64,000 nt of DNA from an uncultured delta proteobacterium (GTDB taxonomy: Bacteria > Desulfobacterota > Syntrophobacteria > Syntrophobacterales > Syntrophobacteraceae). Below are positions 1 to 64,000 of this stretch, one piece after another. The notes under the pieces were generated by a model. That model saw nothing but the letters and a program-made list of their open reading frames with translations. It ran no database searches and had not been told where the DNA came from. The stretch spans positions 1-64,000 of the forward strand of contig CAWEZA010000054.1 of NCBI GenBank assembly GCA_963813125.1, written 5' to 3'. The position numbers and the translations under genes were made by a program. The first letter of the stretch is position 1, and each line of letters opens with the position of its first letter.

Positions 1-301
1 CACTGCTCTCCTTCTTCGGACTGCGGAACTGGCATCGTGCTGCGGAGATTCCCTACGCGGCGTCGCTCATCGTAGCCTCGCGGCCCGGTCAGCCGCTCGA
101 CGGATTGAAGGCGGCGCTGCCCGAGGGCCTTACGCTTGAGCCTTTGCCGGCCGGCAATCGAATGGCGGCCAGCCGCGAGGTCCGCGCCTTCCATCTTGTG
201 AATCCCGCTGGAGCGCTCCAAAAACGGCCCGAGCATCAGCATCTTCTCCTGCTTTCGCTCGATGATTTCGGTTGCCGTTCGAACGGTGTCCAGTTGCGCG
301 A

Positions 302-1471
302 TCATGAGGAATAGATCGGCGAAAAACGCCTGTATTGATCCTCATCCTCGCATTTGGCTATCTTTTCCTCGGCCCCCTGGATATTCGGAGGCACTTGGTA
401 TGCGGGTTTAAAGCCGCTTTGGGCCATGTTGGCCACGTATGTCACGCCACCCGGCAGCAAAGACGCCGGCTCGTTTTTCATCGAAACGTCGGCGACCATC
501 GGAGGATTCAATACCTTGTCGATAGCCTGGGCAGTGCGCATTTCGAGCTGCTGGAGCATCTTGGAACTCGCCAGCGCGTCCATCCCCGGAGCTTCTGCCG
601 TAGGAGTCGTTCATGAGCACACGACCACCTGGGCGCGACAAAGGGCAGCTCGTAATATCCCCGAAGATCGAGCACAAGCCCTGGTTCTGCCCCCACTCCC
701 AAATGACCGATCGAAACTTCCGACCTTTAAGTCCCGGGACCTGCGGAGCGCGGTCGTCGTTTGGCTCTATCGCCTGCGCGACCCTCACCTCTTTATCGAG
801 CTGTCCTGAGCCTAAAGGGACTGGACCTGTGGACTGCAGTTCTCGAGTCCGAACCTCTCGCACGACCTGGCCGGTTGTCAGCACATATTCCCGTAAGAGT
901 ATCGATCTCGTTTCGCCCCGAACTGCTCAAATAGTATTCGCCGGCCGTAAGGTCTGGCACCGGATGACGTCCTCGAAATCGTCCTCGATCATCATCACCC
1001 CGTCCCGAAGCAGCCCAACTCCTCGTAGATGACGTGCAGGGAGTTATAGGCGTTGCTCTGCGAGAGCACGGCCAGGATGCGCTTTGTGACCTCATCGAGC
1101 CACAGTCTCACCGGGGTATTATCGTGACACGTCCATGTCCCGGACCGATAGCCGAAACCAGGGCCGCGCCGGGCTGGTAAGTCCCGCCATGAGCCCCGCG
1201 GAAAGCGTCCTGAAGCGCAAAAATCGGAGTCTCGTTGATGATCCGGCGACCCTACGGGATCTCCCCTTGTCGCCTGGTTCGGAGTCATGAGATATCGTCC
1301 GCGCCTTGGCAGGATGAAGTCGGACAATTGCCTCCAGTGCTGCCACCAGCTCCAGCGGTCAACCCTCATAGCAACAAGCCGTTGATCGACATATTGCCGA
1401 AGCTGCCTTACTTTGGGGCTCCCGCCCTGGGCAAATATCGTTGGAGTCTGCGAAGGTCGATTCTCGGCCAT
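302..1471 (-). pseudogene. Fragmented phage late-gene ORFs across at least three frames (995..1471, 408..884, 302..583); position downstream of terminase suggests a portal remnant
   Basis: Overlapping minus-strand ORFs in different frames sit directly downstream of the terminase genes in a prophage late operon. I recognise no specific motif; the call rests on position and fragmentation. Confidence 0.3.
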
Positions 1472-1608
1472 CTAGTTTCGATACTCCCTGTCGTTCAGCC
1501 AGAGGAGTATTTGGTCAAGGCAAATGCCGGCTTTACGAGACCGGGCGCAGTTTGGCGCTCACCGGGTAAGCAAAGCTGATGGCAAGGCAATCGGCCCGGT
1601 TTGGCGAT

Positions 1609-2947
1609 CTAAGCCCGCGCTTCTTCATCGCGTTTTTGGGCTCGATCTGAATCTTCCCGTCGACTTGGCACAGTCTCCGGCCCGATCAGATCGTTATAGA
1701 GAGCGGTATCCTTCGGGATCGCGCCGCCCGCTTTCAACCAGTCGCGCATGAGCTTCCACATCTCGGCCCGCTTGTTCGAGCATCCCAGATCCGCAGACGC
1801 CCCGGCAAACCATACAAGTTGCCAGTTCCTCCCAAAGGTCCGTCCGGCGGAAACGATTCCCGTCCCGTAGCCGGCATCGATAAATACGGCGTCTGCCTTT
1901 TCCTCGTCTTCCAGCCTGCCGATAATGTTGGCAATCTCTATGTCGTTGTCGTTTTTGGCAATCACCCTCAGGATGGAAAACGCCAGCCCCTGCCGCAGGC
2001 CTATCACCAGTTCATCGTCACCCTCCCACGCGGGGTCAACCGATAGTATCTTGGGCGCGAAATCATATTGATCGACCCTCAAATGCCGACCAAATGCCGC
2101 ATCGACATCCGCAACGGAAATAAACTGCTTGGCTGACATTGACGGAAATACCCCCCTCACCTGACCTTGAAAAAGTCGGAATCCTCGCCGTAATCGTCCA
2201 CCCACTGCTCGATTTGTTTTTTATTGGTCAGCGCGCATGTCCTCGAGTCGATCTGGCGCGAGTTCCACCTCGCCGAATGCTGCCCGTAAAACAATCCTTG
2301 AACCTGCCGCTGTTTCGCGTCGGGTTTCCAAAGACACACCACAGGATTTCAGTCCCCTCGTCGGTCAGCGCTCCTTCGCTCACCTCCCAGATCACGTCCG
2401 GAATGGCGCTGGCCTCATCGAAGACGAGCAATATGCGTCTTCCTTTGTTGTGAAGGCCGGCGAAGGCTTCGGTATTCCTTTCGTTCCAGGGCACCTGGTC
2501 GATTCGCCAGGTCGTCTTGTGCCCGGCCTCACGCGAAACGATGGCGTTGGTCCCGAGGTCGAAAAGGCGGGACATATACCAGCATCTCCGATACCAGGTC
2601 GAAACCTCGGGCCATGTTTTAGTTTTGAGCTGCTTTTCGGTGTTGGCGCTCACAACGCCCCGGGTGTCCGGAAACGTCGAGATGGCCCAAAGGATGAGCC
2701 ACGAGACAAGACATGATTTTCCGATTCCATGCCCGGACGCGATCGCTTCGCGAATGATCGCTCCCGCGTCTCCGCCGGCGCGAAGCTTTGCGCCAATATC
2801 CTTGAGGGTATCGCGCTGCCAGTCATCGGCTCCCTCGCACTCCTCAAGCTCCCCTTCGCCCCATTTGAACGAAAACCGCACCCACCCGAGCGGGTTTTTC
2901 GAATAGCGTCCAAGTTTGGCGATAAGAGTTTTCGACTCCTTATCCAT
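1609..2947 (-). pseudogene. Phage terminase large subunit with an apparent frameshift (ORFs 2228..2947 and 1609..2205)
   Basis: The upstream ORF carries Walker A-like ASGHGIGKS and Walker B-like ILLVFDEAS of a terminase ATPase domain. The downstream ORF (FIDAGYGTG..., Asp/Glu-rich) looks like the nuclease domain. The two are in different frames (742 nt offset) with a junction near 2205-2330. Confidence 0.75.
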
Positions 2948-3398
2948 CGCGCTTGATCGCCTCCATGAGTTCTTTTGCGAAATCCGTCAACCCCGGTGTC
3001 TCCACCTCGAGCCGGTCTCCGTATTTTTTAGGAAGTAGTTTTCCGAGTAACCACTTCCTTGCGTCGACTTGCAGCTTACTGCGCTCGACCATGTCGCCGG
3101 TCGTAACTTCTTTTTTCCCGTCGACATCCTTCGTCTTCTTCTCGATCCGGCTCTTGTCGGCGATCTCGATTATCTCGTCGGCATACCCTTCGGCCTGTAT
3201 CTCTCGCGCGGCCGCGTACTGAGTGCGGAACTTTTCGTCCTTACCAAGCGCTCTTAAAACCGCCGACTTGTCCGGCATATCCTTCGCCCGGCAAATCGAC
3301 CGCAGGCTTTCGCCTTCGGCGATCCGTCGACATATCTGTCCCTTCATCGCGGCCGTAAGTTTGGGAGGCCGCCCCCGCGGCGGCTTGGTCGCGCCCAT
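2940..3398 (-). CDS. Phage terminase small subunit (N-terminal HTH)
   Basis: A 152-aa protein with an N-terminal HTH-like region (PPKLTAAMKGQICRRIAEGESLRSICR). It lies immediately upstream of, and overlaps, the terminase large subunit in the same orientation. Confidence 0.65.
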   Translation of the reverse strand: MGATKPPRGRPPKLTAAMKGQICRRIAEGESLRSICRAKDMPDKSAVLRALGKDEKFRTQYAAAREIQAEGYADEIIEIADKSRIEKKTKDVDGKKEVTTGDMVERSKLQVDARKWLLGKLLPKKYGDRLEVETPGLTDFAKELMEAIKRDG

Positions 3399-3399
3399 A

Positions 3400-3726
3400 T
3401 CAGGAGCTCGTTAGCGGCGTCAGGATAAATCCCGGCTGCCTTATCCGGTCCCACACACGTTCGGGATCAAGTCCCAAAAGATCGCAGATCCAAAGATAGC
3501 TGCCGACCTCAACTATCTTCGATTTAAACCAGTCCTGCGCCTTACGCTTCTCGCGGCGTAGTTCCTGATTGAAGTACCACCCGCGAACCCTCACCCCGTT
3601 GACCGCGACCTCGTAGCCCGAGCCCTTGCGGCGCAAGTCCTCGATCGCCTGCAGTAAAACCGCGCCCCAAAGCTCCAACTCGCCCCGGATCGGGCTTGTC
3701 TCTCCCTCGGCTTTCATCGATTCCAT
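3400..3726 (-). CDS. Hypothetical phage protein
   Basis: An ORF with an internal Met start (MESMKAEG...). It is same-strand with, and tightly packed against, its neighbours. Confidence 0.35.
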   Translation of the reverse strand: MESMKAEGETSPIRGELELWGAVLLQAIEDLRRKGSGYEVAVNGVRVRGWYFNQELRREKRKAQDWFKSKIVEVGSYLWICDLLGLDPERVWDRIRQPGFILTPLTSS

Positions 3727-3736
3727 ATTTGCTCCC

Positions 3737-4162
3737 TCAGGCGCTCTTTGCCGCCTGCAGCACCAGGTCCTCTTTCGCCCCGCCAAAGGGCTTTATGACA
3801 AAATTTTCCCCGCGCTCGAACCGGGCGATATCACCAATTATTTCAGCGATCTTCTCGCGCTCGGCGAGGATCGCGCGCTTATCGATCTCCTTTTTTATCC
3901 GCACAAACCGCTTGAGCTTCCTCGCGAGCAGCATGTCGACGACCGCGCCCGCCTCCAGGTCGCCGAACGAAACGCTCCACGGACGCTGTCTCCAGCACAC
4001 TTCACCCGTGCCAAAAGATGTCGTCTTGCCACTTGCGGTAAGCTCTTCCTTGTGCACTTCGCAAAACCCCAGGACCGCGGCCGCAAGAACCTCTATGTGC
4101 TCGGTAATCTCGTTTACAACCGGGTCGTGAATAGCCCGAAGCGCCGCGATCTTGTCGGCCAC
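3737..4162 (-). CDS. gam: Mu Gam-like host-nuclease inhibitor / DNA-end binding protein
   Basis: A 141-aa protein. The segment GFCEVHKEELTASGKTTSFGTGEVCWRQRPWSVSF...RFVRIKKEIDKRAILAE aligns closely with Mu Gam (GWCEANRDELTNGGKVKTANLVTGDVSWRVRPPSVSI...RFIRTKQEINKEAILLE). Confidence 0.8.
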   Translation of the reverse strand: MADKIAALRAIHDPVVNEITEHIEVLAAAVLGFCEVHKEELTASGKTTSFGTGEVCWRQRPWSVSFGDLEAGAVVDMLLARKLKRFVRIKKEIDKRAILAEREKIAEIIGDIARFERGENFVIKPFGGAKEDLVLQAAKSA

Positions 4163-4287
4163 TAGCGCTTCGATCCCGCTTCTTTTCCCTGCAGAGCGGC
4201 AATATGTTCGATCACGGCCGAAACCTCATCTCGGGTCTTCGGCATTAAGCAGATCGGCATGGGTGCCTCCAAATATTGGGGTTTGTC

Positions 4288-4533
4288 TTAAAAAAGAGGA
4301 TTTGCGAGAAATGTTCGTTCTAAAACGGAGGGGGAGCTGGTGGCCGCTGCCGCGGTCGCCGAGCGCCTCACAAACGCACCGCAGCCGCCCCAGCGCGGGT
4401 CGTGAACCTGGTCGAGGCTCACAGCCGAATCGTCTATGACCTTGCCGCACCTCTCGCAATAGAAGAGCGCGGGCCGTCTCGTCCATCCGGCTAGCTCGCT
4501 TGGCAGTAACGTCGCTACGTGCGCTTCGGCCAT
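4288..4533 (-). CDS. Hypothetical small protein with a CxxC pair
   Basis: An 81-aa ORF containing CERCGK, in phage context. Confidence 0.3.
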   Translation of the reverse strand: MAEAHVATLLPSELAGWTRRPALFYCERCGKVIDDSAVSLDQVHDPRWGGCGAFVRRSATAAAATSSPSVLERTFLANPLF

Positions 4534-4696
4534 ATCTCACCCCAGCGCGTCAAAACATTGACAGATTCACCCGGATGGTGCGATACTCGAAGGATAAAGG
4601 ATATGTCCCACCGCGCGGCATGGCGCAAATGGCAATAAAAGCGGCAATAGATGTGGCATCTAGTAATGGCAATACAAGCGGAAAAAGGAGGGATCC

Positions 4697-4990
4697 GTGC
4701 AAAACCAAACATCTATGGAAGCTCCAAGCGAAAACCACTACGTAGGCCTTGAGGAAATCCTGCACCAGGCGCTCACCCACGCCAAAGCCCAAGGACAATC
4801 CGGCCTGGACTGGGAGGCGCAGCGCCCATGCGAAATAGGCCGCAACTTGTCGCCAGACTATGAGTTCGGAATGGCGATCGAGGCGATCTACCAGGCGGCC
4901 GAGGCCGTCCGCACAAATCGCTGTCCACGCGAGCACGTCTATATGGCGATTAATTTTGCGTGCGCAGCACTCATCGTCTCGCAAGGATAG
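4697..4990 (+). CDS. Hypothetical phage protein
   Basis: A strong RBS (AAAAGGAGGG) precedes a GTG start. The ORF is 97 aa. Confidence 0.4.
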   Translation: MQNQTSMEAPSENHYVGLEEILHQALTHAKAQGQSGLDWEAQRPCEIGRNLSPDYEFGMAIEAIYQAAEAVRTNRCPREHVYMAINFACAALIVSQG

Positions 4991-4999
4991 GGGTGCTCG

Positions 5000-5224
5000 A
5001 TGGATGATAAGAGTCTTTTAATCGGCTGGAATGAAATCGCAGGTTTTCTACGGTGTTCGGAAAGGACCATGCAAAATCGAAAGCACGAGCTCCTCTCCGC
5101 CTCTATTATTTTCTACCGCAGGACCCAAACGGGCAAACGTGCGGTGTGCGCATGGAAAACGGATCTTAGGAAATGGTCAAAAACCGGATCACCGGAGCCG
5201 CCGTCTTGCAATGAGAACGCCTGA
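5000..5224 (+). CDS. Excisionase/AlpA-like HTH DNA-binding protein
   Basis: LIGWNEIAGFLRCSERTMQNRKHELLSASIIFYRR resembles the excisionase-family/MerR-like HTH followed by basic residues. Confidence 0.5.
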   Translation: MDDKSLLIGWNEIAGFLRCSERTMQNRKHELLSASIIFYRRTQTGKRAVCAWKTDLRKWSKTGSPEPPSCNENA

Positions 5225-5467
5225 GGATCATCACCACTTACTCCAATGGTCGTGTTATGTGACATGCTCCGCGTGTTATGTGAGATCGCGTCCTCGCGCG
5301 CGCGTAATGGTCGACAAATTCCGGCGCCTCATGCCAATATTTGCCCCCCGATTGCGCCCGCGCTCCGAAGCCAAGCCCACGTGTTGTAGAGCGTCTGCCA
5401 ATCCCGGCAGTTTCCCGAGCAAAACGGGTAATCCTCCAGACTCTTCGCTTCCTGACACCAAGGGCAC

Positions 5468-6661
5468 TCACCCCTGACCGCCTTCCGTTTTTTCAATCCC
5501 ATCCCCCTCTTTGGAATTATTTTCAGGAATATTTCCAGCCCCGTTTTTTTGTTTTACCCCGCCGACAACACCAAACTTGACCAGAAATTTCGACAACTGG
5601 ACATCCACGTCCTCCAAATCCTCGCCGCTCGCGGGTTCCTCCACGGGCGCCTCGGCCTTTTTCCTTTTCTCCGCCGCCAGTCTTCCCGCCTCGGACGCGG
5701 CCCTTGCGGCAGCCCGCTCCTTCCTTGCATAATCTTTCAGGAGCGACCCCATGAGAAACTTCCAGAAAATGTCGTCGGGGTCCTGCCCGTGCCGCGCGGC
5801 GCTATTGACATGCTCGCGCACCGAATAAACGACATTTGAGCGCACAAACTCGTAATTTTTTATCATCTCGAACCGCCGCAGGAGCACGGCCAGGTCCCCC
5901 TCATTACGGTGTCTCTCGGGGATGAGTCCCACCAGGTCCACAAAATACCCCGTGACGCCGGCGGGATCACGCCGATCCCGCGCCGTGCCCGGCATACACA
6001 TCTGTCCCGATCGTTCGGCAATCCCGGGCATAAAGCTCACTTGCGAACCTCCCGTGACGCCTTTCTTCGCCGTGTCCTTAACGTTTACGTCGTTTTTATA
6101 TGCATTAGAAACGACGTAAACGTTAACGTGTTCCGGTGACGCTTCGGTGACGCTCGGCTGAGGCGTCACAAAAGCCTCCTCGCCCCCCCTTGACCTATCC
6201 CCAGAAACCCGCGCGGATAGCGCTTCCCGCCTCAAAGACAAAGCCGTGCCCGACCCGCATGTGACGCTCGGTGACGCCTCGGTGACGCTTGAAACCGGCG
6301 TCACATGAGCGTCACGCCCCGAGGCCGAGGCCTTTTCCATGCGCCTTCTTTCGCGCATTCGCCGCATGCGCTCAGTCGAGCCCCCGCGCGTGTAGCTCCG
6401 TTTCTTGAACTCACGCAGCGACCAGCACCCCTCGCGCTTTACCGCGACCTGGTGACGCTCCCATTTGCGCGTAACAGCGTCCCACCTCTCGGCCGGACAT
6501 CCCACGGCGACCCGAAGCACCTCCTCGGGCATCCCCGCGGCTTCTCCGTCCGCCTCGAGCATATGGAACCTGAGCAGCCAGTACGCCTCATCGGCCTCCA
6601 GGCTCGCGGCATACGGGCTCGAAAGCCAACCCCTGCAAAACGCGGCAGATAGTCCGGCCAC
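5468..6661 (-). CDS. Putative phage replication-associated protein with iteron-like repeats inside the coding sequence
   Basis: A 397-aa ORF with a low-complexity middle (HVTPVSSVTEASPSVT / FVTPQPSVTEASPEHVNV) encoded by repeated GTGACGC motifs. It sits in the early region between the recombination genes and the excisionase-like gene. No catalytic motif was recognised. Confidence 0.4.
   Translation of the reverse strand: MAGLSAAFCRGWLSSPYAASLEADEAYWLLRFHMLEADGEAAGMPEEVLRVAVGCPAERWDAVTRKWERHQVAVKREGCWSLREFKKRSYTRGGSTERMRRMRERRRMEKASASGRDAHVTPVSSVTEASPSVTCGSGTALSLRREALSARVSGDRSRGGEEAFVTPQPSVTEASPEHVNVYVVSNAYKNDVNVKDTAKKGVTGGSQVSFMPGIAERSGQMCMPGTARDRRDPAGVTGYFVDLVGLIPERHRNEGDLAVLLRRFEMIKNYEFVRSNVVYSVREHVNSAARHGQDPDDIFWKFLMGSLLKDYARKERAAARAASEAGRLAAEKRKKAEAPVEEPASGEDLEDVDVQLSKFLVKFGVVGGVKQKNGAGNIPENNSKEGDGIEKTEGGQG
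6054..6315. promoter_or_regulatory. Iteron array (6 direct and 3 inverted GTGACGC copies at ~10-12 bp spacing) plus a 15-bp perfect palindrome with an AT-rich spacer (6080..6124)
   Basis: Direct GGTGACGC copies lie at 6054, 6135, 6146, 6261, 6271 and 6283, and inverted GCGTCAC copies at 6163, 6298 and 6309. AACGTTTACGTCGTT-N15(TTTATATGCATTAGA)-AACGACGTAAACGTT is a perfect inverted repeat. Confidence 0.55.
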
Positions 6662-7620
6662 GCCTCCCCCCTTTCCATAAAAAAAGGTGACGCGGTTTCC
6701 CGCGCCACCTCCTCACCTACCAGTAAGCCCCGGACGCAATAGTCCCCGTTTCAGATGCGCACGAAAACCCCGCCGGGCAAAACCTCCTCGTCGGATAAAA
6801 GCCCGCGCCAAGGCACGCCTGCCCGCAATACAAAAAGGGCGCAAACCTTTCTTCGTTGTACGCCCTGGTCCATCCCCGCCGAAGCCTCTGAGACCGCAAT
6901 ACGTTTCTACCCACGATACGCATCGCCCGCTCCTCTCTGTTTCCTTGCCTCGGAAGTGTTTCTACAGTAAGATCCGCACTCAGAGCACCCAATCGATCCA
7001 GCCGGCGCCCCTGGCGCAATCAGCGCCGCCAGGGGACTGCCGGCCCCTTTCACCCGGCAGATATCCGGCACTCCCGACCGACCGCATCGCACGCAAACCA
7101 CGGCCCTCGATCCTCCCGGATCGGCCGTCCTCCATCGCGCCGCTCCACACAAGCAGCTCATCGCCATAAGTCCTCCTATCTCACAGGAATAACGGCGTTT
7201 CCCCCTACCTGCCCTTGCTTTTCGAACGGACGCCTCCCGGCCCCGCCGGCTGCGGCGTCGAGGCCGGAAAACGCCCCTAAAAGATGGGTGGCTCTATTTC
7301 CTCCACGTCCTTCTCCTTGCTCCTCCAGGTTTATGCCGGTCTCTCCCGGCCGTCACGGGGATCGCGGTGTGGGACATACCCCCGTTACTCCTTATGTGCC
7401 GCCGCGATCGGCCGAAGTGGCACAGAGCACACGGAGAGCAAAAAGCATGGGCAGGTTGGACCCTGGGTCTCAGTGCTGCGTGTTTCCATGTCTTTTCTCC
7501 CCCCGTGCCCCTGTGCCGCCGCGATCGGCTCCATCTTCGCCTGGGCGATGCTACGATGGATTCCTTCTCGATCGTCTTTCGACTAGACCGGCCCTGTAGG
7601 ATGCACCGCTAAAATCCGCC

Positions 7621-8091
7621 TTACCCTTCCCCACCATTCTCACGCGCAAACTTGAACCGAGGATCGGTCAGAAATTCGCGAAAAGACAACCCGCGAAAGA
7701 CGTCACGAACAAGAAGAAACCTCCTGTAGCGCAGCCTCGCGCGCGAGGGCCGCTTCCGTGCGACGAGAACGGCCCGGCATCGCCTACAGCTCGGAGTCCC
7801 GTTGTTAATAAGACTCATCTGCAATTGGACGGCGCGAGCGCCGCACAGACAACGCTTCCCGTCCTCATAAAGATGTGTCGTGTGATGATTCCAGAGCATT
7901 ATCAATGGAGTTCCTCCCGCGTCGCAGATCGCGGCCAGGCTGCTTTCCGGATCCGGAGCGAGAATGCGTTCGAGTTTGGGCGCGATCGCCATCGCGATCG
8001 GTGCGGACCGCCCGGGATTGCTCGGATGTCGCAGCGCGAGCTGCACGTTCGCGATCACGAAAAAAGTTCGAGCCGGCTCATGCCGAGGCAA
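7621..8091 (-). CDS. Hypothetical phage protein
   Basis: A 156-aa ORF in the phage early region. No motif was recognised. Confidence 0.3.
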   Translation of the reverse strand: MPRHEPARTFFVIANVQLALRHPSNPGRSAPIAMAIAPKLERILAPDPESSLAAICDAGGTPLIMLWNHHTTHLYEDGKRCLCGARAVQLQMSLINNGTPSCRRCRAVLVARKRPSRARLRYRRFLLVRDVFRGLSFREFLTDPRFKFARENGGEG

Positions 8092-8151
8092 ATAGTCCGC
8101 CCCTCCGCGTGATCAGCTATAAGTTCTTCGATGGTTGCGCTTATCTCTTCG

Positions 8152-8772
8152 CTACTTGGCATCGGAGACCTCCACGAGCGACAACTCATTTTTTAGGATC
8201 CGCCCAAGCTCGCAGGTGGGGATAAGAGCAAGAAGGCTATCGATCTGGCCCCGGGTCAGACACACGACCTCTCCGGGCGCAAGCTGCGGTGTATCCATGG
8301 AATCCGATTCGGGCGCCTGGGGGGTAAGAACTTGCGGCGCTGCTTCAGGCGGCGCGATCGCGGGGATCGCCGCCGGCGAGGAGGAAAGTAGCCTGGCCGG
8401 GGACACTTGAGGCAGTTCCTGTGCTTCCTGAAGGCAAGCGGCTTTTTTTGCCGCCCGTTGGCGCTTGACTCGCTCTTTTTGCTCGGGAAGTTTTCTGTAG
8501 CAGGTGGCGCAAAGGCCGTGTCCCATTATATTCATTTCCCTGCCGCAGCCGGGGTAGCCTTCCTTCCGGCCGCAGATTCCCATTCTTGCCATATCTTTCC
8601 TTTCCTGCCGCAACTCCGGAGTTTGAAAATTCGAGATTCCGATCAGCGCATGCCGGTACGGAAGCGGTGGGGCGGTCGCGCCGGTCACCGGCTCCCGGAT
8701 GTTTTGCGTCTCGGCCGTGCGGCGCATGCGTCTTATCCGCTCGGCCGCCTCGGATGGGGAGAGCGCTTTCAC
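8152..8772 (-). CDS. Hypothetical protein with a zinc-ribbon motif
   Basis: CGRKEGYPGCGRE...CATCYRK is a C4-type motif. The ORF overlaps the ERF gene's stop by 4 nt in operon-like fashion. Confidence 0.45.
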   Translation of the reverse strand: MKALSPSEAAERIRRMRRTAETQNIREPVTGATAPPLPYRHALIGISNFQTPELRQERKDMARMGICGRKEGYPGCGREMNIMGHGLCATCYRKLPEQKERVKRQRAAKKAACLQEAQELPQVSPARLLSSSPAAIPAIAPPEAAPQVLTPQAPESDSMDTPQLAPGEVVCLTRGQIDSLLALIPTCELGRILKNELSLVEVSDAK

Positions 8773-9416
8773 AGTGTCCCCTCCTTTTTCTTCAGCTCGT
8801 TTAAAACGCGCGTAAATTCCTCCTGGATTTTTTCGCGCTCGGCCGAAGCCTGGATTTCTCTCCGGAAGTTATTGCGCCAGTCAATGCACGCCTTGGCGGT
8901 CGTAAAACCCTTCAAACTCACCGCCGCGGCGGCAAGCGAGAGCGGCTCGCCCGTAGAAGTCCCGCTTGTCCTGAGCGCCCCGGGCGCCGGCTCATCCTCG
9001 GTCTCGGCCGCGATGCCGAGAATCGCCATGAGTGCGTGGCGCCTTCCGAAGGTAAAGGAGGCCGCTGCCTGCTGCGGGCCGGTCTTTCGCGGGTCCTTGA
9101 CGTCCAGGGGCATCAGCAGCTCCCCCCGGATCCATTCACCCGACGAATGGATAAGCGTCGTGATAACGACGACGCCTTCGAGCTGCGAGCGCCCCCCGCT
9201 CGTCTGGGTAAGCAGCTCGCAACGCGCCTCGCTCGTCTGCACCAGGGCGAGGGCATTATCTGCAAGCGGCTTTCGCACGGCCTCGAGGATAGCGGCAAGA
9301 TCGGCGTATTTGCTGCCCAGGTGCGAATTGTCGGAGTCCCGGCGTATGACCGGAAACGCGGCCTGCGCGGCGGCCAGGGCTGTGAAGATTTCCTTTACCG
9401 ACTCGGAGGTTTTCAT
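8769..9416 (-). CDS. ERF-family single-strand annealing (recombination) protein
   Basis: MKTSESVKEIFTALAAAQAAFPVIRRDSDNSHLGSKYADLAAILEAVRKPLADNALALVQ matches the conserved ERF N-terminal core (KYADLasvldavrp). The start was chosen at the internal Met with an ATGA overlap to the upstream gene. Confidence 0.8.
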   Translation of the reverse strand: MKTSESVKEIFTALAAAQAAFPVIRRDSDNSHLGSKYADLAAILEAVRKPLADNALALVQTSEARCELLTQTSGGRSQLEGVVVITTLIHSSGEWIRGELLMPLDVKDPRKTGPQQAAASFTFGRRHALMAILGIAAETEDEPAPGALRTSGTSTGEPLSLAAAAVSLKGFTTAKACIDWRNNFRREIQASAEREKIQEEFTRVLNELKKKEGTL

Positions 9417-9672
9417 CGCGCCCCCTTCGCTCCGGCCTGAAGATAGCGGTGCATGCGCCCCGATGACAGCGCCGCGCGCTCGGCCAGGGTGGGAAAGGAC
9501 TCCTTCTCGCGGCTCGCTATCAGCATCCCGCAGCGGCACATGACGTGGACGCGTTCACTGCCGAAAACGTCCCGAGTCACGCCAATGAGCGTCGCCGAGT
9601 GCGAGCAGTCCGCCGGCCGCCGGAAAACCTCCGTATTTTGTTGATTCTTTCGATCGCATGCTTTAATTTCCA
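9413..9672 (-). CDS. Hypothetical Cys-containing small protein
   Basis: An 86-aa ORF containing CDRK...CSHS...CRCG. Its stop overlaps the ERF start (ATGA). Confidence 0.4.
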
Positions 9673-9845
9673 TAGCGATGACACCTGCGACCCGATGGGG
9701 TCTCGCGTTGCGCACCGCGGAAATCATCCATTCGCGCAAAGGCGACGGCTGCCGGCAGATGAGCCTCCAAGCCAAGCACGGCAGCCTCGCCGGCCGCAAC
9801 CTCGAAACGCTTTTCAAACGATCCTCGATTTCCGTTCATACGGGC

Positions 9846-10079
9846 TTACTCCTCCTTCCAGACGATTATTCCGGGTGGCAAAGGGCTCATGTCCACCCTG
9901 GCCGTGGAAACCTCACTTAATTCTTCTTCGAATTGGCTACAGTCCGAGTCTTTGTTGGCAGCTATAAGCGCTATGAGAGCGATCATCGGGATACCGGTTT
10001 CGGTTTTGCCCTCCCATATCCTGACCGGAACGCCGTTGACCATGGTGATCCTATCCGTATTTTCGATCGTGGTCCTCAT
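9846..10079 (-). CDS. Hypothetical phage protein
   Basis: A 77-aa ORF tightly packed in the same-strand operon. Confidence 0.3.
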   Translation of the reverse strand: MRTTIENTDRITMVNGVPVRIWEGKTETGIPMIALIALIAANKDSDCSQFEEELSEVSTARVDMSPLPPGIIVWKEE

Positions 10080-10372
10080 GCCGCCGTCTCCTCGGGCGCC
10101 GCCTCGCTTGTGGTGACCGCCTCGCTTTTCGTCTCGATCGTTATCTTGATGGATTCCCCCGAATTAAGAATGGTCTTGTTTTCACTCACAGCCATCCCGC
10201 AGTAGCCGAAAGTCACCGTGAGCAGCTTCGCGAGAAGAGTCTCGATCTGCTTTTTGATAATCTTGTCGTTTGCCTCCAATGCTATCTCCTCTCTTTTCCG
10301 GAAAAGGCTTCGCTCATGTCGATCGCAGCGCCCGGCGGTGGCCATTTCCCCGATCCGTCGCACACCGTGCAC
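10076..10372 (-). CDS. Hypothetical phage protein
   Basis: A 98-aa ORF with a 4-nt overlap to its downstream neighbour. Confidence 0.3.
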   Translation of the reverse strand: MHGVRRIGEMATAGRCDRHERSLFRKREEIALEANDKIIKKQIETLLAKLLTVTFGYCGMAVSENKTILNSGESIKITIETKSEAVTTSEAAPEETAA

Positions 10373-10647
10373 GGTCCTTCGGCGCTGGTTCTGGATCGAT
10401 CTTTCCTCATCGCGCTCACCTGGCCGCGCTCATTTCATGCTCGACACAAAAACCGGCGTTCTCGTCTGTATAAAAAAGCCCGTTCACAATGTAGCCCCCT
10501 GAAACCGGATAACCGTCGCAAAGGGCGCAGGGCTCAAAGAGGGGACCGGCCGACGCCGGCGCGGCCGCGGCTTTCATCGAAACTGATTGACCGATTACCT
10601 GCATCGTACTTTTCCCTTCCTTGTTGGTCGTTTTGGGTGATCCGGTT

Positions 10648-10878
10648 TTAGCCGGGGGCCTTTTTGATTCTTGTCCAGACCTGGAATCCCGTGCAGGTCT
10701 TTCTCGCCTCGACCTCATAGTCCGGATCTCCGAGCTGGTTTTCTACTTCGACGATCGCTGGCGCTTCGTCCAGGACCAGTGATGCTTGATGCCAACCTCT
10801 TCGCCGCATTTGCTCGGTCGTGATGTCCGCCCTGGCCGAATAGATAATCGCCTTCGCCTGCTCTCTTCGGATTCCCAT
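10648..10878 (-). CDS. Hypothetical phage protein
   Basis: A 76-aa ORF. Confidence 0.3.
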   Translation of the reverse strand: MGIRREQAKAIIYSARADITTEQMRRRGWHQASLVLDEAPAIVEVENQLGDPDYEVEARKTCTGFQVWTRIKKAPG

Positions 10879-10892
10879 GGCCGGATTCCCCT

Positions 10893-11201
10893 TTACCCGT
10901 TCACCGTCTTCACTTCTCCCCGCCGAAACAAGGGCTTACGGCCGAGCTTGTGGCACCCGCAGTATTGTGCCGGTTCCTCGTGTATGATGCATCTCGCCTG
11001 GCCGTCCTCGTCATAGTAGACGGGATTTGTCAGCGGCAGGGATGCGACGATTTCGCGCACCCGGCAAAGGGCGCCTTCGATCCGGTCGTAATGTTTTGAA
11101 TAAAATCTGTCCGACATTAGTTTTCTGATGTCCATTAGCTGATCCTTCCCTGTAGGTTTGTTTACCCGTTCACCGTCTTCACTTCTCCCCGCCGGAACCA
11201 C
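10893..11201 (-). CDS. Hypothetical Cys-containing phage protein; its C-terminal 11 aa are identical to the neighbouring gene's
   Basis: A 102-aa ORF. Its last residues FRRGEVKTVNG are encoded by a 34-bp sequence repeated at 11161..11194. Confidence 0.4.
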   Translation of the reverse strand: MVPAGRSEDGERVNKPTGKDQLMDIRKLMSDRFYSKHYDRIEGALCRVREIVASLPLTNPVYYDEDGQARCIIHEEPAQYCGCHKLGRKPLFRRGEVKTVNG

Positions 11202-11365
11202 GCCTCCAGCTTGCTCGCCTCGTAGCGTATCAGCCGGCTGTGCGGGATCTTCACATACTCCGGGCCCACTCCCTGAGCCCGCCAGCAGGCAAGCGTCTGC
11301 GTCGCGACCCCGTACAGCTCCGATACCTCAACCGGCGTAAGCCACTTTTTCTGCAGCCCCATCAC
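11162..11365 (-). CDS. AlpA/excisionase-like HTH regulator
   Basis: WLTPVEVSELYGVATQTLACWRAQGVGPEYVKI resembles the prophage CP4-57 AlpA-type HTH. Confidence 0.55.
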   Translation of the reverse strand: MMGLQKKWLTPVEVSELYGVATQTLACWRAQGVGPEYVKIPHSRLIRYEASKLEAWFRRGEVKTVNG

Positions 11366-11510
11366 CCGCTCCTTTTACTGCCAGTGCCCGCAAAACCCGC
11401 CCGAATAAGGACGCCGCTACTCGCCATTTACAGCCACATCCGAATCGGATACCGAATAGCCCGCCTGATCCTCCTCGACGCGTATAATGCTGCGTTTCAC
11501 ACCGCGCCGC

Positions 11511-11756
11511 TCAGCCCCGATCCGGTCGAGCGCGGACCTGTCCGGTACGCTCAGGATCGCCGCGAGATCCTCCAGGATCTGGATCGTAATCTGGCCGCGA
11601 GGCTCGAAGATCCGTCCCGAGGTACCGGAGAGCCACCTGGATGAGCGTCCCGGGCTCGTAGCCGAGCTTTCTCGCCATCGTGGACATCTGCAGGTCGTTA
11701 TCCAGCAGCCATATCCGCAACGCTCGTTTTGATGTTGTGCTCAAGGGGTTGCTCAT
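11511..11756 (-). CDS. Small DNA-binding protein heading the leftward early operon (Cro-like position)
   Basis: An 81-aa ORF starting MSNPL with an AAGGAG RBS. It is divergent from the XRE repressor, and a degraded paralog exists at 17849..17944. Confidence 0.5.
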   Translation of the reverse strand: MSNPLSTTSKRALRIWLLDNDLQMSTMARKLGYEPGTLIQVALRYLGTDLRASRPDYDPDPGGSRGDPERTGQVRARPDRG

Positions 11757-11810
11757 ACTATAAACTCCTTTGTGTAGTGTTGAAGACATTATAAATCGGG
11801 ATTCCGAACA

Positions 11811-12146
11811 GTGTCAACAAGAAAAAGTCGTAATGTCGAACAAAAAATTGGGGCTCGCCTCCAGGCCTTCAGAAGGGAAAAAAGCTACTCGATAAGGCGA
11901 CTCAGCGAAATAACTGGGATAGCCGCTTCAACGCTTTCCGAAATCGAGACGGAAAAATATGAACCTGGAGCGCAAAAGCTTCAAGATCTCGTTCGTAAAA
12001 CCGATCTGAATGCACTCTGGCTGCTGACAGGCGAGGGGGAAATGCTCAGGTCGGCGATCCAGGCGCAGGCCGCCCCGGTGTCCGAGGAGGAAAGGGCGCT
12101 CGCCGATCTCCTCTCCGAGGGCCAAAGCTGTCCTGGTGTCCGATGA
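11811..12146 (+). CDS. XRE-family HTH transcriptional regulator (CI/Cro-type)
   Basis: IGARLQAFRREKSYSIRRLSEITGIAASTLSEIE is an XRE HTH. The gene is divergent from the 11511 gene across a 54-bp intergenic region. Confidence 0.7.
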   Translation: MSTRKSRNVEQKIGARLQAFRREKSYSIRRLSEITGIAASTLSEIETEKYEPGAQKLQDLVRKTDLNALWLLTGEGEMLRSAIQAQAAPVSEEERALADLLSEGQSCPGVR

Positions 12147-12321
12147 CGACGTCATCGCGACGGCCCTGCGCTCCAACATCATCGCCTTCCACAAGGCGAT
12201 CATGGACACGAAGCGCGCGCACCTCACCGCCGAGGCCCAAAACGCCCGCCTCGAAGCCCTGGAAAAAAAGATGGGGGACGCTCCAAAGAAGCAAAATACT
12301 GGTACAGAAGGGGAAATGTAG
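12136..12321 (+). CDS. Hypothetical small phage protein
   Basis: A 61-aa ORF overlapping the end of the regulator gene. Confidence 0.3.
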   Translation: MSDDDVIATALRSNIIAFHKAIMDTKRAHLTAEAQNARLEALEKKMGDAPKKQNTGTEGEM

Positions 12322-12385
12322 TCTATGCAACGTTCGGTAAATTCGGAAGCCAGGTGCGTGCGAATACTTTTAAAAACACAAACTC

Positions 12386-14030
12386 GTGAAACAGCGCCTC
12401 AATGAAACAAATGAAAGGAGGAGGGGGCAAATCCCCGCCGGCGACAAAATGATCCGTCTCATGAAAAATGCGTCATACGAGGTGCAAGCGCTTTTTGAGT
12501 GGATCGAATACATCCTGGAGGCGCGCAAAAACAAAAAGAGCGGAAAACCGCCGCCAATCCGGGCAGGCAGGGAGTATCGCGAGGCGCTCAAAGCCATCAA
12601 TGATGGCGAACCGATTATATTCGTATCGGGAAGGGCTGGAACGGGCAAGACGTGCTTGATCGAATTTCTTCAGAAAAAACTCTCCCAACGAAACATTGCG
12701 ATCGTTGCGCCAGCCGGAGTCGCCGCCCTTAACTTGCCGCGGGCGCACGATACACTCCTTCTTTCGATTCAGCCGCGATATCGACCTCAAAAGAATACAG
12801 ACGGTCAAGAACAAAAAACAAAGGCTACAATATGAAAAGCTCGATCTGCTCATCGTAGATGAAGTCTCCATGGTGCGAGCGGACTTTGATGGACGCTATG
12901 GTGAAATTCCTCGAACTCAATGGGAGGCAGCCCGGCGCTTCGTTCGGCGGCGTTCAGGTGGTCCTGATCGGCGATCTTTTACAGCTTCCACCCGTCGTAA
13001 AATGGAAGAATAAGCTTGACAAGGAAAAGTTTGATAAGAAAAACGGGGTGTACGCCAGCAGGTACTTTTTCGGCGCAAAATTTTTGGAGGGTTCAAAGGA
13101 GAGTCCAACACCCTACTTCATAGAGCTTAAGCAAAATCGACGACAGAAAGACCGTAAATTCCGAGAGTGCCTTGATAGCATACGGATCGCGGAAGGCCAC
13201 ACCGAGGCAGTCGAGACAATCAACGCGAGTTGCCACCGAAGGGACAACCCGGACGGAAGCACTCTCGTTCTGACATACACCAGGAAAGATGCCGCGAGAA
13301 TTAATAACGATAAAATCCATGAGTTGGCCAAGCCCCGACAACCGGCGCTATTTCAGGCACAAACAGGAGGCAAATCCCGCTGCAGGACGACAATGAGGGA
13401 GACGAAGAGAACAGACACCCATATTGTCCCGCACCGAGGGAGCTAAAGCTCGCAAAGGGGGCGCCGATCATGTTTATTCTAAACGATAAAGACGGAAAAT
13501 GGGTCAACGGCACCCTGGGAGTGGTCGAATCAGTCCCAAGCGACTTTGGCCCTCCGATCGTCGTAGTGCTAAAGGACCGCCCCACGGTGAAGATAGAGGT
13601 TGAACCTGAAACATGGTGGTTTGACAAAGAATACTCCCCCATTGAACCCGAAGACAGTGAAAAGTTTGATACCTATAAACAGTATCCAATCATGCTGGCA
13701 TGGGCCGTTACAATACATAAGGCCCAAGGCCTTACGCTAGACAGCGTCGGGATTGACCTGGGCAAGGTAAAGGATAAGGGCGACAAGGAGCAAGAAAGGG
13801 CAATCTCGGAGAAAGGTCTATTGTATGTGGCTCTCAGCCGCTGCAGGTCCCTCGCTGGCATAAAACTGGAGAACAAGATCAAGGACTCGGATATCAAGGC
13901 AAGCGAGGAGGCATGTGAGTATTACTGCAAGCTCAGGGCTTACCAATCACAGCGATCCGCCCGATTTAAGCCCTACTGTCCCCCCTCTGCCAAGGCTCAT
14001 CGCGTGAAGGACTCGCCGATAAATCTCAGG
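12386..14030 (+). pseudogene. PIF1/RecD-like helicase disrupted by three frameshifts (ORFs 12386.., 12696.., 12859.., 13470..)
   Basis: Walker A GRAGTGKT, Walker B LLIVDEVSMV, GGVQVVLIGDLLQLPPV and the C-terminal AVTIHKAQGLTLD...YVALSRCR motifs fall in four different frames (2, 0, 1, 0). Confidence 0.75.
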
Positions 14031-14037
14031 CGTTCGG

Positions 14038-14207
14038 TGAATGTACAAGCCGCGAAAGCAAGGAGGCGATTCTCTGAAATTATCGAGCGGGCGGGCTGCG
14101 GACGAGAGCGCATTGTCCTGACAAGGCGAGGCAAGCCGCGCGCAGTCCTCGTATCGATCGAGGATCTCAAGTTACTCGAAGATCGTGTTGACAGTGATAA
14201 TGAATGA
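14038..14207 (+). CDS. Phd/YefM-like antitoxin N-terminal domain (possibly truncated, orphan)
   Basis: RFSEIIERAGCGRERIVLTRRGKPRAVLVSIEDLKLLED matches the Phd/YefM core (ITRRGKPVAVLVS). It reads in frame with the helicase tail, and a GTG start at 14038 was assumed. Confidence 0.4.
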
Positions 14208-14351
14208 AATCCCCGAAAGGGAAGGGCGGCCGCAGGCGATCCGCACCCCGGCCCCGGCCCCCTTGACGCCGGCATCCGGAAAGTGTACCGTTGAATACAC
14301 ATTGCAGTGTGATCGGAACGCGCGGCGGACCATCAAAGGGAAGGATTGCCA

Positions 14352-14624
14352 ATGCTTAGTGTGCAACTCGATGAAGGCCTCGAAAAAAGATTCGAGCAAC
14401 TCTGCGCGGCGGTCAAAAGAGACCGGGAAGACTGCCTGCGCGAGGCGATCGAGCAGTATATGGAGGACCTGGAGGATATCATCGTCGCGACCAGGCGGCT
14501 AAATGACGATGATGCCGAAACCTCTGAAATTATGGCGGATGCCGGCCTGATGGAATCGATCCGAGAGGGCAGGGACCAGGCAAGACAAAGGATCGGCCGA
14601 CGCATTGAAGAAATCGACGTCTGA
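14352..14624 (+). CDS. Ribbon-helix-helix antitoxin (RelB/ParD/CopG-like)
   Basis: MLSVQLDEGLEKRFEQLCAAVKRDREDCLREAIEQYMEDLED is an RHH fold signature. The stop overlaps the toxin's start (ATGA). Confidence 0.7.
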   Translation: MLSVQLDEGLEKRFEQLCAAVKRDREDCLREAIEQYMEDLEDIIVATRRLNDDDAETSEIMADAGLMESIREGRDQARQRIGRRIEEIDV

Positions 14625-14923
14625 TGGATTGGGCGGTTTACTTCACGGAAGAAGCCCGCAAATTGCTCCTGCGCATTGAGGACAGACGCGTTCGGGCGCT
14701 CATCAAGTCGAGGGCCTTGCGTTTGAGCGCAAGTCCCCGCACGCAGGGTAAAGCGCTTGGCGGAGAACTTTCCGGCTTAAGAAGCGTGCGAGCCGCCGGG
14801 CAGCGTTACCGAATCATCTATGAAGTGTTTCCCGAAACAGGCGAAGTGTGGGTTGTGGCATTGGGCATACGCAAAGCGGGCAGCCGCGATGACGCGTATG
14901 AACTGGCGAAGCATTTGCGTTAA
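14624..14923 (+). CDS. RelE/ParE-family toxin
   Basis: A 99-aa protein. RYRIIYEVFPETGEVWVVALGIRKAGSRDDAY matches the RelE/ParE C-terminal pattern (riiYrv..e...v.vl.igh.rk..Y). Confidence 0.75.
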   Translation: MDWAVYFTEEARKLLLRIEDRRVRALIKSRALRLSASPRTQGKALGGELSGLRSVRAAGQRYRIIYEVFPETGEVWVVALGIRKAGSRDDAYELAKHLR

Positions 14924-14946
14924 ACCCTTTTAGATCGCCCGGCTCC

Positions 14947-16218
14947 TCAAACCGGCCCCTCCGCCTCCCCACGCTCCACAGTCTGCCCCGCGCCCTCCGC
15001 GATCTCTCCTATCGCCGTTCCCTCCGGAGTGGACAGCATGGCCTGCAGGGCCATGGCGGCGTTGCGCTTCTGGTCCGGGCAAAGATGCGCGTATCTCTCC
15101 GTCTGCTCGATCTTGCCGTGCCCCATCAGCTCCTTTATCGTCTGAAGGCTAGCTCCCGATATCGCAAGCCAGCTCCCGAAGGTGTGCCGCAGGGAATGGA
15201 AAACGAGCTTGTGCCGCCTGTCCCTGACTCCGGCGTTTAGCCCCAGGTCCTCGACGGCTTTGAAAAAACTCCCGGAAACGCTTTTTATCTTCTTTCCGCC
15301 GCGGTCGGTGAAGACGTGTTCGTCCGGGCGGCCGCCCTCGGCGAAGACAACGGCCAGCTCGTCGGTCATGTACGCCTTCCGCGCGAGATCCCCCTTCGGC
15401 CCCCGCGAGTAGTCCGGCCCGAGGATGTGGATCGTCCTGTCTTTGACATCGACGTCGGCCCACCGGAGGTTCCAGATTTCTCCGGCGCGCATGCCCGTGT
15501 GAAGCCCCACGAGGCAAATTTCGTAAAGTCTCTGGCTGTACATCTGGACGCGCTGCAGCAAAAGGTGCGCCTCGCTTCGGCTAAGATATCTCAGCCTGTT
15601 CGTGTGCCGGGTGCTGGGGAACTTAATCCCCCGGGTAGGGTTTTCCCCGTGAAAGTCACCCCACGCGATCGCCTTGTTGATCACTTCGCGGGCAAGTCCC
15701 AGGACGTGCTTTATCGTTTGCGGGGAAAGCTTCTGCTTTGTGAGACCGCTCTTTATCCGCTCGAAGTGAAACGGGCTTATCTCCGAGAGCGCGAGATGCC
15801 CCAGGGCGTCCTTGAGATGCTTCTCATATCTCACCTTATCATCCCCGAAGCTGCGCCGGTTCACCTGCGCCCACTCGTAAAACTTCTCCCACGCCTCGGA
15901 AAAGGGCAGCTCCTTTTTCTCCCCGGGCAGCTCCTCTCCGTGCCTCATGGCCCGGATTCTCTCCGCGCGGATGTGCCCGGCCATCTGCGGCGTATAGCCC
16001 TCGCTCTGCCACCCGATCTTTTCCCACTTGAGCTTTCCGGCCCGCGTCTTGTAGCAGATGTCGTAGCACTTGTCGGGCTTTCCCAAATGCCTCCTCACCG
16101 CCGACTCCCGGACAAACACCCCGGTCCTGTGAGTCTTTTGCCTCGTCCCCGCCGCCTTGACCTCTCCAGCCTCTTTCACCGGCGCTCCCTTCCTTCGAAA
16201 AAAAATCGCACCCGTCAC
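14947..16218 (-). CDS. int: Tyrosine-type site-specific integrase
   Basis: The C-terminal catalytic region HSLRHTFGSWLAISGASLQTIKELMGHGKIEQTERYAHL gives the R...H-x-x-R...Y signature. The gene is adjacent to a tRNA 3' fragment. Confidence 0.9.
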   Translation of the reverse strand: MTGAIFFRRKGAPVKEAGEVKAAGTRQKTHRTGVFVRESAVRRHLGKPDKCYDICYKTRAGKLKWEKIGWQSEGYTPQMAGHIRAERIRAMRHGEELPGEKKELPFSEAWEKFYEWAQVNRRSFGDDKVRYEKHLKDALGHLALSEISPFHFERIKSGLTKQKLSPQTIKHVLGLAREVINKAIAWGDFHGENPTRGIKFPSTRHTNRLRYLSRSEAHLLLQRVQMYSQRLYEICLVGLHTGMRAGEIWNLRWADVDVKDRTIHILGPDYSRGPKGDLARKAYMTDELAVVFAEGGRPDEHVFTDRGGKKIKSVSGSFFKAVEDLGLNAGVRDRRHKLVFHSLRHTFGSWLAISGASLQTIKELMGHGKIEQTERYAHLCPDQKRNAAMALQAMLSTPEGTAIGEIAEGAGQTVERGEAEGPV

Positions 16219-16306
16219 GACCTAAAAAAAACATCCCCCGAACCCCGAAAAAAACGCCCCCGCGGGGGCGGAAAATCCGTTTTTTACACCTCGATTTTTA
16301 TCCCAG

Positions 16307-16606
16307 TAGCTAACCCTTTGCTAACCTTTTCCCCCACGTTGCCATATCCCCCCATATCCCGAGCCCCCCGCGCCAAAAGGCACGACCCGCATGAAGCCTG
16401 CCTTTGCGCCCTCCCATGTCATCGGCCTGGTAAGCCGAAAGCAACGCCCCCCTCCGGAGCCCAAAAAAGCCTCCCCCCACCGGCCCGAACTTTTAAAAAA
16501 AATTCTCCAACGCCGGGACCTCGGATCCTGCCCCACCCGGCCTCCGAAATCAACTCTTTTTTGCTAACGCCTCGCTAACCTCCCGGCGATATCTCCCCAT
16601 ATCCCG
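16307..16606. repeat. Two ~50-bp imperfect direct-repeat modules (GCTAAC(C)x2 + ATATCCCC/CATATCCC) between int and the att core; candidate integrase arm-type sites
   Basis: GCTAACC lies at 16309, 16320 and 16574, and GCTAACG at 16563. (C)CATATCCC lies at 16343, 16353 and 16598. Confidence 0.45.
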
Positions 16607-16696
16607 CAATAACTCCCATCCCCCCGAACCACCCCCGAATCGGCCATCCACCCCCATTCCCCACCCCTCCCCGCATCCCGCCATACCCCCCGCACC

Positions 16697-16742
16697 ACGG
16701 CCTTTCACGCCGACGACACCGGTTCAAATCCGGTTGGGGACG
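16697..16742 (+). other. tRNA-Glu(UUC) 3' fragment (anticodon arm to acceptor 3' strand), probable att core/attR
   Basis: CGGC-CTTTCAC-GCCG forms an anticodon stem-loop with U33 and anticodon TTC. A T-arm ACCGG-TTCAAAT-CCGGT is followed by TGGGGACG, matching E. coli tRNA-Glu CUUUCAC...GGGGACGCCA. No D-arm or 5' acceptor strand is present upstream. Confidence 0.7.
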
Positions 16743-16753
16743 CTAGTAAGATC

Positions 16754-16791
16754 AAGGGGTTAAGCTGAGAAGCTTGACCCCTTTTTCTTTT
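16754..16791 (+). terminator. Rho-independent terminator (13-bp stem, GAGA loop, T-tract)
   Basis: AAGGGGTTAAGCT-GAGA-AGCTTGACCCCTT followed by TTTTTCTTTT. Confidence 0.7.
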
Positions 16792-17285
16792 GGGGGGGAC
16801 TTTTCAGGATAACCGGGACCGAGCGAAGCTCAATATGCCTTCCTGACGCGACTTGTGCCCTCTGGAGTAAAAGTTTCCATGGGCGAGTATCGGGGACGAT
16901 GATTTTGCCCGTCCTCTCCATTCATATTTTGAAATCAAAGATAAAACACTCCCTTTTCGCGTCAGGCTATGTATCTTTCGCCGACTGTAATCGCGCGGGC
17001 TAAAAAATAATGCCAAATATCCCCCCAAATGAGGCCATTACCCATATCAATCTACATGATCGGTCTTATATTACACTTGGTTTTATAAACCCTTCGTCTG
17101 GAGGAGCCGAAAGTCCTTATCCCTGAATCCTTATGCCGGAAAGGAGGGACCGATTGGAGTGAAGGCGTATGGGGTCTCGAACGCGGTCGGAGACCAAGCT
17201 TGAACCAATGAAGATGTTCAAGACGGAATCCGTCCGTATAGTCAGGTCCCTGGTTTACCGAATTGCCCGGAAAGGAGTGGATAAA

Positions 17286-17585
17286 ATGAGAAAAGCATTG
17301 GTTGTCGCGATCGCTGTTTCACTGCTCCTTATCGGCGGCGGCTTTGCGACCGCACAGGCGAATGGCTCCTGCAACATCAACTGGTCCGCCCTGTCTCCCT
17401 GCAACTGGCACGCGCCCAACCTGTGCGCGTTCCATTGTGACGCGGTGGCCGCGGAGCCCACGCCTCCTGCTGCGGAAGTAACTCCACCGACGCAGGAAAA
17501 ATGTTCACTTTGCAACATCAACTGGTCCGCCCTATCTCCCTGCAACTGGCACTGGCCGCATTTTTGCCCGGTCTGTGGCAGCTAA
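17286..17585 (+). CDS. Secreted Cys-rich small protein with two near-identical tandem repeats (CNINWSALSPCNWH)
   Basis: The RBS is GGAAAGGAG. The signal peptide is MRKALVVAIAVSLLLIGGGFATAQA. The mature ~75-aa region has 10 Cys, and the two ~43-nt DNA repeats differ at one position. Confidence 0.5.
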   Translation: MRKALVVAIAVSLLLIGGGFATAQANGSCNINWSALSPCNWHAPNLCAFHCDAVAAEPTPPAAEVTPPTQEKCSLCNINWSALSPCNWHWPHFCPVCGS

Positions 17586-17848
17586 GTCGGCGTGGGATGC
17601 TGAATTGAAGGGGGGTGACAATGCAGATTGAAACGTCGGACTTCCTTCCGATAAAACACCGGAAGGAAGTCCTGTTTTTGTGCCGTCCCGGCTTTATCGG
17701 GCCTGTAATAGAGAATGCTCCCCGCCCCGCCCATAACACACCCCGGCTATATCATTCGAGTACGGAGCTGTCCGGTACGCTCAGGATTGCCGCCAGGTCC
17801 TCGGCCGTCCCTATGTGTCGGCCCGGCATCCGGCAGCGGGTCCCCGGT

Positions 17849-17944
17849 TCACAGCCGAGCTTTTTCGCGATCGCAGATAGCTGCAGAGCGTTCCGGCAGC
17901 CACATCGGCAGCACTCGTTTTGATGTTGTGCGCAGATGGTTGCT
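17849..17944 (-). pseudogene. Degraded paralog of the 11511..11756 prophage gene (MSNHLRTTSKRVLPMW..., then out of frame)
   Basis: Nucleotide similarity to 11700-11760 extends through the RBS and start (aaactcctt...atgagcaac...caaaacgag). Indels break the frame after ~30 codons. Confidence 0.55.
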
Positions 17945-17974
17945 CATATATAAACTCCTTAGCGTCGAAGCGCC

Positions 17975-18607
17975 GTGATTATGTTTGGCGAAATTCCTCG
18001 AAATTCCGAACAGGGGAGGGTGGCCGTGAGCGATCCCGCAAAAAAGCCTGCAACCTATGAAGACCTTTACGACATCCCCGAAAACATGATCGGGGAGATC
18101 GTTGACGGGGAGTTGACCGTAACACACAGGCCCACGAGGGAACACGGTTATGCGGCAACGACATTGATTGAAGAGGTCGGACCGCCATATCATCGCGGGC
18201 GTGGCGGACCGGGGGGATGGATCTTTATCGTAGAACCCGAGATTATCTTCGGCGAGGACGTCCTGGTGCCCGATGTGGCGGGATGGAAGGCGCAAAGATT
18301 CATATGGGAAGAGGATCGAAATCCCATCTCGGTCGCACCCGATTGGGTGTGCGAGGTCCTCTCGCCAAAGACCATCCGCAATGACAAAGTAAGAAAAATG
18401 CCCGTTTATGCCCGCCATGGCGTTGGACATATCTGGCTTATCGATCCCGCCGCCATGACGATGGACGCCTTCCGGCTCGAATCGGGCGGATGGTTCTTGC
18501 TGGCGAGCTTTTCAGAAAACGACAAGGCGCGGGTAGAGCCGTTCCAGGAGATTGAAATAAATCTCGACTATTTGTGGGCCGAAAGCTCGAAGCCTCCAAT
18601 ACCATGA
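17975..18607 (+). CDS. Uma2-family (DUF820) putative endonuclease
   Basis: YEDLYDIPENMIGEIVDGEL...PDWVCEVLSPKT are Uma2 signatures. The true start may be an internal GTG near 18024. Confidence 0.75.
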   Translation: MIMFGEIPRNSEQGRVAVSDPAKKPATYEDLYDIPENMIGEIVDGELTVTHRPTREHGYAATTLIEEVGPPYHRGRGGPGGWIFIVEPEIIFGEDVLVPDVAGWKAQRFIWEEDRNPISVAPDWVCEVLSPKTIRNDKVRKMPVYARHGVGHIWLIDPAAMTMDAFRLESGGWFLLASFSENDKARVEPFQEIEINLDYLWAESSKPPIP

Positions 18608-18831
18608 CGGGCCGATCTTATACGGGCAGCAGATCCATGCCTCGGGTAAGGGTGCCCGCCCCCTTGACCCGCCTCGCCGCGAAGTGTATCGAGTGGAAAG
18701 TCGGCTGGGATGATGCAAGCGACGACAGGACTCCTCGATTGGTGATTGACTCCAAACAGGTTTCCAGGGAAGAGTTCGGGAGAATGCTGATGATATATGA
18801 GGGATGGAACTTCAAGATGGAGATACAGTAA
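18604..18831 (+). CDS. Hypothetical small protein translationally coupled to the Uma2 gene
   Basis: ATGA start/stop overlap with the Uma2 stop. The ORF is 75 aa. Confidence 0.4.
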   Translation: MTGRSYTGSRSMPRVRVPAPLTRLAAKCIEWKVGWDDASDDRTPRLVIDSKQVSREEFGRMLMIYEGWNFKMEIQ

Positions 18832-18862
18832 TCCCTATTGGCAACCCATTGGATCGATTGGA

Positions 18863-19249
18863 TTAAAACAACGGGTTATCGATACGCTTCAATTCCCGAA
18901 TATGGAGGCCGACGCTTTCATTGTTCAAAATGGCCACATTTTCAGCACGCCCCACAACGATAACTTTTGAGTTGGCGGATGGCGTCGTGCCACTGGTCAC
19001 TACCGCGATCTTACTGCCGTCATCACTTAAAAAGTAGAGCTTCAGGTTTACCAGAGGGATCTTGGTGATTCCCGAAACCGTTCCTCTTACCTTGACCTGC
19101 CTGCCGTCATACGCCGACGGGTTGTTCAAGATATCTTTTACGCTGGTGAACCCAAAAGGCAGGTACTGGCAGCCGGCGCTCACCAGCAGGAGTGAAAAGC
19201 TCAAGAACATGATGATTCCGCCTGTCCAGGCGAAAGCTTTCCGTTTCAT
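18863..19249 (-). CDS. Lipoprotein, possibly OB-fold (BOF/YgiW-like)
   Basis: The signal/lipobox is MKRKAFAWTGGIIMFLSFSLLLVSAGC, and GRQVKVRGTVS is an OB-fold-like segment. Confidence 0.45.
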   Translation of the reverse strand: MKRKAFAWTGGIIMFLSFSLLLVSAGCQYLPFGFTSVKDILNNPSAYDGRQVKVRGTVSGITKIPLVNLKLYFLSDDGSKIAVVTSGTTPSANSKVIVVGRAENVAILNNESVGLHIRELKRIDNPLF

Positions 19250-19472
19250 CCAACCCCCCATCCTGATCCGCCCCCGTGCGTTTCTACGTCTGGGGCTGAC
19301 CGTCCGTCCCGACCAGGCTACGACATTTATAATGATAGTAATCTAAATTTCCCCATTCACAAGTACCTGAAATTTCCAGGGGCGGCAATTCAAAATTGCC
19401 CGGGGAAAGCCACCCTGACCACTCGTAATAGGGGGCGTGGGGCAGAAAGATGGCGCTCAGGAACCTCGAAAA

Positions 19473-20027
19473 TCAGATCAGCATGATGATATCGACGATC
19501 ACCAAACCCGGAATGGCAACCAGAGCTAAATAATCTAGAAAAGCGCTCATCCAGCCTAAACGCTGAATCCAAAGCCCGCCGAGTATTCCGGCTCCATATC
19601 CGGGGAAAAGGCCTGCGAATCCGCAGAGCATCAGCTTCCACCCGGAGTGTGAAAAGCCGAGCCTGCCAAGCATCAAACCGGCGGTTACTCCCAGAAAAAC
19701 AAGAAATAGAAATATCTCTACCCTGAAGGATTCATACGTTGGAGGCGTGCCTGCCGACGATACGATGCTGTTGATAAGTAGGGCGACAAAAACGGCGCTC
19801 CCCAGGATGCCGAATATCCACCCGGAGATCGAGCCTTTCTCGCAGGCCGCCGTAAATCCCCACACGGCGGCGCCCACGGAAAGAAAGGTGACTATCGTGA
19901 ATTCCAAAGGGAGATGGCCGGCAAAAGGCGATCGGTATTTTTCCTCGCTCGGCCTTACGCGTCTCCACAGAAGGGAGGGGAAGAATTTAAGATGAAAATC
20001 AAAGGAGAGAAACTTCGGTGGGTTCAT
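19473..20027 (-). CDS. Hypothetical integral membrane protein
   Basis: A 184-aa ORF with ~5 hydrophobic helices. Confidence 0.45.
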   Translation of the reverse strand: MNPPKFLSFDFHLKFFPSLLWRRVRPSEEKYRSPFAGHLPLEFTIVTFLSVGAAVWGFTAACEKGSISGWIFGILGSAVFVALLINSIVSSAGTPPTYESFRVEIFLFLVFLGVTAGLMLGRLGFSHSGWKLMLCGFAGLFPGYGAGILGGLWIQRLGWMSAFLDYLALVAIPGLVIVDIIMLI

Positions 20028-20252
20028 ATGATCACGGATTCGATGGTATTTTGTTTATCGTCCATAAAGCCTCATTATATCGATACAAGTTTATTCCAAT
20101 TTGAAGTTCCGGGCAAATAGATTCCGGAGCAGGCCGGAGGGCGGATATCGCACCAACCGCGTTTGCGTGGTGCTCTTCGTTTTAGCGGGTACGGGGCGCC
20201 GTCGTATACCTGGACTGGGTACGCAGCCTGTGTTGCATCGTAAAACTTCATG

Positions 20253-20281
20253 TTGACTAATGCGCCTGCTTTCTTTAGTAT
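20253..20281 (+). promoter_or_regulatory. Sigma70-like promoter (TTGACT-N17-TAGTAT) upstream of the precursor peptide gene
   Basis: The -35 TTGACT is at 20253-20258, the spacer is 17 nt, and the -10 TAGTAT is at 20276-20281, ~65 nt upstream of the ATG. Confidence 0.55.
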
Positions 20282-20348
20282 TGTCAGGCGATTATGGTAT
20301 GGCGTGTGTGCTGTTATTTAAGGAAATTACAACAAAGAGGGAGACTTC

Positions 20349-20510
20349 ATGGAGATTAAAGAAAGAAGCGAAAGCGCGGGCGGGAACATGGTCCTCGAAA
20401 GCGAGTCTTACACTGTGATGTCTCTATGCGCCGGCTTGGCCGTTGCTGAGGTCGGCGACGGAAACTGTTTCTCCTGTGAAGGCTATATCACGGTTCCCTG
20501 CAGTTGCTGA
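20349..20510 (+). CDS. RiPP-like precursor peptide (53 aa, 5 Cys in the C-terminal half)
   Basis: The RBS is AAGAGGGAG, 5-8 nt before the ATG. The peptide is MEIKERSESAGGNMVLESESYTVMSLCAGLAVAEVGDGNCFSCEGYITVPCSC. It sits immediately upstream of two rSAM/SPASM genes. Confidence 0.6.
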   Translation: MEIKERSESAGGNMVLESESYTVMSLCAGLAVAEVGDGNCFSCEGYITVPCSC

Positions 20511-20632
20511 CGCCATGTAACGCAGTACCCGACCGATCTCCGGCAGGGCGGGATTGGGATGCCGTGCTGTTTGCTCTTCGAGCATGAGCAAGGCGCCATA
20601 TTTCATTACCAGAGCTGAGTAAGTGCACGGTC

Positions 20633-20676
20633 GGCGTGAGTCCTTCCAGTGTGGAGGACTCACGCCATCTCTTTTT
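20633..20676 (+). terminator. Intrinsic terminator/attenuator between the precursor and maturase genes
   Basis: GGCGTGAGTCCT-loop(TCCAGTGTGG)-AGGACTCACGCC followed by ATCTCTTTTT. Confidence 0.6.
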
Positions 20677-20785
20677 GCGTCTCCGATGGATTATCTCCAC
20701 GTATTCTCCGTCCGCTGCCTCAGGTAAATAAGAATAAAGGAAAGAAGAAACGGATTCTCACGGCCCCCTCGAGGTTACGAAGAAT

Positions 20786-22228
20786 TTGATAGAGTTGGAA
20801 CGCGGCGGCGATGAGTTGCTGCTTGTGAACTCTTTCCACATGCTTCCGCTATACGTGGCTCGCGGCAAAAAGGGTGTGAAGCGCGTACTCTCACAGGTCG
20901 GGGGCAAAACGTTTGAAGAGCTCCTGGCCTTATTCTCCGGGGACACGGACCTCATCCGAATGCTCAGGGACCATCGCATCCTTGTCGATTCCTCCCGCGA
21001 GAAGGAGCGGTGTGAGCGCACGGGCATCGACGCGGCTTTAGCCGCGCCACCTCTGCCCAAGAACAAGATGACCGTTTTCCTCCTGATTACTGAATCATGC
21101 AACCTTGGTTGTGTATATTGCCTTAACGGCTCGGGGACTTATCGCAAAAGCCCGGGCGCGCTCATGAGCCCCCAGGTCGCCATGCGCAGCATCACGGCGT
21201 GCCTGGATCAACTTGGCGCCGGCGGCACCCTTCAAGTGACCTTCTTTGGGGGCGAACCGCTCCTTAATTGGCCCCTTGTAAAAGAGGTGATAAAGCAATG
21301 CGAGCAATTACCCGGGCAGACGTATGGCGACAAGAAGATTGCATATCATATAACCAGCAATCTGACCACATGCCCTCCCGATCTGATCGAAACGCTAAAA
21401 AAGCATAAAATCACCGTCTTATCCGATATCGACGGGCCCCCGGAAATTCATAACCGTTGCCGTCCCTTTCTGCGCGGCGGAGCTTCTTATGCCCGGAGTG
21501 CGGAAACTATACGCAGGTTGGTAGACGCCGGAATACCGGTAGCTCTGCGCGCTACGCTTACTTCCGTCAATCAGGACTGCGTCGCTGATATTGCCGCCCA
21601 CCACAAGGCGCTCGGCGCCGGTAATTGCGGCCTTGTGCCGGTCTGCCAAATCAATTCCGATCGGCAATACCTGCCTGAGTGGCTTCTGCCCGATCCGGAC
21701 AGGATTATCGCCGGGGTGGTGAATGTATATCGCAGTGGATTATGGGAAAGGACGAAGCTCTTCCCGTTCAACCAATATGTTTTGAAATTGCGTCCCGGCT
21801 CGCGGCAGACTGTGGGCTGCGCGGCTCCCTCGGGCGCCGTTCCGGTCATCAACGCCAACGGAGACGTTTACCTGTGCGCCTATCTTGTCGGCCAGGAGAA
21901 GTTCCGCTATGGAACGTCGTCAAACGCATGGGACCGGCGGTTGCTCGAAGAAACGTCGGCCTCACTGCATGTCGATAATCTCCCGGGGTGTAGCGCATGT
22001 CCCTGGCGATACGCGTGCGGAGGTGGATGCCCGGTGATGAGACTGGGGTTTTACGAAGTGGAAAAAAACCCTGTGGCCGCGGAATATGGACGGAGAATCG
22101 TCTGCGATTTTAGCAGGGCAGTTTTGACCGAGTGTCTTTGGGACGTGGCGGACAATGTGTCGGCCTCCATTGCCGAGGGGCGGGGGCAACACCGTGGACC
22201 GGCGCTCGACCCAACGCTTTTTTGCTGA
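20786..22228 (+). CDS. Radical SAM/SPASM-domain peptide-modifying enzyme with an N-terminal RRE-like domain (paralog 1)
   Basis: The CX3CX2C motif is SCNLGCVYC. The C-terminal SPASM cysteines are CAAPSGAVPVINANGDVYLCAYL...GCSACPWRYACGGGCPVM. The N-terminal ~90 aa (LERGGDELLLVNSFHMLPLYV...TFEELLALF...ILVD) is PqqD/RRE-like. The only canonical start is a TTG with a GAGGT SD. Confidence 0.85.
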   Translation: MIELERGGDELLLVNSFHMLPLYVARGKKGVKRVLSQVGGKTFEELLALFSGDTDLIRMLRDHRILVDSSREKERCERTGIDAALAAPPLPKNKMTVFLLITESCNLGCVYCLNGSGTYRKSPGALMSPQVAMRSITACLDQLGAGGTLQVTFFGGEPLLNWPLVKEVIKQCEQLPGQTYGDKKIAYHITSNLTTCPPDLIETLKKHKITVLSDIDGPPEIHNRCRPFLRGGASYARSAETIRRLVDAGIPVALRATLTSVNQDCVADIAAHHKALGAGNCGLVPVCQINSDRQYLPEWLLPDPDRIIAGVVNVYRSGLWERTKLFPFNQYVLKLRPGSRQTVGCAAPSGAVPVINANGDVYLCAYLVGQEKFRYGTSSNAWDRRLLEETSASLHVDNLPGCSACPWRYACGGGCPVMRLGFYEVEKNPVAAEYGRRIVCDFSRAVLTECLWDVADNVSASIAEGRGQHRGPALDPTLFC

Positions 22229-22274
22229 AACAAAAGAGGAGTTCCCCTTCTCGGACTCTGCATCGGGGTACCCC

Positions 22275-23714
22275 ATGAGGGCTCAAGTGTTGCTCGAATT
22301 GACCAAAAACCTGATCTCCCTGGAAAGGGGCCGCGACGAGTTGCTCCTGGCAAACTCGTTCCACATGATGCCTCTATATGTTAAGCGGGGCAGGGAGCGT
22401 ATAAAGGGCGTGCTCGACCATGCATCCGGCGGACGCACGGCAGAAGAGTTGGAAGCGGCATTTCCGGGGGATGTCGGCCTCATCGAGCTCCTTCGCGATA
22501 ATCGCATTTTGGTCGACAAGTCATTTTACCCCGACGGGTTCGATCTCGCAGATATCGCGGCGGAAAAGATCCAGTCCGGCCCCCGGGAGAGGATCACGCT
22601 TTATCTGCTGCTTGGCGAATCCTGCAACCTGGACTGCATCTACTGCCTGAACGGACCCAAGACATACCGGAAAAATCACGCAGAGGGGATGGGCGCGCGG
22701 ACTGCCCTGAGAAGCATCGAGAAATGCCTGGAGGAACTCGTTCCCGGAGGCGTGGTGGAAGTCGGTTTTTTCGGGGGCGAGCCTTTACTTCACTGGCCGG
22801 TGGTCAAGCAGGTGATAAGCCGTTGCGAAAGTGAGATCGGGCCGGCAAACCCCGATAAAAAAATACGATATCACCTTACCAGCAATCTGACACTGTGTCC
22901 ACCAGACCTGGTCGAATGGGTGACACGCTACAAGATTACAATAGTCTGCGGGATCGACGGTCCACCGGAGATTCACGACCGATGCCGGGTCTACCGCGGA
23001 GGCGCCCCGTCTCATGCGCGCAGCGCGGACACTATACGCCGGCTTGTGCAGGCCGGAGTACACCCCACCTTGAGGGCAACGATCACTTCAGCCAACCATG
23101 ACCGGTTGCACGAAGTAGCTGCGCACCACACCCTGCTTGGAGCCGCCGCCTCGCTGTTTATCCCGGTACGCCCCATTAATTCGGACAGCGAGTTTTTCCC
23201 GGAACAGATCCTGCCCGACCCGGAAAAAATCATTTGCGCCGCAGTCGAACTCGGTCTCGGCGATTCTTCGGGCAAGGCAAACCTATTTCCCTTCAATGAT
23301 TTTTCAGCCGATTTACGCCCCGGCGCCCGATATGTAGTCGCCTGCGGCGCTCCCCGGGGGGCCACTTACGTGGTGCGGCCCAACGGCGACATTTATCCCT
23401 GCATCTATCTCGTCGGCCAGAAACAGTACAGGCTCGGAAATGTGACCGGCATGCTGGATCGTAGGCCCCTTGAAGAAATGTTTACCGCTTTACACGTGGA
23501 TAACCGCGAAGATTGCCGGACTTGCGCCTGGCGGTATGCTTGCGGCGGCGGCTGCCCGGTCATGAATCTTGCGCGCATAGGCGGCGCCGAGAAGAGCGCC
23601 CGTGTGGTGGAGTACAGCCGCAGGATCACCTGCGACCTGAGCCGGGCGATCCTTTCCGACGCCCTCTGGCGTCTCGCCGACCGGGGCTTAAGCGGAGTTG
23701 CCGGACAAGTTTGA
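22275..23714 (+). CDS. Radical SAM/SPASM-domain peptide-modifying enzyme with an N-terminal RRE-like domain (paralog 2)
   Basis: GESCNLDCIYCLNG, CGAPRGATYVVRPNGDIYPCIYL, and CRTCAWRYACGGGCPVM. It is ~45% identical to paralog 1 over its full length. Confidence 0.85.
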   Translation: MRAQVLLELTKNLISLERGRDELLLANSFHMMPLYVKRGRERIKGVLDHASGGRTAEELEAAFPGDVGLIELLRDNRILVDKSFYPDGFDLADIAAEKIQSGPRERITLYLLLGESCNLDCIYCLNGPKTYRKNHAEGMGARTALRSIEKCLEELVPGGVVEVGFFGGEPLLHWPVVKQVISRCESEIGPANPDKKIRYHLTSNLTLCPPDLVEWVTRYKITIVCGIDGPPEIHDRCRVYRGGAPSHARSADTIRRLVQAGVHPTLRATITSANHDRLHEVAAHHTLLGAAASLFIPVRPINSDSEFFPEQILPDPEKIICAAVELGLGDSSGKANLFPFNDFSADLRPGARYVVACGAPRGATYVVRPNGDIYPCIYLVGQKQYRLGNVTGMLDRRPLEEMFTALHVDNREDCRTCAWRYACGGGCPVMNLARIGGAEKSARVVEYSRRITCDLSRAILSDALWRLADRGLSGVAGQV

Positions 23715-23847
23715 CATCGGCCGCAGCATAAACCTCTAACCTGGAACGGAAGGAGGAATTATGGGGAGCGCTTGGTAATACGAGCCCCGTCACATCATGG
23801 AAGGACGGGGCCTTTGTTCCCGCGGGACTTTTGCGGGCAGTTGAGAG

Positions 23848-25122
23848 TTACTTTCGTTTTACAGGGGCCCCTGATGCCGGCGAAGAACCTTTTAGCCATT
23901 CGCTGACGAAATCATTCAAACTTGAGGGGAGCCACCACAGCGATAAGGTGCTTGGCAGCTTGCCGTCAGTCTTTTGTCCGAAATTTCTCAGGGCATCGGC
24001 TGCGGCCAGCGCCTGAATGGTTCCCGTATAAGGGCTGAGACTCTGAGCAATGGCCTGGTCCTGGGAAGCGATGTAGCGCCGATTTATGGCGCTCTGTACT
24101 TCGGGGTCGAATTGAAAGGTATCGGCCCAACCTATGTAATCGAGGGTAACGCCGACCGAATCTAGATAAGCGGTCAGTTTTTTCTGGACATCCGCCATAA
24201 TCTGCCCCGCGGCACCATTGTCCTGGTCAAAGGTGCGGCTGGTAAACTCTTCACCGAGCAGGGCCTGCACCTTGTCCCTCACCACCCCGTCCATCACCTC
24301 CGTGAGACTGTGGCCGTAATAGACAGAGGTAAAGATTACTTCCGGTCTGGTACGGTTGCCGACTGGAGGCTTTATGCCGAAGCGATACAGAAATTTGGGG
24401 GCGTTATCTTCCGATACGGATGCAGCGATGGAAACGCCGACTGTGATGTTTAGCCCCTCTTTGCTCTGCACGGGAAAACCTTCGTTTCTGCTGGAAGTCC
24501 CACGGTTTGATTCGGTAACCCACTCACGGTTATACGGTGTGCGGTCGACAATAATCAGACGTCCACCCGGAACATAGTAGTCCTTCCAAAAAGCTGAGTT
24601 TTCCAGTTTGACGTGAGGAATGACGAATCGCTTGGCCGCGATTTTATGTTCCCGCAGATATTCCTCCGATTGGAACGAGGCCTGGCCGTTTTTGTTGTTC
24701 CCCACATCGGGAATAAAGAAGGCCGACTCATTCGGAAGAATAAAGAACGGCTCGGCGTAATCGGACTGGTTGTAGTAGGCATAGCAGGAGGTGCTCGCCG
24801 TGAGTACGGTCAGCAGCACCAGCGGGACCAGACCCGACTTGATGAAAGACCGCAGCGGTTTCCACCAGATCAGAGCAATGATGGCCAAAAGAACAAGAGC
24901 CGGGACACCGAGGTGTTTGAAGAAATCCATTCCAAACTGCGACGTGACATAGGCCATGTCGCTGTTCTCGAACTGTTTGGCGGCCATCTTACCCGCACCC
25001 AGAAGGGCCATAGAGTTGAGAAGGTAGTTGATCCAACCGTAAATCATAATGGATGCCACGGTAAGAACCCCGCGTATGATATAACCGCGGCCTCCATTGT
25101 TCTCCAAATCATCAAAACCCAT
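23848..25122 (-). CDS. SPFH/band-7-like membrane protein
   Basis: The RBS is AAAAGGAGAAAA. There are ~3 N-terminal TM helices. The C-terminal region VRDKVQALLGEEFTSRT...VTLDYIGWADTFQFDPEVQSAINRRYIASQDQ fits an SPFH domain pattern. Confidence 0.55.
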   Translation of the reverse strand: MGFDDLENNGGRGYIIRGVLTVASIMIYGWINYLLNSMALLGAGKMAAKQFENSDMAYVTSQFGMDFFKHLGVPALVLLAIIALIWWKPLRSFIKSGLVPLVLLTVLTASTSCYAYYNQSDYAEPFFILPNESAFFIPDVGNNKNGQASFQSEEYLREHKIAAKRFVIPHVKLENSAFWKDYYVPGGRLIIVDRTPYNREWVTESNRGTSSRNEGFPVQSKEGLNITVGVSIAASVSEDNAPKFLYRFGIKPPVGNRTRPEVIFTSVYYGHSLTEVMDGVVRDKVQALLGEEFTSRTFDQDNGAAGQIMADVQKKLTAYLDSVGVTLDYIGWADTFQFDPEVQSAINRRYIASQDQAIAQSLSPYTGTIQALAAADALRNFGQKTDGKLPSTLSLWWLPSSLNDFVSEWLKGSSPASGAPVKRK

Positions 25123-25382
25123 GCTTTTTTCTCCTTTTATTGAGCAGTCCAATCTAATTGGCTCGAAAATAAACAAATCGCTACTCCTTATAAATTCGGA
25201 TGGTACTCGCCATCATATCAATAAAATAAATGGATCCGCTCTTCCTTCTTCATGCCAATCCCTAATCCGTGAGTAAAATCCACGAGGGTCACTGAAAATC
25301 CCCAGGTGAGAGCAGGGGAGTAGCCTGCCAAGGGTTTAGGCATAGTGATCCAGTGGTTCACCGAGGGGGGAAGGCCCCGAAG

Positions 25383-25418
25383 CCCCTGAGGCCGCATGCT
25401 CAGGGGCCTTTTTCTTTC
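25383..25418 (+). terminator. Terminator-like hairpin (GCCCCTGAG-N8-CTCAGGGGC + TTTTTCTTT)
   Basis: A GC-rich 9-bp stem with a T-run on the + strand. It lies between two minus-strand genes, so the orientation or function is uncertain. Confidence 0.25.
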
Positions 25419-25667
25419 ACTATTAAAAAGGATTCAATTTCCGGGCGTAGATTCTCGAAAGCCTGTACGGCGCCTTTGAGCTTATTCGGGTCCAACCCCG
25501 GCCGCCTGATATGCGAATTGCTTGAATGTTCAGGGCTTCATGAGGGTTTTGGCTGCTTCATAAAGCATCCTGGCCGACAAATGAGCTTATGGAATGAAAT
25601 CCGGAGCGTCTGTCTGCAGCCTTTTCACAGAGTCTTTGCACGTATTGAGTTCGGAATACCTTGTAAC

Positions 25668-26891
25668 TTAAGTGACGCCACCCTTGGCCGGCCCTGCCTC
25701 ACTCGGCCCCTTGTCTTCAGGTTCGCAGCTAAAGGCGCTCATGCCGGTTATGTGGCGGCCCAGGGACAAAATGTGGATGTCCCTGGTGCCTTCGTAGGTG
25801 TTCAGGGTTTCGAGATTGAGCATGTGGCGGATGGGTGGATATCCGAGGGTGATTCCGTTTGCTCCCAGAATCTCTCTGGCGCTCCGGGCGATCTTCAGGG
25901 CTTCGAAGGCGTTGTTCATTTTGGCCATCGAGATGTGTGCGGGGTTCGCACGGCCTTCGTCCTTGAGCCTTCCCAGCCGAATGCACATGAGTTGCGCCTT
26001 GGTGATCTCGGTGAGCATCAGGGCAAGCTTTTGCTGCACAAGTTGGAAGGACGCAATCGGTGCATGAAACTGGATTCTGGATTTTGCGTAGTTAAGGGCG
26101 GCTTCATAGCAGGCAATGGCCGCGCCTATGCTGCCCCAGGCTATGCCAAAGCGGCCTTCGTTAAGGCAGGTCAGGGCGGATTTGAGGCCCGCTGTACCCG
26201 GCAGGAGATTTTCCTCGGGAACGGACACATTGTCGAAATTAAGAACGGAGGTAACCGATGCGCGCATCGAAAACTTGCGCTCGACAGGGCGGGCGGTAAA
26301 TCCAGGCATTCCCTTTTCGAGCAGGAAACCGCGGATTTGTCCGGTCTCGGTCTTTGCCCACACCACGGCCACGTCGGCGATTGATCCGTTTGTAATCCAC
26401 ATCTTGCGGCCATTTAGAACATAGCTGCCTTGGTTCTTTACCGCCATCGAGCGCATGCCGCGGGGGTCTGAGCCGGCTTCGGGTTCGCTCAGGCCGAAGC
26501 AGCCGATTTTTCTGCCGCTTACAAGCTCCGGCAGCCACCGTTCCTTCTGTTCCCTGCTCCCAAAGGAATAGATGGGGTGGATTACCAGGGAGTTCATGAC
26601 CGAGACAAAAGAGCGAAGGGCTGAATCCCCACGTTCCAACTCCTGGCAAACCAAGCCGAATGAGAGGTTGTTCTTTCCCCGCCCGCCGTATTCGTTTAGC
26701 TTGATCCCCAATAATCCCATGGCCGCAATCTCGGGAATCAGTTCGAGCGGAAAAGAGCCCTCCTCGAAATAATCGGCCGCCCGGGGAAGGTATCGCCTGT
26801 CGACCCAGTTTCGCACTTCGTCCCGGATTTGCTTTTCATCCTCAGAAAGAAGGTCTTCGCATAAATAGAAGTCTGTGTGTCCTGAACTCAT
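25668..26891 (-). CDS. Acyl-CoA dehydrogenase, glutaryl-CoA dehydrogenase family
   Basis: The 407-aa protein has ACAD family architecture: GLSEPEAGSDPRGMRSMAV, YEGTRDIHILSLGRHITG and a catalytic Glu region. Confidence 0.8.
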   Translation of the reverse strand: MSSGHTDFYLCEDLLSEDEKQIRDEVRNWVDRRYLPRAADYFEEGSFPLELIPEIAAMGLLGIKLNEYGGRGKNNLSFGLVCQELERGDSALRSFVSVMNSLVIHPIYSFGSREQKERWLPELVSGRKIGCFGLSEPEAGSDPRGMRSMAVKNQGSYVLNGRKMWITNGSIADVAVVWAKTETGQIRGFLLEKGMPGFTARPVERKFSMRASVTSVLNFDNVSVPEENLLPGTAGLKSALTCLNEGRFGIAWGSIGAAIACYEAALNYAKSRIQFHAPIASFQLVQQKLALMLTEITKAQLMCIRLGRLKDEGRANPAHISMAKMNNAFEALKIARSAREILGANGITLGYPPIRHMLNLETLNTYEGTRDIHILSLGRHITGMSAFSCEPEDKGPSEAGPAKGGVT

Positions 26892-26975
26892 AGCGTCCCC
26901 CGGTGTCTAAATGCCGACAATGGACTAAAATCATGAAATCGACCTGCTCTTGATCCATCCGGCTTGTCGCCGGCG

Positions 26976-27356
26976 CTACAGGCGCCCCACGGAAAAATCG
27001 GGTGAGCAGCTGTAAATGGATTCAATCTCGGGCATGGATAACGGGGTCAAAAACTCTATTCCGCAGCGCAAGGCCGGCACCATAAAGGATGTGGTGGCGG
27101 GAGTGACGCTTCCGTATACGATCCGTGATGGAATCGATTTGCTAAAGGCCCTGAAGCCATACTTTATCACCACCTCGCAGGGACCCTCCATGCTAATGTC
27201 GATGTCGGACTGCAGAGGCAAAAATGTAAAGCACAGCCCCGACTTGCTAATATCCACCAGGGGCCCTATCAACGGGTAAATACCGCCGGCGGGCAAGGTG
27301 AGAATGACCATAAGCGGCGCGTGCGGAGTGTAACGGGTATGTTCTCGGGTCTCCAT
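26976..27356 (-). CDS. PilZ-domain (c-di-GMP binding) protein
   Basis: REHTRY...DISKSGLCF fits the PilZ RxxxR / DxSxxG motifs. The gene is downstream of ftsK on the same strand. Confidence 0.55.
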   Translation of the reverse strand: METREHTRYTPHAPLMVILTLPAGGIYPLIGPLVDISKSGLCFTFLPLQSDIDISMEGPCEVVIKYGFRAFSKSIPSRIVYGSVTPATTSFMVPALRCGIEFLTPLSMPEIESIYSCSPDFSVGRL

Positions 27357-27362
27357 CGCGTA

Positions 27363-29837
27363 TCACTCTTGCCGTGTCGATGCCAGAATCGTCCGGTTGC
27401 CGTTGTTTTCCATCGGGCTGACCAGGCCGGAGGCTTCCATCTGTTCAATGATCCTGGCCGCCCGGTTATAGCCGATCCTCAGGTGGCGTTGAACGGCCGA
27501 TATCGAGGCGCGCTGAGAGCTTATGACGAAGGCGACCGCATCCTCGTAGAGCGGGTCGGAGTCGCAGGCAAAACGATCCGCATCGGAGGAAGCATCATCG
27601 CCTGCTTCCGCCGGTCCCCCGAGCACTTCTTCCAGATAGCGGGGTTCTCCGAACTGCTTGAGATGTTCGGCCACCGCCTGGACTTCCTCGTCTGCTACAA
27701 AGGCGCCGTGCACCCGTTGCGGATAGCCCGATCCGGGCGGCAGATAGAGCATGTCGCCTTGCCCCAACAAACATTCAGCGCCCATCTGGTCTAAAATCGT
27801 GCGGCTGTCGACCCTGGAGGAAACCTGAAAGGCGATCCGGGTGGGGATATTGGCCTTGATAAGCCCGGTAATGACATCGACCGAAGGGCGCTGAGTGGCC
27901 ACGATGAGGTGAATGCCGGCGGCCCGCGCTTTTTGCGCAAGCCTGGCGATCAGTTCTTCGATTTTTTTTCCGGCCGTCATCATCAAATCGGCGAGTTCAT
28001 CGACCACAACCACTATGTATGGGAGCGGAGAAAGCACCGCCCGGTTTTCCCGGCCCGAAGGGTCGGCCAGTGGTTTCCCGGCTGCCGCGGCATCCTGAAC
28101 TTTTTGATTGTAGCCTGCAAGATTTCGGACGTGAAGAGAGTTCAGCAGCCTGTATCGTTTATCCATTTCCCACACGCACCAGTTGAGCGCATTGGCGGCA
28201 AGCTTCATATCCGTTACAACCGGGGCGAGCAAATGGGGAATGCCGTCGTAGATGGACAACTCCAGCATCTTTGGGTCGATCATCACGAACCGGACTTCCG
28301 CGGGCGTCGCCCTGTAGAGCAGCGACAGGATCATGGCGTTTAAGCCCACCGATTTACCCGAACCCGTCGTCCCGGCCACCAGCATGTGGGGCGCTCTGGC
28401 CAGATCGGCCACCACCGGCTCACCCGTGATGTCTTTTCCGAGCGCCATGGCGAGCTTCGATTTATGCGACCGGAAAACCTCCGACGAGAGCACCTCCGAA
28501 AGTCGGATCATCTGGCGGCGCTCATTGGGAAGCTCCAAGCCCATGCACGTTTTGCCGGGGATAGTTTCCACCATGCGGATGGACGCAACCCCCAAGGCGC
28601 GGGCGAGATCCTTCATAAGACTCACCACCTGTCCGCCGCGCACCCCCACGGCAGGCTGCACTTCATAGCGCGTGATGACAGGGCCTGCGTATGCGTCTTG
28701 TACGTTCACCTTCACACGAAACTCGGCGAGCTTTTCCTCGATAAGGATGCCTCCGTTTATCAAATCGTCCTGGCTCACCGGGGCAATTGCCGAATCGGCG
28801 GGGTGAAGAAGCGAAGGGGGCGGAAGTGACAAATCATAACCGAATTCAAAGCTGAAAGGGTTGCTCGCGCCACCCGCATCGCAGAGTCCGTTCGTTTTGA
28901 CCTCCGGCTCACAAAAGATCACTCCGGCGGCAGGGGTTTGGCTGGAAGCCGGCACTTCTGCCGACTGCTCACCATCGAGATGACAGGCGGGTTCTATCTC
29001 CCGGGGACTTTCTTTCTCCCCAACCGTTGACCAGGCGGGTATGAGGAGTCCTTCGGGGAACCCGCGGGAGTCAGCGCCGCAAGTTTGCCGGGGCACCGTT
29101 CTCTCGGTCTCCCCACTCTGAATGGCGGATGGTTTGGCGGTGGAGCCCGACAGCCGTTCTTCACCGGTTTTTGCAAGACGCCTGCGGACTTCCTCCATAT
29201 CCTTCGTGAGACCGAAGCGGGACGTTTGCCGGGCGGCTTGCGCCGCTGGACCGAGTTTTCCGGTTCGAGGCCTGTTTTCAACCTTTTCCGGTGCGATCGT
29301 CTCTTTAGAGACAATCCCCCGGGCAGGCTTCTTGAAGCCCGACCATGCCGTTTCGCTGTCAGCGGCAAACCTTATGGAATTTTGAGGAATCAACACGGGT
29401 GCCGCGGAAACCGCGGGATGGGCCCGGAATGTCCATGAATCGAAAAGATATTCCGGATTCGATTTAGCTTTCGGCAGAGTCTCCCGCGTGCGCGGAAGGG
29501 GAGCGCGAGCCCGCGTGGGCACAACCGCCCGTTCGCGCAGCCTCGGGTTTTCCCTGCCGGTTTCCTTCTCCGGGGAACAGTGCTGATCGGTTGAGCGGCG
29601 CGACGGCGAAGTCGTCATGCCGATTGCATCCAGCAACTCCCCCCAGGAGAGTTTAAACCAGTGCGGAACGCCGATCGCAATCCCGAATCCTGCGAGCGAG
29701 AGCGCAATCCAGTGTGACCACGGACTAATCGCCGCCCCACCGATCACGCATGAGGTGGCCAATCTTCGCCACAGTTTGCCAGAATTTCTGTCCGGACCCA
29801 TTCCCGCACTTATCCATTCGGCCGAAAAGCGCATCAA
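27363..29837 (-). CDS. ftsK: DNA translocase FtsK/SpoIIIE
   Basis: N-terminal TM segments, a Pro/Ser-rich linker, a motor domain ([10 protein letters not shown] Walker A; [24 protein letters not shown]) and a C-terminal gamma winged-helix ([30 protein letters not shown]). Confidence 0.9.
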
Positions 29838-30809
29838 ATCCCTACGCTACGGCATCGGATCGAAACGTACCCTCTGCGATATTCGCCATTTGTTTCGGAA
29901 TTGCACTGCCATTAAACCTCTTGGAAGGGGCTTAGTCAACCCTGTTGCCGGTGCCAACCGCTCGAACCAGAAAATTGAGCAATATCGTACTATATTCTAT
30001 TTTTATCATGAAAACCAAGGGTTTCAGTAAAAAGAGATCACTTCGGTGGGGCGTCTGGCCGATATTTAGCGCCGGTCTTTTCCACATGATGATGCATACA
30101 GTCGTGCGGGGTTGGCTTAAAAAGTGGTTTGCCGCTGAAGAGTGGAAATTGGCCGGGTCAGGGGATTCCATTTTACATCATTTCACGCGTCAGGAAAAAT
30201 GTGTCGGTAAAATTGTTTCTTAGCAGTTTTTATATTGATTCGCATATTATTTATGATACTATCGCCACAATTATAACAAAGCGGCAACTTCAGCCGCATC
30301 AGTTTTACAGATAGATACTATTCAGCCTCAGGTTCCCGGTTAATGTCCCGTTGAAAGGAAACGCGCGATTTTCATCGCGGCGTTTCATGCAGTGCATAAT
30401 CGGTGTCACGAGTTTCTTTTTGCATTACCTGATAGCAGCCCCAAATTAGGTCACGGATGAAAACCAGAGCCGAATTTCAATTTGGTTTGGTCATGACTTA
30501 TATGCCGGGGGCGGATAGAGGGTGAGCAGCCGTCGTTTGGCGGTCCATTCCATGACTTCCTGATTCATTTGAGCGTTTTCCTGTGGGCAGAGGTATGGAC
30601 CGAGCTTAGCCGCTTGTATTGCCTAAAATTACTGCTCAGAGCTTTTCCCGCGCCGGTAGTCCATGTTGCGGGGCTTGCCTGAGGTTTGTCGGATGGCGGT
30701 AAAACCCGGTTTGCGTGCGGGGGAGTGTTTCCCCACCCGGGATTTGGCCACAAGGGCTTTTCGAGTGTGGCCGAGCGTCGGGTCTTAGTGTAATCGAGTT
30801 GGCGGAGCT

Positions 30810-32865
30810 ATGGTGGCGTTTCATCTGAAGCAGAGTCAAGGAAAAGCTCGACTCCATTTCCCGTGCCTCAGCCGGACAGGGCGGGGCGCGAGGGTTGCTC
30901 ATGAGTCTTTCGTTCTAACTTTTGGTCTGCTCATAGTCATTTGTATCCTGGTCTTTCCGGCTTATGGCGTCAAAGCCATCGATAGACCCGGAATCGATCC
31001 GGGTTCCATCCGGAATCGGCGGCCGCGGCTGTATCTCACCAGCCAAAAGATCCGGAGCATCAAATCAAACCTTTCCAGGTATCCTTTTTCCAAGTTCTGG
31101 GCCTACACGAAGGCAATGGCTGACCGGTGGGCAACTGTTACCCCTCCCGCCCGGCCTTCCGGGGATATCCGCTGGATCGGCAATACGTTGCCTTATATTT
31201 CCATGGCCTATCTATTGACGGGTGATAAGAAATACCTCGACGCGGCGATCGGGTGGATGAATGCGATCTGTTCGTATACAAGTTGGGATGGGGATAAGGA
31301 TCTTGGAGCGGCCCATCTTCTCTTCGGGATGTCGATAGCCTACGATTGGCTCCATGACAGGTTCACCCCCCGGCAACTCCGGACTTACCGCGAAACGATC
31401 GAGCGCCATGCCGGGATTTTATATCGCTGTTTGTACAACAGGGGAGCCTGGTGGGCCACCGAATACCTGCAGAACCACAACTACGTAAATTCGGCGTCTA
31501 TTGGAGTGGCGGGGTTGGCCCTCTATGGAGAAAGCGCTTCTGCCCGATCATACATCGCCGCGGCAAGAGAGGACTTCCAAAAGGTGCTCCCGCTGCTCTC
31601 ACCCGAGGGTGCGACCCACGAAGGCGTAGGCTACTGGGGATACGGAACCCAGGGCATTCTCGAATATTATGAGGCGATGCGGCCGATATTTGGAATGGAC
31701 GATATCGTAAACAGCGGTTTCTTTCGGAACACCGCCAGGTTTCGGCTCTATTGCTCGCTCCCCGGTTATGTGGACAATGTGGACTTTGCCGATTCGCCAC
31801 GATTCGATTGGTATGGGGCCCGGATACATTCTCCGGGAGTTGGCCGGGCTTTTTGGCGACGGAACGGCCCAATGGCTGGCCGAGCGCATAGAGGGCGCGC
31901 GGGGATCGGGCGCGCTCATGTCCTGGCTGGATTTGATCTGGTATGACCCTTCCGTTAAGTCCGTACCCCCGGATAAAATGCCAACGAGCGCATATTTTAA
32001 AAACCTCGGGATTCTGATCGTAAGATCCAGCTGGGCGGACGATGCGTGCTGGGTTTTTTTCAAGGCCGCGCCCCCCCAGGGCTACTGGGCGTTGAGTAAA
32101 CACCGGTTCACCGGTTCTCACATCCACCCGGACGAAGGCCAGTTTCTGATATGGAACGACGGCAAATGGCTCGTGATAGATGACGGCTATGTCTTCCTCA
32201 AAAGAACCTCAAATCACAACGTCTGTACATTCAACGGGACCGGGCAGCTTGGGGAAGGGCGGATGTGGTTCGATGAGGCGCCCCTGCGAGTGCTCGGAAA
32301 AACTCCCGTAACCGTTTACGGCGCAAAAAGTCATTCGGGCTGCCGCTACATCGACGCGGATTTAACCGACATCTACGGCCCGGGCGCAAGCCTTCGGAGC
32401 TACAGGAGAACCTTCGTAGCGTTTCCTTCGGGTTACGTCGTGGTAAGAGACAGGGTCCGCTTTAAAAAACCCTCCGATCTTGTGGATTTGGTCCACCTTG
32501 GAACGGGGGCCGTCAAGAAAACCGGAAGTGAAAGCTTTACCTTTTCAGGCGGTGGGGTGGGCCTGGGTATAGACGTATATTCCATAAATAATCTGCAAAC
32601 ACATACCTCCACTTTCAGCATCCCCCCGGGCGAGCAGGGCGGCAGCGGCAGCGGAAATTTCACCGGCAGCCTGCTGCGGGTCGAACACGCGCGCTCCGGT
32701 GGCGATACGCTCGTTTGGGTCTTAAGGCCTTTTAAGGCTGGGGCAACGCTGTCTTCGCCAAAGGCCGCGTTGCTATCGGGCGGAGACAAGTTCTCCTTTG
32801 CCGACTCCAGGATGCGTTTTAGTATCGATTTTGCCGACCGGTCGGTTTCTATCGGCCCGCAATGA
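30810..32865 (+). pseudogene. Heparinase II/III-like protein with an apparent single-base frameshift in a G4C3 run (~31815-31821)
   Basis: ORF 30810..31946 holds the N-terminal alpha/alpha-toroid region and ORF 31768..32865 the C-terminal Hepar_II_III domain. Reading ...FADSPRFDWYG|PGYILRELAG across frames restores continuity. Confidence 0.7.
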
Positions 32866-32927
32866 CTTGCCCACGGGGAGTCTTTGCGCGTTGATTTCGC
32901 CGCACACCCGAAAGGAACCATAGGTCC

Positions 32928-34499
32928 ATGCCGTCAAAAGAACCGGAAAGCGGGTCTGGACGGTCCACTGCGGGCTTTATCGCCGTTTCCGGCGCGCAGG
33001 TCATGGGTGCCCGCCTGGCGCTTACCGCCATGTCGGTCGCCTTTACGATGTACCTTGCGAGAGTCCTTTCCACGACCGTTTTCGCATTGTTTGTCGTCTA
33101 CGGGATAGTTTGCAACCTGGTCAGGGTCTTTTCCGACCCGGGAATTGCCGCGACGGGCCATCAGAAGATCCCGGGGCTGCTGGCCGCGGGCGACGTTGAA
33201 GGCGTGCGCGGCCTCATAAAGCTTGGTCTCATCAGCAGGCTGGTTTCCGCCTTGATTTGCGTGGCGGTTGCCGCAATTTGCGCTTCCTGGATTTCCCGGG
33301 TGTTTCTAAAGACCGATCAGTATACCGCGGCAGTTCTTTTTATGTTGCCCGGGGCATTTTTTGTGGCCGTTTCCGACCCGCTTCGCCTTATCGCGCAATC
33401 CGTTGGGCGCTTTGGGCTCATTGGCATTTCCGACCTTGTAAGCGGCATGGTAATGCCGTTTGCGTCGATAGGACTATATCTCGTCCTGGGTGTAAACTGG
33501 TATTTCATCGGAATGGCTTTTGGGCCATTTTTAAGATTTTGCATGATCCTCCACGGGGTAAGAAACTGGGTGTTCGGGCAGGGGCGCATCCCTGGTATTG
33601 CCGGGGTTTTCAAGTACTCGCTTCCTTTTTGTCTTCGCGGGTATTTGAGGTTTGCCCAGGCGGAAGGCGACAAGATCATTACGGGTATCCTCATGCCTCC
33701 CGCCATGCTCGCCGGCTACGGTATCGCGCGCAATTTCATCGACCTGTTGGACATGCTGGGAGAATCCGTCTCCGGGCCCAGCGTGGTGAAGCTCGCTCAG
33801 ACACGATTTGAGCCTCCCACGGTGCAATCGGAAGCATTCACCGGTGTGGCACGTTTTGGAGTAATGACTCTCGTGCCGCCCTGCCTTGCCGTCGCCTGTG
33901 CCGGCCCTTTCCTGATGAGTCTTTACGGCGGCCATAAATACTATGGGTTCTGGCCGATCCTTGCTACACTTGCCGTCGCCCACGCCATTTCTTTTATGGC
34001 GAAATTTTACGGCAACAATATGCTCTTTGCTGTGGGGGAGCCTCAAATGACCTTGGCTGCGGATGGAATACCTGGGGCTTTCAACGTCTTTTTAAGCGCT
34101 CTTCTTATCCGGACCCTCGGCCGATGGGGCATTGCGTGGTCGCAGCTTCTAACCTACGTTCTGGCATTCCTGGTCTCAAGGCATCTTTTAAACAAGTTGA
34201 TTCGGACAAAAATTGTCCTTAAGGACTGGCTCGTCTTGATGAAGGCGTTCCTTCCGGCGGCAGTCGTCGTCGTTTTAGCGCAAATCCTTACCGCCAGGAT
34301 TCCGATACTCGCCGCGTGCATGCTTGCCGGCGCGGTTTTGTTCGCGGTTTTGCTGACGCTTTCGATCAGCGACAGCGACCGGGCTGTACTGGAATCTTTC
34401 CTGCCGGGGTCGATACGGTTTGGCGTAAACCGGATTCGCGAGCTGTTGTCCACGATAGGAAGCAAGGCCATTGCCGCAAAGGCGAAAGATGCTCGATGA
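32928..34499 (+). CDS. wzx: Polysaccharide biosynthesis protein / Wzx-type flippase (MOP superfamily)
   Basis: The 523-aa protein has ~12-14 predicted TM helices and sits in a glycosyltransferase-rich locus. Confidence 0.7.
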   Translation: MPSKEPESGSGRSTAGFIAVSGAQVMGARLALTAMSVAFTMYLARVLSTTVFALFVVYGIVCNLVRVFSDPGIAATGHQKIPGLLAAGDVEGVRGLIKLGLISRLVSALICVAVAAICASWISRVFLKTDQYTAAVLFMLPGAFFVAVSDPLRLIAQSVGRFGLIGISDLVSGMVMPFASIGLYLVLGVNWYFIGMAFGPFLRFCMILHGVRNWVFGQGRIPGIAGVFKYSLPFCLRGYLRFAQAEGDKIITGILMPPAMLAGYGIARNFIDLLDMLGESVSGPSVVKLAQTRFEPPTVQSEAFTGVARFGVMTLVPPCLAVACAGPFLMSLYGGHKYYGFWPILATLAVAHAISFMAKFYGNNMLFAVGEPQMTLAADGIPGAFNVFLSALLIRTLGRWGIAWSQLLTYVLAFLVSRHLLNKLIRTKIVLKDWLVLMKAFLPAAVVVVLAQILTARIPILAACMLAGAVLFAVLLTLSISDSDRAVLESFLPGSIRFGVNRIRELLSTIGSKAIAAKAKDAR

Positions 34500-35710
34500 A
34501 CCATAAGAGCCGCCCAATCCGTGTTCTGTCTACCATTGACCAGTACTGGCCGTTTGTCGGAGGTGCGGAGAATATCGCATTAAGAGTTGTCCGGCTGACC
34601 AATGGCCCTCAAGTCGTGAACAACGTGCTTACAGTCGCCTCGGATAGAATTGTGGAGCTTTCGGGGGGCAGGTTTATCCGATATGAAAAAACCGATGACA
34701 ATTACAAGATATACCGCTTCAGGCCGGTATCAATTTACGGAAAGCGAAGGAACGGTCCATACACCAGATATATAAATTTATTAAGGTACATAGTTAATTT
34801 GGTGACGCTGCGCCGCGAGTATGACATAATACATGCGCACACCTATTACTGGCCTGCCATAGCCGGGGTTATAGCAGGTAAACTGTTGCGCAAAAAGGTC
34901 ATAGTAACCGGTCACAATACATTGGTAAGACTTGAAAATGAGGTTTCCAATGGCGTATATCCATGTTTTATGGTGCCTCTTTTACGGTCATGCGACATTT
35001 ATGTCGCAATCAGTAATGGTATATTCAATGAGTGCCGTGGAATTCTAGGTATATATCCAAAAAAAATAAGACTTATACCCAATGACATAGACGATGGACA
35101 GTTCAGTCCGATCGACGAGGCGGGCAAAAAGGATCTGTGCGAAAAGTTGGGTCTACCCTTTTCGGGTCCAATCATCATCTGCCATGGCAGACTGGAAAAA
35201 CATAAGAATGTTCAGTTGCTGATCAGGGCGATCGCAAAAGTAAAAGAGTGTGGAATTAAACTTAAATGCATCGTGGCAGGCAATGGTTCATACAAAAGGG
35301 AGCTTCTGGAACTCTCGTCTTCTCTGGACTTGGGAGATTTTGTACAGTTTATCCCTTTTAGCGTCAACGTGGAAGAATACGTTAAATGCAGTGATATTTT
35401 TTGCATTCCGTCCCGGTATGAAGGGCATCCTCTGGCCTTGCTGGAGGGTATGGCCTGCGGCCTCGTGTGTCTTGCATCAAATATTGACGGAAATATCGAT
35501 ATAGTTGAAGATGGCTCCAACGGGTATTTATTCGAGCCCGATTCGGTTGAGGGGCTCTCGGAACTGATCGTGCGTGTTCTGAATCTCGAATCTGATACGA
35601 TAATCAGGAAGGCTGCAAGAAGGACAATCGAAAGTCGCTTCAGTGCGGGCGCCATGGCTGACTCTTACAGGAAACTGTATGTGGAACTTATGAACGGAGG
35701 CGGCAGGTGA
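34496..35710 (+). CDS. Glycosyltransferase family 4
   Basis: EGHPLALLEGMACGLVCLASNIDGNIDIVEDGSNGYLFEP is the GT4 C-terminal EX7E motif. The ATGA start overlaps the flippase stop. Confidence 0.85.
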   Translation: MNHKSRPIRVLSTIDQYWPFVGGAENIALRVVRLTNGPQVVNNVLTVASDRIVELSGGRFIRYEKTDDNYKIYRFRPVSIYGKRRNGPYTRYINLLRYIVNLVTLRREYDIIHAHTYYWPAIAGVIAGKLLRKKVIVTGHNTLVRLENEVSNGVYPCFMVPLLRSCDIYVAISNGIFNECRGILGIYPKKIRLIPNDIDDGQFSPIDEAGKKDLCEKLGLPFSGPIIICHGRLEKHKNVQLLIRAIAKVKECGIKLKCIVAGNGSYKRELLELSSSLDLGDFVQFIPFSVNVEEYVKCSDIFCIPSRYEGHPLALLEGMACGLVCLASNIDGNIDIVEDGSNGYLFEPDSVEGLSELIVRVLNLESDTIIRKAARRTIESRFSAGAMADSYRKLYVELMNGGGR

Positions 35711-36357
35711 TGGCGGAAAACCTGGAGATCGGCTATCACCTTAAAGAGCTCGCTATAGCGCTTAACCCGGCCGATCCCCGGCATCATCTCCCAACGATTT
35801 TTTCAGCCGATAAAACGGTCCTCGATATCGGCTGTGGAATCGGCCAGACACTCGTTGCGTGTAACCATGGCGCGGGTGGGCTTTTTGTGGGCATGGATAT
35901 TGATTTTGAAAGCCTGTCGTTTGGCCGCGGGCAATTCGGGTCGATAACATATATAAACGGAAGCGCCGATGCATTGCCGTTTGCAGGTGATGCCTTCGAC
36001 GTCATAATTTCGCGAGTGTCTCTTCATCACACCAATATTCCGGTCACTATAAAGGAAATGTATAGAGTTGCCAGGGCTGGAGGGAGAATCTGGTTAAGCC
36101 TGCAATCTATCCGGTTTCCGGTTCGCTACCTTATAAATGGGATTGGAAACAGGAAGCCTGGTGCGACTCTTTACTATTTATACGTCATATTTAACGGTAT
36201 CTGTTTTAATCAGTTTCGAAAGGTATACCGTCACCCAACCCGCCATACATATGAATCTTTCCAAAGTGGTGGCGGCATGAAGCGCATGCTGGAGCACGCG
36301 GGGTTTCGTGGGGTTTCGGTAGATCTTCCTACATTTATAGTGACCGCGCACAAATGA
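35707..36357 (+). CDS. Class I SAM-dependent methyltransferase
   Basis: VLDIGCGIGQTL (motif I) and DVIISRVSLHH. Confidence 0.75.
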   Translation: MMAENLEIGYHLKELAIALNPADPRHHLPTIFSADKTVLDIGCGIGQTLVACNHGAGGLFVGMDIDFESLSFGRGQFGSITYINGSADALPFAGDAFDVIISRVSLHHTNIPVTIKEMYRVARAGGRIWLSLQSIRFPVRYLINGIGNRKPGATLYYLYVIFNGICFNQFRKVYRHPTRHTYESFQSGGGMKRMLEHAGFRGVSVDLPTFIVTAHK

Positions 36358-36428
36358 AAAATGGATTTTGACGCCGATTAAATCCGCGGCGAAAACCATC
36401 ATGGTAACCGGAACGCAACAGATACTCT

Positions 36429-37439
36429 ATGGAACTAATAGTTACCGTAGACACCGAGGCCGACTACCAGTGGCGTAGAGCAAAGGATGTAACCACGGAG
36501 AACATCCTGTACTTGCGCCCTTTTCAGGAACTTTGCGCTCGGTTCGGAGTCCGTCCGACCTACCTCGTTACTTCGGAGATCGCGCTCGATCCCAGGGGGG
36601 GGCGATTTTTGAAGCCTCTAGTTGAAGAAGACCTTGCCGAAGTCGGGGCTCACCTGCATCCGTGGACAACGCCCCCATTTTTCGACACTACGGGTCTTCG
36701 CTACAACGATCCTGTGCATCTTTTCCCGTCCGAACTGGGAAGCGAGCTTTTTCGGATGAAGATGGAGAATTTAACCGGGCAGATTTTCAGTGCGCTCGGA
36801 AGAATGCCCCGGTCTTATCGTGCCGGCAGGTTTGGCTACGACGACACCTGCGCGGCAACGCTCAGTCGGTTGGGGTATCTCGTTGACTCATCGGTCACCC
36901 CTCTAGTGTCCTGGCGGGAGGTAAGGGATGTTGGAACAGGTGGATGGCCAGACTTTTCAAAAAAGTCCATCTTTCCATACCGGACTTTGACGGACGGTTT
37001 TCCCTTCCTCGAGATCCCGGTTACGATCGCTTACACATCAGGACTATTGCAAAAACACCCGAGGTTTTTAAATCTTCACAACCTGTGCGTTCGCATCGCG
37101 GGCAGGGTAGACCGATTTTCTTTTCGTCCTCTACAACCTTTGTGGTTAAGGCCCCTTCCAGGGATGGAGTTAAAGGACCTTGTCGGGGTTTGGAGAGCGG
37201 CTGAGCGGTTGGGAGCCCCCTTTGGCGTCATGATGTTCCATTCGAGTGAGTTGATGCCTGCGGGCAGCCCCTACAGACCGAGCGCTGTATCCGTCAATGC
37301 GCTGCTTGAGCTTTTGGAAGGTTTTTTTAAGTTCGTTCGCAATACCGGTGGTTGCTCTGTCACTCTTTCCGAGGCCGGCGAAAGCTTGACGGCCGGTTTG
37401 CACGTATCCGTGCCGGCAGAGAGCGCTTGGCATAGATGA
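36429..37439 (+). CDS. Polysaccharide deacetylase-like protein (WalW-type)
   Basis: ELIVTVDTEADYQW...GAHLHPWTTPPF resembles the WalW/CE4-like pattern. Confidence 0.45.
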   Translation: MELIVTVDTEADYQWRRAKDVTTENILYLRPFQELCARFGVRPTYLVTSEIALDPRGGRFLKPLVEEDLAEVGAHLHPWTTPPFFDTTGLRYNDPVHLFPSELGSELFRMKMENLTGQIFSALGRMPRSYRAGRFGYDDTCAATLSRLGYLVDSSVTPLVSWREVRDVGTGGWPDFSKKSIFPYRTLTDGFPFLEIPVTIAYTSGLLQKHPRFLNLHNLCVRIAGRVDRFSFRPLQPLWLRPLPGMELKDLVGVWRAAERLGAPFGVMMFHSSELMPAGSPYRPSAVSVNALLELLEGFFKFVRNTGGCSVTLSEAGESLTAGLHVSVPAESAWHR

Positions 37440-38758
37440 TCAAAAAGCTCGTTGAAGTCCTGGTGATGATATTTTTTCTGGGCCTGGCGTGCACAGTATC
37501 CAGAAAAAAGTTTATCCACAGTCTTCTGTTTCTTTTGCCGTTTAGTTTCAATGGAACATTCAACGCGGTCAATCCATACGTCATTTTGGCATCGGGCTCA
37601 TTATTCGCGCTGCGTTTCTGGGGCGACATCAAAACAACCTTGCCGGACAAGCGCGTTCTCACCCTGATGATGATGATATTTGTTTCCCATGTTATGGCTT
37701 TATTGCTTAATATCGATGATATAAAGTATGATGGCGACTATATCCAATACTACAATTTTTTATGGCTGGCGTCTGATTTCGCACTTTTCATAATAATCGT
37801 GAGCGGGCTAAAGTCCGCCGATGACGCGCGAAATGCGGTGAATATAATTATTATTGCATACCTTATATCATCAGTTGCCTCTATCGTTGAACTGGTAGAT
37901 CCCGGCAATCTGTACATTGTGAAGTATTTCAGCCACATGAGTAAAGAATCGTTTGAAAATAGGGGGATGCGCGTATCGGGCACCTTTAGTGGCGAATATG
38001 AGTTATATTCTGAATACTCTGCGATTATGGTAATATTTCTGATCTATCTCACCATGTCGTCGCGTCATTTGATCGACAAGGCATTTTATTCATTGTGCTG
38101 CGCCTATAGCTTTTTTATGGTCATTATGACCAAGACCAGAGGTGGGCTGATAGCACTTGGCGCTGCTGTAATGTATTTAATAACCATACATCTCAGCCGA
38201 AGGCTTAAGACTATTCCAATCGGTTTCATGTGTGTTCTTGCCGGACTAATCGGAATGAGTTATATCGTATCGACCAAATTTACAAACTATGATCTGTTTT
38301 CGCAGTCGATAAAGGTTACATCAAATATAAGAAATGGTAAACTCGATACTCGTGCCGAGCTATGGGGCCTGTCTGGTACAATAGCCAGCAATTACCCTTA
38401 TGTTTTCTTCGGGACCGGGAGTCCACACTTATCTAGTATCAGCAAACGTTATCATACGTTTCCTCATAATCTCATTTTAGCGTTGCTGCTTTGGGTAGGC
38501 TATTTCGGATTGTTCTGGTACCTTGTATTCATTGTGTATGTATACAGGTCTCCACGCCATGTCGTCATGAATGATGTTGGGCTTTTAAGAATTTTTGCCA
38601 AAACCTTCATCGTGCTGTTCATGGTGGACGAGCTCGTGATCGAGTTTATAAGACAGGCCTCCAATCAAAACGTGATCTGGAGTCTTTTCGGTCTTGCATA
38701 CCTGGTGAACCGCCATCTTTTAACCGTGCCGTGTCAACCCGGCGCCGCAGTGGAATGA
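37436..38758 (+). CDS. O-antigen ligase/polymerase (Wzy)-like membrane protein
   Basis: A 440-aa polytopic membrane protein in a polysaccharide locus. The ATGA start overlaps the upstream stop. Confidence 0.55.
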   Translation: MIKKLVEVLVMIFFLGLACTVSRKKFIHSLLFLLPFSFNGTFNAVNPYVILASGSLFALRFWGDIKTTLPDKRVLTLMMMIFVSHVMALLLNIDDIKYDGDYIQYYNFLWLASDFALFIIIVSGLKSADDARNAVNIIIIAYLISSVASIVELVDPGNLYIVKYFSHMSKESFENRGMRVSGTFSGEYELYSEYSAIMVIFLIYLTMSSRHLIDKAFYSLCCAYSFFMVIMTKTRGGLIALGAAVMYLITIHLSRRLKTIPIGFMCVLAGLIGMSYIVSTKFTNYDLFSQSIKVTSNIRNGKLDTRAELWGLSGTIASNYPYVFFGTGSPHLSSISKRYHTFPHNLILALLLWVGYFGLFWYLVFIVYVYRSPRHVVMNDVGLLRIFAKTFIVLFMVDELVIEFIRQASNQNVIWSLFGLAYLVNRHLLTVPCQPGAAVE

Positions 38759-39897
38759 TTGTGGTCTTCGAGAAGAGCATTTGCTTTGTAGCGCCCACGG
38801 TCGTAAACATTTTTCATGACGGTAGCCGGCTGGCCATGGGAGGGGCGGACGTGCAGCAGTTTCATATCGCCAACTTTCTTAAAACGAAAGGATGGCGCGT
38901 GTCTTTCGTTGCCCATGATGCAGGGCTTAAAGGCGGCGGACCGGAAACGATCGACGGCATCAAATATTTCGGGTTTCACCCTCGGGGTGAGGGAATACGG
39001 GTGATCGGTTTTTTGCACCCGTATCTCACGGGTATGTGGCGGGCGATGCGCGATGCGAATGCGAGTATCTATTATCAGCGCAGCGCCGGACTGGGAACGG
39101 GGATTGTGGCAACCTTCCGTGACATTTTCAATCGTATTTTCATATATGCGGGCGCCAGCGACACCGACTTCATGCCGAAAAACCTCAGGGTTTCAACGAT
39201 TCAGGACAAGATCGGTTACAAGTACGGGATAAGGCGCGCCGACCTTGTAACCGTACAAAACAGGACTCAACGATCCCTTTTGAAAAAGCACTGGGGGATC
39301 GAGGGCCTGCTCATGCCCAACGCGCTTCCTGCTGGAGCGTTCTGCCCGGGTAGGGCAATCGGCAAATATTTTTTGTGGGTAGGGGGGGTAAGAAGCGTCA
39401 AGAGGCCGGAGATATTCGCAAATCTTGCACTCGCGTGTCCGAGCCTCAAATTCGTTATGATCTGCGGCGGTGCAAACGACCGTACCGAAGAGGCCGACCG
39501 GCTTCGGGAGCTTTTGAGAAAAATTCCAAATCTCGATTACCTGGATTACGTAGCTTATAGGCATATCGACGGTTACCTTCGCAGGGCGGTAGCCCTGGTG
39601 AATACTTCGGCCTTCGAAGGCTTCCCCAATACCTTCCTTGAGGCCTTGCGGCTGGGAGTGCCGATTATTTCCTACGTCGACCCGGACGGTATCATCGAGG
39701 GCAACTCGCTTGGGGCTATCGTCAGATCGGAAAAGGAGCTGATCGAAAGGGTACTGCAATTTGGAGCAATGGACCTTTCATCCATGTCATCCGCGTGCCG
39801 GGCCTTTTTTTGCGAAAATTACTCCTTCGAAGTTCTAGGAGCTAAAATCGACTCTGCTTTCTCCCGTTTGATTTCACCAGGACGAAAGTGCCGTTAA
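38755..39897 (+). CDS. Glycosyltransferase family 4
   Basis: NTSAFEGFPNTFLEALRLGVPIISYVDPDG. Confidence 0.8.
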   Translation: MIVVFEKSICFVAPTVVNIFHDGSRLAMGGADVQQFHIANFLKTKGWRVSFVAHDAGLKGGGPETIDGIKYFGFHPRGEGIRVIGFLHPYLTGMWRAMRDANASIYYQRSAGLGTGIVATFRDIFNRIFIYAGASDTDFMPKNLRVSTIQDKIGYKYGIRRADLVTVQNRTQRSLLKKHWGIEGLLMPNALPAGAFCPGRAIGKYFLWVGGVRSVKRPEIFANLALACPSLKFVMICGGANDRTEEADRLRELLRKIPNLDYLDYVAYRHIDGYLRRAVALVNTSAFEGFPNTFLEALRLGVPIISYVDPDGIIEGNSLGAIVRSEKELIERVLQFGAMDLSSMSSACRAFFCENYSFEVLGAKIDSAFSRLISPGRKCR

Positions 39898-40988
39898 TCA
39901 AGGTCCTGCATATCACCTGCAGTCTTGGGTGCGGGGGCAGGGAGCGGCAGCTTGCCGAACTGCTCCGGCGCGGTCGATCCAATTCCATTTCGAGTCATCT
40001 TGTCGTCATGTCTTCTGAGATCCACTATGACCATGTGTATCAGGCGGGTATACCAGTCTCGATAATTTCTCGAAAATTCAGAAGAGATCCCGGTCCGCTG
40101 CTCGATATCCACAGATTGTGCCTGACATTCAAGCCCCACGTCATTCATGCCTGGGATTCAATGGCCGCGGTTTATTCCGGGATAATCGCCAAGACGCACG
40201 GGGTGGAATTCATAAACGGGATGATCCGGGATGCCGCGCCGCCTTCCGTTTTCGGCAAACAATCCGTTAGAGCCAAAATCACCTTCCCGCTCTCGGACGT
40301 GATAGTTGGAAACTCCAGGGCTGGTTTGGCCGCCTACCGGGCCCCCCGCGATAAATCCATCTGCATCCATAACGGGTTCGACATGAAACGGGTAGGCCGG
40401 CTCAAGGACCCTTCAGAGGTTAAAAGGAAGCTGGGCATAAAGACCGGAATAGCAATCGGGATGGTCGCGGATTTTTCCCCCTACAAGGATTACCAAAGTT
40501 TTTTAAGCGCGGCCGACCGAATACTTCCCGCTCGCGGGGACGTGAGCTTTTTGGCGGTTGGTCCCAAAACAGACTCGGTCGAGTGCATCTCGCTTACCCG
40601 GCCTGAATATAGGGACAGGGTCGTAAATGTCGGCGGTGTAAAAGACGTTGAATCGATCATCAATGCCATGGACATCGGGGTTCTCGCCACAAACGTAATA
40701 AATCACGGGGAGGGGATTTCCAATTCGATAATGGAATACATGGCGCTGGGAAAGCCGGTTTTGGCAACGGACCACGGCGGGAATAGAGAAATAGTCCTGC
40801 ACGGCAGGACCGGGTTTCTCGTCGAGCCTTTGAGCGCGGAAGCGATCGCCAGCGCTCTGGGGTTCCTGTTGGATAACCCCGATAAGGCCAGAGAGTGGGG
40901 GAGGGAAGGCCGCGGGAGAATTATATCGGACTTCAGCATGCAAAAAATGCTCGATAAATACGGCGCCCTGTATGAAAGCATCGCCTGA
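39888..40988 (+). CDS. Glycosyltransferase family 4
   Basis: GEGISNSIMEYMALGKPVLATDHGGNREIV. Confidence 0.8.
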   Translation: MPLIKVLHITCSLGCGGRERQLAELLRRGRSNSISSHLVVMSSEIHYDHVYQAGIPVSIISRKFRRDPGPLLDIHRLCLTFKPHVIHAWDSMAAVYSGIIAKTHGVEFINGMIRDAAPPSVFGKQSVRAKITFPLSDVIVGNSRAGLAAYRAPRDKSICIHNGFDMKRVGRLKDPSEVKRKLGIKTGIAIGMVADFSPYKDYQSFLSAADRILPARGDVSFLAVGPKTDSVECISLTRPEYRDRVVNVGGVKDVESIINAMDIGVLATNVINHGEGISNSIMEYMALGKPVLATDHGGNREIVLHGRTGFLVEPLSAEAIASALGFLLDNPDKAREWGREGRGRIISDFSMQKMLDKYGALYESIA

Positions 40989-41036
40989 TGTCGTTTTCTT
41001 TTGATTTTTTATCCTTGAAATGAGTTTCAAGCCGCA

Positions 41037-41918
41037 ATGTTTCCTAAATACCCGCTTTGTGATCTGCCATTCAGTTTAGCAACGATGGTGTTGCGTAGTA
41101 TCAAACGGGACCATGCTCCCCTGGTGCTCATGTATCATTCGGTAAGCGATACTTTCATGAGAGGGATGCCGACAGGCTATTTTAAGAGCCAAATGGCGAT
41201 CATCAGGAAAGAATTCAGCCCGGTAAGTCTCGATCGGATAATTGACTACGTCAAAACCGGGGTGCATTTGCCAGGGAAGGCCGTAGCGATTACCTTCGAT
41301 GATGGATTTAGAGACAATTACTTGAATGCCTATCCGATTCTTGCCGAATATGGTATTCCTTTCACTGTTTTTGTTACCACCTCATTTATCGACGGCAAAG
41401 TCAAATCGTATCCCGAGCGGTTTGGGTCCCCCGCCGGACTCCTTGTTCGCGATATTTCCCGGATTGCTCAATCCCACCTGGCGACTATCGGTTCTCACGC
41501 AGTCACTCACCGGCTTGTGCCTTCTCTTGAGGAAAAAGAACTGCGGCTGGAGATCGCCGCTTCCAAGCGGCGGCTGGAGGACATAACAGACCGCCCGGTC
41601 AAATATTTTGCTTTTCCAGGGAGTTCATGCAGCCTCGAGGCGCGAAAAATCGTCGAGGATTGCGGCTACCTCGGCGGACTGTGCGGCGAAGCCCGGTTTG
41701 TTTCGAGTTCGGACGACGTTTACCACATTCCGCGTGTCGGGGTCAGTCGGTACCTCGACGACAGTTCCACCTTTTTTCGCGCAAGACTTCAAGGCGGTTT
41801 TCACCTCCTGAAGTTGATAAAGAGGATTTCGTCGGGCCTGAAAAGCAGGGCGGTGCGCTCCGGGGTTGGAACTTTAAACGACAAGAATTTAAAAAAATGC
41901 CAAACCAAAGTGAGATAG
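41037..41918 (+). CDS. Polysaccharide deacetylase (CE4/NodB homology)
   Basis: AITFDDGFRDNYLNAYPILAEYGIPFTVFV. Confidence 0.85.
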   Translation: MFPKYPLCDLPFSLATMVLRSIKRDHAPLVLMYHSVSDTFMRGMPTGYFKSQMAIIRKEFSPVSLDRIIDYVKTGVHLPGKAVAITFDDGFRDNYLNAYPILAEYGIPFTVFVTTSFIDGKVKSYPERFGSPAGLLVRDISRIAQSHLATIGSHAVTHRLVPSLEEKELRLEIAASKRRLEDITDRPVKYFAFPGSSCSLEARKIVEDCGYLGGLCGEARFVSSSDDVYHIPRVGVSRYLDDSSTFFRARLQGGFHLLKLIKRISSGLKSRAVRSGVGTLNDKNLKKCQTKVR

Positions 41919-43084
41919 GCATTCTCATCCCCGTGGACATGGTCGCGCGGAAACCCTTTGGCGGGACCAGCGGGTTTATTGAAAGCATTCTGCCCTATTT
42001 CAGAATGAAGGTTACCGTCTTTGGTATTGGACTGGGAGCCAAGCCATTGGGGGAAGGTCAAAATCTTGCGTCCGGCGCGAGGTTCATCCCGATAGCCCCG
42101 CTGCGCCATCCCACTTCGATCCCTTTACGGTTAAAGTCGCTGATCCATTTTGCGCGTCTTCGAAACCGTATTTTGCACTCGGGAGTCAGCCTTCTGTATG
42201 CTCAATCGCACGAGGTGGCTTTACCGTTTCTTTATGGGAAAGACTCGCTCCCCCTTGTATTTCACCATCACGGATCCATCAATCCCGTAGAAAAATCCAA
42301 ATACAAATGGGCAAGGAATCCGCTTCTTATGGCTATTTTAGACCTGTTGCTGGCCGGGATCCACAAAAGAGCCGATTGGATTATAGCCATAGACGCCCCC
42401 TGCCTCTTGCAGGCGAAGGAAAACGGAGCCGGGGACAAAGTAACGCTTCTGATGAACGGGGTTGACACTTCGCTTTTTAGAACAGATGAGGTTTTGAGAA
42501 AAGACTCAAGAGCTCGGCTGGGCCTTGGAAGTGATGAGAAAGCCATACTGTTCGTCGGGCGTTTGGAGGATTTAAAAAGAGTTGATCGTGCGATTGGAGC
42601 CATGGAGCTTCTGAGAAGGGAAAAGGAGAGTGGATATCGCCTGATCGTGGCGGGTGATGGGACCTTGAGGAGGCGGCTGGAAAGGGCCACGCTTCAAAAA
42701 GGCTTGGAGAAGTGCGTGATGTTTCTGGGCTATGTGGATCGCTCCCGGCTGCCTGGGCTCTACAACGCAGCCGATGCGTTGATCCTTCCCTCGGAAATCG
42801 AAGGAACCCCCATGGTTGTGCTGGAATCTCTAGCCTGCGGTACGCCCGTCGTAGCTTCGAATGCGGGGGGAATTCCAAGCCTGGTTTTCGATGGGGTTAA
42901 CGGCATGCTCCTTGGCGAAGCCTCGCCTGAAAACATATCCAGTGGGCTCGAAAATATATTGGGAAAAGGGCTGAGCCGGCAGGCGGTCTCAAAGACCGTG
43001 CAGGAACATAGTGCCAAGAAAGCGGTGGAGCGACTCGAGGCAATCTTTATGAATCTCATCGAGTCAGGGAGGCACGGGTTGTAG
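41897..43084 (+). CDS. Glycosyltransferase family 4
   Basis: EGTPMVVLESLACGTPVVASNAGGIPSLVFDGVNGML. The start was chosen at the internal Met (MPNQSEIG). Confidence 0.8.
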   Translation: MPNQSEIGILIPVDMVARKPFGGTSGFIESILPYFRMKVTVFGIGLGAKPLGEGQNLASGARFIPIAPLRHPTSIPLRLKSLIHFARLRNRILHSGVSLLYAQSHEVALPFLYGKDSLPLVFHHHGSINPVEKSKYKWARNPLLMAILDLLLAGIHKRADWIIAIDAPCLLQAKENGAGDKVTLLMNGVDTSLFRTDEVLRKDSRARLGLGSDEKAILFVGRLEDLKRVDRAIGAMELLRREKESGYRLIVAGDGTLRRRLERATLQKGLEKCVMFLGYVDRSRLPGLYNAADALILPSEIEGTPMVVLESLACGTPVVASNAGGIPSLVFDGVNGMLLGEASPENISSGLENILGKGLSRQAVSKTVQEHSAKKAVERLEAIFMNLIESGRHGL

Positions 43085-43157
43085 CTGACGTATGGGACCC
43101 AACATTCTAATGTTAACTGCTTGCGGCTTGATTTACCGGCCCGGGAAGACGTGAAAA

Positions 43158-45296
43158 ATGCAACAGTTGACCCAAAAACTTGGAACCGGAGAGATGCGGA
43201 TCGTCGAGACGCCTTTTCCTGCCCTGGCAAAAGGTTGCGTATTGATACGCAACCACTATTCTCTCATCTCCCCGGGAACGGAGAGCGGCACGGTCGGCGC
43301 CGCGCGCAAGGGCTATATCGGAAAGGCAAAGGATAGGCCTGAGCAGGTCAAACAGGTCATCCGGAGCTTTAAGGAAAAGGGCCCTTTGCAAACCTACCGG
43401 GCCGTCATGAAAAAATTGGATGCCCATTCGCCTCTTGGGTATTCATGTGTCGGCGAGGTCATAGGGGTTGGCGAAACCGTTAGCGAGTTCAAGGTCGGAG
43501 ACCTTGTCGCCGGGGGCGGCAGGGCGGCCTCGCACTCCGAGGTCGTTTGCATACCCACCAACCTTTGCGTCAAGATACGCCGCGATGCCGATCTCAAACA
43601 GTGCGCCTACAACACGCTGGGGGCCATAGCCATGCAGGGGTTGAGGCAGGCCGACCTGCGGCTGGGCGAGACGTGCGCGGTGATAGGGCTGGGACTTATC
43701 GGGCAGTTGAGCTGCCTTCTGCTTCGAGCCGCGGGCGTGCGTGTGGTTGGGGTGGATATAGACGATTTTGCCGTAAAGCTCGCAGCAGATCGGTCGGCCG
43801 ACCTGGCCCTTAACCGGTTCTGCGCAGGTATCGAGCAGCAGATAGCCGCCTTTTCCGGCGGGGTTGGCTGCGATTCCGTGATTATTGCCGCTTCATCGAC
43901 CTCTGTTGACCCGATCAACTTCGCCGGTGCGATTTTGCGAAAACGCGGAACCGTTGTCGTTGTCGGCGCTGTGCCAACGGGGTTTTCGCGGGAGCCCGAT
44001 TTCTACAATAAGGAGCTTACGCTCAAGATGTCATGTTCCTACGGACCGGGGAGGTACGATCCGCTCTACGAAGAAAAGGGGTTGGATTACCCGCCGGCCT
44101 ACGTGCGGTGGACAGAAAAGCGCAACATGGAGGCTTTCCAGGACCTCATCGCCCGCCGGATAATCGACGCGGGATGTCTTACGACTCATACCTTCAAGCT
44201 GGATGAGGCTCCCTCGGCCTACGACATGATCCTGGAGCGCTCGGAGCCCTGTGTGGGGTTGTTGATCGAATATGACGTGTCGAAAGACTTGAAGCAGGAG
44301 CCGGTCGTTTTGCCGGTTAAAAGGCCGTGTGGAGGCCGGGTGGGCATCGGGTTCATAGGCGCCGGCTCGTATGCGCAGGGTTTCCTGCTTCCAAATATTC
44401 CTCGGGCCCCCGATGTTTGCCTCCATGGAGTTATGACAAATTCATCGACTGGAAGCCGAAGTGCTGCCGATCGTTTCGGTTTTCAGTTTTGTACGGGAAA
44501 TGAGAGCGATATCCTCGATAATCCCGACATCAACACCGTCTTTATAACAACCCGCCACGACTCTCACGGAAGCTACGTCGTAAAAGCGCTCGAGTCGGGC
44601 CGGAATGTATTCGTTGAAAAGCCCCTGTGCCTCGTTAAAGAGGAACTGGGTGAGATAAGGGAAATCTGTGCCAGGCCCGGGAGCCCGCTACTGCTGGTGG
44701 GATTTAACAGGCGCTTTTCGCCGCTAAGCCTCGAGATGAAGCGACTATTTGGGGCGGGCGCGGCTTCGGTATCCTACCGCATCAACGCCGGCGCCATCCC
44801 CCCCGATTCCTGGATCCAGGATAAGGACGTTGGCGGCGGTAGAATCCTGGGGGAAGTCTGTCATTTTATAGATTATCTAAACTTTGTAACCGGCTCCCGC
44901 CCCAGGCGAATATATGCCGAAGCCATGGATGACCCGCACAATCACGATGACACTGTCGCTGTTTGCCTGAAATACGTCAACGGGTCGGTGGGAAGCATCC
45001 AATATTTTGCCAACGGTTCAAAGGAGTTGCCGAAAGAAAGAGTCGAAATCCATTCAAACGGGCTGACCGCGGTAATCGACGATTTTCGCGACTTGCAAGT
45101 CTACGGGACAGGCAAAACGTCCAGGAAGCGTCTGCTTAGCCAGGATAAAGGCCAGAAGGGGCTGGTTTGCTCCTTTATCGAGGCTGTCAGAAACGGTTCT
45201 CCGGCGCCAATTGCTCTGGAAGATATTTTCACTGCCACCGATTGCGCGTTCAAGGTCCTGGAATCACTCAAGACCGGCAAGGCGATCGAAGTATGA
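43158..45296 (+). CDS. Bi-domain oxidoreductase (N-terminal MDR/zinc-ADH-like + C-terminal Gfo/Idh/MocA)
   Basis: The N-terminus has GroES-like and Rossmann GLGLIGQ features. The C-terminus has IGFIGAGSYAQG and a Gfo/Idh/MocA-like fold. This fusion is common in capsule/EPS loci. Confidence 0.7.
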   Translation: MQQLTQKLGTGEMRIVETPFPALAKGCVLIRNHYSLISPGTESGTVGAARKGYIGKAKDRPEQVKQVIRSFKEKGPLQTYRAVMKKLDAHSPLGYSCVGEVIGVGETVSEFKVGDLVAGGGRAASHSEVVCIPTNLCVKIRRDADLKQCAYNTLGAIAMQGLRQADLRLGETCAVIGLGLIGQLSCLLLRAAGVRVVGVDIDDFAVKLAADRSADLALNRFCAGIEQQIAAFSGGVGCDSVIIAASSTSVDPINFAGAILRKRGTVVVVGAVPTGFSREPDFYNKELTLKMSCSYGPGRYDPLYEEKGLDYPPAYVRWTEKRNMEAFQDLIARRIIDAGCLTTHTFKLDEAPSAYDMILERSEPCVGLLIEYDVSKDLKQEPVVLPVKRPCGGRVGIGFIGAGSYAQGFLLPNIPRAPDVCLHGVMTNSSTGSRSAADRFGFQFCTGNESDILDNPDINTVFITTRHDSHGSYVVKALESGRNVFVEKPLCLVKEELGEIREICARPGSPLLLVGFNRRFSPLSLEMKRLFGAGAASVSYRINAGAIPPDSWIQDKDVGGGRILGEVCHFIDYLNFVTGSRPRRIYAEAMDDPHNHDDTVAVCLKYVNGSVGSIQYFANGSKELPKERVEIHSNGLTAVIDDFRDLQVYGTGKTSRKRLLSQDKGQKGLVCSFIEAVRNGSPAPIALEDIFTATDCAFKVLESLKTGKAIEV

Positions 45297-46432
45297 CACG
45301 CGATCCCGCCGATGCCTTCCTCCGCCTCGATGCTTACTGCAGACGCGCCGATTATAGCGGATGGGATCTTTTCGACGGATTGAACTCGAAGTTTTTTATA
45401 AACACCCCGGCTTTTAGATCAGGTTTTCTCAGGCTGGCCTGGATCCAGCTCTTTAAACGCTCGCCAATAAATCTCAGGCGCATTGCAAAAGTCCCGAGGG
45501 GGCTAAATCCTAAAGGGTTGGCTCTTTTTGCTTCAGGCCTCATCGAGCTGGGTAGAGTCAATGAAGCCGAGAGTCTTCTCGAACGGATCAACGCAGCGCG
45601 CTGTTCCGGCTATGAAGGGGCGTGCTGGGGGTATAATTTCCCCTGGGAGTCGCGTGCCTACTACGTGCCTTTGGGCGTACCCAACATGGTTGCCACCGTA
45701 TTTGCCGCCAATGCGTTTATCGATCATTTTAAGGCCACGGGGGATTGCGAGTCGCTAAGGACAGGCGAGGAGGCCTGCCGGTTTATTCTTCGTCACCTGG
45801 TCTTGTTCGAGCGGAAGAGCACTCTTGGTTTTGGCTACATACCAGGCGAAAACGTGGTCGTTCATAATGCGGGCATGCTCGGAGCGGCGCTTCTTGGAAG
45901 AGTTTTCAGCATCGTCGGTAGTGAGTCGTACTATGAAAAATCGAAGAAAGCGATTGTCTATGGCGTTAGCGCTTTAAATAAAGACTATCTCTGGCCATAT
46001 GGGGAACGCGGCCATCATGGTTTTATCGATAATTTCCATACCGGTTTTAACCTTGTCTCCCTTGCAAGGTGGTCCAGGTATACTGACGATCACCAGTTCG
46101 AGCCCGAATTGCAAAGAGCTTATCGGGCTTACCTGGATAACTTCTGGCTGGATAACGGTTGTCCTAAGTACTATCACGATTCACTCTACCCGGTTGACAT
46201 CCACTGCTGCGCCCAGGGAATAGTAACCCTTCGATTGCTGTCCGGCTACGATTTACAAAGCGAAGTTCTTTTAAAGAAGGTAGTGGATTGGGTTCTAGCG
46301 AATATGCAGGATAAGAGCGGATATTTTTGTTATCAAAAGACCAGATACTGTACGAACAAAATATCCTATATAAGATGGTCCCAGGCCTGGATGTTCTACG
46401 CTCTGTCAATTTACCTGTCAGGTTTAAAGTGA
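45293..46432 (+). CDS. Hypothetical protein (alpha-helical) in polysaccharide locus
   Basis: A 379-aa ORF with ATGA coupling to the upstream gene. No family was recognised. Confidence 0.45.
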   Translation: MTRDPADAFLRLDAYCRRADYSGWDLFDGLNSKFFINTPAFRSGFLRLAWIQLFKRSPINLRRIAKVPRGLNPKGLALFASGLIELGRVNEAESLLERINAARCSGYEGACWGYNFPWESRAYYVPLGVPNMVATVFAANAFIDHFKATGDCESLRTGEEACRFILRHLVLFERKSTLGFGYIPGENVVVHNAGMLGAALLGRVFSIVGSESYYEKSKKAIVYGVSALNKDYLWPYGERGHHGFIDNFHTGFNLVSLARWSRYTDDHQFEPELQRAYRAYLDNFWLDNGCPKYYHDSLYPVDIHCCAQGIVTLRLLSGYDLQSEVLLKKVVDWVLANMQDKSGYFCYQKTRYCTNKISYIRWSQAWMFYALSIYLSGLK

Positions 46433-47499
46433 AAATCTGGATCGACATTTCAAATTCGCCTCATGTCAATTTTTTCTCGGGGATGATAAGAGAACTGCAA
46501 AAAGAGCACTCGGTTCTCATTACCTGCCGTCCCCTTGCAAATACCTTGGGGCTGCTCGAGCAGACCGGCTTCACCTATCATGTCGTAGGCAGGCACTATG
46601 GGCGGAAAGCGGCGGTCAAAATCCCGGGGTTCCTGATCCAGACAGCCGAGCTGTGCCATTTTTTAAAAGGCCGCCAGGTGGATGTGGGTATTTCACACAG
46701 CTCGTTCTATGCCCCGCTGGTTGCACGCCTTCTTGGAGTCCCGAGCATATACATGAATGATAACGAGCATGCCGAGGGTAACCGTCCGGCATTCCTTTTC
46801 GCCGGCAAGATACTTGTCCCGGAATTTCTTGACCCGGGCAAGGTGTCAAGGCATTGGGCAAGGCCCGAAAAGGTATCCTGCTACCCCGGAATCAAGGAAG
46901 GCATCTATCTATGGTACTACAGGCCTCCGACCGCAACGAGCGGTACCTTTTCAAGGCGAAACGGCCCGCGAACCATCTTTGTCCGCCCAGAGCCTCTTAC
47001 GGCCCAATACTACAAGGCGGGCCTGAATTTCATGGACGATATGCTGATCGAACTCGCGGAGGGATTTAACGTGGTGGTCCTGCCGCGAAGCGGGGTCCAG
47101 GAGTCTTACTATCGTCAGCCCAAATTTGCCGGGATAAACGTCCTGGAAAGACCCATGGGTTTACCGGAGATAATGGAGACTTGCGACCTCTTCATGGGGG
47201 CGGGCGGCACGATGACCCGCGAAGCCGCCGTGCTGGGGGTTCCAACGGTTTCCATCTACCAGGATGAACTGTTGGACGTTGACAGGTACCTCATTGCCAG
47301 GGGCGCAATGATCCATGTAAGGCGCCCTGACGCCGGGGCGCTTACCCGGTTTCTTGCCGAAAGGGGAAGGAGGAACCCGGACCCGGAGCTTTTGGCGAAG
47401 GGGAAAAAGGCCTTCGATCTCGTCATGGACACGATCTTATCCCATGCTCGAAATGGAGAGAGGCAAAAAAACCGCCGCTCGAACGGAGGCTCCCCGTGA
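46429..47499 (+). CDS. DUF354 family protein (UDP-GlcNAc 2-epimerase-like fold)
   Basis: The N-terminus KIWIDISNSPHVNFF is characteristic of DUF354. The GTGA start overlaps the upstream stop. Confidence 0.65.
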   Translation: MKIWIDISNSPHVNFFSGMIRELQKEHSVLITCRPLANTLGLLEQTGFTYHVVGRHYGRKAAVKIPGFLIQTAELCHFLKGRQVDVGISHSSFYAPLVARLLGVPSIYMNDNEHAEGNRPAFLFAGKILVPEFLDPGKVSRHWARPEKVSCYPGIKEGIYLWYYRPPTATSGTFSRRNGPRTIFVRPEPLTAQYYKAGLNFMDDMLIELAEGFNVVVLPRSGVQESYYRQPKFAGINVLERPMGLPEIMETCDLFMGAGGTMTREAAVLGVPTVSIYQDELLDVDRYLIARGAMIHVRRPDAGALTRFLAERGRRNPDPELLAKGKKAFDLVMDTILSHARNGERQKNRRSNGGSP

Positions 47500-48602
47500 T
47501 GAAGGTGCTTCTCATTGCCGGGGCCCGGCCCAATTTCATGAAGATCGCGCCAATTTACCGCGAGGCCATGAAACACTCCTCCTTCGATTGCAGGCTTGTC
47601 CACACTGGACAACATTACGACTACGAAATGTCTCAGGCTTTTTTTGAAGATCTCGAAATTCCGAGGCCGCATTTTTTTCTCGATGCCGGTTCCGGATCGC
47701 ACGCGGTGCAGACAGCGAAGATAATGATATCATTCGAAAAGGTCTGCGAAGAAGAAAAGCCTGGCCTGGTCTTGGTCGTAGGCGATGTCAATTCCACCCT
47801 GGCGTGCAGCATTGTCGCAAAAAAAATGGGCATCGAGGTCGCTCACGTCGAGGCTGGTCTTCGAAGCTTCGATTTAACCATGCCCGAAGAGATCAACCGC
47901 ATGGTGACAGACTCTATTTCCGACCACTTTTTTGTTACAGAAAAAAGCGGGGTCGAAAATCTGTTGCGGGAGGGAAAGCCCAAAGAGCGGGTTCATTTGG
48001 TCGGCCACGTGATGATCGATAACCTCTTTTATCAGTTAAAGCGGTTGGAAAACGGCTACAGCCCCGGCGTCGCCTTATCCGGTCTAAAGGTCCGAAGCGG
48101 TCGATACGTTTTCTTAACTTTGCACCGGCCGTCCAATGTGGACCAAAAAGAGAAGCTGCTCGATATTGTCGATGCGCTCAACATGATTTCCAAAGAGCGA
48201 TGCATAATCTTTCCTGTTCACCCCAGGACGCGGCAGCGACTCGATAAGTTCCGGATATCTTTATCCTCAAATATATTTCAACTCCCTCCGTTGAGTTTTA
48301 AAGATGCGCTTTTCCTGTGGAAGGACGCGTCTGTGGTTATGACGGACAGCGGCGGCCTCCAGGAGGAAACCACCGCCCTTGGCATCCCCTGCGTAACGCT
48401 GCGGGAAAACACCGAGCGCCCGATCACTGTCGAAATGGGTACGAACATGCTTGGCGGGACCACCAAAACCACGATCTTGGAAGCATATAAACGATCGATT
48501 TCGAGGCCCGGGACCGGATCGATCCCCCCAAAATGGGATGGCAGGGCCTCTCAAAGGATCTGGAAAATTCTTCTTGGACTGCACGGGGAGCTCAGAAAAT
48601 GA
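47496..48602 (+). CDS. wecB: UDP-N-acetylglucosamine 2-epimerase (non-hydrolysing)
   Basis: MKVLLIAGARPNFMKIAPI...HVEAGLRSFD...DSGGLQEE. Confidence 0.9.
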   Translation: MMKVLLIAGARPNFMKIAPIYREAMKHSSFDCRLVHTGQHYDYEMSQAFFEDLEIPRPHFFLDAGSGSHAVQTAKIMISFEKVCEEEKPGLVLVVGDVNSTLACSIVAKKMGIEVAHVEAGLRSFDLTMPEEINRMVTDSISDHFFVTEKSGVENLLREGKPKERVHLVGHVMIDNLFYQLKRLENGYSPGVALSGLKVRSGRYVFLTLHRPSNVDQKEKLLDIVDALNMISKERCIIFPVHPRTRQRLDKFRISLSSNIFQLPPLSFKDALFLWKDASVVMTDSGGLQEETTALGIPCVTLRENTERPITVEMGTNMLGGTTKTTILEAYKRSISRPGTGSIPPKWDGRASQRIWKILLGLHGELRK

Positions 48603-49699
48603 TCAAAGCCGGGCTGATAGGACTTGGGAAAATGGGCATCTCGCATTGTTCGATCCTTGGGGCGCACCCGGATGTGGATTTGTGCGGGGTGTGCGACACC
48701 TCCAGGCTCAATTTGATCCCGCTAGAAAAGCATTCCCCTTTCAGATGCTTTAGCGACTACAGGGAAATGATCGAGGCTTGCAGGCCGGATTGTGTCTTTA
48801 TCGCCACCCCGACCAGGTTTCACGGGGAGGCGGCGCTCTATGCGTTGGAGCGTGGGGTCCACCTGTTTGTCGAAAAGCCTCTTTGCGTCGACTTGCGGGA
48901 AGCGGAAGGATTGACGTCTAGAGCCGAAGCAAGGGGAGTCGTAAACCAGGTCGGGTTCCACAACCGGTTCATTGGTACTTTTCGCGAGGCAAAGCGTCTT
49001 CTTTCGCAAGGGGTGCTGGGGGAGGTCTATCATTTTCTCGGTGAGGCTTACGGTCCGGTCGTTGTGAGAGCGAAGGGGCAAACCTGGCGCGCTAAGAAGA
49101 CCGAAGGGGGTGGGTGCCTCTATGATTATGCGTCACACGTCATCGATTTGATCAGCTTCTACTTCGGCGAACCGGCAAGGGTGACCGGCACGACGATCAA
49201 AAAGATTTTCTCGGCCGGTGTCGACGATGCGGTCTATTCCACGATCATCTATGATAACGGGCCCAGTGGCCAGCTGTGCGTGAACTGGAGTGAAGAGACC
49301 TACCGGAAAATGTCGACCCGGGTAACGGTCTGGGGCAGGGAGGGTAAACTCATCGTCGACGCCCAGGAGCTAAGGATTTACCTGAAAAGGGAGATCCCCG
49401 GTGAAAACCTCCAAAAAGGCTGGAACGTCAGGTACATAACCGAGCTGACAGAACCGGTCCAATTCTACTTGAGGGGCGAGGAATACTCGGCGCAGGTCGA
49501 CTATTTTGTAAAGCGGGTAAAAGAATTCCAGCCGGCCGGAAATGTAAACTCGTTTTCGAGCGCGGTTGTTACAAACAAGGTCATCGATCTTCTGCTTGGC
49601 GACCGCTCGGCGGTGGGCGCCGGAAAAGAAGATACACGCTGTACAAACGCTGAAAAGGTTCGCTCAAAATCCTGGCTAAAGAGATTATGGCCCTTTTAG
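48599..49699 (+). CDS. Gfo/Idh/MocA-family NAD-dependent oxidoreductase (UDP-sugar dehydrogenase-like, WbpB-type)
   Basis: IKAGLIGLGKMGISH is a Rossmann N-terminus, followed by the EKPLC motif. Confidence 0.8.
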   Translation: MIKAGLIGLGKMGISHCSILGAHPDVDLCGVCDTSRLNLIPLEKHSPFRCFSDYREMIEACRPDCVFIATPTRFHGEAALYALERGVHLFVEKPLCVDLREAEGLTSRAEARGVVNQVGFHNRFIGTFREAKRLLSQGVLGEVYHFLGEAYGPVVVRAKGQTWRAKKTEGGGCLYDYASHVIDLISFYFGEPARVTGTTIKKIFSAGVDDAVYSTIIYDNGPSGQLCVNWSEETYRKMSTRVTVWGREGKLIVDAQELRIYLKREIPGENLQKGWNVRYITELTEPVQFYLRGEEYSAQVDYFVKRVKEFQPAGNVNSFSSAVVTNKVIDLLLGDRSAVGAGKEDTRCTNAEKVRSKSWLKRLWPF

Positions 49700-49762
49700 A
49701 CGGGAATGCAATCAGTACGGCTTCCTATCTTCTGCCGTAAGGATACTGTGAGGTCAAAAGCC

Positions 49763-50641
49763 ATGGATCGCATCTTATTTGGCGACAATCAGTTTTTCGG
49801 CATCAGTCATCTTTCGGAAGAAAAAGCCGGTTCCCAGTCCATTCGTTTCAAAAATTGCGAGTCCATAATCAAGGTTCTTGACTGGGCATATGAGTTGGAT
49901 ATCAAGACCTTCATGTGCACGACACATGACAGGATCGTTGAAGTTTGCGCTCATCTTAAGTCCAACCGGGGCAGATATTCAGATTTCAAGATCTACCCGT
50001 GCATGCCCTATGCGCATAAGTATGCGAATATGTATACCGAACTGGGCGCAATCGAGACTATAAAACGTTTTATGCCGGCAAGCCTGATCGGGGCGGTCGT
50101 TAAAGGCGGCGCGGCGCTGGCGAAATCGGATTTTATCACTTTGATGGAATTTATTGTCGATGCGGAAATGTCGATGTTTGAAGGGATTAAAACCCCGGTG
50201 GTGTTCCTGCAAAACATTGTCACCGACCTGCTGCTCGGGATGAAAATGAAGGACTTTTTCGTGGCTTTTTTCGAGTACATCCGGGAAAAATATTGCGCGG
50301 AAGCAGGGTTTATCACCATGAACATGCCTCTGCTTCTGGATACCCTGGAAGAGTCCGGCATCCGAAACCCGATAATATGTTCCTCCATAAACAAAATAGG
50401 TTTTCGCATGCCCGATGTGGCGGCGTATGAAAGAGCCTTGAGTGAGAGGGAATTCAGGCCAATCGCAATGCAGGTCCTTGCCGCGGGTGCACTGAAGCCC
50501 GACGAGGCGATAGAGTACGTCTGCCGATTTCCCAAAGTCGAGTCGATATTGTTCGGAGCATCGAGCTACGAGCACATAAGGGAAACAAAAGAGCTCATCT
50601 TGGCGCGCACCGCCCGGGCGCATGGTTCTCTTATGAAATGA
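49763..50641 (+). CDS. Hypothetical protein in polysaccharide locus
   Basis: A 292-aa ORF. No family was recognised. Confidence 0.4.
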   Translation: MDRILFGDNQFFGISHLSEEKAGSQSIRFKNCESIIKVLDWAYELDIKTFMCTTHDRIVEVCAHLKSNRGRYSDFKIYPCMPYAHKYANMYTELGAIETIKRFMPASLIGAVVKGGAALAKSDFITLMEFIVDAEMSMFEGIKTPVVFLQNIVTDLLLGMKMKDFFVAFFEYIREKYCAEAGFITMNMPLLLDTLEESGIRNPIICSSINKIGFRMPDVAAYERALSEREFRPIAMQVLAAGALKPDEAIEYVCRFPKVESILFGASSYEHIRETKELILARTARAHGSLMK

Positions 50642-52089
50642 ACCGAGCCGGCTTCCCGGTTACTCACAACGTGAGTTATTCGCCGGAAAAAATCATGTTC
50701 CAGCAGCAGGTGTTCATCCTAAATATTGTATTGATGGTCGTGGACGCGGTGTGTGTCATATGCGCGGGCTATTGCGCGCATTTTATAAGGGCCTACCAGT
50801 CCTACTGGCTGTGGTCCATGAGCGATTATCACCTTTCGATGTCCATCCTGTATGTCATGTTCGTAAACAACATGCTGATGGCAAGGGCGGGGCTCTATTC
50901 AGATAAAAGGACAGTCTTTTACCGCAAGCTCTGCATCTCGCTTTTTGCCACGGTTGCAATGGATTTTGCCGCCCTGGCCGCGGCTCTTTTTCTTTTCCAT
51001 CAGCGCTTTTATTCGAGGGCGTTCCTGGTCTATTTTGCCTTCTTTACCTTCCTTTTTCTCCTGATAGACAGGATTCTGGCGGACCTCTACGTCAATCATG
51101 CCTCAAGGCAAGCGTTCAATGCTTTAAGAATCCTTATCGTTGGTGATGAATCGCGCGGTAAGTGCGTCATCGATGCGCTCAACCGGCAGATTAGCCTGGG
51201 GCATAAGGTTGTTGGGCATCTTGCCGTCGAGGGAAATGGCAGGGAGTGCTCCCGTAGACTTTCGGAACTGCCTCGGCTTCTAAAGGAGGAGCAGATTGAT
51301 GAGGTCATATTCGCTGTTCCCAAAGACAAGGAAATAGACCTTAAGGCATGCATCGACCTCTGCTCCCGGATGGGTATTACGGCGCGTGTGCTGCCTGCGC
51401 TTTGGGGCGACGGGAGATCGGAAATGAGAGTCGAGCAGTGCCAGGGGTTGCCGTTTTTGACGATCAACTCGGGCAGTTTCAGCGCCGGCGGGTTGGTGTA
51501 CAAGCGGTTGCTCGATCTTATCGGCAGTTCTTTCGGCCTTTTGGTCCTGGCCGTTGTCTATCCCTTCATTGCCGTTGCCATAAGGCTCGACTCGCCTGGT
51601 CCCGTGCTGTTCACGCAAGACCGGGTGGGCAAGAACGGAAGAGTATTCAAGCTCTACAAGTTCCGGTCCATGTATACCGATGCCGAGGAGCGCAAGCGGG
51701 AACTGCTGGTCAAAAACGAGATGACCGGTCCTATATTCAAGCTCCTCGATGATCCACGAATGACCCGGGTCGGTAGATTTCTCCGCAAAACTTCTCTTGA
51801 TGAACTGCCCCAGTTCTTTAACGTGTTTACCGGGAAAATGAGCCTTGTCGGGACAAGGCCCCCTACTCCAAACGAGGTGAAGCGATATGACCTTACCCAC
51901 TATAAGCGGATTTCCGCCAAACCCGGACTCACCGGCATGTGGCAGGTCTCTGGCCGCAACAAGATCAGCGACTTTGACGAAGTGGTCAGGTTGGACTGTC
52001 AGTACATCGAGAATTGGAGATTTATGACCGACCTTAAAATTCTTGTTAAAACCTGCTGGGTGGTTTTATGCAGAAAAGGTGCTTTTTGA
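50638..52089 (+). CDS. Undecaprenyl-phosphate sugar phosphotransferase (WbaP/polyprenyl glycosylphosphotransferase family, initiating enzyme)
   Basis: N-terminal TM helices. The C-terminal 'bacterial sugar transferase' domain has FKLYKFRSM...PGLTGMWQVSGRN. Confidence 0.9.
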   Translation: MNRAGFPVTHNVSYSPEKIMFQQQVFILNIVLMVVDAVCVICAGYCAHFIRAYQSYWLWSMSDYHLSMSILYVMFVNNMLMARAGLYSDKRTVFYRKLCISLFATVAMDFAALAAALFLFHQRFYSRAFLVYFAFFTFLFLLIDRILADLYVNHASRQAFNALRILIVGDESRGKCVIDALNRQISLGHKVVGHLAVEGNGRECSRRLSELPRLLKEEQIDEVIFAVPKDKEIDLKACIDLCSRMGITARVLPALWGDGRSEMRVEQCQGLPFLTINSGSFSAGGLVYKRLLDLIGSSFGLLVLAVVYPFIAVAIRLDSPGPVLFTQDRVGKNGRVFKLYKFRSMYTDAEERKRELLVKNEMTGPIFKLLDDPRMTRVGRFLRKTSLDELPQFFNVFTGKMSLVGTRPPTPNEVKRYDLTHYKRISAKPGLTGMWQVSGRNKISDFDEVVRLDCQYIENWRFMTDLKILVKTCWVVLCRKGAF

Positions 52090-52096
52090 TAGACAT

Positions 52097-52645
52097 TTAG
52101 CCTCCCCTACCGCCAACGGCAAAAGTTATCCTTATACGCCTGTTGGCTTTCCTGCCCTCCCTGGTCGCATTGGAAGCGACCGGCTTTGACTCCCCCCATC
52201 CCTCGGCCCTTATCTTGCGGGCAGCTATGCCCTTATCCACCAGGGCCTTCTTGACCATCCAGGCCTGTAATTCCGATAACACCAGGTTTTGTTCCTCCGC
52301 GTGCCGGCAGTCCGTGTACGCCGATACGATGACGCTCGTCTTGGGGTATCTGCTGCATATGGCAGCCACCGTGTCGATCGATACCGCCCAGTTGGCTTGT
52401 TTAACCCTGGCCGAATCAGGCTGGAAAAGAGCATCCGCCGGCACAGATATGCTGGCGCAGCCCTTTTCAATATTGAGCTTTTTCCCGAACAGGCAAGACA
52501 GGTAAGACTTGAGATCGCCCTTTTTGCTGTGCTTGCTTTGAGTGGCGGGAACCCTTCGGTCGCATTTTGGACTTGTAATCTGACAGCTATTTGCGCCCAG
52601 GGAAAGGAGGAAAAGAAGCGTCAAATAAGACCATCCGTGTCTCAT
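52097..52645 (-). CDS. OmpA-like peptidoglycan-binding lipoprotein
   Basis: The signal and lipobox are LSLGANSC. The C-terminal OmpA_C-like region is VIVSAYTDCRHAEEQNLVLSELQAWMVKKALVDKGI...RRIRI. Confidence 0.75.
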   Translation of the reverse strand: MRHGWSYLTLLFLLSLGANSCQITSPKCDRRVPATQSKHSKKGDLKSYLSCLFGKKLNIEKGCASISVPADALFQPDSARVKQANWAVSIDTVAAICSRYPKTSVIVSAYTDCRHAEEQNLVLSELQAWMVKKALVDKGIAARKIRAEGWGESKPVASNATREGRKANRRIRITFAVGGRGG

Positions 52646-53282
52646 GACTGTCTCACCTTCAATTATCTTTCGGGCGCAAGGCTGAATGGAACTCTCCGGA
52701 GGATCTCCGGTTTTGGGTCGGGTGAAACTCTTTCTTCGACTGCCGATCTGGAAACGCTAAGAGCGTTTGAACCACTTCGGGTAGCTGACCGGAACAAGTT
52801 TAATTGTGAAGCAACCTGAAATTCCGATAACCACCTCAAAAGAGATTGTCAATAGATGCGGTGGGCAAGAGGACTGAGGTCGAAAACTTCAGCCGAAGGA
52901 ACTCCTGGAGTCCGGGGCCTCTCAGATGGGCGTGGGAGCCTTTTCGGTTTTGGAAAGGGCAGAGGCGAAATTTTTCCGGCAGTGGAAAAAATAGGTTGTC
53001 ATATCCGGGCTTATGGAATATTAATCCGGGTGTCCTGGGTGATCGATTTGCCCTGCCAGACCTTTTTAAATGTAAAAACAAGAGGTTGCGTACTGGAGCC
53101 GGGTTTTGAGGTCAAGTGAGTCCGGTGCGCTGGCTGGCGCCCGTTCCAGGGAGTAAATCGCCATAATTCACCCTGGTGAAGGTAGCTGCCCCCTGGTTCG
53201 AGGGAAACACTATTGCCGGACCGACAAAGCCAAAGCAGCGTCCGCTGCCGGCATCAACAGCTGATAATCGTGGAGGCCCTCT

Positions 53283-53639
53283 ATGCTGGCTGAGTATTTA
53301 CCCATTCTCTATATGATCATCCTGGCCGTGCTTTTTGGCGCGGGGACCGTTTTCCTGTCGCATGTGCTTGGGCCCGCGCGGCCGTTCAAGGTCAAGCTGG
53401 AAACCTATGAATGCGGCCTGCCCAGCGAAGGTGCCGAATATGGACAGACGCCCGTCAAGTTCTACGTTATTGCCCTTCTTTTTCTCGTCTTCGATCTCGA
53501 GTGCGTTTTCCTATACCCCTGGGCGGTTTACTACCGCAAACTGGGCGTTTTCGGGCTTATCGAAATGCTGGTTTTTCTGCTGATCCTTGTGGTCAGTTAC
53601 GTGTATGTCTGGAAAAAGGGAGCTCTGGAATGGGATTAG
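53283..53639 (+). CDS. nuoA: NADH-quinone oxidoreductase subunit A
   Basis: A 118-aa protein with three TM helices and a YECG motif. Confidence 0.95.
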
Positions 53640-54151
53640 AAAATCAACTCGTTGGCGAAAATGTGATTGTCACCAGCATGACAAAGCTGGTGAACTGGGG
53701 CAGGAGCAATTCAGTGTGGCCGTGTACGTTCGGCCTTGCCTGTTGCGCCCTTGAAATGATCGCCAGCACTCTGGCCGATTTCGACATCTCGCGCTTTGGT
53801 TCCGAGGTTTTCCGACCCTCTCCGCGGCAATCCGACCTGATAATCATCGCCGGGACTCTTACCAAGAAGATGTCGGTGATGGTCAGGCGCATATATGATC
53901 AGATGGCCGACCCCAAATGGGTTATCGCCATGGGGGCGTGCGCCTCGTGCGGCGGGATTTTTCAGAGCTATTCGGTGGTGCAGGGGGCCGACCAGATTAT
54001 TCCGGTCGATGTCTACATTCCCGGATGCCCGCCCCGTCCGGAAGCAGTGCTCGCCGGCCTGATGAAGATCCAGGAGAAGATCAGGACCGAAAAGTTGGAT
54101 CAGCGCACCGATTTCAAACCCGGTATGCTGGAACTGTCGACAGGAAAATAA
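53630..54151 (+). CDS. nuoB: NADH-quinone oxidoreductase subunit B
   Basis: CCALEM...GACASCGG...IPGCPPRP are the N2 cluster ligands. Confidence 0.95.
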
Positions 54152-54154
54152 GAA

Positions 54155-54646
54155 ATGGAAATAGGCAAAACAGTCAGCGCGCTCTCCGAAAAATGTCCGG
54201 ATTCGATCCTGAAGCGGGCCGAGCATCATGGGATGGCCGAAATAACCGTGTCCGCGGAGTCTTTCCACAAAGTGATGGAAACCCTCCACGATCTTGGCTT
54301 CGACATGCTGACCGATGTCGTGGGCATCGATCGCATGCCGAGAACGGTGCGTTTCGATATGGTCTACCTTCTGTTGTCCACGGGGGATTTCTCCCGGTTG
54401 GCAGTCAGGTTGGAGGCCGCTGAGGGGCAGGATGTTCCGAGTGTTAGCGATATCTGGCATTCGGCCGATTGGGGTGAGAGGGAAGTGTTCGATCTTTTGG
54501 GGATAGGTTTTTCCGGTCACCCCGATCTACGGCGAATTCTTACGTGGGAAAATTTTGAGGGGCACCCCCTCAGAAAGGACTTCCCGCTCGAGGGCAAAGA
54601 CTTCGACAAGCCTTTCGATCCGGACACGGTAAAGGATTACTTCTAA
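54155..54646 (+). CDS. nuoC: NADH-quinone oxidoreductase subunit C (30 kDa)
   Basis: NuoC family sequence; position in the operon. Confidence 0.9.
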   Translation: MEIGKTVSALSEKCPDSILKRAEHHGMAEITVSAESFHKVMETLHDLGFDMLTDVVGIDRMPRTVRFDMVYLLLSTGDFSRLAVRLEAAEGQDVPSVSDIWHSADWGEREVFDLLGIGFSGHPDLRRILTWENFEGHPLRKDFPLEGKDFDKPFDPDTVKDYF

Positions 54647-54684
54647 CTGGGACCACGCAGGCAAATAGTCAGGCATAGAAAATC

Positions 54685-55858
54685 ATGACCGAGCGTAAAA
54701 CCGTATCCCTGAATATGGGGCCCCATCATCCGGCTACCCACGGCGTTCTGCGGGTAGTCCTGGAGCTTGACGGGGAAACTATCGTAAATGCCACTCCAGT
54801 TATCGGATATCTTCACAGAGGGATCGAAAAAATCTGCGAGAGCAAAAGCTACCAGCAGATACTTCCCCTTACCGACCGGCTGGACTATTCCGCCGCATCG
54901 GCGAACAACCTGGGATATTGCCTTGCCGTCGAAAAGCTGATGGGCATCGAGGTGCCGAAAAGAGCGCAATATTTGCGGGTGATAATGGCCGAGCTTGCCC
55001 GGATTATGGGCCACCACCTCTGGCTTGGCACCCATGCCCTCGATATCGGCGCCATGACGGTCATCTTCTACGCGTTTCGTGATAGAGAAATGATCATGGC
55101 CATGAACGAAGAGATCTCCGGATACCGGCTGACCCCTTCTTTCATCCGCATAGGCGGCGTGGCTTACGACGCTACCGAGGATTTCGTCCAGAAGGTGCGA
55201 AAGTTCGTTGCAGTGGTTCCCCAAGTCGCTCGAAGGCTACCATCAGCTTCTGACCGAAAACAAGATATGGACCACACGGACCATGAATATCGGGGTGATC
55301 CCGGCGGGCGAAGCGGTAAACTACGGGTTTACCGGGCCAAGCTTAAGAGGTTCGGGCGTTGCCTACGACGTGCGCAAGGCCTTCCCTTATTCCAGCTATG
55401 AGGACTTCGATTTCAAGGTCCCGATCGGTGAAAACGGCGACGTTTATGACCGTTACCTGGTGAGGATGGAAGAGTTCAAGCAGTCGATCGACATTATCGG
55501 CCAGGCCATTGAAAATCTTCCCTCCGGGCCGGTCCAGACGGATAACCCCTGGGTTGCCAACCCCAGCCAGGCCGAAGTGCAAAACGACATCAGCGCGCTT
55601 ATTCGCAGGTTCATGATCAATTCGAAAGGCTCACCGGGCCCCAAAGGGGAACTCTATTCGGCGGTCGAAGGGGCAAAAGGCGAACTTGGGTTCTACCTGG
55701 TCGGAGATGGGAACGAGCATCCGTACAGGCTTAAAATTCGCTCGTCGTGTTTCTACCTTGCAAGCGCGCTTGCGCGGTTGCTGGTGGGGCACATGGTAGC
55801 CGACGCCATTGCCATAATCGGAAGCCTCGATGTGGTGCTTGGCGAAATCGACAGGTAA
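54685..55858 (+). pseudogene. nuoD: NADH-quinone oxidoreductase subunit D (49 kDa) with an apparent 1-nt frameshift near 55213-55218
   Basis: The N-terminal 2/3 is ORF 54685..55401 and the C-terminal part is ORF 55208..55858 in the +1 frame. Removing one G from GTGG at 55213-55216 gives KFVAVFPKSLEGYHQLLTENKIW, which is continuous. Confidence 0.85.
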
Positions 55859-55951
55859 AGACCAGCTTACCAACGGAGCAAAAGGTGCCGGTGTGCGGGA
55901 TTCCAGAGTACGAGGCAAGTGCTGTAAGCATCGAGAAAGCAGCAGAACGGA

Positions 55952-56944
55952 GTGCAACCGATGAATGATCTGCTCGTCATTCCCATTATCAAACTGCTTG
56001 TTATTTTTGGGGTATGCATGTTTTTCGTCACCTATACGACCTGGCTCGAAAGGAAGGCCCTCGGGCACTTTCAGCTCCGGTACGGACCCATGAGGGTAGG
56101 CTATCACGGCCTTCTCCAGCCCATTGCCGACGGTATCAAGAACTTCTTCAAAGAAGAAGTGGTCCCGGAAAACGCCGACAGAGCGGTGTTTCTTTTGGCG
56201 CCGATCATCAGCATTTCCCTGGCGGTCCTGCTGCTCGCCGTAATACCTTTCGGCGGCCCTGTCATGATTTTTGGCAAGAAGATCGATCTATACCTTGCAA
56301 ACCCGTCCATCGGAATCCTCTTCATCCTGGGGTTTGCAACCATCGGTTCCTACGGGACGATTCTTGGCGGATGGTCTTCGGGAAACAAGTACGGTTTCAT
56401 GGGGGGCCTGAGGGCCTCGGCAATGATTATCAGCTACGAACTCTCGATGGCTTTTGCGGTCTTGAGCATAATAATGGTGACCGGCTCCTTCAGCCTCGTC
56501 GATATGGTTGGCGCTCAGCACAGCGTCTGGAATATCCTGCGGGAGCCCATAGCTTTCCTCGTGTTCTTTATCAGCGGAATCGCCGAACTAAACCGCATTC
56601 CCTTCGATATGCCCGAGGCCGAATCCGAGCTTTGCTGCGGTTACAACATCGAATACAGCAGCATGAAGTTCTCCCTTTTCTTCCTCGCCGAATACACCCA
56701 CATGTTCGTGTTTGCATCGCTTGTCACGACCCTTTTTCTGGGTGGTTGGCACGGTCCCTTTCTGCCGGGGGTCGTTTGGTTTTTTATGAAGACCTTCCTG
56801 GTCATTTTCGTGTGTATATGGATCAGGGCTACTATTCCCCGCCTGCGCTACGACAAGGTTATGAAGCTCGAGTGGAAATTCCTGCTGCCGGTAGCCTTGG
56901 CCAATGTTATCGCAACGGGCGTGGTGATGGCCCTGTTTGGTTGA
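55952..56944 (+). CDS. nuoH: NADH-quinone oxidoreductase subunit H
   Basis: NuoH/ND1 family (ERKALGHFQLRYGP..., multi-TM). Confidence 0.95.
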   Translation: MQPMNDLLVIPIIKLLVIFGVCMFFVTYTTWLERKALGHFQLRYGPMRVGYHGLLQPIADGIKNFFKEEVVPENADRAVFLLAPIISISLAVLLLAVIPFGGPVMIFGKKIDLYLANPSIGILFILGFATIGSYGTILGGWSSGNKYGFMGGLRASAMIISYELSMAFAVLSIIMVTGSFSLVDMVGAQHSVWNILREPIAFLVFFISGIAELNRIPFDMPEAESELCCGYNIEYSSMKFSLFFLAEYTHMFVFASLVTTLFLGGWHGPFLPGVVWFFMKTFLVIFVCIWIRATIPRLRYDKVMKLEWKFLLPVALANVIATGVVMALFG

Positions 56945-56959
56945 TATTTAGGAGCGGCA

Positions 56960-57430
56960 ATGGAAAAGTCCGAAATTATCGTCGTAAGCAAAAACAGGGG
57001 TGAAAAGGGTAACTACGTTAAGCCCTTTCTGAAAGGTCTGGGATTTACGCTCGGCAATTTTTTTAAAAAGCCGATCACCATCCAGTACCCCGAGGAGAAA
57101 ACCGCTAGAAGCGCCAGGTGGCGCGGGCTCCACAAGCTCAACGTCGACGAAAAGGGCGAGTTGAAATGCGTTGCGTGCGGCCTTTGCGCAGTCGTGTGTC
57201 CCTCACAGGCCATCACCCTCGTCGCCTTCGAAGGGGAGGGGGAAACCCGGCGCCCGGAAAAATTCGTCGTAAACGAGCTTCGGTGCGTGTTCTGCGGCTT
57301 CTGCCAGGAAGCCTGCCCGAAGGGCGCCATCAGCCTGACCTGTGTATATGAGTACGTGGATTACAGCCGTGAGGATTTTCTGTTCGATATCTCGAGATTG
57401 AAGACGACTGGAGAGAAATGGAGCTGCTAG
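56960..57430 (+). CDS. nuoI: NADH-quinone oxidoreductase subunit I (2x[4Fe-4S])
   Basis: CVACGLCAVVCP and CVFCGFCQEACP. Confidence 0.9.
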   Translation: MEKSEIIVVSKNRGEKGNYVKPFLKGLGFTLGNFFKKPITIQYPEEKTARSARWRGLHKLNVDEKGELKCVACGLCAVVCPSQAITLVAFEGEGETRRPEKFVVNELRCVFCGFCQEACPKGAISLTCVYEYVDYSREDFLFDISRLKTTGEKWSC

Positions 57431-57921
57431 CGATAATCATCTGCGGCGGCGCGGCGATTGCCTGCGCGCTTTTTGTGATTCTATCGAAAAATACCGTTCA
57501 CAGCGCGCTTTGGATGGTGGCCAACTGCCTCGTGCTGGCGGTTCTTTTTTTGCTGCTGAACAGCCAGTTTATCGCCATCCTCCAGGTGATCGTCTACGCC
57601 GGTGCGATCATGATGTTCATTATTTACGCCATCATGATGCTAAATGTCAGGGCGGGTGGGGAAGATGATTTGCGCAAGAACCCTCCCCTGGGCCGCGTGC
57701 TCGTTATGCTGCTTATTGCGGGCGGCCTCATTACCTTTTGCGCCGGGTTTAGCCCCGACGCTCTTAAGGGACTCATGGGGTCTCAGGCCATGGCTAAATT
57801 CGGCGAGGTAAATCTCATCGCAAATTACATTTTCGTACAAGGCATCGCCGCCTTCGAGCTGGTGAGCGTTCTTTTGACCGCGGCCGTTATTGGGGCCGTC
57901 TTTTTGGCGCGAAAAGACTGA
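57418..57921 (+). CDS. nuoJ: NADH-quinone oxidoreductase subunit J
   Basis: A 167-aa membrane protein in the nuo operon position. Confidence 0.85.
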   Translation: MELLAIIICGGAAIACALFVILSKNTVHSALWMVANCLVLAVLFLLLNSQFIAILQVIVYAGAIMMFIIYAIMMLNVRAGGEDDLRKNPPLGRVLVMLLIAGGLITFCAGFSPDALKGLMGSQAMAKFGEVNLIANYIFVQGIAAFELVSVLLTAAVIGAVFLARKD

Positions 57922-58030
57922 TGTGACCGCTCTGCGGTAAAACTTGGGGGAACTGTCTGCCGGGTGGCGGCGGGGCTGCGGTTGATTACTTATGCCTTGT
58001 ATAAATCAAAGTCTATAAGGGAATGGTTCG

Positions 58031-58336
58031 ATGAACGATTACCAAAGCGTCTATCTTGCACTGTCGGTTATTCTCTTTGCCATCGGCGCGCTGGGAGTGA
58101 TCCTGCGAAAGGACGCCATCGTTGTCTTCCTGTGCATTGAGATCATGCTTGGCGCCGTAAATCTTGCCTTTGTTGCCTTTTCGCGCGCCAATCAATCGGC
58201 GGAAGGGTTATTCATGGTCATGTGCGTCATGGCCGTGGCGGGGGCTGAGGCGGCAATCGGGCTTGCGATTTTTGTCCTTTTGTACAGGAAGACCGGCACG
58301 ATCAATATTGACAAATTCAACCTGTTGAGATGGTAG
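58031..58336 (+). CDS. nuoK: NADH-quinone oxidoreductase subunit K
   Basis: A 101-aa protein with three TM helices, ND4L-like. Confidence 0.9.
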   Translation: MNDYQSVYLALSVILFAIGALGVILRKDAIVVFLCIEIMLGAVNLAFVAFSRANQSAEGLFMVMCVMAVAGAEAAIGLAIFVLLYRKTGTINIDKFNLLRW

Positions 58337-58349
58337 ATCGAGGCTTGCG

Positions 58350-60341
58350 ATGAAGTTTGATCTGGTATGGCTTATCCCGATATTCCCCCTGGTGGGCGTA
58401 TTCATTAACGGCCTGCTGGGCCCAAAGATCGTGAAAAACAACAAGAGCCTGGTGCACTGGATCGCCTGCGGCGCGGTGGGCCTGTCTTTTTTGGTCACGC
58501 TGAGCTTGTTTGTCAAGTTGCTGGGGCTGCCCGCGGATAAGCGTTTATACGATTTCACGTGGTTTTCCTGGATTTCCTCGGGGGTTTTTCACGTGAGCGT
58601 GGGGTACCTGATCGATCCGCTGTCCATGTTCATGTGCATGTTCGTGACCGGGGTGGGGTTTCTCATCCATGTCTATTCGATCGGGTACATGTGGCATGAC
58701 GAGAGCTATTCGCGCTTTTTTACCTATCTTAACCTCTTTATGTTTTCGATGATCACGCTGGTGCTGGCCGACAACTTCCTGTTGATGTTTCTCGGGTGGG
58801 AAGGCGTGGGGCTTTGTTCATACCTGCTGATTTCATTCTGGTTTACCGATCTTGCCAATGCTGTGGCCGGCAAGAAGGCGTTTGTCACAAACAGGGTGGG
58901 AGATTTCTTTTTTGCGGTCGGGTTCCTGCTGCTTCTGACCCACCTTGGAGCGCACGGGATATGGTCGCTTAAATTTACCGATGTGTTCTCGCATGCGTTC
59001 CTGCTTTCCCCCCACATGGTGACCATTATCTGCCTGTTGTTTTTTCTCGGGTGCACCGCCAAATCAGCCCAGATACCTCTCTATATCTGGCTGCCTGACG
59101 CGATGGCCGGCCCGACTCCTGTCAGCGCCCTTATCCATGCCGCCACGATGGTGACCGCGGGTGTCTATTTTGTTTCGCGCTGCAATGTGCTCTATTCAAT
59201 GTCGCCTTTCGCCATGGAGGTTGTCGCCACGGTAGGCGCACTTACCGCACTTCTTGCGGCATCGATTGCCATAACCCAGAACGACATCAAGAAGGTGCTT
59301 GCCTACTCGACTGTAAGCCAGTTGGGCTACATGTTTTTGGGGCTTGGGGTGGGGGCGTTTACCGCGGGTCTTTTCCACGTGTTGACGCATTCCTTTTTCA
59401 AGGCTCTGCTCTTTCTGTGTTCCGGTTGCGTGATCCACGCCATGGGCGGCGAACAGGACATGAGGAACATGGGTGGGCTGCGCAAAAAAATGCCGATCAC
59501 TTTTGCGACCATGCTGATAGGCACCCTTGCCATCGCCGGTATTCCAGGGTTTTCCGGGTTTTTCAGCAAGGACGAAATTTTGTGGAAGACTTACAGCAGT
59601 CCGCAGGGGAGCCACTTTTTATGGTTTATCGGCGTGCTCGCCGCGGCCATGACCGCCTTCTACATGTTCCGGTTGATCTTCATGACGTTTTTCAATGAGT
59701 GCAGGGCCTCCGAGGAGGTGCAGCACCATATACACGAAGCGCCCAAATCGATGACCGTCCCACTGATGGTCCTTTCGGTCCTGTCGATTTTCGGAGGTCT
59801 TCTGGGCGTGCCCGCTTCCCTTGGCGGAAGCAATCTTGTCGAGCGTTTCCTCGAACCTGTCCTGGGACTTGGGAAGGAGAAGCTTCTTCAGTCCGCCGGA
59901 GGGCCCGGGTCGATACACCAGGTGGTAGCCGAAACCGCGGTTCATCAGTCGTTTGCCCCGGAATACCGCCTCATGCTCGTTACCACGACTATCGTTTTCA
60001 TCGGTATTCTGGCCTCCTACATCCTGTACATGAAAAAAAGGTCCGTGCCCGGGGTCGTCGCCGAAAAGAACCCTTCCTTCTATCGTTTGCTTCTCAATAA
60101 GTGGTATGTGGATGAGCTCTACGAGAAGGTCTTTTTAAACCCTCTGCACGTGGCAAGCCTTTTTCTGTGGAGGGGAATTGACGTTGTGGTAATCGACGGC
60201 CTTGTCAATTCGACCGGAGCGTTTTTTATGAATTGTGGAACCACGTGGAAAGCTTCTCAGAGCGGTTATGTGCAGCGCTACGCGGTGACTTTCCTGGTTG
60301 GGGTGTTCGTCCTGATAGCATATTACATGTACGTGGGTTGA
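58350..60341 (+). CDS. nuoL: NADH-quinone oxidoreductase subunit L
   Basis: A 663-aa Mrp antiporter-like subunit. Confidence 0.9.
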   Translation: MKFDLVWLIPIFPLVGVFINGLLGPKIVKNNKSLVHWIACGAVGLSFLVTLSLFVKLLGLPADKRLYDFTWFSWISSGVFHVSVGYLIDPLSMFMCMFVTGVGFLIHVYSIGYMWHDESYSRFFTYLNLFMFSMITLVLADNFLLMFLGWEGVGLCSYLLISFWFTDLANAVAGKKAFVTNRVGDFFFAVGFLLLLTHLGAHGIWSLKFTDVFSHAFLLSPHMVTIICLLFFLGCTAKSAQIPLYIWLPDAMAGPTPVSALIHAATMVTAGVYFVSRCNVLYSMSPFAMEVVATVGALTALLAASIAITQNDIKKVLAYSTVSQLGYMFLGLGVGAFTAGLFHVLTHSFFKALLFLCSGCVIHAMGGEQDMRNMGGLRKKMPITFATMLIGTLAIAGIPGFSGFFSKDEILWKTYSSPQGSHFLWFIGVLAAAMTAFYMFRLIFMTFFNECRASEEVQHHIHEAPKSMTVPLMVLSVLSIFGGLLGVPASLGGSNLVERFLEPVLGLGKEKLLQSAGGPGSIHQVVAETAVHQSFAPEYRLMLVTTTIVFIGILASYILYMKKRSVPGVVAEKNPSFYRLLLNKWYVDELYEKVFLNPLHVASLFLWRGIDVVVIDGLVNSTGAFFMNCGTTWKASQSGYVQRYAVTFLVGVFVLIAYYMYVG

Positions 60342-60370
60342 GACTCTTGATGTATCGCGGGAGCAAATAG

Positions 60371-61990
<1,620 letters not shown>

Positions 61991-62048
61991 TCTAGATATC
62001 GGATGTGACAAACCGCGCCGACGGTTGTTTTAATCCTGGAGGAACCGA

Positions 62049-63530
62049 ATGGAGACGTTTAAAGTTATTCTGCCGGCGACCGATTACGTGGCTGTCCTGC
62101 CGCAGATAGTTCTCATTGCGACCGCATTGATCATCCTTATGCTGGGTGTTGTAAAAAAGCTTGCCAATGGTTCGGTGATTGGAAATACGGCCCTTGCGGG
62201 GTCGGCGCTCTCACTTGCCTGCGTTCTGCTCTTCGGTCGCCACGTGGCCCCGTCCTCATCTTTTGCCGGGATGGTTCTTGACGACGGCTTTTCGTTCTTC
62301 CTCAGCCTGGTCATCTGCATCATCATTTTTTTGACCGTCCTGGTGTCGATTAATTACGGAAAGTTTTTCGAAAGCATAAGGTCGGCCGAATATTACGCGC
62401 TGGTTCTTTTTGCCGGTGTTGGCATGATATTTATGGCTACGGCCGGAAACCTTATCCTTCTGTTCGTTGCGCTGGAAACCATGTCGATTTCCATCTACGC
62501 CCTTACCGGATTTCATAAGGACCAGTTGAAGTCGGGGGAGGCCGCGCTTAAATATTTTCTGCTCGGGGCCTTCGGTTCGGCTTTCCTTCTTTATGGGTTT
62601 GCTTTCGTCTACGGGGCTACCGGGAGCCTGGACATCATCAAAATTGCCGATTTTATAAAAGCCCACCCGCAGATTTTGCATTTCAAATTCCTTGTGGCCG
62701 GCTTGGTGTTGATGCTTGCCGGAATCGGCTTCAAGGTATCTATGGTTCCTTTCCACATGTGGACGCCCGATACCTATGAGGGGGCGCCAACCTCCATTAC
62801 CGGGTTCATGGCGACCGGAGTCAAGGCCGCGGCTTTTGCCGCCCTTATCCGGGTGGTGCTCGTCCCGCTCGCGCCTATGCAGCATAGCTGGGCCGGGATC
62901 ATGTGGGTTGCGGTGTTTCTCACCATGACGATTGGAAACATCATTGCCCTCTCCCAGGACAACATCAAGAGGATGCTCGCCTATTCCAGCATAGCCCACG
63001 CCGGCTATATCCTGCTCGGGTTCGTGGCGGGGACCGGCATAGCTCAGGCCGGAATGCTCTATTACCTGATGGTGTACGCCTTCATGAACATAGGGGCCTT
63101 TGCGGTCGTAACACTCCTTTGCAAAAAGGGAGAAGAGTTCAACAGTATCTCGGATTTCGCCGGCCTTGGCTTCAAGTACCCCATCCTTGGGCTTGTCATG
63201 ACCATATTACTTTTCTCGCTTGCCGGCCTTCCGCCTACCGGCGGATTTATGGGAAAATTCTACCTGTTTACCGAAACACTTCGCTCCGGCTACGTCTGGC
63301 TGGTAATTGCGGCGGGCGTAAACAGCGTGATCTCTATTTATTATTACCTGCGCGTTGTGGTGTTAATGTATTTCAACCCCCAGCCTGCTGAAAATGCCAT
63401 TGTGCTTTCCGCGGTCTCACCCGGGATCGTATTTGCGCTGGCGGTGGCGACCACGGCTGTTCTCGTTATGGGTGTATTTCCGTCATTTTTCCTCAAGCTT
63501 GCCGGCAATTCGATCTTTAGCCTTATGTAA
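62049..63530 (+). CDS. nuoN: NADH-quinone oxidoreductase subunit N
   Basis: A 493-aa protein, ND2-like. Confidence 0.9.
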   Translation: METFKVILPATDYVAVLPQIVLIATALIILMLGVVKKLANGSVIGNTALAGSALSLACVLLFGRHVAPSSSFAGMVLDDGFSFFLSLVICIIIFLTVLVSINYGKFFESIRSAEYYALVLFAGVGMIFMATAGNLILLFVALETMSISIYALTGFHKDQLKSGEAALKYFLLGAFGSAFLLYGFAFVYGATGSLDIIKIADFIKAHPQILHFKFLVAGLVLMLAGIGFKVSMVPFHMWTPDTYEGAPTSITGFMATGVKAAAFAALIRVVLVPLAPMQHSWAGIMWVAVFLTMTIGNIIALSQDNIKRMLAYSSIAHAGYILLGFVAGTGIAQAGMLYYLMVYAFMNIGAFAVVTLLCKKGEEFNSISDFAGLGFKYPILGLVMTILLFSLAGLPPTGGFMGKFYLFTETLRSGYVWLVIAAGVNSVISIYYYLRVVVLMYFNPQPAENAIVLSAVSPGIVFALAVATTAVLVMGVFPSFFLKLAGNSIFSLM

Positions 63531-63587
63531 TCGCACGGTTGTTGGTTTTCCCGCATTATTGAGAAAATATCCGGTTCGGCTGTGTCT

Positions 63588-63623
63588 TAGCCGCCCCGCC
63601 CCCCCAAGGGGCGGGGCGGGATT
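63588..63623 (+). terminator. GC-rich palindromic hairpin downstream of nuoN (terminator-like, no U-tract)
   Basis: CCGCCCCGCCCC-CCCAAG-GGGCGGGGCGG. Confidence 0.3.
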
Positions 63624-63775
63624 GTCACAGCCGCATCTGTCTTGATCCAGCCATCGCACAAAACACTTCTCAAGACTGGACATCCTTTCCCGATCCCCGT
63701 ATTATTCGTTAAACCCTGTAGACGGCGCTCATTCGGAGACTTACATCCAGTGGTTGAATAAAAGGAGAAAATGCG

Positions 63776-64000
63776 ATGGCGATCATTACTATTTCCAGGG
63801 GGTCATACAGCCGGGGCAAAGAAGTGGCGGAGAAGGTGGCTGAAAAGCTTGGTTACCAGTGCATAGCCCGCGAGGTGATTCTCGAAGCTTCAAAAGAGTT
63901 CAATATTCCAGAAATCAGGCTTGTCAAAGCCGTTCATGACGCCCCTTCCATTCTCGAAAGATTTTCCTACGGCAAGGAGAAATTCATCGCATACTTCCAA
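63776..64000 (+). CDS. Cytidylate kinase-like family protein (5' partial at window end)
   Basis: The RBS is AAAAGGAGAAAA. MAIITISRGSYSRGKEVAEKVAEKLGY...IPEIRLVKAVHDAPS is typical of the cytidylate-kinase-like (AAA_18-like) family. Confidence 0.6.
   Translation, partial: MAIITISRGSYSRGKEVAEKVAEKLGYQCIAREVILEASKEFNIPEIRLVKAVHDAPSILERFSYGKEKFIAYFQ

Follow-up and report, generated by a model that had tools for sequence, protein, structure and literature searches.

The best solved relative of rSAM1, the maturase considered here, is CteB, the SCIFF/ranthipeptide maturase of Clostridium thermocellum (PDB 5WGG and 5WHY). A winged-helix RRE, a CxxxCxxC core, and the cysteines of the SPASM auxiliary clusters are shared by CteB and rSAM1, and CteB-like systems carry a short Cys-rich precursor next to the maturase, as was found here. 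In the RiPP clusters of thuricin CD (TrnC/TrnD) and ruminococcin C (RumMC1/RumMC2), two paralogous radical SAM/SPASM enzymes have adjacent genes, an arrangement that the present locus shares. The two Trn enzymes associate in a complex and work jointly (PMC12093266), and two radical SAM enzymes take part in the biosynthesis of RumC (PMC8188230).

The locus was analyzed in the window, that is, the whole 64,000-nucleotide stretch of DNA, to which all positions refer. The genes of the cluster and the hairpin between them were located as follows.

20349..20510, + strand: precursor peptide gene, 53 aa (MEIKERSESAGGNMVLESESYTVMSLCAGLAVAEVGDGNCFSCEGYITVPCSC), a conserved small ORF 5' of rSAM1
20633..20676, + strand: terminator-like hairpin of 14 bp (9 of them G-C) with a T run behind it, from a terminator scan and present in the minimum-free-energy fold
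20786..22228, + strand: rSAM1 in the form callable today, 480 aa, a radical SAM/SPASM peptide maturase (PF04055) carrying an RRE at its N-terminus
22275..23714, + strand: rSAM2, 479 aa, the radical SAM/SPASM paralog of rSAM1, with an ATG start (MRAQVLLELTKNL...)

The similarity of rSAM1 to CteB was E = 1e-23 by sequence and about 1e-16 by Foldseek over the full length, and the Foldseek alignments to CteB and TigE covered 475–491 columns. The radical SAM cluster motif CxxxCxxC was read as CNLGCVYC in rSAM1 and CNLDCIYC in rSAM2, and PF04055 matched the two maturases with 67 and 55 bits (cut-off 29.5). In the ortholog alignment, C121, C125, and C128 of rSAM1 were invariant, as were the SPASM cysteines C361, C380, C418, C421, C427, C431, and C456, and residues 114–440 aligned with CteB through the SPASM region. 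For rSAM2, the SPASM region was matched by TIGR04085 with 58.8 bits (cut-off 27) and by PF13186 with 20.8 bits, just below the cut-off of 21.5. The AF2 model of rSAM1 placed an N-terminal winged helix-turn-helix RRE at strands 17–22, 26–31, and 36–40 and helices 44–53, 59–65, and 67–78, with pLDDT of 85–93. Thus, the radical SAM motif and fold, SPASM, a predicted RRE, and an adjacent Cys-containing precursor, which together define a CteB-like architecture, were all found. In the conserved pair of CteB-like maturases encoded 3' of a Cys-rich precursor gene, rSAM1 comes first. The best NCBIfam matches, namely, PapB, nif11 rSAM, and SCIFF maturase, all stayed below their equivalog cut-offs (NF047865, 155/162 bits vs. 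340; TIGR04064, 148/158 bits vs. 518.7; TIGR03974, 130/145 bits vs. 425).

The two maturases were 53% identical over 471 residues by BLASTP, higher than the approximately 45% given in the earlier note. The description of the pair as tandem-duplicated was misleading, as the pair is old and widely conserved and its members have different evolutionary histories, rather than being the product of a local, recent duplication. Of the 23 related loci whose sequence reached far enough downstream, 20 carried both. The orthologs of rSAM2 itself in L011 and L089 were 85% identical to it, and no private deviation of rSAM2 was found at the 125 columns invariant across 25 aligned rSAM2 sequences. P0054 was considered as an N-terminally short rSAM2 and rejected, since the short form reflected the choice of the gene caller and a normal ATG (MSAQVRLELTKNL) exists in L089.

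Homologous precursor ORFs adjoined rSAM1 in approximately 20 related loci. Their motifs were LExExYT[IV]xSLC in the leader and CCxxCPxYTTVPCxC in the core, and the start in the window was preceded by the SD site AGAGGGAG (−8.5 kcal/mol). The precursor matched no Pfam or NCBIfam model, and a literature search with the core motif YTTVPC returned no paper. Relative to L001 and L002, the core in the window has lost one Cys and one Thr and carries a 4-aa deletion. The hairpin between the precursor gene and rSAM1 is likely an attenuator; an Rfam scan of the whole window returned no known RNA family. When the contigs of species-representative genomes were scanned for related loci, only two were obtained, both distant, and no synteny with any related locus was found outside the cluster. 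The cluster, equipped with two CteB-like maturases, is part of a widespread RiPP family without a family model and occurs in Syntrophobacteraceae and other anaerobes. The Cys and Thr were lost from the core in the same clade in which rSAM2 is being lost, and the coincidence may hint at which enzyme makes which crosslink. It lends circumstantial support to the suggestion of the earlier note that the two maturases may make sequential or regiospecific crosslinks.

The start region of rSAM1 contained the following features.

20736..20744, + strand: ancestral GTG start site, AAAG-GAAAG in the window vs. AAAGTGAAAG in the orthologs
20738..20785, + strand: 16 orphaned N-terminal codons, an open, stop-free frame without a canonical start
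20771..20775, + strand: GAGGT, an SD-like site for TTG 20786, formed by Glu-Val codons of the ancestral frame

By direct reading, a TAA stands at 20735–20737, and the in-frame codons AGG AAA GAA GAA ACG GAT TCT CAC GGC CCC CTC GAG GTT ACG AAG AAT then run over 20738–20785 up to TTG 20786. Their translation is RKEETDSHGPLEVTKN, followed by L from the TTG. The earlier note had stated that these 48 bases hold no in-frame ATG, GTG, or TTG, that their translation is homologous to paralog 2, and that GAGGT lies 10 nt before the TTG. The first and third statements were confirmed by reading the DNA. With regard to the second, the BLASTP alignment of the extended rSAM1 translation with paralog 2 opened at LEVTKNL/LELTKNL, six codons 5' of the TTG. 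Moreover, L11, T14, and N16, all encoded upstream of TTG 20786, were invariant in 29 aligned orthologs; thus, the upstream homology is not due to chance, and the orphaned stretch still codes for a segment with homology to paralog 2 and all orthologs. In the AF2 model, residues 1–6 were disordered and residues 11–13 formed a short strand, with a mean pLDDT of 93 for residues 11–20.

The orthologs read AAAGTGAAAGAA with a GTG start, whereas the window reads AAAG-GAAAGAA. The DNA of L001, L002, and L026 was compared with that of the window, L005, and L008. The first three read ...AA(A/G)GTGAAAGA... with GTG as the start, against ...AAAG-GAAAGA... in the window. Without the T that the orthologs have between 20739 and 20740, AGG at 20738–20740 directly follows the TAA, and the resulting T-less site is AAAGGAAAG. 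The ancestral SD site has decayed as well, from AGGGAAAT to AGGTAAAT. In approximately 20 orthologous loci, an ATG or GTG opens rSAM1 11–15 codons ahead of the N in the NLIxLERG motif; the window and L005 were the only sequences with neither codon there. In L001 and L026, no canonical start other than the GTG was present upstream of the motif. The earlier note had conceded that orthologs all starting at the equivalent of 20786 would make the case unremarkable. None of the approximately 20 loci starts there and every rSAM1 starts upstream, which favors the note.

For TTG 20786, the duplex of GAGGT with the anti-SD was calculated at −6.6 kcal/mol with a spacer of 9–10 nt, no weaker than at the ancestral GTG of L001 (−5.9) or L002 (−5.1). 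The GAGGT bases were also present in L001 and absent from L008 and L002. In E. coli, UUG initiates at 10–100% of the level of AUG, while ACG, AGG, and similar codons reach 0.1–1% (bioRxiv 10.1101/063800). Since the first strand of the AF2 model begins at residue 17, TTG 20786 falls on the first residue of beta1. According to the model, rSAM1 started from the TTG would keep all of its catalytic part, and its RRE would still have three strands and three helices. Such a start would drop L11, T14, and N16, and the invariant L17 would become fMet.

On the comparison of these sequences, we consider it reasonably probable that rSAM1, whose GTG was lost by a one-base deletion, stayed functional, most likely through TTG 20786. 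As the start was lost and the gene continued to evolve as a working gene, translation probably begins at the TTG, 16 codons in. At 20739/20740, the ancestral GTG lost its T by the deletion, and initiation would have moved to the pre-existing in-frame TTG 20786, for which the Glu-Val codons (GAGGT, 10 nt 5') would happen to serve as the SD site. The protein would thereby lose 16 N-terminal residues, namely, about 10 poorly ordered or variable residues and the short conserved LxVTxN segment, and the predicted leader-binding RRE, beginning at residue 17, would be retained. In the lineage of L008, the same start loss was met differently, through the gain of an ATG by a 148-nt intergenic deletion. 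This deletion places an ATG in frame, two codons 5' of the orphaned codons, and takes out the terminator-like hairpin; dS and dN between rSAM1 of the window and of L008 were 0.20 and 0.043. The earlier note had left three possibilities side by side, a short TTG form, a non-canonical start, and an indel. The indel stood, being the T missing relative to the orthologs; for the codon in use, we infer TTG 20786 as the favored candidate.

An error of sequencing or assembly, with GTG as the true start, was weighed against a real deletion. Single-base indels are common as assembly errors and the site is A-rich; however, it is not a homopolymer, and the identical T-less sequence was obtained from L005 (Logan assembly, run ERR11563597), which is 99.84% identical to the window and differs from it at 10 other positions (9 SNPs and 1 indel). 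L008 (ENA ERZ19051573), from another sample, a sister lineage, and a different genomic context, was also T-less. Consequently, the missing T is a real and fairly old mutation, an artifact being highly improbable, and on the parsimonious reading of the sequences (two events vs. three), the deletion would predate the split of the window lineage from L008. A full-length N-terminus might also still be made by low-level non-canonical initiation upstream, perhaps alongside the TTG, with ACG 20750 as the best candidate and AGG 20738 as a weaker one. ACG 20750 sits 7–8 nt after AAGGA, a site created by the deletion (−5.6 kcal/mol at spacer 7), and ACG-initiated GFP was confirmed in E. coli by mass spectrometry (10.1101/063800). 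The 16 codons have stayed open with L11, T14, and N16 intact, and on the window's branch these 48 bases acquired no stop or indel and a single change, which was synonymous. However, the coding-constraint test on so few sites was without power (1 change vs. 2.6 expected under neutrality, P = 0.26), and the pattern fits continued translation and too little elapsed time equally. The low efficiency of such codons in E. coli (10.1101/063800), the absence of any in-frame ATN or CTG codon from 20738–20785, and the fixation of a canonical ATG in L008, which suggests that the non-canonical state was inadequate, also count against upstream initiation, and it was judged unlikely. Further readings of the start region were rejected. 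ACG 20750, opposite the Met of paralog 2 in the alignment, could have been a mutated ancestral ATG, but the ortholog DNA puts the ancestral GTG four codons upstream. Translational coupling through the frame-3 ORF at 20649–20789, whose TGA overlaps the TTG as TTGA, was dismissed, as this ORF has no SD site and its first codons lie within the terminator hairpin. For a programmed −1 slip at A_AAG (20741–44) from frame 3 into the gene frame, no plausible initiator was present upstream, and the region is deleted in L008. ATA 20734 is out of frame.

As an alternative, rSAM1 may be a young pseudogene or effectively silent, its expression abolished by the start loss, and the peptide would then be matured by rSAM2 alone or by nothing, in a decaying cluster. 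Both initiation signals, the start codon and ancestral SD site, are damaged, and the precursor core has suffered the losses described above. Within the clade, L008 has a deletion of rSAM2, L005 has a frameshift in it, and L001 has no rSAM2; the frameshift and the deletion could be read as decay of the cluster. However, the ORF is intact over at least 480 codons, and when L001 and L002 served as outgroups, the changes counted on the window's branch were 19 synonymous and 14 non-synonymous (omega 0.24, binomial P = 4e-5 vs. neutrality), an argument which assumes that the deletion is shared with L008, as would be parsimonious. No private deviation of rSAM1 in the window was found at columns invariant in the other 28 orthologs, and all three rSAM1 SNPs between the window and L005 were synonymous. 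With omega at 0.24 and no invariant residue altered, rSAM1 does not look dead; a broken frame, an omega near 1, and lost invariant residues, by which a pseudogene would be recognized, were not seen, and the start codon alone was lost. Moreover, rSAM1 is the only maturase kept in L008 and L001, which marks it as the indispensable partner in the clade. Accordingly, decay of rSAM1 was regarded as doubtful. A further reading, by analogy with TrnC/TrnD, is that a clipped rSAM1 with a weakened RRE may depend on rSAM2 in a complex in which the intact RRE of rSAM2 delivers the peptide; in a variant of it, full-length rSAM1 would be made from ACG or AGG by natural, functional non-canonical initiation. 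Both together were considered quite improbable. If the former were true, the window would be an intermediate in which two once-independent maturases have become obligate partners, and L008, with a full-length start regained, would then have been free to delete rSAM2.

In annotation, no better model of rSAM1 is available than the 480-aa TTG call; this form is nevertheless derived and truncated, and it should not serve as a template for trimming orthologs. The peptide cluster is uncharacterized yet unexceptional, and the start loss of rSAM1 is an ordinary mutation; neither this loss nor the rSAM1/rSAM2 pair bears on any long-standing open question. One start-codon loss with two outcomes in sister lineages, an apparent internal TTG and an ATG gained through the 148-nt deletion, is nevertheless a small, tidy example.

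Among the described systems, a thioether-crosslinked product like those of the ranthipeptides or sactipeptides may fit the sequence similarity to thioether-forming enzymes and the Cys/Thr-rich core. The locus differs from the PapB and SCIFF families in its scores, far under the equivalog cut-offs, and in a precursor that fits no known model, and it has two maturases, whereas CteB-type systems have one. The thuricin CD and ruminococcin C systems have at least two precursors, while a single precursor gene was seen here, and unlike TrnC/TrnD and RumMC1/RumMC2, rSAM2 has been lost in the close relatives L001 and L008 with rSAM1 kept. In bacterial genomes, it is a general phenomenon that a gene deprived of its start codon is read from another in-frame start farther 3' or acquires a compensatory new one. 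The case of rSAM1 is the same, with a point indel that kills the start and, 16 codons on, a TTG in frame behind an SD-like site. It does not differ in kind from other such cases, and what is unusual is that both outcomes are visible in two sister lineages.

The sequence ahead of the first maturase gene, rSAM1, was read directly, and none of the 16 in-frame codons preceding TTG 20786 was ATG, GTG or TTG, as the earlier note had described. The GAGGT that it placed 10 nt ahead of this TTG was likewise found, at 20771-20775. The features concerned are as follows.

20349-20510, + strand: gene of the 53-aa Cys-rich precursor peptide, about 270 nt upstream of rSAM1
20633-20676, + strand: strong terminator-like hairpin (14 bp, 9 G-C) with a T run, in the gap separating the precursor gene from rSAM1
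20735-37: stop codon TAA, directly 5' of the 16 orphaned rSAM1 codons
20786-22228, + strand: rSAM1 as callable from TTG
22275-23714, + strand: rSAM2, the paralogous maturase gene

The orphaned codons (AGG AAA GAA GAA ACG GAT TCT CAC GGC CCC CTC GAG GTT ACG AAG AAT) translate to RKEETDSHGPLEVTKN, and TTG 20786 follows directly. Their proposed homology to rSAM2 was supported by BLASTP, in which the alignment opened at LEVTKNL / LELTKNL, six codons before TTG; the identity between the extended rSAM1 translation and rSAM2 was 53% over 471 residues rather than the approximately 45% estimated previously. The likely start of rSAM2 is ATG 22275 (MRAQVLLELTKNL), in agreement with its orthologs. A protein database search returned the rSAM1 of the window as called, with 480 aa from TTG, together with many orthologs of 491-497 aa opening M/V-K-E-(E)-T-D-S. 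Ortholog DNA was retrieved, and the start regions were aligned.

Start regions of rSAM1 in the window and three orthologous loci (aa identity in brackets)
Window: AAGAATAAAG-GAAAGAAGAAACGGATTCT
L001 (80%): AATAATAAAGTGAAAGAAGAAACGGATTCT
L002 (77%): AAGAACAAGGTGAAAGAA---ACGGATTCT
L026 (67%): CGCGCAGGGTGAAAGAG---ACGGATTCT

The aligned orthologs start at GTG, and the T of that GTG is absent from the window, which confirmed the upstream indel considered in the earlier note. In L001 and L026, this GTG is the sole canonical start available 5' of the conserved motif. The ancestral SD was also weakened, from AGGGAAAT in L001 and L002 to AGGTAAAT in the window. Orthologs that all begin at the equivalent of 20786 would have made the start unremarkable; none does among approximately 20 orthologous loci, since an ATG or GTG stands 11-15 codons ahead of the N of the NLIxLERG motif in all copies of rSAM1 except those of the window and L005, which have none.

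An assembly error in place of a mutation is very unlikely, as the same T-less sequence was found in two independent sequences, and an artefact is therefore an unlikely reading of the missing T. L005, a Logan assembly of run ERR11563597, spans window 19088-25229; it is 99.84% identical there, differing by 9 SNPs and one indel, and its start site is the same. L008, a sister lineage (91% aa identity) that comes from a separate sample (ENA ERZ19051573) and has a wholly different genomic neighbourhood, is also T-less (AAGGAAAGAAGAAACG). L008 has lost 148 nt, equivalent to window 20589-20736; this deletion takes out the hairpin and the old SD and fuses GAGCATGAG to AAGGAAAG, giving an in-frame ATG AGA AGG AAA GAA GAA ACG (MRRKEETDS). 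By parsimony, the simplest history would comprise two events, in which the T disappeared before the window and L008 lineages split and an ATG was gained later in L008 through the deletion. Independent losses of the T in the two lineages would also give the shared state; they require three events rather than two, with a non-functional intermediate.

We consider it probable that rSAM1 translation now begins at TTG 20786, the only canonical start between the lost GTG (inclusive) and the catalytic domain. For its SD-like GAGGT, the duplex energy with the anti-SD was -6.6 kcal/mol (spacer 9-10 nt), at least equal to that of the ancestral GTG sites (-5.9 and -5.1 kcal/mol, spacer 11 nt). The TTG and GAGGT arose incidentally from codons of the ancestral gene, for Leu and for Glu-Val, respectively, and both are already present in L001; the fallback TTG is clade-specific, as that Leu is CTG or CTC in more distant orthologs. 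Weak initiation at ACG 20750 is a minor alternative: this codon lies 7-8 nt 3' of an AAGGA that arose with the deletion (-5.6 kcal/mol). In E. coli, UUG initiates at 10-100% of the AUG level and codons such as ACG or AGG at 0.1-1% (10.1101/063800). Coding constraint on the 48 orphan bases gave P = 0.26, with too few bases to tell. A start at TTG would drop L11, T14 and N16 and replace L17, all invariant in 29 orthologs; some rSAM2 orthologs open naturally just three residues ahead of the motif, as MTENLI. An AlphaFold2 model of rSAM1 built from 29 orthologs (mean pLDDT 74.5) had disordered residues 1-6, a short strand at 11-13, strands at 17-22, 26-31 and 36-40, and helices at 44-53, 59-65 and 67-78. 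The N-terminal domain is thus clearly modelled as a winged-helix RRE (leader-binding domain); TTG 20786 encodes precisely the first residue of its first canonical strand, and the predicted three-strand, three-helix RRE would be retained with the TTG start.

That rSAM1 is a pseudogene is unlikely. Between the window and L008, dS was 0.20, dN 0.043 and omega 0.21. When changes were polarised against the outgroups L001 and L002, the window branch received 19 synonymous and 14 non-synonymous ones (omega 0.24; binomial P = 4e-5 against a neutral 3.1:1 expectation), and the L008 branch 25 and 23, respectively. The three rSAM1 SNPs against L005 are all synonymous. At columns invariant in all other orthologs, private deviations numbered 0 in both window maturases and 0-6 in other family members. 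Given an ancestral deletion, the parsimonious reading, selection would have preserved the ORF after the start loss, so rSAM1 must still be translated. Loss of a start codon with fallback to one downstream is commonplace, and two outcomes of one loss in sister lineages are neat and unsurprising.

The precursor family is conserved (window, L001-L032 and L089), with leader ..LE.E.YT[IV].SLC.. and core CCxxCPxYTTVPCxC; no matching Pfam or NCBIfam model was found, nor any paper on the core motif in the literature searched. In L089, the precursor gene is divergently oriented, on the opposite strand. The core of the window/L001/L008 clade, C[F/L]xCEGYITVPCxC, has one Cys and one Thr fewer than the consensus, and a 4-residue precursor deletion is common to the window and L008. 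The hairpin, deleted from L008, could attenuate read-through and yield more precursor than enzyme. A further small gene lies upstream.

17286-17585, + strand: small Cys/Trp-rich protein, apparently secreted, its N-terminus resembling a signal peptide (MRKALVVAIAVSLLLIGGGFATAQA)

The protein contains CNINWSALSPCNWH twice, in identical form (17370-17411 and 17511-17552; DNA one base apart), with no Pfam match and one weak, far sub-threshold NCBIfam match.

The maturases had been called tandem-duplicated. They are neighbours, and local duplication was not upheld: of the 23 related loci with enough downstream sequence (from Syntrophobacter, Syntrophobacteraceae, Rhodoplanes-like and other MAGs and metagenomes), 20 have rSAM2 behind rSAM1, and the pair is therefore old and conserved. 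Over its whole length, rSAM1 is of the L001/L002 type (76-80% identity) and rSAM2 of the L089/L011/L006 type (85/85/78%), while the rSAM1 of the latter loci is just 63-64% identical to that of the window. The two genes thus have different histories, and the cluster is a mosaic with its junction between them. Within window 19000-25300, no flanking gene was shared with any related locus, including L008 (91% identical rSAM1), so the small cluster sits in a different context in each genome; L002-L004 have one more radical SAM gene upstream, as well as an ABC transporter, both absent from the window. Right behind the rSAM1 stop, a strong SD-like AAGAGGAG (22234-22241, + strand) has no ATG, GTG or TTG 5-12 nt downstream; ATG 22275 is served instead by GGGG(T) at 22265-69.

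Only L028 (more distant, 45% identical), L008 and L001 lack rSAM2, and the last two belong to the window's own clade. In L008 (6536-6725), the first ~17 rSAM2 codons are left (MRAQTVLESTKNQISLE), followed by unrelated DNA and a Peptidase_U32 gene; in L001, a response regulator gene takes its place. In L005, one T of TTT is missing at 3696 (window 22784), a frameshift that leaves rSAM2 in two pieces of 206 aa and 300 aa. Loss of rSAM2 is under way in this clade. As the core Cys and Thr were lost in the same clade, circumstantial evidence from three lineages points to a division of labour in which the rSAM2 target would be gone from the clade's precursor core.

Both enzymes are radical SAM/SPASM peptide maturases matching PF04055 in Pfam; rSAM2 also matches TIGR04085, with PF13186 slightly below the cut-off. 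The best NCBIfam matches of both (PapB, nif11 rSAM and SCIFF maturase) were far under the cut-offs, and the NCBIfam profile search gave no membership in curated equivalog families. The nearest solved relative is CteB, both by sequence (5WGG, E = 1e-23) and by fold, with full-length Foldseek alignment to 5WGG/5WHY and TigE 8VPO. In architecture and likely mechanism, the system is a crosslinking one of the CteB/PapB kind. By family resemblance only, the leader would be bound by the RRE and hydrogen abstracted by a 5'-deoxyadenosyl radical, and Cys-derived thioethers would probably be formed. Paired radical SAM maturases have precedents in RumMC1/RumMC2 (PMC8188230) and in TrnC/TrnD, a pair working together as a complex (PMC12093266).
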